From contig NW_024704772.1 in assembly GCF_018977255.1 (NCBI RefSeq), positions 1,054,001 through 1,118,000 on the forward strand: a DNA stretch of 64,000 nt. The letters are read 5' to 3'. The translations under genes were made by a program, and so were the position numbers. This document shows, piece after piece, positions 1-64,000 of this stretch (position 1 is its first letter; each line of letters starts with the position of its first letter). The notes below the pieces were generated by a model, which ran no database searches, was not told where the DNA came from, and saw nothing but the letters and a program-made list of their open reading frames with translations. Origin of the DNA: Callorhinchus milii. Lineage: Eukaryota.

Positions 1-58
1 TGGAAGAACATTCAGTACGATGGAGTTAGTCCTCACTGCCCATTTCCCCTTGTTGCAG

Positions 59-8628
<8,570 letters not shown>

Positions 8629-8955
8629 CCAGGAGGTGTGCCCTGCTGTGTGTGTGGCTGGGTTCTGCCCCCTCCCTCAAGTGCTGCTCATTGAACCCTT
8701 TATACCCGAATTATCAGGCTTACAGTCTGAAAGGGAAGGAGAAAATGTTCTTAGAAGAGAACTCTTTTTTGTTTAAGAGACCTTGTACAATTTGCAACAA
8801 GAGAGAGACAAAAAAAAGGCGAGAAAATGTTGTACATCATGTATTTTGTTCTAACCTGTGCATAAGATATTGTATTGGAAAATACTTTGTCAGGGTTCTG
8901 TACAGTTCTGCGTTTAAAAGAAAAAAAAATAAGCAGCTAGTGCTTGTATGAAAAA

Positions 8956-8961
8956 AATAAA
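8956..8961 (+). terminator. Putative CNOT3 polyadenylation signal AATAAA
   Basis: AATAAA about 330 nt after the stop codon, at the end of an AU-rich 3' UTR. Confidence 0.55.
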
Positions 8962-10699
8962 ACATTTTTCATGTAACGCTGGCCTGCTCATTCAGCCCAG
9001 AGAGAGAGCGAGAGGGAGAGAGGCAGGTAAGTCCATGGTCTCACAGACTGGCTCGCCAGACCAGCCACCTCCACAGATATTCACAGACAGAAGGAAGGTG
9101 TACAGCCCCATCGTGTCTGTGTTGGGCTCTTTTTCTTACCCTCTCTACCCTTCCATTTGGGAGCTTGCTGTAGCCCAGTGCGCAGCGATGTGACGAGAAG
9201 CCAATCCACCGCCAAGTGAGGTCCTGCCGACCATTTTGCCCAGTGTCCTCTCGGTTGCTGGGCCAGTTTGGAGGCACTCGATATCGACCCATCTGTCTTG
9301 CAGGTAAGTGTTGTGAAGTCAAGTGACTGTTTGTTGTGTCTGCTTCCAATGACTCCACCACCCGGGATTGTTGGCTTTGGTATCAGGTGATGGGAGAAAC
9401 AACCTAAGAGAGAAGGCAGAGAAAGGCAGAGTGGCACTCCACACTCTCGTCTGTGAGACCTGCCTCTCTCGGATTGTAAACCCTCCCCAGAGTTGAAAGT
9501 TGGATTTGAGAAACCGATACACACAGGAGGGGAAAGGGAATGAAGGGAATAGAGTTGGGGGGGGTGGGAGAGAGAGGAGGGTTGGGGGCCTGTGTGGATT
9601 ATAAACACGGCCTGTGCAGACCAGTTGTTCCAATGGCCCGTTTCTATGCCCTCTTCTCTACACAACACTCCCAAAACTTGCTTAAGAGTCTGACTTAACA
9701 GCAGGAGGTCTGGGCTTTGAGCAGAGAAGACTAAAGGGAGGCCTTTAACAAAGGGATGGACAATAATAATGGGAAGCCATTGAGAGCTGGGGCTGTCGGA
9801 AACAGTGCATGGGTTTGAGACGGAAGTTTATACTGTAATAATAAATATTCCTTGCATTTGATAGAGCGCCTTATCACATCGTCCAGTTTGTGCACAGCTC
9901 CAGAAACAGTCGTGGAATGAGTTACCAATTTTATGTGGAGGAGAGAAAACTCTCCTTTTAGAATAGTGCCAACAACAGGCAGGCGGGACCTTGGTTTAAC
10001 GTCTCATCCGAAGGACAGCTCCTCCGATAATGGAGCACATTCCCAGCACTGCATTGGAGCGTCACCTTAGACTGTGCTTCCAAGACCCAACATGGTGGGA
10101 GATTGAACCCACAATTTTCTGACTCGGAGGTGAGAAAGCTACCACTGCGCCAGGCTGGAATGAGAGAGAAGGGGGTGTTTGCAACTAAACATGTTTTTAC
10201 TCTCGTGCCAGTTTTAGTTGAGTAACAATTTCAGTAAAACTTACAGCTTTGTTACTGCTGCCGCGTGTGTATTTTTACTCTGTTCCAACGAATGACGTTT
10301 AATGACTGTCTCCGGTGGCTTTGAGAAGCCAAGTACGATGGCTGTTCCTTTTGGTTTTGGTCGGCTGACACGCACGGAAACTCTCCCGTGTGTGTTGCTC
10401 ACGTGGGCAGTTTCTGTCTTGTATATGGTTGACTATTGAGTTCTGACCTTTCTTTTGATCTGCGATGTGTGATCGCAAGGTGATACTTTCTCTCCTCCTG
10501 GGAATGAAAACAACCTGTGGCTTTCAAGTAAGGTTGAAATCACAATAATCCTCACCCTTGATGCAGTCCCCTATCACGTATGAGGCATCTCAAAGCCCTT
10601 CAAAGGAATTTCCTGCAAAGTTCAGTGTTTGTAGGTGACCGCAGCAAGCATTTGCATATGACTTCCTCGTATATAGATAGAGAAGCGAAGCGAGACATT

Positions 10700-11058
10700 G
10701 TTGATGATAGTCCTTACATTTGAATAGCGCCTTATCACGGCTTCGAGACGCATCTCAAAGTGCTTCACAGCACACACTGTAAAGCGGATTGACTGTAGAA
10801 TTTGTGGACCGCAGTGTCCTACAAACTCGTGGATTGAAGTGACCAAGTTATTATTTTTATTTTTTGGAAGGGATTATCACCCCCGGAAAAGCGATCTGCC
10901 AGCCGACTAACAACCGGGCTCGGCTCCTACTTACTGTAGATAAGCAGAGAGTGTGTGGAATAAGGAAACTTGCTTAAGGTTTCTCCCCACCCGGGAATCA
11001 AACCCGGGATCCTCTTGCTTGCGAGGCGAGCGCACTAACCACTAAGCTACAGGACTCC
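10700..11058 (-). mobile_element. tRNA-derived SINE with L2-like 3' tail
   Basis: Reverse complement of the GGAGTCCTGTAGCT..GTGGTTAG..GGTTTGATTCC head (A/B boxes), plus the body and tail shared with the copy at 59386. Confidence 0.85.
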
Positions 11059-11604
11059 GGTGGGGGTGGGGGGAGGGCCGTGTGTAATTGTCGGCTTGGG
11101 ACACTCGGTAACATCTCGGAGCGCTTCGCGGCGATGGAGCGGAACTGGAGGTGGGTGGGGGGAGTGCGGTTGGGAGGGTAGGACAGGTAAGGCTTCTGAA
11201 AGCGGAGACAAGTCAGACAGGTGATGGTTTCGGATGTGCTGAGGATTATGAGGTGTTGGTGGAATTCTCCCTGAGCTGAATGTTCCGGGTTGTGACTCAG
11301 GATGGTGGAAGGCCACCGAACCAGTTATGGCTTTTGTCCTCCTTGATGTTTACCCACAGGGTTTGGGGCGGACACACTGGCTCCCTCACTCTGATATCAA
11401 CCCTGTGCATCTCACTGAAAGCAGATCTCTCTGCAGATATGCCAGTCACCATGACGCAAGTGTCAAGACCGATCTCTGACCGCACTTTCGATCATCTTCC
11501 AACGCGCACACGCACAGGCTCACATTCCCCCTCCCTGCCTTCCACAGCCCCTTGTCTACCCATTGCCCCGTCCCCACCTCATCCGGAATTTAGTAATTTA
11601 GTAA

Positions 11605-11952
11605 TAATAATAATAATACTTGCATTTGCTATTGCAATATCAGGTCGTCGAGATGTCTCAAAGTGCCTCACAGGAGATACTGCAAAGGGATTGACTGTTT
11701 TGTGGCCAAAATGCTGCAGCAAATTGTGCACAGCAATGTCCCACAAACTGTCGTGGGTGGAGTGACCATATTATTATTTTTGAGGGATTATTACCCCCAG
11801 AAAGCGATCCACCAATCGGCTAACAACCAGGTTCCTACTTACTGCTGGGTAAACGGGCATGTGGGTGAGTAAGGAAACTTGCCTAAGGTTTCACCTTGCC
11901 CGGGAATTGAACCCAGTCCTCTCGCTTGTGAGGCGAGTGCTCTAACCACTAA
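11605..11952 (-). mobile_element. tRNA-derived SINE, same family
   Basis: Head, GGCAAGTTTCCTTACTC core and ATT-repeat tail all present on the minus strand. Confidence 0.8.
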
Positions 11953-13550
11953 ACACTCCCGTTCCCCCTCCCCACCTTCCTCGGCCCCTTTCATACCCTT
12001 TGCCCTCTCTTCCCCACCTCAGGAGGAATTTAATCCTAAATGATTACAGCAGATTGGTAGAAAAGTTAAGTGACTTTTGTTGAGATGTGCGTAAAGGCAG
12101 ATTAAGTCTGACTACACTGCTCTGACCCAATCTGCAGAAACACGGTTGATGAAAGGAGATCAGCCGGGAGTGTATCGCACACCGTGTTATCCTGAAATCG
12201 GGAGCAGCTGGAGCTCAGGCGGATCCGACATCTTTCTGGGAATTATTAGAGATGTGCGTGAGGTCTAACAGCCTGAGAGCGTTCGACATTGAGCAACGAG
12301 ACTGAGACAAGCACAGGGACAGGACCCTGGGAGCTTCACTGATGCAGGTGGGAAGGAGGTTCAGGTTGCACTGTGTGGGGGGGGTACAACAACTTGCATT
12401 TACACAGCGTCCCTCGCACAGGGTAGTGTCCCAGAGCGCTTGACAGTGGCCGAGGAGGCTCCCGAGCCGGGTGGAGGTAACCGTAGGCACGGTCGAAGAG
12501 GAAGGTCTTCAGGCGCGACTTGACGATGGGGAAGGAAGGGGGCAAGGCAGAGGGATTGAGGGAGGGAGTTTCAGGGCGGAATGGCTGAAAGTGCAGCCAC
12601 TGATGGTGGAACAGAGGGCATGAGTGCCAAGCAGGAAGCCAGAGCCAGAAGAGCGGAGGCAGCGGGTAGTGGTTTGTGGGGTAAGCAGCTCAGAGAGATG
12701 GGCAAGTGCCAGGGAGTGAAGGGATTTGAAGATGAGTGAACAGCTGGCGGGCAGAAAACTGAAGGGGTTTGCGTTGTTCCACCATTACCTATGTATTGGA
12801 GCGCAAGATTCAGCAAATTAATTTGGAATGTGGTTGACTTATTATGTAAGAAATCACGGCACGCAATCTGCTAGCAATACACCCCCACCCGCACACCCCC
12901 ACCCGCACGCACACCCACTCGCACACACCCACACGCACGTACATAGCAACGAGATGAGTTGCTAATTGTTTTTCTTTTAGTGCAGTTTCGGAGTTTCGTC
13001 GAGAAAGGAATGTTGGCACGAGCCCAGGAAACAACTCGCTGGCATTCTTCCAGACAGTGTGACTACCACTCGGGTGGGAGAGAAAGGGCGAGAGAGACCC
13101 GCTCCAGATTCTTATCTGAAGGGAAAGATGAGGCGTGAAGACCAACCTTCCGAAGGGGTGAGAGTCTGCCCTAAGCCCGCCTCTGATAACACCACGAAAA
13201 TTGAAGTGCGTCCACAAAATATGCAGTCAATTCACTCTTAGGTTGTATCCTGTGACGACGTTTCTGGGACGCTGCCCTGGGTGAGGGGCGCTATATACAT
13301 GCAAGTTGTTTCAATGGCGTGCTGAGGCGTTGTATCAAATACGAGGATTATTGTTAATAATCTTCTGAAGGTTTGTTGTGCTCTGTGAATCCTACACATT
13401 ACGGGACAGGGTGAAACCTTGGAAGGGGCTGGGGATGGCGGGGAGGAGGAATGTGAGCCTGTGTGTGCGCGTGCGTGTGTTGGAAGATGATCGAAAGCAC
13501 GGTCAGAGATTTATGTCATGGTGACTGGCGCATCCGCAGAGAGATCTTTT

Positions 13551-14069
13551 GGATTCCTGTAGCTCAGTGGTTAGAGCACTCGCTTTGCAAGCGAGACACC
13601 TGGATTCAATTCCAGGCAGAGGGCGAAACCTCGGGCAAGTTTCCTTACTCCACACAGAGCCTAATAATAATCCCTCCAAAACAAAATAATAACAAATTGG
13701 TCATTTTCAATCCACGGCTGTTTGTGAGACGCTGCTGTGTGCAATCACCTGTCCTACCCTCCCAACCGCGCAACCCTCACCCACCTCCAGTTCCGCTCCA
13801 TCCCCGTGAAGCCCTCCGAGATATTACCGAGTGTCCCAAGCCGACAATCCCTCTCTACCCCCCGGGAGTCCTATAGCTCAGTGGTTAGAGCACTCGCGAG
13901 AGGACCAGGTTTGATTCCCAGGCAGTTTCCTTGCTCCACACACTACCCACTACCGGGTTTCACCCACAAAATACAGACACTCCACTGGACAGTATACTCT
14001 GTGAAGCGCTTTGAGACATCTTGAAGACGCGATAAGGCTCTACATCAAATGCAAGGGTTATTATTATTA
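13551..14069 (+). mobile_element. Two tandem tRNA-SINE copies separated by a ~120-bp segment that also occurs at 11058-11190
   Basis: Heads GGATTCCTGTAGCTCAGTGGTTAGAGC (13551) and GGAGTCCTATAGCTCAGTGGTTAGAGC (13865); tail AAATGCAAGGGTTATTATTATT. Confidence 0.8.
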
Positions 14070-15518
14070 CAGTGGCTTTTGCATTGACACACAATGCCTT
14101 TTACCTTGAGGGGATGTCTTAATGAGCCTGACCTTGAGCTTGAGTGTGTGTGTGCGCACGTCTGTTTTGAGTCACACCTTGAAATGGGAGGCAGGGAGGG
14201 AGGGAGACTGCTGTATGGTTGCTTTCAGTTAATTTTGACTGATTTCACCTCCCAAACTGAATTATATGATTGCAGCCCAACCCAGGGAAGGGCGAGCAAT
14301 AAAAACTCGGTATGGAATGTGCTGTAATAAATGATAGCACCACCTGTGTTTTGGGGTGACAGCAACGTCCAGTTGGGAAGAGTTGGGGCAGGAAAAAAAA
14401 TGTTTTGACTCGGTCAATCTACGAGTGTTTGTGGGGCACTGCTGTGCGCAATTGGCTACTCGTTTCACCCACAAAACACAGTGACTCCACTTCAGTTTGT
14501 TTTGTAAAGCACTTTGAGAAGTCTCAATGATGTGATAAAGCGCTATATCAAATGCAAGGATAATAATAATTATTATTATTTTGCTTTGTTCCATATTCTA
14601 AAACAAATTTACTTTTTGCAACAGGAAAGTTGCAACAGAAGTAAGGACAAAAGCATTTGCTCGCTTAAAAACATTTTTAATGTTAAATTTCAGTCTGAAT
14701 GAATTGTACAAACACTGGTATTAAAACTCTGGTACAGACAGATTATATCAAAAGTCACAGGAATGCACGGCATATACAGTTATACATCAATTACTAACAA
14801 GTGCAGTGACAGAAAGAGAGGAAGGAGGTTTCTGAAGGCAATTTATGTCGTTCTTTAGCTCTGAACTCCATCACCTTCAGCGTTTAGATACATTCATTAT
14901 AGCATGAGTGCTGATATGTACAAGGGGATCTAACTTGCGATCTTTCTTAAATAAGAAATCCATTTCTTAATCAGGACAACTCCCGCACTCAAAGCCAATC
15001 TCTTGTCTGGGAATCTAAGGTCCCTCTGTGATGTGCTGATGGCCTTCCAGTGAGCAGAACAAGGACCGTCTTCATTGCTTAAGAACCATCGCAAATTACA
15101 TCCGCCATAAACCCCATGGGCTGTAAACGGTTTATTTGTGATAATTAAGTCCTTGCATGCAAAAATATAATGTGTGTATGTATATATATATATATGCTCA
15201 TACTCTCCAGTGCAGCTGAGACTTGGCGGATTTCATGTGGGACACAGGCAGCTCTTGAATGGGTTAATGGCACAAGGTTTGTGTGGGGGTGTACGGGTGA
15301 TCAGAGAGATGCACATCCCCTGCCAGGCACCGAATCACTGGCTGACCACTCCTTTCAGTCGCTCACTCCCAACGTGGGCAACGTGACAGAGGACATGAGG
15401 CCGAGCCAGGCATGTTTCGTGTTGGGGAGGGAGTCCAGCTGTTGATCTCCTCGGGGCTCTGCAGCGTAAGCCTCGTTCCACTCTGCAATCCATCCCGCTC
15501 GCTGTCGAGAGGGCTCGT

Positions 15519-18225
15519 TTAATAGATGGGTCGGGTCTGCGGTCTGGGGATGGTGAAGTCACCCGGGGTACCCTGAAATACACAAGGAAAGGACAAACGG
15601 GTTAATACAATACAATTTACCTTCGTACAACACAACAACGAATGACATTTTACACAGCGCCTTTCACCTCGAGAGGACGTCCCAAAGCCCTGGACAGTCA
15701 GCGATTTGTACCCGAGCTGGGGGTTGGGATCAGGAGGGGTGCAGGGAGGGTGGGGGTAGGAGGGTGATCAAAGGCACGGTCGAAGAGGAGAGTCTTGAGA
15801 CGGGCCTTGAAGGAGGCAAAGGGAGAGAGGGAGGGGGTGAGGCGGAGGGACTGAGGGATGGAGTTCCAAAGGGCAAAAATCAAACAAAAATACAGTACGT
15901 GGGAAAAAAACCTGTAGTGCCTTTCAAGTCAGGTGGACGTCCCAAAGCATTTAGTGAGAGAGCGAGACTGGCAACAAATCATTGTATTCCCCCATGTGTC
16001 CCCCCCACCCCCCAAATCAATTGCTCATTCAACCTTCTTTCATTCAAAGAATTTGCGCTTGATGTCGTGGGCTGTTTTAGGAGAGCCTTTCTGTGTAGTG
16101 TACATTGAGAGTCCTTATCGCTCAGTTCTCACTCACCGGGATGGTGTTGCTGTACATTGCGTTTGGAATCTGGAAACTGGGGTTGGTCCCGTTGGCTGCG
16201 GGCAATGGGGAGGGAGAGAGAGAAAAAAATACATTAACAAATATACAAATGGAGTCCCGTAGCGTAGTGGTAAGTGCGCTCGCCTCGCAAGCAAGAGGAC
16301 ACGAGTTTGATTCCTGGGCGAGGAGTAAGGGAACCTTAGGCAAGTTTCCTTACTCCTCACACATGTCTCTGTTTACCTAACAGCAAGTAAAGAACCTGGT
16401 TGTTAAGTCTGTTGGCGGATCCCTTTCCGGGGGTAATAAAAAAAACAATGAAGTCAAAGACTTTCACAGATGGAAAGGATGAAGGTCAAGGCGAGACACC
16501 GCTGTGCGCAATTGTGTTGCTGCATTTCGCCAACAAAAAATACAATGACGTGATAAGGCTCTATATCAAATGCAAGGATTATTATTATTATGAAGGTAAC
16601 ATTAGTGAATGACTGAGTTTACCAGTCTCTGAGGTTTCGAGGAGGGAGGTTTCATTGCAAACCTGGCTCCAGGCAATTTCCCACCCGTCAGGTCCCGTCA
16701 GGTGGAGCATTGAAGATCATGAGTCACCACTTTACAGCAAAACCCTGTGAAGTGCTTGAAGGCAATTGCGGTTGTGTTTGGTTCCTTTCGCTGTTTTTTT
16801 TGAACATTGCTGTGCGAAATTGGCTGCCGTGTTTCGCCCACAAAGTACACAGTCGCTCCACTTTACAGGGTATCCTGTGAAGCGCTTTGAGACGTCTCGA
16901 TGTGATAAGGCGTTATATCATACGCAAGGATTATTATTATGAAGGTTTGGAGTCGGGAGGACGTCTCAAAGCGCTTCGCAGCATTTCCCTGTACAGTGTG
17001 GTGGCTCATGGTCTTCGGTTGTGATCTAGAAGAGGGGAGGGAGGGCGCGAGGTGGAAGGATTGAGGGAGAGAGTTCCAAAGCGTAGGAGCGTAGTGACTG
17101 AAAGCATGGCCGCTGATGGTGGAGTGGCGGGAGGCGACAAGGAACAAGCAGGTGGTCGGAGCCAGTTGAGCAATGGGGAGGGTGAGAGAGGTCAGAAAGG
17201 TAGGGGGGTGAGAGGGCGTGAAGGAGATTTGTAGTCGAGTGAGATCTTGAAATGGAAGTGCATTCACCTTGGTTGGATTGCTCCATGATGAACATCTGGT
17301 TGTCTACTCCTTTCGGCTGCTTGCCTTTAGGTCCCTGTTCCTCTGGCCCTTCGTCAGGCTTGGCCGGGCAGGTGAGGTGTCGTAGTTCAGGGCAGACGTA
17401 GAAGAAGATGAAGACCCAGCCATTGGCGACCAGGGCAATGCTCAAGGTCGGGTCGTCCCATACTGGTCTTTTGTTTAGCAGGTCGATCCCCCGCACGAAC
17501 ATGACAATCCACACCACCCAGATGCAGATGGAGAGGAGCAGGGTGACGAAAATGTATGCCCCGTGCTTCTTCCACTTGCTGTAGCGTCCGCAGAAGCCAC
17601 AGATGGAAAGGATGAAGGTCAAGGCCATAAGGAACATTACGTAGATCAGCAGCATGACAAAGACGTCGGGGCTGTACTGGCAAGGCTGGCTGTTTCGCTC
17701 TATGGTCAAAACCAGCCATATAATCGCAATGATGACTTGAACCAGGGTCAACCCTACCACCAAGCCAAGCAAACACCACACAGAGAGACCCGATTTGCCA
17801 CGCACCAGCCTCAACACCCTAAAGGCGTGGGCCAGCAGGCAGGAGAAGCACAGGGCGAACAACACCCCCCAGAGGAAGATCCTGGTGGGACACGTCCTGT
17901 GGTCCAGCTTGATGATGAAGGCGAAGGTCAAGCTAAAGATTCCCAAGGTGCCGATGAGGAAGATGAACTGGATGGGGAGGGTGGACCTCTTCCTGGGATT
18001 GGAGACGTGGGGGATCAGGAACAGGAACAGTACCATCAGGGCGATGGTCACCACAATCCCTGCAGCTGCCACGGCCTCCAACACAATCCCCCACACGGCG
18101 TCCAGGTCACACAGGTTGGTGTAAAGTGAGGGCACGTTGGAGCCACAGCCCAGACTCGAGACCAAGTCACACAGAGACAACAGGAGGAGAAAGCCCAGTG
18201 ATGGGATTACCCTCAGCCTCATCAT
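15519..18225 (-). CDS. GPRC5-family (RAIG-type class C orphan) GPCR, 356 aa; probable GPRC5A/D-locus orthologue
   Basis: Coding exons 18225-17268, 16195-16137 (59 nt) and 15572-15519 ([17 protein letters not shown]), with phases 1 and 0 consistent. Family motifs GC...[32 protein letters not shown] and [17 protein letters not shown]; seven hydrophobic helices plus a signal peptide. Confidence 0.93.
16251..16590 (+). mobile_element. tRNA-derived SINE, internally rearranged, in a GPRC5 intron
   Basis: Head GGAGTCCCGTAGCGTAGTGG and tail ATCAAATGCAAGGATTATTATTAT; contains a 28-nt foreign insert at 16465-16492. Confidence 0.8.
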
Positions 18226-19032
18226 CCTGCAGGGAGAGAATATTCAGGAGTGTGAAATAGACGCTTTTCAAATGCAATCAACCTTGTAATTCCAGGTCTG
18301 TCGATTGTTTGGTCAATCAAAGTTTGTGGGCCGTCGCTGTGGACAATTGGCTCCCGCGTTTCGCCCACAAAATACACAGTCACTGCACTTTACAATATAT
18401 TCTGCAAAGCGCTTTGAGATGTCTCAACGACGTGAAATGCAAGGATTATTATTATTATTAAAAAAAAATTGCTCAATCCCCACCCAGCCATTTTTGCCAG
18501 TCACCCAACAAAAGTCTACAGTCGCTGTGCTCGGAGGGAGGTTTGTTTCCAAATTGCAATCTGTAGCCGTGTTGGGATTTGGTTTGGCATCCACTGGACT
18601 GACCGGGGATCAGAGCTCAGGACTTGTGTGTGTGTGTGTGTGTGTGTAGAGGTGGGAGGGAGACAGCAATGTTCTGAGTAAATCACTTTACCATTGCTGG
18701 TTAAGGCGCTTTATGCAATAACATGAAATAATTTGTTTTGTTTCCTAAAGGGATTGGGGAGCAACAGAGAGAGAGAGAGAGAGAGAGAGATCAGAGGCGA
18801 TTTATTCCTGGTCTTAACCTCAGCATCGGAATTTGATCCTTCGCATTTCTCTAATGCCCGGTAATAAACTCTTGATCTCCTTTCCTTTAATCACCGATTA
18901 TGGGCTTTTTTTTTTGGTGGTGAGGGGAGGGCGGGAGGGAAAAAGTCTCTTTGCAAATACTTAATACCTTACACATTCTGCTATTCTCCAACCCTGAACA
19001 CTATCAGGTAGGGTTCTCTCTGCTTAACACTA

Positions 19033-19406
19033 ATAATAGTAATTCTTGCATTTAATACAGTGTCTTATCACATCTTCGAGATGTCTCAAAGCCCTTCACG
19101 GAATATACGGTAAAGTGAATTGACTGTATTATTTTGTGGATGAAAATGCAGCAGCCAATTGCGCACAGCGGCGTCCCACTAACAGTCCTGGATTGAGTGA
19201 CCAAATTTTTTATTTTAAAGTGTTTTTTTGTAGGGATTATTACCCCTGAATGCGATCCGCCAATCGACTAACAACCGGGTTCCAACTTACTGCCGGTAAA
19301 CAGCAGTATGTGTGTGGAGTAAGGAAACTTGCCCAATGTTTCGCCCTGCCCGGGAATCAGACCCAGGTCCTCTCATTTGCGAGACGAGCGCTCCAACTAC
19401 TCAGCT
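19033..19406 (-). mobile_element. tRNA-derived SINE, same family
   Basis: Near full-length reverse-complement copy of the 59386 element. Confidence 0.8.
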
Positions 19407-19547
19407 AAAGGATTTATACAGCGTCTCAGAGTACTTAATCAATTGAGTCCATGCAGTTCTGAAATTATAATAACTAAGAAAAATAATGTTACCGTAAAGT
19501 TTGTACACTATATATGAGAGAGAAAGGGTTGTTAGATTGTACCGTAC

Positions 19548-19743
19548 CTGCTTTTTCGGTTAAATATTCCCGGTCAGCAATGCTTTCTTGGACTTTTGTT
19601 CGCTGCAAGTTCGAGAGTTGCTAATCTGTGGTGAATTTCAGTTGAGTTTTGTGGCGTTACAGTTATTGACTGGCACTACCTCTCTTTGGGTCTCTCTCAA
19701 GCACCTTCTATTGATCCTCCCCATAAACTGGGCTCATTTTATA
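19548..19743 (-). promoter_or_regulatory. Putative TATA box and non-coding first exon of the GPRC5 gene
   Basis: Minus-strand TATAAAA at 19743-19737 and donor CAG|GTACGG at 19548/19547. The acceptor CTGCAG|G lies just before the ATG at 18225, so a non-coding upstream exon is required. Confidence 0.55.
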
Positions 19744-22700
19744 CCAATCTTAAAGGTGTGCCTGCAGCTTGCGTCAGACAGCCTTTGGGTGAAATTCCAA
19801 AAGTGATTGACTATGTAAAGATAAACTGATTGTTTCCGCGTCTCTCTCTCTCTCTCTCTCTCTCGGCGGTGAGTGTTTATCACATGTTACTCTTGACACT
19901 GTGGGTGTTGCTTTTAAAAGTCACGAATGAGCTCTTAAACGTTTATGACCTTGCATTTCTAGTTCCCAGTAAAGGGGAAGTATTATTGTCGGCATTTTGT
20001 TCCCAAGGTGAGAGATTTAATTACACAGGAAGATTATCTGGGGACAAATTGTACAACCTCTTGTGTTTATGCGGCTTTAGGTTAAGGAGATTGACACTCC
20101 CTGGGATGCTAACGTGCGCGAAGGCGTTAGATAAATGCAAGTTGTTGATATTTTTCTTGCCCATCCACAGAGGACATCAGTTGCAACGTGTAAAAATAAA
20201 TGGAAATATAGAGAAGAGATAAATTTAACACAGCGCCTTTCCCGTTGGGAGGACGTCTCAAAGCGCTTTCACTGTTTAGTGTAGTGACTGTGTGTTTTGC
20301 AGGCGAAGGGGCCAGCCAATTTGCGCCAGCGAAGTCCCCACAAACAGCCGTGAAGTGAGCGAGCGATTTTATTTGGGGGGAAGTGTGGGGGAGAAGGATC
20401 GTCAGCCAGAACGTTGGAAGAGAGAAACTCTCCTTCCTCTTTTTTACAGGGACTTGAGCTCGCAGTTCAGGCTCAAGCTCTTACACTGGGAGAGAGAACT
20501 GGTCACGGTATTTTGCAGTGCACATAAAGGCTGTGTCATTTGCCTAAAATACAGTCACTACACGCCCCTCGAGACATTTCGATCTGCAAAGCGCATTGTT
20601 AAAATGTTACTGCACTGCCTGGTGTGATATTACTGGGAAATGAGGTCGCGTTTGCGTGCGATTTAAGGGACAGGTTGGTATGAGGAAGAAACAAATACTT
20701 AGGAAATAAGACTGAAGCGAGTGGAAACGCCAGTTAAATAATGCCGTGATAATAGTCCTTGCATTTGATACAGCTCCTTACCACGTCGTTGTTACCACTC
20801 TCGGCACAGAGTACACTGTAAAGGGGAGTGACTGTGTATTTTTTTGGGCGAAACGCGTAAGCCAATTGCGCACATCAGTGTCGCACAAACAGTCATGGAT
20901 TGAGTGATCAAACTATTATTTTTTGGAGGGATTATTACCCCCGGGAAAAGTAATCCCACAATCGACTAACAATGGGGTTCCTAGGTAAACAGAGGCGTGC
21001 GTGGAGTAAGGAAACTGCCTAAGGTTTCGCCCCGTCTGGGAATCGAACCCGGGATCCTCCTGCTTGTGGGAAGCGAAAGAGACCTGAACGTGTGACACAT
21101 GAGCACGTGTATCGAGAGGGGAATTATTCACCTCTCGTGTAAAAGTGGGTGTGATGGTAAAGAGAGGCTTTATTTAGATCAGGAACCAAACCCTTTGTCA
21201 CCTTGTCGCTGTCGCAACAGTCCTGTTGACTCACGTCCCTGTTTGTTGTGACGTTTGTCACTTGGAGATCGGTGGGGGGTGGGGGGGAACACGTGAAACG
21301 GTGGGAGACTTTTACCAGACACTTCCCTGTCACCCGAGCCCCAAATAATCGCGTTGGAGTGGGAGAGATTTGCCTGACAGAATTGGGCGAATTGGCTGCC
21401 ATGTTTGCCTACAATACACACAGTCACTACACTTTATACTGTATCCTGTCGAGGGCTTTGAGACATCCATCCCACAGTGTGATAAGAGGGAGATCAGTAT
21501 TATTAGTGTTTATTGTAAGGTCACGCTGTGTGATTGAACTTAATCAGATCAGATTGCACTTAAAGGCTTTCCTCTTCAACTGTGCCTATTGTCACCTCCC
21601 CCCCTCTCCCCATCCCAGGCTCGGTGTCAGGCTCCAACACTGTCCGAGACACTGCCCTGCGTGCAGGGTGCTGTGTAAACAGTTGTTGTTGTTGAAGTTC
21701 ATTGACATCCCTGAGTTGTCTTGTCTGGTCAGAGTGCTCGTGACTTGGGGACATTAACGTCCTGATGTGACTGCCCGCTCCATCCACCACCTATCTGTCC
21801 AGCCCTCCCTTCCTCACCTCTTTCAAGGTCCATCTCAAGACCTTCCTCTTTGACCGTCTTGGCCATCTTTCCCCACCCCCACTCGGCTCCCACCCACAGC
21901 TCGGGTGCCCAGCCTGGACTGTGATACCCTCCTGACATGACAGGCGTTGTGTCAATATGTGTTTATGTGTTTTAAAACATCGTGTGTTTTAGCTCCAGGG
22001 TGACAGGATTACATGTGATGACCAACCCTCTTGCACAGAGCTGCACTGATTGTAATGCTCAGTCTGACTCAGAGGGTGGGTTCTCAGGTCCCACAGAGGG
22101 TTGGGAAGCACAAACCGGGAAAAATTCCTTCCTCACTTGTTGTGACCACACGTATCCAGGTGACGTAGCTCCAGTGAAGAGGATCGTGGTCAAAGTGCCA
22201 ACAGAACCAGCTCAGTGTTGCTAAACCAGTAGTACCAGTGAGCCCGCCAGACACACCTCATCTGATCCTTCTTCATTCAGTGGGTGTTATGATCGCCTTT
22301 CAGATTTTGGGCTTAAGATCAAGTGTAGCGTCTGTCCTTGTGAAGGAGCCCTGTAGCATGTTGGTTAGAGCCCTCGCCTCGGAGGATCTGGGTTCGATTC
22401 CCGGGCAGGACGCAACACTGGGCAAGTTTCCTTACACACACGCCTCTGCTTACCCAGCAGTCAGCAGGGACCCGGTTGTTGGTTGATTGGTGGATTGCTT
22501 TCCGGGAATAATAATCTCTTCACGAAAAAAATGTTCTTGTTATTCACTAAATCCATGACTGTTTGTGGGTCTGTGCGAGATCGGCATTCAACTGCAAGAA
22601 AGCCGATCAATTGTGGGCAGAGTACATGTACCCACAATTGATGTACTTTCACGCAGTGGAATGCAGACGAGGGTAAAGGTAGGATTTTGAGTAGTGACTG

Positions 22701-23989
22701 AACAATACACCCTATGCTTGCGTTATCAGAACTGATTATGGAAACATACAGCGCCTTATTTCATCAGAATGTCTCAGGATTTTACTGTAAACTGTTTGCC
22801 CTTTGATAGTGGGCGCCTCTATCAGAGGACAATGGGAACAGTGTCGCAATCGAACCCAGGTCCTGTTGCTTGCGAGGCGAGCGGGCGAACCACTACGCCA
22901 CAGGACTCCACAGAGGTGGAGAGGCGCAGGTCATTATTTACCCCTCCCTCCCAGAAGTGGGGCGGGGGGCGGGGGGGGGGGGTAGAACTCAGGAGAGTGA
23001 GTTCAGCTGAAGTCACCTTGCTCCCTCTTCACATAACAGGGTTTCCGACAGGTGTGATGACACAGATTGCACACCTGTGCGGTGAGATAAATGGCTATAT
23101 TTACCCATGGAAACAGTATAAATAGGATTAATTCATGCAAAACACGGGGGATCTGGCCTGGACAGGCCTGGTAAATGGGTCACACGCGATGTGCAGTTGG
23201 TGGATTGGGTAATTATCCAACCGTGTGTGTGACCTTCCAACCAGTGCCTTGACCCGTTGGGTTCCTGAACGGTGACAGCTTGGTGACTGCCGATGAAATC
23301 ACAATTACCTTTATTATTAAAGGTAATGGCCAACTCTCCCTCCGCTCAGCAAGCTCCGGCCTGATGGGGAACTCTGAGGTGTCTGCTGGGGACTTCCTAG
23401 GAGCTGGGGAAAATCGGCTTTCCCCTGACACAAATGGCGCTGCGGCAATGTAAACTGGTTGCTATTGATATATATGGTATAATTATATATTGATATATCA
23501 AGACGTGATAAGACGCTATATCAAATGTAAGGATTATTATTATTGTTGTTCATCCTCGCGTTTCATTTATCCCGTTGTCGAGACGCCTCTAAGCGCTTCA
23601 CAGGAATTTACAATGAAGCATAGTGACTGTTTTTTCTGGGCGAATGTGCTATTCTTTGTGGTGTCCAGGGCACTTTTGCACTAGCCCTAGTGCTAAGCTT
23701 TGCAGAGGGGGTTCACATAGCGTGAATGAATGTAGTCTCGTCTAGTCCAGTCCTGCCAGGTACTGGCTGGCTCGTGTGTAGAGGGCACCCTCACACAGCG
23801 CTGGGTGGAAGGAGGGAGCTCTCTCTCTCTCTACCTGATGGTCACAGAAGCCACCCTTTGCCGGCTGTGTCTGTAGTGTAAACAGGACAAGCTGTGATCT
23901 AAGCCAAACCCATTGCTGCCAGCAAGGGGGTTGGTGTAATTGGGGCCGGTGTGTTGGGTCGCAGTCTCCTCCTTGTGCAGCCCAAAGGG

Positions 23990-24074
23990 TATATAAAGTG
24001 GAAGGAATCACCTCATAGATAACATCGTGTTCCTCTCTGACTTGCTGCTGCTTCAGGCTGCGAAGACCACGAGG
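23990..24074 (+). promoter_or_regulatory. TATA box and non-coding exon 1 of the parvalbumin gene
   Basis: TATATAAA near 23990 and donor GAGG|GTGAGT at 24074/24075; parvalbumin genes have a short non-coding first exon. Confidence 0.65.
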
Positions 24075-24666
24075 GTGAGTTAATCCTCACGTCCGATACA
24101 GCGTCTCTCACCTCGAGACAGACGTCCCAATGCTCTTCATGGGGTTTTACTGCTCCTCTGGGACGTTACCTTGCGTGAGGAGCGCTATGTAAATGCAAGT
24201 TGTTGTACTGTAAAAGACTGTAGTGACTGTGTATTTTGTAGGCGAACGCAACAATTTGCAATCTGCGCACAGCGACATCCCCACAAACAGTTGTGAAATG
24301 AGCGACTGGTTTTATTAGGTGAGGGAGGGGGAGGATTGTCAGCCAGGACACCAGGAGAGAGAAACCTCCTTCTCTTTTTGGGCTGCAAAGAGCAGAGGCT
24401 TAGCTGTCGTGTGTGTGTGTATTGTAACCCCATCTTCAGGTGGTACCTGAAGACCTTCCTCTTCGATGGTGCTACGGTCACCTCCCCTCTCCCTCACTCC
24501 CGGCTCAGCGTCATGCTCTGCCACTGTCAAGCGCTCTGGGACGCCACCCTGCGTGAGGGGGCGCGGTGTAAGTGTAAAGGTTGTGTGTGTGTGTGTGTGT
24601 TGAGGAACATCTGCCCAGTGCAGACTCCAATGACTTGCATCACCTTCATTCTCCCACAGATTTCCA

Positions 24667-26782
24667 ATGGGGATCACAGACTACCTGGATGCTGGCGATG
24701 TGGCTGCTGCTTTAGCCCAGTGCAAGGGTAAAGTATTCCATCTCGTCCTGTAAGGCTCCCCCGAGAGCTCCGGGACACTGCAGGGTGCCATGTAAATGCA
24801 ATTTGTTGTTGTCGTTTATCGTTTCTTGGTCAGCTGGATTTCCGCACGTGTCAGACACTCGGCTGACCACACCCACACGCCCCCCCCCCACCACCCCTTG
24901 TAAATGCCTTGTAGATCCATGAAAATGCATTGACCAAATGCCTGGTCAGAAAGAGAGGTGTTCAGGTGTAATTTGAGGGAGGGAGGGATGGACGAAGGGA
25001 GGGAGAGAGAGAAGGGGGTACACGGAGGAGGGAGATTCAGGGACATAGTTGCCGAAGGCTGATGGTGGCAGGGAGGAGCCAGACCAGAGTTGAAGTGTAG
25101 CGTAGTGACAGTGTATTTTGTGGCGGGCAGTTTGTGCACAGCAACGTGCTCTTGCAATCAATTGTGAAGTGTGCGAGCGAGGGGTTTCATTTGGGCTTAT
25201 CTCGCGGTAACGTAACATTTGATTTGATTGCAGCCGCAGACTCCTTCAGCTTCAAGCAGTTCTGTGCAACGTCCGGTTTGGCGAAGAAATCTTCCGATAC
25301 AGTCAACAAAATCTTTAACATCATTGACGAAGATGGCAGTGGTTACATCGAGGCCAAGGAGCTCAAGTAAGAATAATCACCCGGCTCCACTGGCTCCCCT
25401 CCCACAGAGGATAGAGTTGAAAATCCTCGTCCTCGCCTTCAAAGCCCTCCATGGCCTTACCCCTCCCTACCTCTGTGACCTGCTAACCTCCATGCAGACC
25501 TGTCCGGTCCCTCCACTCAGTGGCTCCGGCCTGCTCCTTGTCCCCCTTCCTGCCCGTCCCACTATCAGTGATCGGGTCTTCAGCCCCCTTTGGAGCTCCA
25601 TCCTCGAGTGCCTACGCCTCCCCCCCCCCTCCCTTGCCTTCCCCGTGAGTGTCAGCTTAGACTGTATGATTCTGAGTCCCGATTTGGGGGTTTGAACCCA
25701 TAACCTTTTGACTCAAGAGGCGAGAGCGCCACCACTTGGCCAGGCTGACACACGCACCTGTATATCGCGCTCTTCACACGGGGTGGCATCTCAGAGCGTG
25801 TAAGGTGGGTGTTGTGTGGTGCCAGGGGCTAGTGACACGTGGCGCTGAGTTGCCAGAGTTCGGTGATTGACGTGTGCTCTTGGTTTCAGGTTCTTCCTTC
25901 AGAATTTCTCCTCCGACGCCAGGGAGCTGGGCGACTCCGAGATCAAGACTGTCCTCTCGGCCATGGGCATGAGCGACGATGGGAAAATGAATGCCACCGG
26001 TGGGTGGGCTTAACCGCTTGTACATCTCAGGTCACCTGCTCTCTGCGCTGCCACGATTCGCTTGCCGTAGGCTTAAGGCTAGTTAAGCGCTACCCTACCC
26101 GAAGGCCGCTGTGTTGATGGAGGCTGTTGTTGTGGATCCAGGAGCTCAGATAATAATATGTATATAATATTATATATATATAATTATATAATATTGAGAA
26201 TAATATAATGAGAATAATCCTTGCATTTGATAAGGCACCTTATCATGTTGTCGAGATGGTTAGGGTAAAGCGATGGAACCGTGTGTATTTTGCGCGAGAA
26301 CGCGGCAGCCAATTTGCACACAGTGCCGTCCCCACAAGTCCCTGACAAGGGGCGGGCAGTGTGGCTCTGACCCACAATCTTTTTTGACTCAGAGGCAAGA
26401 GTGTGACTGAATGAGCTATAGGCTGACAGGATACACTGTCAAGTTTTATAACTGTATGCTTTGTTCACCCGCGTATATACAGTACCGCACAGCTCACAAG
26501 CTACAGGCTGACAAAACCTCTTCTCAATCCAGTCTTTATAATAATAATAATATTAATAATCTTGCATTTGATACAGTGTTATCATGTCTTTGAGACGTCT
26601 CAAAGCGCTTCACAGGATATACTATTAAAGTGAATGGACTGTATATTTTGTGGGCGAAACGCGGCAGTCAATTGGGCAAAGCAGCGCCCCACAAACCGTC
26701 GTGGATTGAGTGACCAATTTATTATTATTTTATTACTCTTTGCTTTGTGTTTGCAGAATTCCAGAAACTGGTATCCGCGTAG
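24667..26782 (+). CDS. Parvalbumin, beta/thymic (oncomodulin-like) lineage, 109 aa, with a degenerate EF-site loop
   Basis: Exons 24667-24727 (61), 25234-25366 (133), 25890-25999 (110) and 26757-26782 (26), the typical parvalbumin layout. Protein: [115 protein letters not shown] at 27018. Confidence 0.95.
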
Positions 26783-29239
26783 AGAAAAACGGGAGCCGCG
26801 GACACCCACATCGCGTTGGCTCAGAACCTTGCGGAAGAAACAGTTAGTTATTTGCGAACTATCTCACCCACACTGTCCTCGTAACCAATGCAGCAAATCT
26901 TCCTCCCCCCTCCCCTCCACTGACATGATCTTTGTCAGAGAGTATCCTGCCGAGGGTACATTGTTTTACTGAGGTATCATGACATCAAGGAACAAGAGGT
27001 GTGAGTGTTGTAATACCAATAAAAAAAAATCCGATGAGAAATGAGATTGTTATTGACTGCACATGCGATCCCGATTATTTGCAACAGGAAAGCAATTGAG
27101 AAAGAATTATTCTATTATACTGTTAATAATAGTGAGCCTCGCATTTGATAGAGCCCCTCACCACATTGTTGAGACGTGCAAGCGATATCAATGGCAAGCT
27201 GTGCGGTTTTAGCTGGTTAGACTCCCGCAGTTACCCCAACGCACCATCTGGGCTCCCACCAAGCCTTGGCTCTGGCCAACCCGCGCCTAAAACTCTCCGG
27301 AATTAGGTAAGCAGGGTGCGTCCCTCCGGGGAGCGAGAGAGAGAGAGTGCGCATCCCATCCCAACAATCTATCTCTGGAATTTCCGTGTGTAGGTTGAGC
27401 AGGTGGAATTCTCGGCTTGGGTTTGGATACGCCCAAACACGGCGATGGGTTTCCGTGTGTGTCAGACACCCGCCTGACAACAACAAGGTATAATCCCACT
27501 TTGCGTCTTTTTTCTTTTGGCTCTCAAAAAATAAACACCCGGCGTACAAAACTTCCATATATAAAAACAATCATCAAGAGTTACCAGACGGGCAGCAGGC
27601 AGGGAGCTCCGGCCATATTAATGTCAATAATGATCGTGGTTGCAGTTGGTATAAAGCGCCTTATATGTCGTTGCGCTTCACTGTAAAGTGGGGGGACTGT
27701 AAAGCGTCTTGTCAAGCGCTCTGGGACGCTACACTGGTCAAGGGGCGCGATACAAACGCAAGTTGTTGTTTGTTGTTGTTGACTGTATTTGGGGAGTGGG
27801 GGGTGGGGGGGGGAGTGGCAAAAAGGCTGTGCGGGTTTAACCCTAACTTGCGTGAAGTGCGCTATATGAATGCGAGTTGTTGTTGAATCGCTCTCCTCGG
27901 TGCTGTATATAGCGCTGACGTTCAATGATCTCAGAATCACCGCTATACTTTATTCCAGGAACTATCAGGGTCCTTCGCCTCTTTCTCTATCATCGGTGAT
28001 TGAATATAGGCCCCAGTCAGAGCGATCTCAAGAACTAGTCACAACACTTTACTTATCGTTTGTAAATTTTTATTCAACAAGTGATATTCTACAAGCGGAT
28101 CTTTCCCGACACGGCGCATGCGCATGGAGGCAAAACAAAAAGAACTTTTGCCCAACAAGCAATCTTATACTTTTTAAGAACTGCTCAACAAACGGAGAGC
28201 ACCTGGGAATTACGCCTCTATCAGTTCCCAACACATACCTCAAGTCTCTTTCCCAAATGCCCTGATTCTCTCCTGTTCTCTACCGTTTATCCCTAACTTG
28301 TTCCTTATTCTTGAGGCTGCAAATGCATCATTCTTATCATGACTTCTGTCTTTGTTCCATCCGTTTATCTGTTGTTCATCCCTTGTCAACGTATCTTAAA
28401 CTTGCATGTTAACCACATCCCCTCTTTTATTACTGGAGCTATCTCCCAAACCATTGGTGGATCACTTTTCCGGAGGGAATAATTCCTTCCAAAAAAAATG
28501 TGATAAATTGGTCACTCAACCCACGACTGTTTTTGGGACACTGCTGTGCGCAATTGGCTGCCATGTTTCACCCACCAAATATACAGTATATCCTGTGAAG
28601 CGTTTTGGGACGTCCTCCTGACGTGAAAGGCGCTTTATAAATGGAATCTTGTTGTTGTTGTTGTTTGAGACGTCTGGAAGACGTGATAAGGTGCTGGTAT
28701 TAAATGCAAGGATTATTAATACATCACACGGCCAACCAGTCGCCCGCGGGTCAGAAGTGGTCCACAGGTCCATCAAGAGGTGGTCCCCCAAACCTTTGCA
28801 TAAATGTAGGTAAGTCCGTATTTGATCCATAGTGTATTTTTCTGTTTTTTGTTGAATATTTCCTGATTTATGGCATATTTCAATTGAGAAAATGTCCATA
28901 AAGGATGTCGACCACTGGTCTATATTGCTAAAATCATAACAAATTTATATTTCTTTCTGGCAAAGCTCAGCAATAATATATATTTATACATCTATGTGTG
29001 TATGTTCCTATGATGCATTATTCTTATGCCAACTCACCCATGATTATTCCGTGGGCAGTGCTGGGGATTGGAAAAGCTGAATGGAACAGGACATGGATGT
29101 AGGGTTTAAGGGGCAGTTGGGCGTTGAATAAGATACCGAGTTTCTGCACTGGTTCCAAGAGGTTGAGTGTGCGTCCATGTCGATTGATGCTGTCAGGCCT
29201 GAGGTGAGAAGGCTCTGATGGGAGCCTGAACTTCCATAT

Positions 29240-29720
29240 AACATTAGAACATAAGAATTAGGAGCAGGAGTCGGCCATTCAGCCCTTCGTGCCTGCTCCG
29301 CCATTCAATAAGATCATGGCTGATCTTCTCACCTAACTCTGATCATCTGCCCTATCCCCATATCCCCTAATCCCTCTATTTTTAAAAAATCTATCAGTCT
29401 CAGCCTTGAAGATGTTGAAGGACTGACATCTACAGCCCTTCTGGGGGAGTGGATTCCATAAATTCACTGCCCTCTGAGTGAAGAAATGTTTCCTCAACTC
29501 TGTTCTAAAAGGCTGACCCTTAATTTTCAGACTGTGACCCCCGGTTATAGATTCTCCTACTGGGGAAACAGACCCTCAGTGTCTACTTTATCAGCCCTTT
29601 AAGAATCTTATATGTTTCAATAAGATCCCCCCTAATTCATCTGTACTCTGGAGAATACAGCCCCAGTTTATTCAGACTATCCTCATAGGTCAGTCCCCTC
29701 ATCCCAGGAACTAACCGAGT
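29240..29720 (-). mobile_element. CR1-type LINE 3' fragment within a ~1.7-kb insertion specific to duplicate A
   Basis: Typical CR1 3'-end sequence (AGAACATAAGAATTAGGAGCAGGAGTCGGCCATTCAGCCC on the + strand). The span 28185-29930 is absent from unit B, where the flanks join near 34595. Confidence 0.7.
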
Positions 29721-30003
29721 GAATTACAGCACAGAAACAGGCCATTTGCCCCAATCAATCTATGCCAGTGTTCGTAGCCTACACCCGCCCCCATCCCAAC
29801 CTGAATCTTACTTTAATATTATTGGATTATTTCTTGTAGCTAAAATATTGCGCAAATATGCTTAGAAGAATGGAATGATTTATTAATATTATGATGATGA
29901 TTTCTGTCCTGTAAATGATGCTCATTTCTATTAGGTCCCTTCTTATAACCATTTCTGCTCTTGGCAACAAATTATCATTCCCTCCTTCACTCCGTCCCTT
30001 CTC

Positions 30004-31272
30004 TTAATCGAGGAATAATTCATAGACATAAACCTCCCCGTCGGTCTGGGTCACTATCAGGTTGTCGTCTTCATCGACTGTTATGGCGCGAGGCTTTTTT
30101 ATCCCATCCTTAGCAGCCAGCATTTCCCGTTTGAATATCCCCGTGGGAGAGAATGAGATGATGCAGCCTGGCTCGCTTACGTAGATATTGTCGTATTTGT
30201 CAACGCAAACGCCAAAAGGATTCAGGCATCGAGGCACCCCTTGCATCAAGATCTCGTCACAAACCCTTAAGACATCCCCACTCCTCGTAAAGATAACCAG
30301 GCATTTCTTGCCGACGTCAGACACGATGAAATTCTCTTGGCTGCTCACCGCGACGAAGAGAAAGCGGTTACCTTGATACCCTCGTGGCTTCACTCGGTCA
30401 ATGGCTTGACCATCGAGGTTGTAGAGAGACAGCGAACACAACGTCCCCTCGCTGACCACCAAATACTCGTCTTTGTAAGCGGTGATGGGGTAACTGGGTT
30501 CCGAACCTTTGAGCAAAAGCTGTTTCACGAGATCACCGTTGAGTTCTACGATATAAAGCTGGCCATCCGCAGAGTAAGCGATCTGGTCACCGCACACCGT
30601 GACGCTGCACGGATCCTTGTCTGTGTCGGCCACTGAGAACCACATCCGGAAAGACCCATCAATCGAGTAACTCTTCAGAGTGCCGTTGGCTTCATCCACC
30701 AAAATGATGTCTCCCTTCCTCAGCATGCTGACGCCGGTCAGCTTAGGAGTATAGGAGTCTCGATGGAGCTCAGTGTTGAAACTGCAGCGAAGAGTTGGTC
30801 GTTGCCAAACCTTTGTCACAAGCTTGAGAGCATCACAGCTGGTGGCAGAGAGCATCAGCACCCTGTGGTGGTGCTGTGAGAGAGTTGAGAGGTGCTTATT
30901 TGTGCAGAGCTGACACATGAAACTGGGGCAGTCAAGGCACTCGGTGACCGCGGGTCTATCGTGCCGCCATTTTGGTGGGCAAACGTTACACATCTTGTCA
31001 ATCTTCTCATTGAGTTGCAAAGCGTTGAGAAGGTCGTTGATGTAGAAGTTTGTCCTCAGGTTGCTGATGCCTCCTTTACTCAGGATGACTTCCTCTCTGC
31101 ATTCCGGGCACTGAAAGACTTTGGTTTTGTGTGGCACCAGCTTCCTCAGACACTCCTCACAGTAAGTGTGGAGGCACGGCAGGGCCTTGGGGTTATAGTA
31201 TTTCTCAAAGCAGAGTTTGCAATTGAGAAAATCTTTCTTAATGATCTCTGCAAAGGAGGAGGATGTTGCCAT
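30004..31272 (-). CDS. TRIM56-like paralogue A, 422 aa: RING, B-box1 and NHL repeats; lacks B-box2 and coiled coil
   Basis: Uninterrupted ORF from ATG 31272 (GCCATGG Kozak, just downstream of a TTGCAG acceptor). C3HC4 RING DFLNCKLC..LPCLHTYCEEC..CPEC, LRTNFYINDLL, intact B-box1 and NHL-like repeats (LNPFGVCVD, KPRAITVDEDDNLIVT). Confidence 0.88.
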   Translation of the reverse strand: MATSSSFAEIIKKDFLNCKLCFEKYYNPKALPCLHTYCEECLRKLVPHKTKVFQCPECREEVILSKGGISNLRTNFYINDLLNALQLNEKIDKMCNVCPPKWRHDRPAVTECLDCPSFMCQLCTNKHLSTLSQHHHRVLMLSATSCDALKLVTKVWQRPTLRCSFNTELHRDSYTPKLTGVSMLRKGDIILVDEANGTLKSYSIDGSFRMWFSVADTDKDPCSVTVCGDQIAYSADGQLYIVELNGDLVKQLLLKGSEPSYPITAYKDEYLVVSEGTLCSLSLYNLDGQAIDRVKPRGYQGNRFLFVAVSSQENFIVSDVGKKCLVIFTRSGDVLRVCDEILMQGVPRCLNPFGVCVDKYDNIYVSEPGCIISFSPTGIFKREMLAAKDGIKKPRAITVDEDDNLIVTQTDGEVYVYELFLD

Positions 31273-31904
31273 GGCAATGGGATGCTGAGACAATCTGCAA
31301 TGACACACAGCATCGGGTTAATGCATTACTTTGCTTGCTCACTCTCTTGCTCAGTCACTGCCGTCCAGAGCAAAGGAAGATGGCCTAAAATAAGTACCCA
31401 CACATAGATTCACAATTTTTCCAGGTTAATAATGTGATTTAAATGAAATATAGTGACAATTTGAATTAACGGGAGTAAAGACAGCCTATGGCTCAGTGGG
31501 AAGCACTCGCGAGTCAGAAGGTTGGAGGTTCCAGCCCCTAAGTTGGGGACTCTGGCGCTATTCGAAAAGAGAAGGTAGTTTCTCAACCCAGGTATCCTGG
31601 CCAACATTCCCCCCCCCCCCCCCCCGCACCCGATAAAATCACTCATTTACCCCAGCCCTGTTTGTGGGAATGTCGCTGCTCAAATTTGGCTGTTGCATTC
31701 GCCTACAAAATACACAGTCACTGCAATTCACAACAGAATCCCTGTGAATAGCTTTGACAGTGTGTAAAGGCACTGTTTCAAATGAAAGGGTTATTGATTG
31801 TCAAGAAGTAAAAAGTGGCATTAACAAACAACAGTGATTTGTTGGCACTGATGTCATATGTGGACGTGTCTGTTATTTGGAAAAGAAACCTAATTTGCAG
31901 AATA

Positions 31905-31916
31905 GAAAGTGAAACT
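31905..31916. promoter_or_regulatory. ISRE (GAAAGTGAAACT) upstream of TRIM56-like A
   Basis: Exact match to the AGTTTCNNTTTC consensus, identical in the duplicate at 38344; a GAAAAGAAA tandem lies about 25 bp away in both copies. Confidence 0.7.
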
Positions 31917-32630
31917 TAAAACGTCTCGAGTGTCCTTCTGTACACTTACGTCAGGATGCGCTTATGGGCTACCCACGGTTGTGCCGGAACGGCTTCTGCT
32001 GGGGTCGGGCGCTACCCGGCCTTTGAGCCGCAATTCAGCTTGTCCCTCAGTATATATCGGGAGGAATCCTGAGGTGACAGCCAGCGACATCTGGCAAAAT
32101 GCCTTGTCGTTGGCTCTGACTAAACATGGCTGGCGATTAAAAAGGCTCTGGACCTCCCGGCTTTCGTGTACGGTCGCGGTCTGGGCCAGTCAGCCCGTTG
32201 CCCTCGGGCCGCTGCAGGGGCCAGGAGACCGTGGACAACCTCTTCTGGGAGTTAACCTTTGTGTACCTGAAAGGTACAAGGTGCAGACTGAAATAGCAGT
32301 GGGAATTTGATCCTTGCCTGGATAAGTAAGCTGACTCCCCAATTTATCATACATGCAACAAACAGTCTTAGCTTCGTTGTGGATCAGGGGCAAATAGGTA
32401 AAGCAGTAATTCCCCCTCCCCGCCCCACCCACCCACCTCAACACTGAAGCTGGAGAGGCGATCTGGAGTTATCAAAATCATACTCACTTTTACAGCAGGA
32501 GCTGATGTTGATCTTCAGACTGCAGGGCGTGAACTGTCAAAACTCCTCTGTTCACAGCGTCTAAGCTCACAAACTGTGCTGCGATTGGGCAGCTCCAGGC
32601 TCCACCTCACTGCCTGTTCGGTTGTCTTGG

Positions 32631-32639
32631 TTCCGGGAA
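32631..32639. promoter_or_regulatory. GAS/STAT element TTCCGGGAA
   Basis: Perfect TTCN3GAA palindrome upstream of TRIM56-like A; the equivalent position in unit B is interrupted by an L2 insertion. Confidence 0.4.
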
Positions 32640-33370
32640 AACTGACATTCAATTATCTCTGAATCACTAATGTTTGACCAATCAATAAAAATCGTTGGCT
32701 TTGACACAACAACAACAAGATCTCATTTATAGAGCGCCTTTCACGTCGGGAGGACGTCCCAAGGCGCTGGACAGTTGGGTTGGCACTCGAGCATTGGGGG
32801 GGAAATGGTCAGGGTGAGGGGAGGGAGCGAGGAGGGGGTAGAGAGTCGAGAGTGCTTTTCATTGCTGGGAGGACATCTCAAAGCGCTTCACAGGATTTTA
32901 CTGTCAAGTGTAGCGACTGTATTTTGTAGGCGAACACTATAAGCTCTGAATGCAAAAGATTACTATTATTAAACATTGATATTCTCATGTTTGACTATTA
33001 TTAAACAATCCGATTACTTAATTCTCCGCAGATCTACAATTCCACTTTCTGTGTTGGTCTATTTTTAAAAAAAGACACCTTTTTATAAAACCTTTCGTGC
33101 GAAAAAAATTTATAAAATAAAAGTTATTGGAAGTTACTTTTCTCTACGAAAAAGATCAGACGGGGACAGAGGCTAATGCAGAGCCTCTGCAGTGAGGATG
33201 GGTTCAATCTACGGGACATTGTGCTCAATTGGCCGCCGCGTTCGCCCACAAATGTACAGTCAATTCAGTTTACAGTATATTCTGCGAAGCGCTTTGGGAC
33301 GTCTGGAAGACGTGAAAAGCGCTACATCAAATGCGAGGATTATTAAGCGAAGGGCGGGGTCGGAGGAAAG

Positions 33371-33469
33371 ACTACAACTCCCAGGATGCCACGCGGGGGC
33401 CGCGCAAGCGCACTCAACTGGTACCGGTGAGGGGGACGGAGGTCACGTGAGGGGGAGGGAGGTCACGTG
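33371..33469 (+). promoter_or_regulatory. Duplicated DDX47 CpG-island promoter: ZNF143/THAP11 motif ACTACAACTCCCAGGATGC and two GTCACGTG E-boxes
   Basis: Motifs read directly; homologous to 40902-40965. Confidence 0.7.
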
Positions 33470-33496
33470 GGGCGGAGGGTGGTCAGCGCGGGCAAT

Positions 33497-33565
33497 ATGG
33501 CGGCGTGTGAGAAGGCGGTTGCAGAAGCTGAAGAGAAACCGGAGCCGGCGACTTTCCGAGAGCTG
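33497..33565 (+). pseudogene. Orphan duplicate of DDX47 exon 1 (MAACEKAVAEAEEKPEPATFREL|gtaata)
   Basis: 69-nt exon nearly identical to 40986-41054, with ATG and donor intact. Similarity to DDX47 intron 1 ends near 33710 and no private downstream exons are visible. Confidence 0.85.
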
Positions 33566-34655
33566 GTAATAGCCCGGGGTGGGGTGGGGGGGGGTGACTG
33601 GAGGCGGCGGCGGGGAGGGAAGAGAAGAGAAGAGCCAGGCCCGGGGTGGGGGGGGGGCGCCGTAACCGTTGTCGTCCGCGGTCTGTTCCAGAAGCTTCTG
33701 TGCTGCACGTGCGCCCCCTCCCCCTCGGCTCCCCTCACACTGAGATGGCGGTCAGTCGGGGAGGAGGGCGTCTCCGGCATTATTAGCGTCAGCACCAATA
33801 ATAATAACCGCAACGATCATCATCGTTGCCGTTGGGATAGAGCGCCTCATCGCGACGTTGCGCTTCGCTGTGAAGTGTGTGGGAGGGGGGGGCGGGGGTG
33901 GGGCTGTAAAGCGTCTCGTCAGGCGCTCTGGGACGCTACCCTGCTCAAGGGGGCGCCATGTAAACGCAAGTTGTTGTTTGTTGTTGACAGTTTGGGGGGT
34001 GGCAGGAAGGCTGTGCTGGTTTGGCCGGTCAACCTCCCCACCGTAAAGCGCTCCGGGACGCGACCTTGCGTGAAGGGCGCTGTATAAATGCAAGTTGTTG
34101 TTCTCTTCCCCCCTTCCTCCCCACCCCCCAACATACACACACACACACACATACACACACCCACCCACTGGGGTCTTTTCTTCCACCCACGTATTCCCCA
34201 ACCGGCGGAGTTTGGTTTCGTCTGCGAGCAAAGCAGAGGATGCAGTTTGCATCAGCGCTTTGGGACGTCCTCCTGATGTGAAGTGCAGTTTGTTGTTGTT
34301 TCGCTCTCCTCGGTGCTGCATTTAGCGCTGATGTTCATTGATCTCAGAATCACCGCTGTACTTTATTCTAGGAACTGTCAGGGTCCTTCACTTCTTTTCC
34401 TATCATCGGTGAACATAGGCCCAGTCAGAGCAATCTCAAGAACTAGTCGCAACACTTTATTTATTATCACATATAAACCATTCTATTTTATTCAACAAGT
34501 AATATTCTACAAACAGAACTTTCCGGATAGGGCGCATTGAGAGAAAAACAAAAGAACTGTTGCTCAACAAATAATCTTACACTTTTAAGAACTGCTGTTA
34601 GGTCCCCTCTTAACCATCTCTTCTCTTTAAAGCAAATTGTTACGTAGAATATACC

Positions 34656-36692
34656 TCACCACTCCCAATCATCCTCGCTTGTTCCCTCGTTCGTTTCTGT
34701 TGATAATTCAAAGACATAAACCTCCCCGTCGGTCTGGGTCACTATCAGGTTGTCGTCTTCATCCACTGTTAGAGCGCGTGGCATGTTTATCCCATCAAGC
34801 GAAGCCAGCACTTCTTGCTTGAATATCCCTTCAGGGGAGAATGAGATAATGCAGCCTGGCTCGCCTACGTAGATATCATCATAACTATCAACACACACGC
34901 CGAAAGGATTCAGGGATCGAGGCACCCCTTGCATCCAGATCTCATCGCAAATATTTATGACGTCCTCATTCCTCCTGAAGATAACCAGGCATTTCTTGCC
35001 GATGTCAGACACGATGAAATTCTCTTGACTGCTCACCGCAACGAAGAGAAAGCGGATACCTTGGTACCCTTGTGGCTTCACGCGGTCAACGACTTGACCA
35101 TCGAGGCCGTAGAGAGACAGTGAACACATCGATCCCTCACTAACCACTACGTACTGGTCTTCGTAAGCGGTGATGGGGTAACTGGATTCTGAGCCTCTGA
35201 GCAAAAGCTGTCTCACGCGATCACCGTCGTAATCTAGGAAATAAAGCTTGCTCTCTGCAGTGCAAGCGATCAAGTCACCGCACACTGCAACGCTGCATGG
35301 ATCTTTGCCTGTATCTCCAATAGCGATCTGCCTCCTGAAATCCCCATCGATTGAATAACACTTCAGAATACCGTTGGCTTCGTCTGCCACAATGATGTCC
35401 CCATTGTTCAACATGCTGACGCCGGTCAGCTTCGAATTGCACTCTGCATAGCACTCAGTCGTGAAGTTGCAGCGACGGGCTGGTCTTAGCCAATTGCCTG
35501 CCACGTTTTCATAAGGGGACTGCACTGGAGGCAGCTCCGGACTGGAAAAGCGAGCAAATTCTTGCCAATGCTCCGGAGCTTGATCAGGAACTGGAGGGAT
35601 TTTCTGCATTGCTGCTTCTTGACCAAGTTCAATCCTGAACAGATCCATTTGAGACATGTAATCCTTGGTCACCACCAGCTTGGGGATGTCCTCCTTCATA
35701 CTGGGTGGCTGGTACGCCAGCAGTGTCCTCACTTGCTCTCCGAGAATCTTCTCCAAACAGACTATGCTGCCGTTCTGGCCAGCCCTCAAGACTCTCTCTG
35801 AGTAATCTCTGGTGCTCTCTGCACTCTTCGTCTGTCTCTGCAGGTCTGCCTTGGCCGTCTCATACAGTGCTTCCTGTTGCTTGACAAAATCGGACATTTT
35901 CTTCCTGATGTCGTCCCTCTGCTTAAAAAGGGCACTCTGCACCTGTGCCACTGCGTCCACCATTTTGGACTCTATGGACCTTTCTGCAGCCTTCAGCTTT
36001 TCCAGCGCCGCATTCAGGTCGTCTTGGCTTCTGGTCAAAGACTGGACCTTGGTGCTGAGTTTCCCGACGAGCTCCCTCACAGCTGGTGTGCTGGACTCTG
36101 CGGCTTTGGACATCGACAGCGCTTCGTGGCGGGAATGAGAATTGACGAGGCAAGTGTCACATATCGAGGCATTGCACGGTCTGCAGAAATAGCCGCCTTC
36201 CTTCTTCGGGTGGGCAGCGCAGTAAATCTTCTTCCTCACGTGGATCTCAGCGTCACAGCTGGTGTCAGAGAGCCTCAACACCTTGTGTTGGTGTTGTGAG
36301 GGAATCGAGAGGTGATCGTCTGTGCAGAGCTGACACATGAAACTGGGGCAGTCAAAGCACTGGGTGACCGCGGGTCTATCGTGCTGCCCTTTTGATGGGC
36401 AAACGCTACACATCTTGCCAATAGTCTCATTGAGTGGCAAAATATTGAGAAGGCTGTTGATGAAGAAGTTTGTCTTCAGGTTGCTGATGCCTCCTTCATT
36501 CAGGGTGACTTCCTGTCTGCATTCTGGGCACTGAAAGACTTTGGTTTTGTGTGGCACCAGCTTCCTCAGACACTCCTCACAGTAAGTGTGGTGACACGGC
36601 AGGTACTTGGGGTTACGGTATTTCTCTAAGCAGATATTGCAATTGAGAAAATCATTCTCGATGATCTCTGCAAAGGAGGAGCATGTCGCCAT
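34656..36692 (-). CDS. TRIM56-like E3 ubiquitin ligase, paralogue B, 678 aa: RING, B-box1, B-box2, coiled coil and NHL repeats
   Basis: Single coding exon from ATG 36692. DFLNCNICLEKY..LPCHHTYCEEC..CPEC and LKTNFFINSLL resemble TRIM56; B-box2 CAAHPKKEGGYFCRPCNASICDTCLVNSHSRH; heptad coiled coil; NHL repeats; acidic tail. Confidence 0.9.
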   Translation of the reverse strand: MATCSSFAEIIENDFLNCNICLEKYRNPKYLPCHHTYCEECLRKLVPHKTKVFQCPECRQEVTLNEGGISNLKTNFFINSLLNILPLNETIGKMCSVCPSKGQHDRPAVTQCFDCPSFMCQLCTDDHLSIPSQHQHKVLRLSDTSCDAEIHVRKKIYCAAHPKKEGGYFCRPCNASICDTCLVNSHSRHEALSMSKAAESSTPAVRELVGKLSTKVQSLTRSQDDLNAALEKLKAAERSIESKMVDAVAQVQSALFKQRDDIRKKMSDFVKQQEALYETAKADLQRQTKSAESTRDYSERVLRAGQNGSIVCLEKILGEQVRTLLAYQPPSMKEDIPKLVVTKDYMSQMDLFRIELGQEAAMQKIPPVPDQAPEHWQEFARFSSPELPPVQSPYENVAGNWLRPARRCNFTTECYAECNSKLTGVSMLNNGDIIVADEANGILKCYSIDGDFRRQIAIGDTGKDPCSVAVCGDLIACTAESKLYFLDYDGDRVRQLLLRGSESSYPITAYEDQYVVVSEGSMCSLSLYGLDGQVVDRVKPQGYQGIRFLFVAVSSQENFIVSDIGKKCLVIFRRNEDVINICDEIWMQGVPRSLNPFGVCVDSYDDIYVGEPGCIISFSPEGIFKQEVLASLDGINMPRALTVDEDDNLIVTQTDGEVYVFELSTETNEGTSEDDWEW

Positions 36693-37191
36693 GGCAATGG
36701 GACGCTGAGACAATCTGCAATGACACACAGCATCATGTTAATGCATTACTTTGCTCACTCACTGTCCAGAGCAAAGGAATATGGCCTAAAATAGGTATAT
36801 TGATAGCATCATTAACAGTACTTCTGGCAAGCCTTTATGCTGCTTATCCAGCTTGGACCAGTTAGGTCTTTGGCTTGTGGGGTTAACAGGAGTGAGTGGG
36901 AGAATTCCCTCCCTGCCCCCAGTGACCTGGGAAGAAAGACGATACCCCTTAAAGGCAAAGGCTCCAACAAAAGTATGCTCTGTTCTCCAGAGCAGTAATT
37001 CTACCTTTCAATGCAATTCCTGCTATATCAAAGTTATACAAAGTAAATTTTTCCTGTATATGCGAGCTTGATTTTCTTAGGGTCACGAACCACACATAGA
37101 CTCACAATTTTTCCAGGTTAACAATTTGATTTAAATGAAATATAATGACAATTTGAATCAACGGGTGTAAAAACAGCCTAGGGCTCAGTGA

Positions 37192-38164
37192 TGTTGGAAA
37201 AAATGATCGAAGACTCGACAAATACCAAACATGGCGCGACACACCTTTGAATGCTTTATTTCGATACCCAACAGGTAATATCAATCATACAATACAAAGA
37301 AAAGTAAATGATCCAATATGCAGTACTGGAATACAATGATTATGTCAAAGTATAATGATTATACTTGACTATTTATATTAAAAACGCATTGGTTACATGC
37401 AGTTAAGAAATACTCATACTACCAGTTTAAAGGAGTCAGTAGCTTCAGGTCTTCGTCTTCCCTCTCTTGAGCCCGAGCAGCTTAGTGATTATACTCACAA
37501 ACTAACGGTGTCCCTTTGATCTCTGCTCCCGGACTGACTATCTCCCTCTTGAGTCATCTTGCTCTTCTAACTGTTCTCACCTAGAGGTGGGCTAGTTATA
37601 CCCTTTCTCCAAGTGTTCTTTTCCTAGGGCCCCTCTACCCACTTCTGATACTGTCGCTTACTCAGGTTAATCAACCATTTGGCTTGGTGCCTGACTGAGT
37701 CTCCACAAGGTCTTCCCTTTGTCCTGTCTAAGCCAAGAGATTGATCAGTTTAGGGCTGTATCTGGTGCTTGTTATTTTGTTATGTGGGATCGTTAGTACA
37801 TTCCTTTTAAGTGAATGGTTATTTCTTATCAGTATCCTGGGATGGTACCAAAATCCTCCAGTTTAAACAACTTGCTCGTTGTTGCTATTCTTGAGGGTTG
37901 CCTTCTGTTTCTTGGCAGGCCCAGTCAGAATCTAGAGACTTATTACTAAGCTGAGATTCTGTGTCGACCGGAACCTTGGACTCTGTGGCTTGTTGTTATC
38001 TACTGATAAGTGGTGACCTCCTGCCCTTTTCCAAGGCTGTCTTGTTATTCCTTACGAAAAAGAGAAAACCAGATGTGTCCTATCCCATGACCGTCAGTAC
38101 TTTCTCCCTTCTACATTTGTTTAATGTTTCATTATTATTAGACTACAACTTCTATAATCAAACA
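37192..38164 (-). mobile_element. Solo LTR (973 bp) with 4-bp TSD GTGA
   Basis: Termini TGTTGG...AAACA, TSD at 37188-37191 and 38165-38168. The empty site CTCAGTGGGAAGCACTCGCG is seen in unit A near 31492. Orientation inferred from a minus-strand AATAAA at 37260-37255. Confidence 0.8.
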
Positions 38165-38343
38165 GTGAGAAGCACTCGCGAGTCAAAAGGTTGTAGTTTC
38201 CAGACCCCAAGTTGGGGACGGTGGCGCTATCCGAAAAGAGAAGGGAGTTTCTTAGCCAAGTATCCTGGCTAAAAAAACAACAGTGACTTGTTGGCACTGA
38301 CGTCATATCTGTTATTTGGAAAAGAAAGCTCAATTGTGGAATA

Positions 38344-38355
38344 GAAAGTGAAACT
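38344..38355. promoter_or_regulatory. ISRE (GAAAGTGAAACT) upstream of TRIM56-like B
   Basis: Exact ISRE consensus, identical to 31905-31916. Confidence 0.7.
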
Positions 38356-38914
38356 TAAAAAGATATTTGGTCGGAGGATTCTTCCGGTTTTTTTGATTGA
38401 AACAAGACTCGGAAGCGTTCACAATTAATCATTTGCCAACAAAATACACAGTCCCTACACTTTACAGGAATACTATTTGATGGACGTTTCATGAAATATC
38501 ATTGCTGTTTGTGGGAATGTCGCTGTGTGAAAAATGGCTGGTATTTGATGTGTTGGTACATCAAAGCACCGCTAAGGTGCAGACTGAAATAGCAGCGGGA
38601 ATTTGATCCTTGCCTGGATAAGTAAGCTGAGTCCCCAATTTATCATACATGCAACAAACAGTCTTAGCTTCGTTGTGGATCAGGGGCAAATAGGTAAAGC
38701 AGTAAATCCCCCTCCCCGACCCACCCACCCACCTCAACACCTGAAGCCGGAGAGGTGATCTGGAGTTTTTCAAATCATACTCACTTTTAAGGCAGGAGTT
38801 AATGTTGATCTTCAGACTGCAGACTATCAAAACTCCTCTGTTCACAGCGTCTAAACTCACAAAGTGTGCTGCAATTGGGCAACTCCAGGTTCCACCTACC
38901 TGCCTTTTCTGTTG

Positions 38915-40430
38915 TCATGATTGACTCCTGTCAGCGCCCCCGCACTGACAGCATCACCATTGAAGGATCCACCCTCCACCTCATCAAGCTAGTCTGGAAC
39001 CTTGGCGTCTTGTTTGACTCTCAACTGTCCTTTTTACCCCACGTATCCATGTTATGACCCACTTTGCTTTACCCCACCTCCGCAACATCGCCCGGCTCCG
39101 CCACTGTCTCACACCGCAGGCTACCGAGACCCTCATACAAGCATTCATGACATCCAGGCTCGATCACGCAAACTCCCTGTGTAAGGTTTTGTTAAATTCA
39201 TGACCCTGCAGTGAAGTAAGGAATGACACCAATGTTCTACAATTAATCAAGGTTCATTAATTCAGATTAATAATGGTTATAAGTAATTAAAAGAATATAT
39301 CACAATAATGCTTACGTATCCACCTACAGTTCACAACAATATAGTTGATGAAACCAAATGCTGCGGAAGAGATAGAGGAGCAATGTCCAATTTAATGTCC
39401 ATTTTAATGTGGCCTTTTTAATGTCCATCAAAAGGTATCCCAGTATTGTACAGTTCCCAGTTTGATCACTCCAAAATATCTAATTATTATTGTGCGTTTC
39501 CCAGTTCGATCAACTGTTTCTTCTGATTCTCTTTTCGAATCGATCTCTGTTTATCCAGTTGGGTAGGTGACCTTTCACCTGTTGTCTTTTGCAAGATGGT
39601 TCCTTTGCAAAAAAAACTGCAACACAATTCTCTCCCATGTTAAAACAGCTGCAGACTATTTTTCCATGGGAAAATGATTGATAAGGAATAAAAACAGTTT
39701 GTTGTTTATAATCAGTCTTTTGTTTCTCAACCTTGAGAAAGAATCTTCTGCGAACCTAGTCACAACCGGCTCCCATCGTATCTTATAAGACTGATTATAA
39801 GTCTCAAAAATATAAACATTGCAAATATAATTTGAGATATTATTTAATACATTAACTACAGAATCCTACACCTGATTGTCAGCCTTCCCAACTCCTCCCT
39901 CCATAGGTTGGAGATCATCCAGAACTCTGCAGCCCGTGTCCTCTCTCGCACCAGGCTCTGCGACTCTATCAACCCCATCCTTGCCCGACTCCACTGGCTT
40001 CCCATCACACAGAGGATACAGTTCAATATCCTGATCCTTTCAAAGCCCTCCATGGCTTTGCTCCCCCCTCGGGTCTGTGACCTCCTAACCCCCTATCAAG
40101 CTGCCCGCTTCCTCCGCTCAGCAGGTTTCCGGCCTCCTTCACGTCTCCCGCCTCACTTGCCCCACCATTGGCGGGCGGGCCTTCAGTCACTCTGCCCCCA
40201 CCCTCTGGAACTCCATCCCGCAGTCCCTCTACCTCGCCCCCTCACTTGCCTCCTTCAAGACCCATCTCAAGACCCTCCTTCGACCATGCCTTCGGTCACC
40301 CTCCTTCCTCTCCTGCCCTCCACCCTTCCCGATCCAGACCCCAGCTCGGGTTCGAAACACTGGTTCTCAACGCCTCAGGACGTCCTACTGACATGAAAGG
40401 TGCTATACAAATGTAATTTTGTTGTTGTTG
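38915..40430 (+). mobile_element. 5'-truncated L2 LINE (C-terminal part of ORF2 plus 3' tail), split by a solo LTR
   Basis: Degenerate ORF2 peptides NLGVLFDSQLSF and IIQNSAARVLSRT..INPILARLHWLPITQRIQFNIL; tail TGAAAGGTGCTATACAAATG followed by TTG repeats; absent from unit A. Confidence 0.85.
39180..39870. mobile_element. Solo LTR (691 bp) nested in the L2, 4-bp TSD CCTG
   Basis: Termini TGTAAGG...CCTACA, flanked by CCTG at 39176-39179 and 39871-39874; L2 sequence resumes across the junction. Confidence 0.82.
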
Positions 40431-40901
40431 TCTAGGTTAAGGATCAGTATCTCTCTCTAGCACTGACAGTTACTCTGAGTCACTGCTGTACTTTAAGAAC
40501 TTATGTTGGACGATCAATAAAAATCATTGGCTTTGATACAGCACCTTTCATTGCTGGGGGGATGTCTCAAAGCGCTTCGTAAGATTTTACTGTCAAGTGT
40601 AGCGACTATTTTGTAGGTGAACATTATAAGCTCTGGAAAGGCGCTGTACAAATCTAAGTTGTTGTTATTGGATCAAATATGGAAGGATTATTAAACAATC
40701 TTTTGCATATTTATTTTTTATGAAATAATCAGATACTTAATTCCCTGCATATCTACAATTCCGCTTTCTAAAAAAAAGTTTTTTTCTTTGCTTTCGAAAG
40801 TTGTTATAAAACCTATCGTACGAAAAAAAATAAAACGAAAAAGCTTCCGAAAGTTACTTTTCTCTGTGTGAGCTCCTACAATGCTGGGGTGGGGGTGAAA
40901 A

Positions 40902-40965
40902 ACTACAACTCCCAGGATGCCCCGGGGACCCGCGCAAGCGCAGTGCCAGCGAGGCAGGTCACGTG
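40902..40965 (+). promoter_or_regulatory. DDX47 promoter: ZNF143/THAP11 motif and GTCACGTG E-box in a CpG island
   Basis: ACTACAACTCCCAGGATGC at 40902-40920 and GGTCACGTGG just upstream of ATG 40986. Confidence 0.72.
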
Positions 40966-40985
40966 GCGGGGACGGAACCGGCAAC

Positions 40986-50949
<9,964 letters not shown>

Positions 50950-53900
50950 GACAGAACTGCCAGAAACATTGATTGGGAAAATGGTTGGGACGTGGATTTT
51001 TATAGGTACCCAAAATCAGGCTGTATCACTTCGGTCCAGTCCACCACTTGGGTGTGTCTGTTGTGGAGGCTTTGTACCTCCTTGTGACAGATGAGCATCA
51101 TGAAGAACTTGGCTCTTTTTGGAATAGAGACCACTGGCATCGTTGTCACCAGGATGGAAGAGTGCTTCACCCAGAGCATTGCTGTGTTTGTCCACACTGA
51201 CCCTTCTCTACAACTTTTTCTCACAATAACACGTGCAACGTTTAATCTCTGTGTTTATATAAAAAAAATTCTTTAAACCATACACAATTTTGGACATCCT
51301 GTGGAGGACTGAAATCACTCTATTCTTTCACTAAACTCTTAAAATAAATTCGACCAAGTCTTTATAGTGGAAAGCATCTAAGCTTCTGAAGTGGCTTCGG
51401 AAGATGCACGTCGGATAAGATCTTTCATCTCACTTGTGAAACCAACCAAATCCTGTAACATACAGAGTGGGTCTAAACAGCAACAAAAACAACACATGCT
51501 AAACTGAGGTCTGGCATACGCACAAATAGATGACATCCTTTCAAAACCACAGCAAAATTAGTCTGATTCATTTCTAGACAACAGTAATGACTTTATTTTT
51601 CCCTTTCCAGTTTTCTCTCCGCTTTTCTGATTCTCGCTGCGATAGGATTCCGGAGATACTCTGCAGTGCTGTATACACAGCCCTTATTGACTGCTTAGCT
51701 CTTCCTGTCCTCACTCGGTATCTACTTCTGGCAGAAGATATTGGATACCAACTGGGAGCACAAACCCTGTCTTAGATTGCCCCCACACTCCCTAGTCTGA
51801 GGGACGCTGAGGTCAATGTTGGCACGCCTATTATTACTCTGCCTGAGATCAGCTAACTTAGAACAGGCTGAGATTGACTGAGAATTCAGACATGGCACCT
51901 TTCTGCTCTGTATAGACTAGTTTCATACTGGGCACTGGATTTTCTTCATGAGCAATTGGAGCTTTTAACTAAACTTGAATTAGTTACTTTGGGCCTCCTG
52001 TTTGTTGATTCTGGTGAGGAATTTGTTTATTTAGCTGTGAATTTTCTGCAGCTTTAAAGGGACTTAGCTACAGTGAGCTTCTTCTGAAACACTTGCTACC
52101 AATATAATCGTGGACTGGTGGTGCAGCCCATAATCTCAGTGCTGCTCCCTTCAATTCCAAATCTTCTCTTTTGAATGCTGGAATCTGGTTGAATTTCTTA
52201 ATAATAATGGTCCTGACATTTGATTTGTCTGCCTTTTACATCAGCGGGTCGTCTCAAAGCATCTCGTAGGATACGCTGTAAAGTAAGACTCTGTGTGTAT
52301 GTTGTAGGCGAACGCAGCAGCCAATTTGCGCACAGCGATATCTCCACGAACAGAATTAATAACTAGAACTTACTGGATCCAGGCACTAAAGTTAGTGGTG
52401 TGTTGAGGAAGGGGGAGATTATCTCAGCTGTTTGCTGTTTCTGAATGATAACCTCGGCAGATTGAGGAAGGTATAAGGTTGATGATTGACATTCAGCTTT
52501 GCACAGTTGGTTGTCCTGACTGACCGAAACGTGGCGAGAGAATACACACACACACATGCATCCAATCTTTGCTCAGTTTCTCCCAAGTAGATGCAGTATA
52601 TTTGTTGCTGAATCGGCAGCGGGCCTGGATACACTATACATTTACTGCCAACCACTGAGATCAGCACCAGGCGTTGGCTGCACTTTATACGCTCGATCAT
52701 CATAAAGTGCTAACTCTCATTAGGCTTTGGAGAGCTAACCAGTTGACCACTGCCTGAAACAAGCCCTAGGACATTCGAGCCTCTTGCCTCGTGATATTGT
52801 GGCACCAGGATTAAAAAAATGTCCGTTTGTCCTGAATTTAAAAAAATTGAAAAGGATTTGAATCCTCGGAACTCTCCTCTGTCTGCTTTTTACCCTGATT
52901 TAGACCCCAAATGGTGTACCTCGTAAAAGGTTTGTTCACTGAATGTCCGCACGCATATTGTTCCCCCTGAGAAAATAAGAGGAGCAAATAAGGCGATTCC
53001 CGGTAGCAGCAATCCGGAGTTACGAGAAACGGTTTGGGAAATTTGACCTTGTTGCCTTTGGAAAGGCGATATTTCTGAGGTGTCGCAATTGAAGATTTCT
53101 GAAGGGGATCAACAGGGCGGAGACAAAGAAATGGTTCACTTGTAGGCGCGGGATTGAATCGCCCGCCCACCGCAGGGGAGGGTGGGTGGGATAAATTGTG
53201 TACGCGGACGGAAGTTGGTTTGAGCTTTCGTTACTTGAAAGATTTTGGGTTGTTGAATAAACAAGGAAAACCACTGAAATGAATGAACTCTGTTGTATAA
53301 ATGGATTTAATTTCAGGCATTTCTTGAGGGAGAAGAGATTGAGGGCACAAATAACGTAGGAGGGACTCGTTACTAACTGCTTCGATTTCTGCTTAAAGTT
53401 TTTTCCTGAAAAACTGAGTAAAGATTTTTACAGCAGTTTCCTGACACATTGCACCTTGCATACACTGTGTACAGACAGACTGTGGGAGATATCTCCTTAC
53501 CAATCATGCAGGGTAAACCACAGGCATCGCTGCATCCGCAGCATAGTGTGCTTGTGAGGATAAGAAGTCACAGACTTTTGAAGAACAGAGATGGGGCATT
53601 TGGGCTTTCACTCTGCGCTGGTGTTTCTCTCTACATCCTCTCATCCTCTCTGCAGTGCGAACTCCCTATAGCCTTAATATTCCTCTTGTTCAAGCATCTG
53701 ATTAACTTTTAAAAGAGCACTTCTATTTTATTTGTATGCGGTGTGGGTTGGCTGTGTGTGACATTCAGGGGAGTGTGAGTGTGAGCGAGGGTTGGTGTCT
53801 GCAGTTTGTGCACGTGTGTGTGTGTGTTGCTGTGGGAAGAAAGGACGAGAAATAATCTGATACAAGAGAAAAAATAGTATACATTTGGTGTACGATTCTC

Positions 53901-54787
53901 TCTCATCCCTGGGTCTAGATCAAATCCATTAACTATTTTAGTTTTTTTTAATCACTGACAGAAAACCGACTTCAATCTTAAGAATGGATTCAACAAGTTC
54001 TGGTCGCTCTAAAATGCTACATAAATATTCAGGCTAGAGCCAGGTGGAATGCGGAGTGAAAGATACTGCACAGAGTTTAGAGTTTCAAGGTAAAGTGCGA
54101 GTCAAACTTATCCAAATAGAGCCTGGTTCTGTTCAATTTTTTTTATTATATTCATGAAATACAGACTTTCAGAAGCTGCGTTTTTTTTTAGCTTTCCCAC
54201 CCCCCCCTCCAAAAAAAAAACATACAGAAACAAGTTGACATTTTGACAAAAAGCAAAATCTCTTCAGCAGAAGCAAGTCTGTGACACGTGTGTATGTGTT
54301 TGTGTCGTGTGAGAGATACCAATTTTCGACTTTTGCTGAGGACTCTTCCTCTCTCTTAGGGCTTATTTATTTCAGCACAACCTCAAAGCTGCTGTAAGGG
54401 GAATGTTTAGAAGACTGATACGTCGGGCGTTCGAGAAGTTTTATGGGGTATTTATTTTTAACGATTAAGCCTCTTGGGATGTTCTCCCGAAGTGAAAGGC
54501 GCTAAATAAAGGTCATTTGTTGTTGTATTGGTGAAAGCGCGAAGCTGGGAAGGGGGGTGGAGAATGGAAAAGCTGACCAAATGTGCAGTTGAGAAGAAAG
54601 GTCAGGTCTTAAGGCCGGTTTTAAGGTGGGGAGGGAGATTGATTAAAGAAGCGTTTGTTTTCTCTGAAGGCTGCTGGCGTGTGATGTCGTGTGGCACCTC
54701 CAAGTCATCCGCTTTGTGATCCCAGATCGCTGCTTGAACACTTTATCCCGTGAATTTGACATTGTGTGTAGTGTTGTGAAGGGCTGC

Positions 54788-57700
54788 CTAATAATAGTCC
54801 CCGAAGTACTGTCTGTAGGCATTTCTGTATCCAATGCGATTTGCCAGTATATCGCAGGGGTAGTAAGACTCGCAGCTCTCCTTGCGCCTCTCGTACGGTG
54901 TCTTGTAGTACTGTTCACGGAGCCTGGAAGCGGGATTGATTCCACATTAGATTTGCATGTTGTTTGCTGCTCAAAGGCTTAGAGTTATGGAGCTAACTTT
55001 CATACCCTTCTGAAACGCAGTGCTGCCAAACCCTTAGCCAAGGGCCTCCTCCCAGCTTGGCGTGGACAAGCACCTTATGAGTGAAACAATTGTTGCTGAG
55101 CTAATAGTGAAAGCCTCTGGCAGAGAGAGAGGCTGAATGTGAATTCAAGTCTTGAAGATAATAATTCGTCCTCTCTCCGATCAATCTGGGATTGACTTTT
55201 TTTTAAAACACTGATTTACCTAAATAAAATTCTTGAGACCTAAATGATTCTTGAGACCATCAAACCCCTTAACAAGCACAAATGCTCTGCCCAGTGCTTG
55301 AATGCCTAGCAGCACGGACTAAAGTGGGTTCAACACACAATACGTTCATTCCAACATTGAAACAGCTGGCTGTCCTTAGTTCCTCTGACTGAACCGATCA
55401 GAACCCTTTTGTTTTTGACACGTTTCACAGTTTTGAGTCTGTTCTATCTCTACGTTGTTATCTGTGAGCTACGGGGAGGAAACTAACCACGACTGAAACG
55501 GTGGTAGATAGAATGAAACTTGGGAGTTCTTTAACACTTGAACAACTGGAGCTACTGGAGCTGAACGTGGGTCAAGGCCATTGGGTGAAGTGCTTTGACA
55601 CATCTCAAAGAGTGATAAGGTGCTATATCAAATGAAAGGATTATTATTGTTGAGCTTGGCCACGGTGTCAAAATCACCGCTCAGCCTGACAGTGAACAGG
55701 AACTGCATTAACATTGACAGATAAGTAGCAGTAACCCGCTATGATCTTTTCAGACTAACGGTGGAGGTCAAGGTTAGGCTCTTTAAGATCTCCCCCCACC
55801 GATGACACTGTTGGGGATTAATAGATCTAAGGGGTAATAAAAGACGAGAGAAGAAAAGACATGTCACAGTTAATTCTGCGGCTTTTAGTTTCCCATCCAG
55901 CCCGATATTGTGACATCTAAATTGCTGCATGTTTTTGTTGGAGAATTATCTTGAAACATTGCCATTCCAACATTATAATCTTTCCCAAATAGCTGCCTGT
56001 TTCGTGCCAAGCTATGGCGCATTGTATTTTCAAGTTTTAAAACTCACACTCGCGTCCCCTGTTGGCTCTGGGACAGTAACACCCACTGAGAACAGTAATG
56101 TGGCACATTGTGGCCAGCGAGGGCTTATCGAAGCCCTGAGCAACATTCTGGGAGATGTGGCATGCTTGTTGGGATGCCATCAAAAGCATTCCTCAGCCTT
56201 GTTTATTTTGATTGCTCAGCCAACAAAAGCATAGCACGAAAGACCACATTCCAGGTGCTCGCGCCGAAGCTCTATGTGTGCGTGTGTTGTGTGTGTTTTA
56301 CTCTGTAGCCGCTTCCTGACACCACAATGTAGACACTGAGCAGAAAGGGCCAATGGCACTGATACCCAGCGCGGAGCCAAGTAAACCGAGAGGGTTAAGA
56401 AATTAATTTCAGATCCTGAACTAGAAAAGGGAGCATTCCTGTCGCTCATTATCTTTTTACAATGTGGGATGATGCCCGCTAACAGAGACTAATCTTAGTT
56501 ACTTGCATGCACAGAGAGATGCCAAAGGCATTTCAAACTGTTGTGTTTTTGTACTCAAAGCCAGAGACACTTGCTTTCGTAACTTGCAATTCGTATCTAC
56601 CCTGCAATGCTCCATGTCTTTCTGGACAATCACTTCCAGTGTCTTAAGGACTTTGACCATCTCAGGTCGATGCCTTCAGCGTGTGGAGCGTAAAATATTA
56701 GGACATGACCCTGCCATGTGCAGTGCCCGTTGCCTCTCGAGAGCTTAGAAACATGAGATTTGTGTGGCGCAAAAAGCACTGCTCTCCTCGACGCTGCCTG
56801 TGTTTGTAACCTCGGATTAGAAACACAGTGTGAACAGTTCTTAAAAAGACTTTGCAAATAGCGGGCTGACCTTTCGTAGTAATTAGGGTATTCTCTTTTG
56901 TGTCTCTTCATCATAGAGTTGGCCTTTGTTTTCTCAAGGAATGGGCCTGAAAAAGGCATAAATAGAGCCAATTTAACACAGTGTTCTATGATGCTTTCAG
57001 AGGTAGAGGGTATCTGCCCTCGAGTTAGATTAAGTTAGCCGACAGCACACAATAACCCTGCTTTTTAAGTGTTTTATATACATAGATATTCAAAATAAAT
57101 AATTTGATCACTCAATCCACGACTGTTTGCGGGACACTGCTGTGCGCAATTGGCTGCCGCGTTTTGCCCACAAAGTATACATTCAATCCACTTTACAGAA
57201 TACTTTGTGAAGTGCTTTGAGATGTCTTAACTACATGATACGGCGCTATATCAAATGCAAGGATTATTTATTACATACAAACTCATAAGATTCAAAAGTT
57301 ACCGACCATTTTTGACGTTGCGTGTCACTTGCGCAGAGGCTGGAAAAGGAAGTTGATGGTTAGTCGGACAAGTTTAAGCCCATCTCCAGTTGGTGTATAC
57401 AAAGCCATAGTGATTGACCATCTGAACAAATTGATCACGAGCCAAGAGAGATTTCCCTCCAGACTAAAGTTTAAATTATGCTGCAAAAACATGTGTCCTG
57501 GTCTAGCCTTGTGATGAATAGCTTCACTTTTTCCTCTTGCAGTAACTTGCCCCATTTTGATGCGCTTTCTTTCACTCTGTTGACTTTACGTGTGAGAGAT
57601 AGCTATGGTGACCACTACAGATGGGAGCCAGATGCTTTCTCTCCGAGGGCGAACAATCCCACCAAACAAAATCGCTCATTCGCTGCTTGGATGTTTGCGG

Positions 57701-58882
57701 GGACGTTGCTGTGCACAAATTGGTTGCTGCGTTCACCCGCAAAACACATAGTCACTGTACTATACAGTGTATTTTGTGAAGCCCTTTGGGACGTGAAAGG
57801 CGCAATGCCAAATGTGAGGATTACAAATAATACGAATAATAATAAAACAAATTAGAGAAAGAGGTTAGATTGGTGTTTTGCGCGAATGAATCGGGCCATC
57901 CCTATGCTGAAATTGCATATTAATGACTAAAAAGATGAGGGAAGCGCTGATCAAATAGAGAATCATAAAACTATCAGTGTCTTTACCTGAGTCGTCAGAG
58001 TGGGTCTCATTTTCTGTGGAATCTAAAATAGAACAGAATTGACAAGAGTGTGTTTTCATCCAATGATACTGAACATGTTTCATTAAAAACAAATCAGTCC
58101 TTTTCTGACAATGCACCCCACGCTACAGTAAACCCTGTGAGGCGCTCTGAGACAGGATATCCCACCAACGTGATGCGGAACTGTATCAAATGCGAGGATC
58201 ACTAATAATTATGTTTGAAGCAGTTTCAAGTGACGCAATGAGAATAATCTGATCGGTCTCCAGACTAAACGTGGAGGAAGAAAGTCATAACCCTTATTGT
58301 ATCAATGCCATCCCAACCCCTATGATTTAATCTGGACTAGCCTGTGGTTGATTAGTAAAATCATCCGCCTGTTTACCTGCAACATCAGAGTTATTCTCCA
58401 CAGAATCTGAAACAGAAAATACAACATCAGTTATGGTTAAAGACTACACGACTCACTTTTTATCTAACGTAGAAAGAAGCAGCTCGATGCTGCTCGTCCA
58501 GCTAAAATCACCTAGGAAACTAAATAAGCTACAGTAAGGATCGCCCAAGATTAACGGATGCAAAAGTTTTCAATCTTCCCCAGATGGGTATACTACAACA
58601 ACAACAACAACAACAACAAATTAGATTTCTATGGCGCCTTTCACGTCAGGAGGAGGTCCCAAAGCGCTGGACAGCCAGGGATCCGCACCTGAGCTGGTGG
58701 TTAGGATCAGGAGGAATGGAGAGGGTAGGGATAGGAGGGTGACCAAAGGCATACTTGTAGGTACAGTATTTTGTCCTTTTGTTTCACACTGTAACAACGA
58801 ATACAAGAACTGCCTCACCAACGCCTCTGGAGGTGCACAAGGTTCCCAGCCCCAGGAGAATGAGCAGGAGTAGGCACTTCAT
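54788..58882 (-). CDS. BGLAP: Osteocalcin / bone Gla protein (BGP)-like prepropeptide, 103 aa, 4 exons
   Basis: Exons 58882-58819 (signal peptide [21 protein letters not shown]), 58022-57987 ([12 protein letters not shown]), 56946-56871 ([25 protein letters not shown], with a gamma-carboxylase docking F...A motif and furin site RHKR) and 54923-54788 ([45 protein letters not shown]). Gla motif ExxxExCxxxxxC; intron phases 1,1,2 as in BGP/MGP genes. Confidence 0.88.
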
Positions 58883-58943
58883 CTTAAACACTTGTCCTTC
58901 TCTGAGATGCCGCCCGTCAGTATCCTGAGAGCGCTGCTGTGAT

Positions 58944-59036
58944 TGTGGTGGGCTGAAGGCAGCTCTCCCTATATATATACACATGCTCACCATTCTCACT
59001 GACAGTCTAGAGGTCCCACATGATGCTGTCTGTGGT
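58944..59036 (-). promoter_or_regulatory. BGP promoter: TATA box flanked by two Runx core sites (TGTGGT)
   Basis: TATATATATA at about 58970-58979; TGTGGT at 58944-58949 and 59031-59036. Confidence 0.5.
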
Positions 59037-59385
59037 GAGAACATCTGCTCATAGGAAGGAAGGACCAGGGCAACCACCCATCCATATCATTTCCAAAGAA
59101 ACATCCAGATTATACTCATGATTTATGCAGGGGACCTTGATCATGGGGGGAAGAGTACAAACCAGGATAAATAAAAAGAGTGTGGCCAAGGCTGTTTGCA
59201 TAACATATTTCTGACAGATCCCAGGGGTGATGTGATAAGAATTTTGGAAATCCTGTGTTTTTTTGTTCTCTCTGAAATTAATTAGTCTGTTTATTTGGTT
59301 CTGCCTTCCACCCCTTAGGTTCCAAACACTCTTCATGCAGCCTTTCTGCACACTCGCTGTTGTTGTCCTCTCATCGTATTGTCGT

Positions 59386-59709
59386 GGAGTCCTGTAGCTC
59401 AGTGGTTAGAGCACTCGCTTTGCAAGCGAGAGACCTGAGTTCAATCCCAGGCAGAGGGCGAAACCTTGGGCAAGTTTCCTTACTCCACACAGAGCCTAAT
59501 AATAATCCCTCCAAAACAAAAAACAATAATAAATTGGTCATTTTCAATCTACGACTGTTTGTGGGACATTGCTGTGCGCAATTGGCTGCCGCGTTCGCCC
59601 ACAAATATACAGTCAATTCACTTTACAGTGTGTTCTGTGAAGCGCTTTGGGACGTCCTCCCGACGTGAAAAGCGCTATATCAAATGCAAGGATTATTATT
59701 ATTATTATT
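59386..59709 (+). mobile_element. Full-length tRNA(Ala-like)-derived SINE with L2-derived tail
   Basis: Head GGAGTCCTGTAGCTCAGTGGTTAGAGCACTCGCTTTGCAAGCGAGAGACCTGAGTTCAATCCC, then body and tail GTGAAAAGCGCTATATCAAATGCAAGG plus ATT repeats. Many partial copies are spread through the window. Confidence 0.88.
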
Positions 59710-61849
59710 GTTGTGCGAGGAGTTGTCGACAACTCCTCGCACAACAATGTGATGAGAGGACAATTTGGTGGCTAAAGTTACTGTTAACGATAATGTTGAT
59801 ACTTTATCAGGCTTCCTCTAAGATCAACGTGGGAGAGCATTGGTGCCTGGTAAAGGAGAAGTGCATGGAGATTGTCAATCATTTCCAAGGGGGTTGACAG
59901 CGCCCCTGACCACATAGTGGACAGACTTGCAGCTTACCGACCAGGTAGGGAGGTTGAGGGTTGATGATCAGTTCGAATCCTGGTCCATGCGGAGTTTGCC
60001 AGTCTTGATCGGGCACTGCATCTAAGGATTTATTGCTTCTGGGCCACTTGCAGAGTTAGGAGGCGAAAAACAGCCAGGGTTCCTGCCCCTGGCTCTTCTT
60101 CAGCCCTCTCTACTGCTGGTAGTGTGTAATAATAATCCTTGCATTTGATACAGTGCCTTATCACATCATTGAGATGTCTCAAAGCATTTCACAGCATATA
60201 TTGTAAAGTGTAGTGACTGTGTGTATTTGTGGCAGCCGGATAGGGCAAGGTCAGGTTCTGTTGTGACTTGGCCCGAGTGGTCTTGAGGCTTGCACATGAA
60301 GAATGGTCACTGTATGTGTGTGTGCATATAGGGAGGGGAAGGGGGTGAACTAGAAGGCAAAAGGACCTGTGGAACAGCACCCCAGCAAGAGAGGAGGAGG
60401 AGGGGCGGAACAAATACCGAAGGAACAAAAATTCCTGGAGCACAGAATTTATCCTTAAAGGAAAATAGTGATGTGTTTTTCCCAGTCCAGGACAGGTAGT
60501 GTGTGGGTGGAAGGACAATTCTTGTAGCGTGGTAATGCAAGTGATTTGGTGGTTTTCCTCCCTGCAGAATAACCATACGATTAGTCACTGGTTTGTGGGT
60601 TCAGACACAAAGAACTTTTGTACAGTGTGTGTTTGTGTATATATATATATATATATAGAACATAATTGCAGCCCTTTTCACGGGACCACAATAAGTTGAC
60701 ACTAAACCACTGCTGTTAATCAGTCCTTTGACAAGATGAACTCCAAAGAAACCAGGGCAACACACACTCTTTTCTCAATAGTCCTCTTTGGTTTTTCTCT
60801 AGATATATTTTAGATTTCTGCTTGTACCCCACTGCACTAAACCTCCCCCCCTCTCACTGGTGTGGTATTCTCTGCCCCACCATTGGCAGCCAAGACTTCA
60901 GCCATCCAGTCCTCACCTCTGGAACCCCCTGCTTCAACCCTCCGCTTCACCCCCCTCTATCTTTAAATTCCTCCTTTTAACACTTGCCTCATCACTTGCT
61001 GGATCCCCACAGCCAACAGCTGTTGCTTTGTGCCCAATGGGCTATTAGTGTGCTGCAAGTAAGGGGTAAAATGTGTGCTATTCCTTAAAGCATTCCTTAA
61101 CTTTTGTGAGGAGCACCAGGTGGCACTCCTCAGGGTCCCCTTGCCTCAGAGGCCGTGTTCGGACACTACCGACCGCGCAGAACTCCACCTGGACTGTGCT
61201 CAAGCCCTGATATTGGGAATGGGTTCTTGAACCCACAAGCTTTTAGCCCATAAGCCCGACTGAGCCAGACCGACACTGCTTCAGAGGGTGGTCTCAGCAC
61301 TTGGGGTTAAGAGGTGTTCAGTCTATGTTGTGGGACCCTGATTTACTGGCTACAGAAAACATTTTGCCTTCCGTGTGTGACTGACTGGAACGAGAGTTCA
61401 GCCAAGTTAGTCTCTGGTGTGTGGGACTGGGATCTGGATGAAGGTTCTCCGTTAGTGTCCTGCAGAGCAGCACGATCTGTCCGCAGATTGAAACCATAGG
61501 AGCCCTCTTTTCTGTTTTTAAACACAAACAAAAAAACCTTCCACAATGGACTCAAATAAACAGTAATTGCTTCCTCCCTCAAAATGTTCCTCTCCTACAG
61601 TTGGGAACATCTGCTTTTAATCCTCACTCAAGAAAGAGCATCAGAGATATAGGAGAATCTTTACATTTGCCACAGTGCCTTGTCACATCGCACAGGCGTC
61701 CCAAAGCGCTTCACAGTAAAGTGTAGTGACTGTGCGTTTTGTAGGTGGATGCAGCAGCCAATTTGCGCGCAGCAATTTCTCCGCAATCAGCCATTGAAGT
61801 GAGTGACTTGTTTTTTTTTAGAGTTTATTTGGGTGAGGGACAACTATTA

Positions 61850-62000
61850 GGTGTCAGTTGGTAGCACTCTTGCCTCTGAGTCAGAAAATTGTGGGTTCAA
61901 GTCCCACATCGGGGAGTTTGAGCTCACAGTCAAGGCTGGCAACCCAGCGCACTGCTGGGGGTGGGGGAGCACTGCATTCGTTCAAATGAGACTTTAAACT
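61850..62000 (+). mobile_element. Older tRNA-derived SINE, possibly Deu-domain type
   Basis: Head GGTAGCACTCTTGCCTCTGAGTCAGAAAATTGTGGGTTCAAGTCCCAC followed by a different core ending ATGAGACTTTAAAC; a related inverted copy lies near 9985-10160. Confidence 0.55.
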
Positions 62001-63360
62001 CAGAAACATTCTTGCATCCCATAATGTTATTGAAAAAGAGAAGGGAGTGACAAAATACAGTCACTACACTTGACAGCAACAGCCTGAAGAACTTTGAGAC
62101 GTCTCAATGATGTTACAAGGCGCTGTGTAAAATTATGAATCATTAATGCAATTGCAGAGCTATTAAAATTTGGGAAATACAGGACTGAGGGTGACAATGG
62201 TTGCCGCATTTCGCCCACAAATATATACAGTCAATTCACTTTACAGTCTATTCTGTGAGGCGCTTTGATACGTCGAGAAGACGTGAAAAGCGCTGTATCA
62301 AAAAGCAAGGATTAATATTACTATTATTAAAAGAACTGAGCGCTTGGAACCACAGTCGAATCTCACAAGAAATGAGCAAACTAGAGAAGCTTTCTTTATT
62401 TCTTTACTATGTATTTATATAAATGTACATTTCAGTTACACACTGCGTATATAGTTGGGGTTGTAAAGCTTTGGATAGAGAACAAGAAGGTGTAGTAAAT
62501 GGTTGTTATAATTACAGCTGTGGGGTAGCGCTGGTAATAACATGCGTTGAGCTGTCTTGTGCTCAGCTGATATATTTCAAGCTGCTTTTAAGTGGAACTA
62601 CGTGCAAGGGGAGTATTGTTACCGAATACACAGGCCACCAAGGTCTCCTGATGTGCGGATAGTTCAGAGATGGGACAGTAAACAAGTCACAGACAGCTAC
62701 CCAATGTTTTTTGCTATCGCTGTGTTTAGCAAACTATAGAATCGGATCGTTGGCAACGCAGAGGGAGGCCATTCAGTCTTAACAGACCACGTTCTGCTTG
62801 GCCACCGAGAGCAAGGGACGTTTCAGCTCAGTGCTGCTTGCTGATTTGCCTGTTGATCGTTGTCCTGGCCTATTGTTGTACGTGGTGGTTTACGTGCATT
62901 GGGGAGAGGGGGATGTGGGGAGCACGGGGAAAGGATTCTTTGTGGGAAGGGAAGTGTCAGGGTGTTGCGAAGAGCTGAGTTGTGGGGATGGATAAATATC
63001 CTGACAACCTTTGGGAATCTGTGCCAATTTGAGTTGAAATCTCTGAAGAGAAACTTGGCTCAAATCAGCCAGAGCCCAAACCATTAGTGTGGACTGAGAG
63101 ATGAGTTGGTATCAGAGAGCGATTTGATTGATCGTGCAACATGAAGCGTTTTGGGAGTGTCGCGGAGTGTGGGGGGAGCTTGCAAATAGCAGCGCGATCA
63201 ATTAATTCACTTTAGATTCAACAGAAAGCCGCGGCATTGCTGCTCTGTTTTGAATGGGGATAGTTTTTGTGCTGGAACTCAACTGGCATTTGGTCACTGG
63301 TAGCAACAGCCTCCCAATGGCCGATGTTGCCTGTGTGTGAGGACCACGTGTGTGTCAGTG

Positions 63361-63571
63361 TCAGAACCGGCGCCTGCGGTTGCGATTGTTTTTCCGCAGC
63401 CTCCTGTTGCGGCCGGCCCTCAGCCTCCGGTAACCACTGAACCGCTGCCTCCCCGACCTGAAGAACTTGCCGATGGCTCGCTTCAGCCCCACCTGCCTCG
63501 CCAGGCGGTCGCACGGCCTGTACTCCTCACACCGCTCCCTGTTCCTTTCACGAAGAGTCTTGAATCGGTCT
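63361..63571 (-). CDS. MGP: Matrix Gla protein, last coding exon (upstream exons lie beyond the window)
   Basis: Acceptor TTCCAG| at 63572, phase 2. Encodes DRFKTLRERNRERCEEYRPCDRLARQVGLKRAIGKFFRSGRQRFSGYRRLRAGRNRRLRKNNRNRRRRF*, with Gla motif ExxxExCxxxxxC, closely resembling shark MGP (CEEYRPC..LARQVGLKRA). Confidence 0.9.
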
Positions 63572-64000
63572 CTGGAACTGAAATGTTAACGAACATTTGT
63601 TTACGAACATCTGGATTTTTATTCTTATCAGCTCCCTTCACCCTCCCTCTCCCCTCGATTATGTAGCTCATAGTGGGGGTATCTGTGCCTTTACCCACTA
63701 CCTATTCTCTCCCCTGCCAGCGCTCCCAGACATTACACTATGGGACCAATGCTGTGTAAATCCAAGTTCTTGATGTACGAATGTTAGTGGGTTAATTTGA
63801 TTACAGAGGGCATCGCAGCCAAACAGGCCTTGTCCTCCCAAAACGTCCACACGTTTGCACCTTGTAGCAGGCTGTCGCTGGATAGCAAGTGGGAGATAAG
63901 AGTGCTCTCTCCATATCCCCCCAAACGGATTGGAGGGGGCGGCTCAGTACAGTTGTAGTGATTTTATCACTGCCCCCCCCCCCACACGCTGTTATCGTCT

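Follow-up and report, generated by a model that had tools for sequence, protein, structure and literature searches.

The elephant shark carries two tandem TRIM56-like duplicates, a full-length gene (B) and a shorter neighbor (A). In the reading that we favor, though tentatively, A is a spliced TRIM56 duplicate that lost its middle in frame, is constrained in its NHL domain and probably acts as an interferon-inducible, scaffold-free effector, and B would keep signal amplification. Positions below are those of the window, the whole 64,000-nucleotide stretch analyzed.

30004-31272, minus strand: coding sequence of gene A, 422 aa in a single coding exon, with RING, B-box1, a short junction, and an NHL propeller
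31099-31221, minus strand: A RING core, C18-C58, every zinc ligand retained, Arg59 next
30865-30990, minus strand: A B-box1, C95-H136, eight ligands retained; weak Pfam match
30808-30828, minus strand: junction island LKLVTKV, 21 nt, in place of 756 nt of B; predicted disordered
30019-30795, minus strand: NHL beta-propeller of A (residues 160-418), complete by prediction, with six blades inferred from the strand pattern
31295-31949, minus strand: A 5' UTR intron, 655 nt, GT-AG; joint 31294/31950 in runs X5 and X6, absent in X2
31950-32267, minus strand: A 5' untranslated exon, from a dispersed repeat, without counterpart upstream of B
32488-32517, minus strand: 3' end of an alternative A 5' exon (30 nt seen); loose end in X6, donor conserved upstream of B too
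31905-31916, plus strand: ISRE/IRF core GAAAGTGAAACT, within the first intron of A, 633 nt upstream of the ATG
38344-38355, plus strand: second copy of this ISRE/IRF core, lying upstream of B
28069-28074, minus strand: candidate polyadenylation signal of A, implying a 3' UTR of ~1.9 kb; weak hint
34656-36692, minus strand: coding sequence of gene B, 678 aa, with the full TRIM layout (RING, B-box1, B-box2, coiled coil, linker, NHL, derived acidic tail)
35493-36248, minus strand: B segment without full A counterpart (B-box2, coiled coil, linker; 756 nt), by A-B alignment
27630-33641, strand not applicable: first tandem duplication unit, holding A and a copy of the promoter and first exon of the DDX47-like gene
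33816-41133, strand not applicable: second tandem duplication unit, holding B and the promoter and first exon of the DDX47-like gene

Tandem duplicates and an in-frame deletion

The two open reading frames lie where a sequence-only reading had placed them, and A corresponds to B minus an in-frame middle, as that reading held. BLASTP aligns the proteins in two blocks, one of 154 aa at 75% identity and one of 268 aa at 71%, and the DNA differs by 12-18%, with identical stretches of 52-66 nt common to both genes. The exact A protein is present in NCBI/UniRef. A genome search with the NHL domain returns A and B only (two matches, five candidates scored), and a search with B-box2 and the coiled coil returns B and one distant match at 17% identity. 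Elsewhere in the window, a Pfam scan of 26 selected frames finds CNOT3-type domains in two and nothing else. The C-terminus of A has kept its ancestral form, and that of B is derived; judged from the sequence, B is for this reason not simply the unchanged parent of A.

Relative to B, A has a net in-frame loss of 735 nt covering B-box2, the coiled coil, and the linker. The loss had been put at 732 nt (564 + 168), but the island needs an extra 3-nt gap. Two deletions flanking the island, as first proposed, are the likely origin of the loss; the placement of the island is only modestly supported (local alignment, P = 0.17; whole island, P = 0.008-0.019; in frame, P = 0.012). At the protein level, the best match of the island in B lies elsewhere (KLSTKV, residues 211-216; P = 0.008). 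Alternatively, a single deletion may have left a junction that diverged or was filled; the island has diverged from B. The lost segments begin with GA and end with TC or GC. Therefore, they are not introns, in agreement with the sequence-only reading, and the intron explanation is rejected.

An assembly error, which that reading had named as a way in which the deletion could be spurious, has a negligible probability: tandem paralogues that share such identical stretches pose difficulties for assembly, and the public models of genes here are tangled (P0002 fuses B to the last six residues of A), but A and B differ at the DNA level by the percentage noted above, and single contigs from five of seven runs (X1, X2, X4, X5, and X6; two studies) bridge the junction with >100 nt on each side and 3-4 letter differences from the window. 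The listed pieces of runs X9 and X10 do not reach the junction.

Domain content of A and B

TRIM proteins pair through their coiled coil. In B, the RING, two B-boxes, and coiled coil follow in TRIM order; the coiled coil is assigned by aligning B with TRIM56 homologues and by weak Pfam matches to helical domains at 196-299 rather than by a dedicated predictor. Pfam finds RING and NHL in both proteins, with the RING of A above the cut-off, and zf-B_box (B-box2, residues 154-193) in B, with no zf-B_box match in A. B-box1 is a sub-threshold ANCHR-like match in both. A has no coiled coil: the segment is absent, and the structural model has no helix between residues 130 and 160. Therefore, A is TRIM-like and not a canonical TRIM, with a RING present and B-box2 and the coiled coil missing.

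What A retains agrees with the earlier description. All eight RING and all eight B-box1 Cys/His ligands, together with Arg59, are identical in A and B, and the propeller is predicted to be complete. The A model has a mean pLDDT of 82.7; ten-residue blocks over residues 161-420 are mostly at 87-94, the lowest at 73. The deletion ends four residues before the first predicted NHL strand, and the top fold matches of this domain are the NHL domains of TRIM2 and TRIM3. Both helices flanking the RING are retained in the model, and A may self-associate through them.

Family placement

Searched against this genome, snake TRIM56 (P0025) matches B best (E = 6.9e-89), then A (5.8e-30 and 1.6e-28), and then the next locus at 2.1e-14 (61 matches); TRIM56-type protein names are the automatic names given by the sources. 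The elephant-shark protein is ~33% identical to the snake protein. Like the TRIM56 lineage, A and B have a single coding exon, an NHL-like C-terminus, and no filamin domain; TRIM56 itself is a single-exon gene (PMC3160408). The RING alone scores 85.5 bits for TRIM2 vs 82.3 bits for human TRIM56.

A is sister to B at 100/100 in a tree that left out mammalian TRIM56, other TRIM-NHL paralogues, and malin. This grouping, the overall identity of 74%, and the position within a tandem duplication led us to reject descent from the malin/TRIM32 branch, with malin absent from the tree. By domains, A is also not a malin (NHLRC1) orthologue, as it retains B-box1.

The 23 homologues found in elasmobranchs and tetrapods all measure 630-737 aa. 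The architecture of A does not recur in 30 matches (232-739 aa), barring the model of A itself and two distant RING-NHL proteins (415-422 aa, 26-27% identity), nor among 141 shorter candidates. No other chimaera or holocephalan sequence appeared among the matches, so the lack of A-like matches is no evidence that A is absent from these fishes.

Transcription and the ISRE core

A GT-AG joint shows that A is spliced in two of four runs (X5 and X6; one study), and the joint is missing from run X2, which looks like DNA. None of the listed runs is recorded as RNA; their RNA status is read from the splice joint. The earlier concern that A might have no transcripts is thus answered by a spliced one. 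Contigs of X4 and X5 (one study) end at 28056-28057, whereas an X1 contig continues past. Among the public models of A, P0001, an older one, carries a one-base frameshift at residue 393 and P0032 is truncated; the region of residue 393 is covered without a gap in all four runs.

Within the 64 kb, the ISRE core occurs beside A and B only (0.22 expected), as one duplicated element that was chosen after being seen; both cores lack base 1 of the 14-nt consensus (PMC11486635). From this element, A is likely interferon-inducible.

Selection on A

A dN/dS comparison of A with B, suggested by the sequence-only reading, came out divided. For the NHL domain, five estimates give 0.36-0.52 (bootstrap CI 0.27-0.59), and purifying selection is evident. 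For the N-terminal part, dN/dS is ~1 (0.95-1.38; CI 0.51-2.53), likely due to gene conversion; because of this value, dN/dS does not demonstrate constraint on the RING half. Differences between A and B fall in 10 of 115 conserved columns vs 97 of 296 other columns. On the A branch, NHL omega is estimated at 0.29-0.42 (upper bound 0.60) with equal synonymous rates assumed and protein outgroups only; the ceiling is 0.73-1.03 if every change fell on A. Polarized derived residues number 24 in A vs 29 in B (p = 0.58), and the tree agrees; thus we reject the idea that A is degenerating faster than B.

The frame of A is open, as claimed, with no stop or gap among the variants listed in seven runs, and its chance of staying open under neutrality is at most ~1e-3. 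Of the five variants listed for A, four are silent (P 0.01-0.02). The earlier view that A is maintained is therefore borne out by the spliced transcript, the purifying selection on NHL, and the ISRE core. Part of the constraint may predate the deletion, because the deletion is undated.

Possible functions of A

We start from what is seen in A itself, namely duplication, deletion, splicing, open frame, zinc ligands, NHL constraint, and ISRE core. Tandem duplication of elephant-shark TRIM56 gave rise to A and B, and in A the stretch from B-box2 through the linker was lost in frame as purifying selection continued. A probably works as a scaffold-free effector: it would bind targets with its predicted intact NHL propeller, ubiquitinate them through its RING, and restrict viruses directly, as a stand-alone protein without interferon-signal amplification. 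Full-length B would keep the signal-amplifying role.

Mammalian TRIM56 mutants suggest that A has lost the coiled-coil dimer or tetramer, kept target binding and direct restriction, and lost TLR3-TRIF amplification. Human TRIM56 without the coiled coil reportedly still binds TRIF but no longer boosts TLR3 signaling (PMC11067339), and, per a review, deletion of the coiled coil leaves direct virus restriction almost intact (PMC13236048). A is best read as a probable natural version of this laboratory deletion. Because the deletion reportedly spares direct restriction, we favor an effector role over a decoy. On the other side, the linker is missing from A too, and its human counterpart (355-433) is required against flaviviruses according to the review (PMC13236048). 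The functional reasoning spans mammals to fish, for a protein ~33% identical to the snake one. The RING of A could be silent, because mouse TRIM56 shows no E3 activity in vitro once mutation has disrupted its coiled-coil tetramer (PMC10165346). The sequence-only reading made A a monomeric or decoy partner of B; A may not be a monomer, since the isolated mouse TRIM56 RING is a dimer (PMC10165346), and as a possible partner of B it lacks the coiled coil by which TRIMs pair.

The main rival, plausible although we put its probability well below even, is that A is a decoy or feedback brake. Its NHL domain would bind the targets of B (TRIF, cGAS or STING pathway, viral RNA) without scaffolding or ubiquitination and would dampen B, perhaps also pairing with B through the RING helices. 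The human and mouse mutants just described point this way, the one binding TRIF without signaling and the other lacking E3 activity, as do the ISRE core common to A and B and the fact that constraint on A is clearest in NHL. However, A retains all RING ligands and Arg59 (though gene conversion from B could maintain them), the 73 aligned NHL positions at which A and B differ argue against identical targets, and the word "dominant" never appears in the accessible part of PMC11067339. Equally unlikely in our estimate is a divided scheme, in which the elephant shark split the TRIM56 jobs between co-induced genes, B as scaffold amplifier and A as both direct restrictor and competitor for the partners of B, an effector/brake pair replaying malin independently.

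It is doubtful that A is a malin-like ligase with its own, possibly non-immune substrates, activated by a partner or by RING self-dimerization. Malin, itself derived from a TRIM-NHL gene, is a ligase that has RING and NHL but neither B-box nor coiled coil (PMC3160408, PMC3503706), NHLRC1-like clusters occur among look-alikes of A (score 0.90, a lead only), and A has its own repeat-derived 5' exon. However, the protein of A has not changed faster than that of B, and A keeps the ISRE core and B-box1.

We give still less credence to early decay, in which A was long a full-length functional duplicate, lost its middle recently, and is a transcribed gene starting to decay. The undated deletion, the N-terminal dN/dS of ~1, changes at otherwise invariant columns (A225T, C233Y, and R255K), the frameshifted and truncated public models, and the lack of a relative with this architecture among the matches would fit. 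Against it, the silent variants lie on deletion-bearing haplotypes, no listed variant brings a stop or gap, and the junction island has already diverged from B. In addition, of the 433 ways to place a 245-aa deletion, just 24 leave RING, B-box1, and NHL untouched, a figure biased in that the gene was noticed for being intact.

Comparison with known systems

The effector reading of A bears on a disagreement among papers over the TRIM56 coiled coil, needed for E3 activity in vitro and TLR3 signaling but reportedly not for direct restriction. As an evolved, expressed coiled-coil deletion beside a full-length sister, A makes the question testable on a natural pair; its scope is one species, with a function suggested by mammalian mutants.

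A and B resemble TRIM56 in their RING, B-box1, NHL-like propeller, and single coding exon, B in the whole RBCC-linker-NHL layout. Snake TRIM56 matches B and then A best, and the ISRE core fits the reported interferon induction of TRIM56. A differs in lacking B-box2, coiled coil, and linker, whereas short human isoforms lack the C-terminal half, not the middle (PMC11768893). The engineered human deletion likewise keeps RING and NHL without the coiled coil; unlike it, A arose naturally and has neither the B-box2 nor the disordered linker that the mutant retains.

The sequence-only reading did not recognize the pair as described before. We found no report of a coiled-coil-less TRIM-like gene derived from TRIM56, but the general kind, TRIM-like genes arising by duplication and domain loss, is already known from malin and TRIM52. 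TRIM52 is a coiled-coil-less TRIM from partial duplication beside its parent TRIM41 and a candidate antiviral (PMC3845644); it keeps RING and B-box2 but has also lost the C-terminal target-binding domain, whereas A retains that domain and lost the middle. Malin (NHLRC1/EPM2B) shares with A a RING and NHL without coiled coil, ~400 aa, a single exon, and an origin by TRIM-NHL gene duplication with loss of part of the RBCC. Malin is closest to TRIM32, lacks a B-box, needs laforin, and occurs widely among vertebrates, whereas A comes from TRIM56, keeps B-box1, and is known from one lineage. A thus shows the malin-type route, TRIM-NHL duplication with the middle dropped, taken independently and with the sister gene still adjacent.

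In-frame loss in one of two TRIM56-like genes

The coding sequences of the two TRIM56-like genes A and B each lie in a single exon.

30004-31272, minus strand: ORF of A, 422 aa
34656-36692, minus strand: ORF of B, 678 aa

The proteins align in two blocks, one of 154 aa with 75% identity and the other of 268 aa with 71%. RING and NHL domains are present in both, B-box2 in B only. The eight RING ligands, the eight B-box1 ligands and Arg59 are the same in A and B, in agreement with the sequence-only reading that A keeps its zinc ligands. Between codon 148 and Trp156 of A, a 21-nt island stands for 756 nt of B, so that 735 nt net are missing in frame. The ends of the lost segments are not intron-like; introns were rejected, and the earlier claim of an in-frame loss holds. 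The proposal of two deletions of 564 and 168 nt holds as to frame but not as to size, which requires an extra 3-nt gap within the island. Placing the island at B 35664-35684 gives P=0.17 by local alignment and P=0.008-0.019 with the entire island forced to align; its best protein-level match is B residues 211-216. Judged by these alignments, the loss likely arose by two deletions. Tests of A for B-box2 and a coiled coil both failed, and A is therefore TRIM-like rather than a canonical TRIM. Assignment of A as malin was also rejected.

Assembly and transcripts of A

Single contigs bridge the junction in five of seven sequencing runs (X1, X2, X4, X5, and X6; two studies), while the pieces listed for X9 and X10 stop short of it, so that an assembly artefact, which the sequence-only reading had named as a risk, can practically be dismissed.

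31295-31949, minus strand: 5' intron of A, 655 nt, GT-AG
31925-32275: dispersed repeat inserted at A only; 53 matches in the genome, at 68-83% identity when the self-match is set aside

The intron is removed in X5 and X6 (two of four runs, from one study, the runs being without RNA annotation); X2 is unspliced and reads through the acceptor. A second 5' exon in X6 ends at 32488. The main 5' exon derives from the dispersed repeat, which B lacks; short plus-strand peptides of the repeat resemble what we take to be the end of a Tx1/L1-type LINE ORF2.

In an older public model of A, the reading frame shifts by one base within an A-run at residue 393. The site is covered without a gap in 4/4 runs, and the frameshift is therefore probably an older sequencing error; a rare allele could also account for it. 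The public protein P0002 ('TRIM56 isoform X2/X3') consists of B plus the last six residues of A, joined within a 52-nt identical stretch (30024-30075 and 34712-34763). It is likely an annotation artefact, read-through splicing from B to A being a lesser possibility.

Tandem duplication and neighbouring genes

About 27630-33641: duplication unit 1, carries A
About 33816-41133: duplication unit 2, carries B
20-8188: CNOT3-type exons (Not3 and NOT2_3_5_C Pfam matches), other side of the pair
17026-18225: 7tm_3 receptor ORF, presumably GPRC5-like, other side of the pair

Both units contain the promoter and first exon of the adjoining DEAD-box helicase gene, which we take to be DDX47-like. The first-exon copies lie at 33497-33565 (+) and 40986-41054 (+); the duplicated one keeps the ATG, an open frame and the GT donor, and may be usable as an alternative first exon; B would then lie antisense within a helicase intron. 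An X6 plus-strand contig joins 31161 or 36581 (+) to 42585; it leaves the RING-coding stretch at a GT donor and enters helicase exon 2. This transcript overlaps a TRIM gene in antisense, with A or B as its source, the stretch being identical in both.

In A the stop stands at its ancestral position and the SYxPKLTG motif is kept, whereas the B tail is new and acidic, ending in DDWEW; B probably lost the original 3' end. From coding end to next shared block is about 0.1 kb in B and about 1.8 kb in A (B 34656-34703 compared with A 28185-30015).

The genome search returned NHL matches to A and B only. Many RING/TRIM-like matches, some with stops, cluster at G000:C30 about 136000-465000 and C21 about 4.4-5.1 Mb, which suggests TRIM arrays elsewhere in the elephant-shark genome. 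Public proteins identical to A and to B exist, with cluster mates named Callorhinchus milii; cluster mates of B's are named TRIM56. A snake protein named TRIM56 best matches B, then A, with the next locus far behind. All homologues found in elasmobranchs (12/12) and tetrapods (11/11) span 630-737 aa, which is full length. In the tree, which covers 17 of the proteins compared here (P0012, seven lizard proteins, mollusc-type matches and two elephant-shark public models omitted), A and B are sisters (support 100/100) with end branches of 0.15 and 0.21 and a stem of 0.38; the duplication therefore occurred within the chimaera lineage and is not recent. Two TRIM56-like proteins of the skate Amblyraja (P0013 and P0014, 89% identical), both full length, pair as tree sisters, by sequence a separate duplication without domain loss. 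P0029 and P0030, one named from the clam Mactra, are distant RING-NHL proteins of 415-422 aa without B-box or coiled coil, possibly a further independent malin-like architecture.

Constraint on A

Between A and B, dN/dS is 0.46-0.64 over 407 codons. The maintenance of A claimed earlier is borne out in the NHL region (0.36-0.52, CI 0.27-0.59) but not in the first 148 codons (about 1, CI 0.51-2.53). The latter value arises because dS is low (0.12 versus 0.38, Fisher p=3e-4) while dN is similar (p=0.36). A 66-nt run is identical in A and B (P=0.005), and the 5' flanks have diverged by just 5-14%. These comparisons point to gene conversion in the N-terminal region, so constraint is read in the NHL rather than in the RING half.

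Since pairwise dN/dS is blind to which copy is constrained, changes were polarised with 11 elasmobranch proteins, assigning 24 to A and 29 to B among 107 differences, the remainder having no assignable direction. With synonymous rates taken as equal, omega on the A NHL branch is 0.29-0.42 (upper bound 0.60); the ceiling is 0.73-1.03 if every change fell on A. The probability that an unconstrained frame would be stop-free is 0.007-0.04; if frameshifts must be absent too, it is at most about 1e-3. At least five differences in A separate the runs, as read from contigs, which drop rare variants; of the five listed, four are silent and the fifth exchanges Thr for Ser (P=0.01-0.02). These hint that constraint continued after the deletion. 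A is very probably a functional gene.

Predicted structure and shared upstream element

A was modelled with AlphaFold2 (17 sequences, pLDDT 82.7, pTM 0.62). In the prediction, the two helices that flank the RING (7-15 and 76-92) are present, B-box1 follows, and the junction (143-155), at low confidence, leads to a propeller (160 to 418) that is modelled with confidence. Our reading of the strand pattern fits six predicted blades, closed by the first strand. In the model, the deletion ends four residues before the first propeller strand, and the closest folds are the NHL domains of TRIM2 and TRIM3.

The ISRE/IRF core GAAANNGAAACT, first spotted by eye, has two copies in the 64 kb, each gene having one upstream (0.22 copies expected by chance; 1/100 shuffles gave two); both copies lie in a 22-nt block identical between the loci and represent a single duplicated element. 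It agrees at 13/14 positions with the ISRE consensus in PMC11486635. A review (PMC13236048) puts the induction of TRIM56 by virus, dsRNA or interferon at 2-5-fold.

Possible role of A

Human TRIM56 without its coiled coil keeps TRIF binding and loses the boost to TLR3 signalling (PMC11067339). According to the same review (PMC13236048), coiled-coil deletion has a small effect on direct antiviral action, RING and NHL are the chief needs, and the linker is also required against flaviviruses. Pulling the other way, a mouse TRIM56 mutant of the coiled-coil tetramer shows no E3 activity in vitro, and the RING in isolation is a dimer (PMC10165346); PMC7752041 leaves the function of a monomeric TRIM56 RING undecided. 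On this mutant literature we favour, tentatively, a scaffold-free effector: A may keep target binding and direct restriction and would drop signal amplification. A decoy, binding targets with its retained NHL region, is a less likely role. That A is a malin-like new ligase seems rather doubtful. Early decay is slightly less probable still; A225T, C233Y and R255K, changes in A at otherwise invariant columns, count against constraint, and the open frame and NHL omega count in favour of constraint.

Relation to known TRIM-like genes

Searches for TRIM56 with Callorhinchus, with shark and evolution, or with cartilaginous fish, mostly outside the subscription literature, found no paper on the pair. 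A is real, expressed and constrained, and its kind is already known. TRIM-like genes born by duplication and partial RBCC loss include malin, RNF207, the FSDs and BSPRY (PMC3503706); malin is closest to TRIM32 (PMC3160408), and TRIM52 derives from TRIM41 (PMC3845644). A belongs with these and extends the kind to TRIM56, so far in one species.
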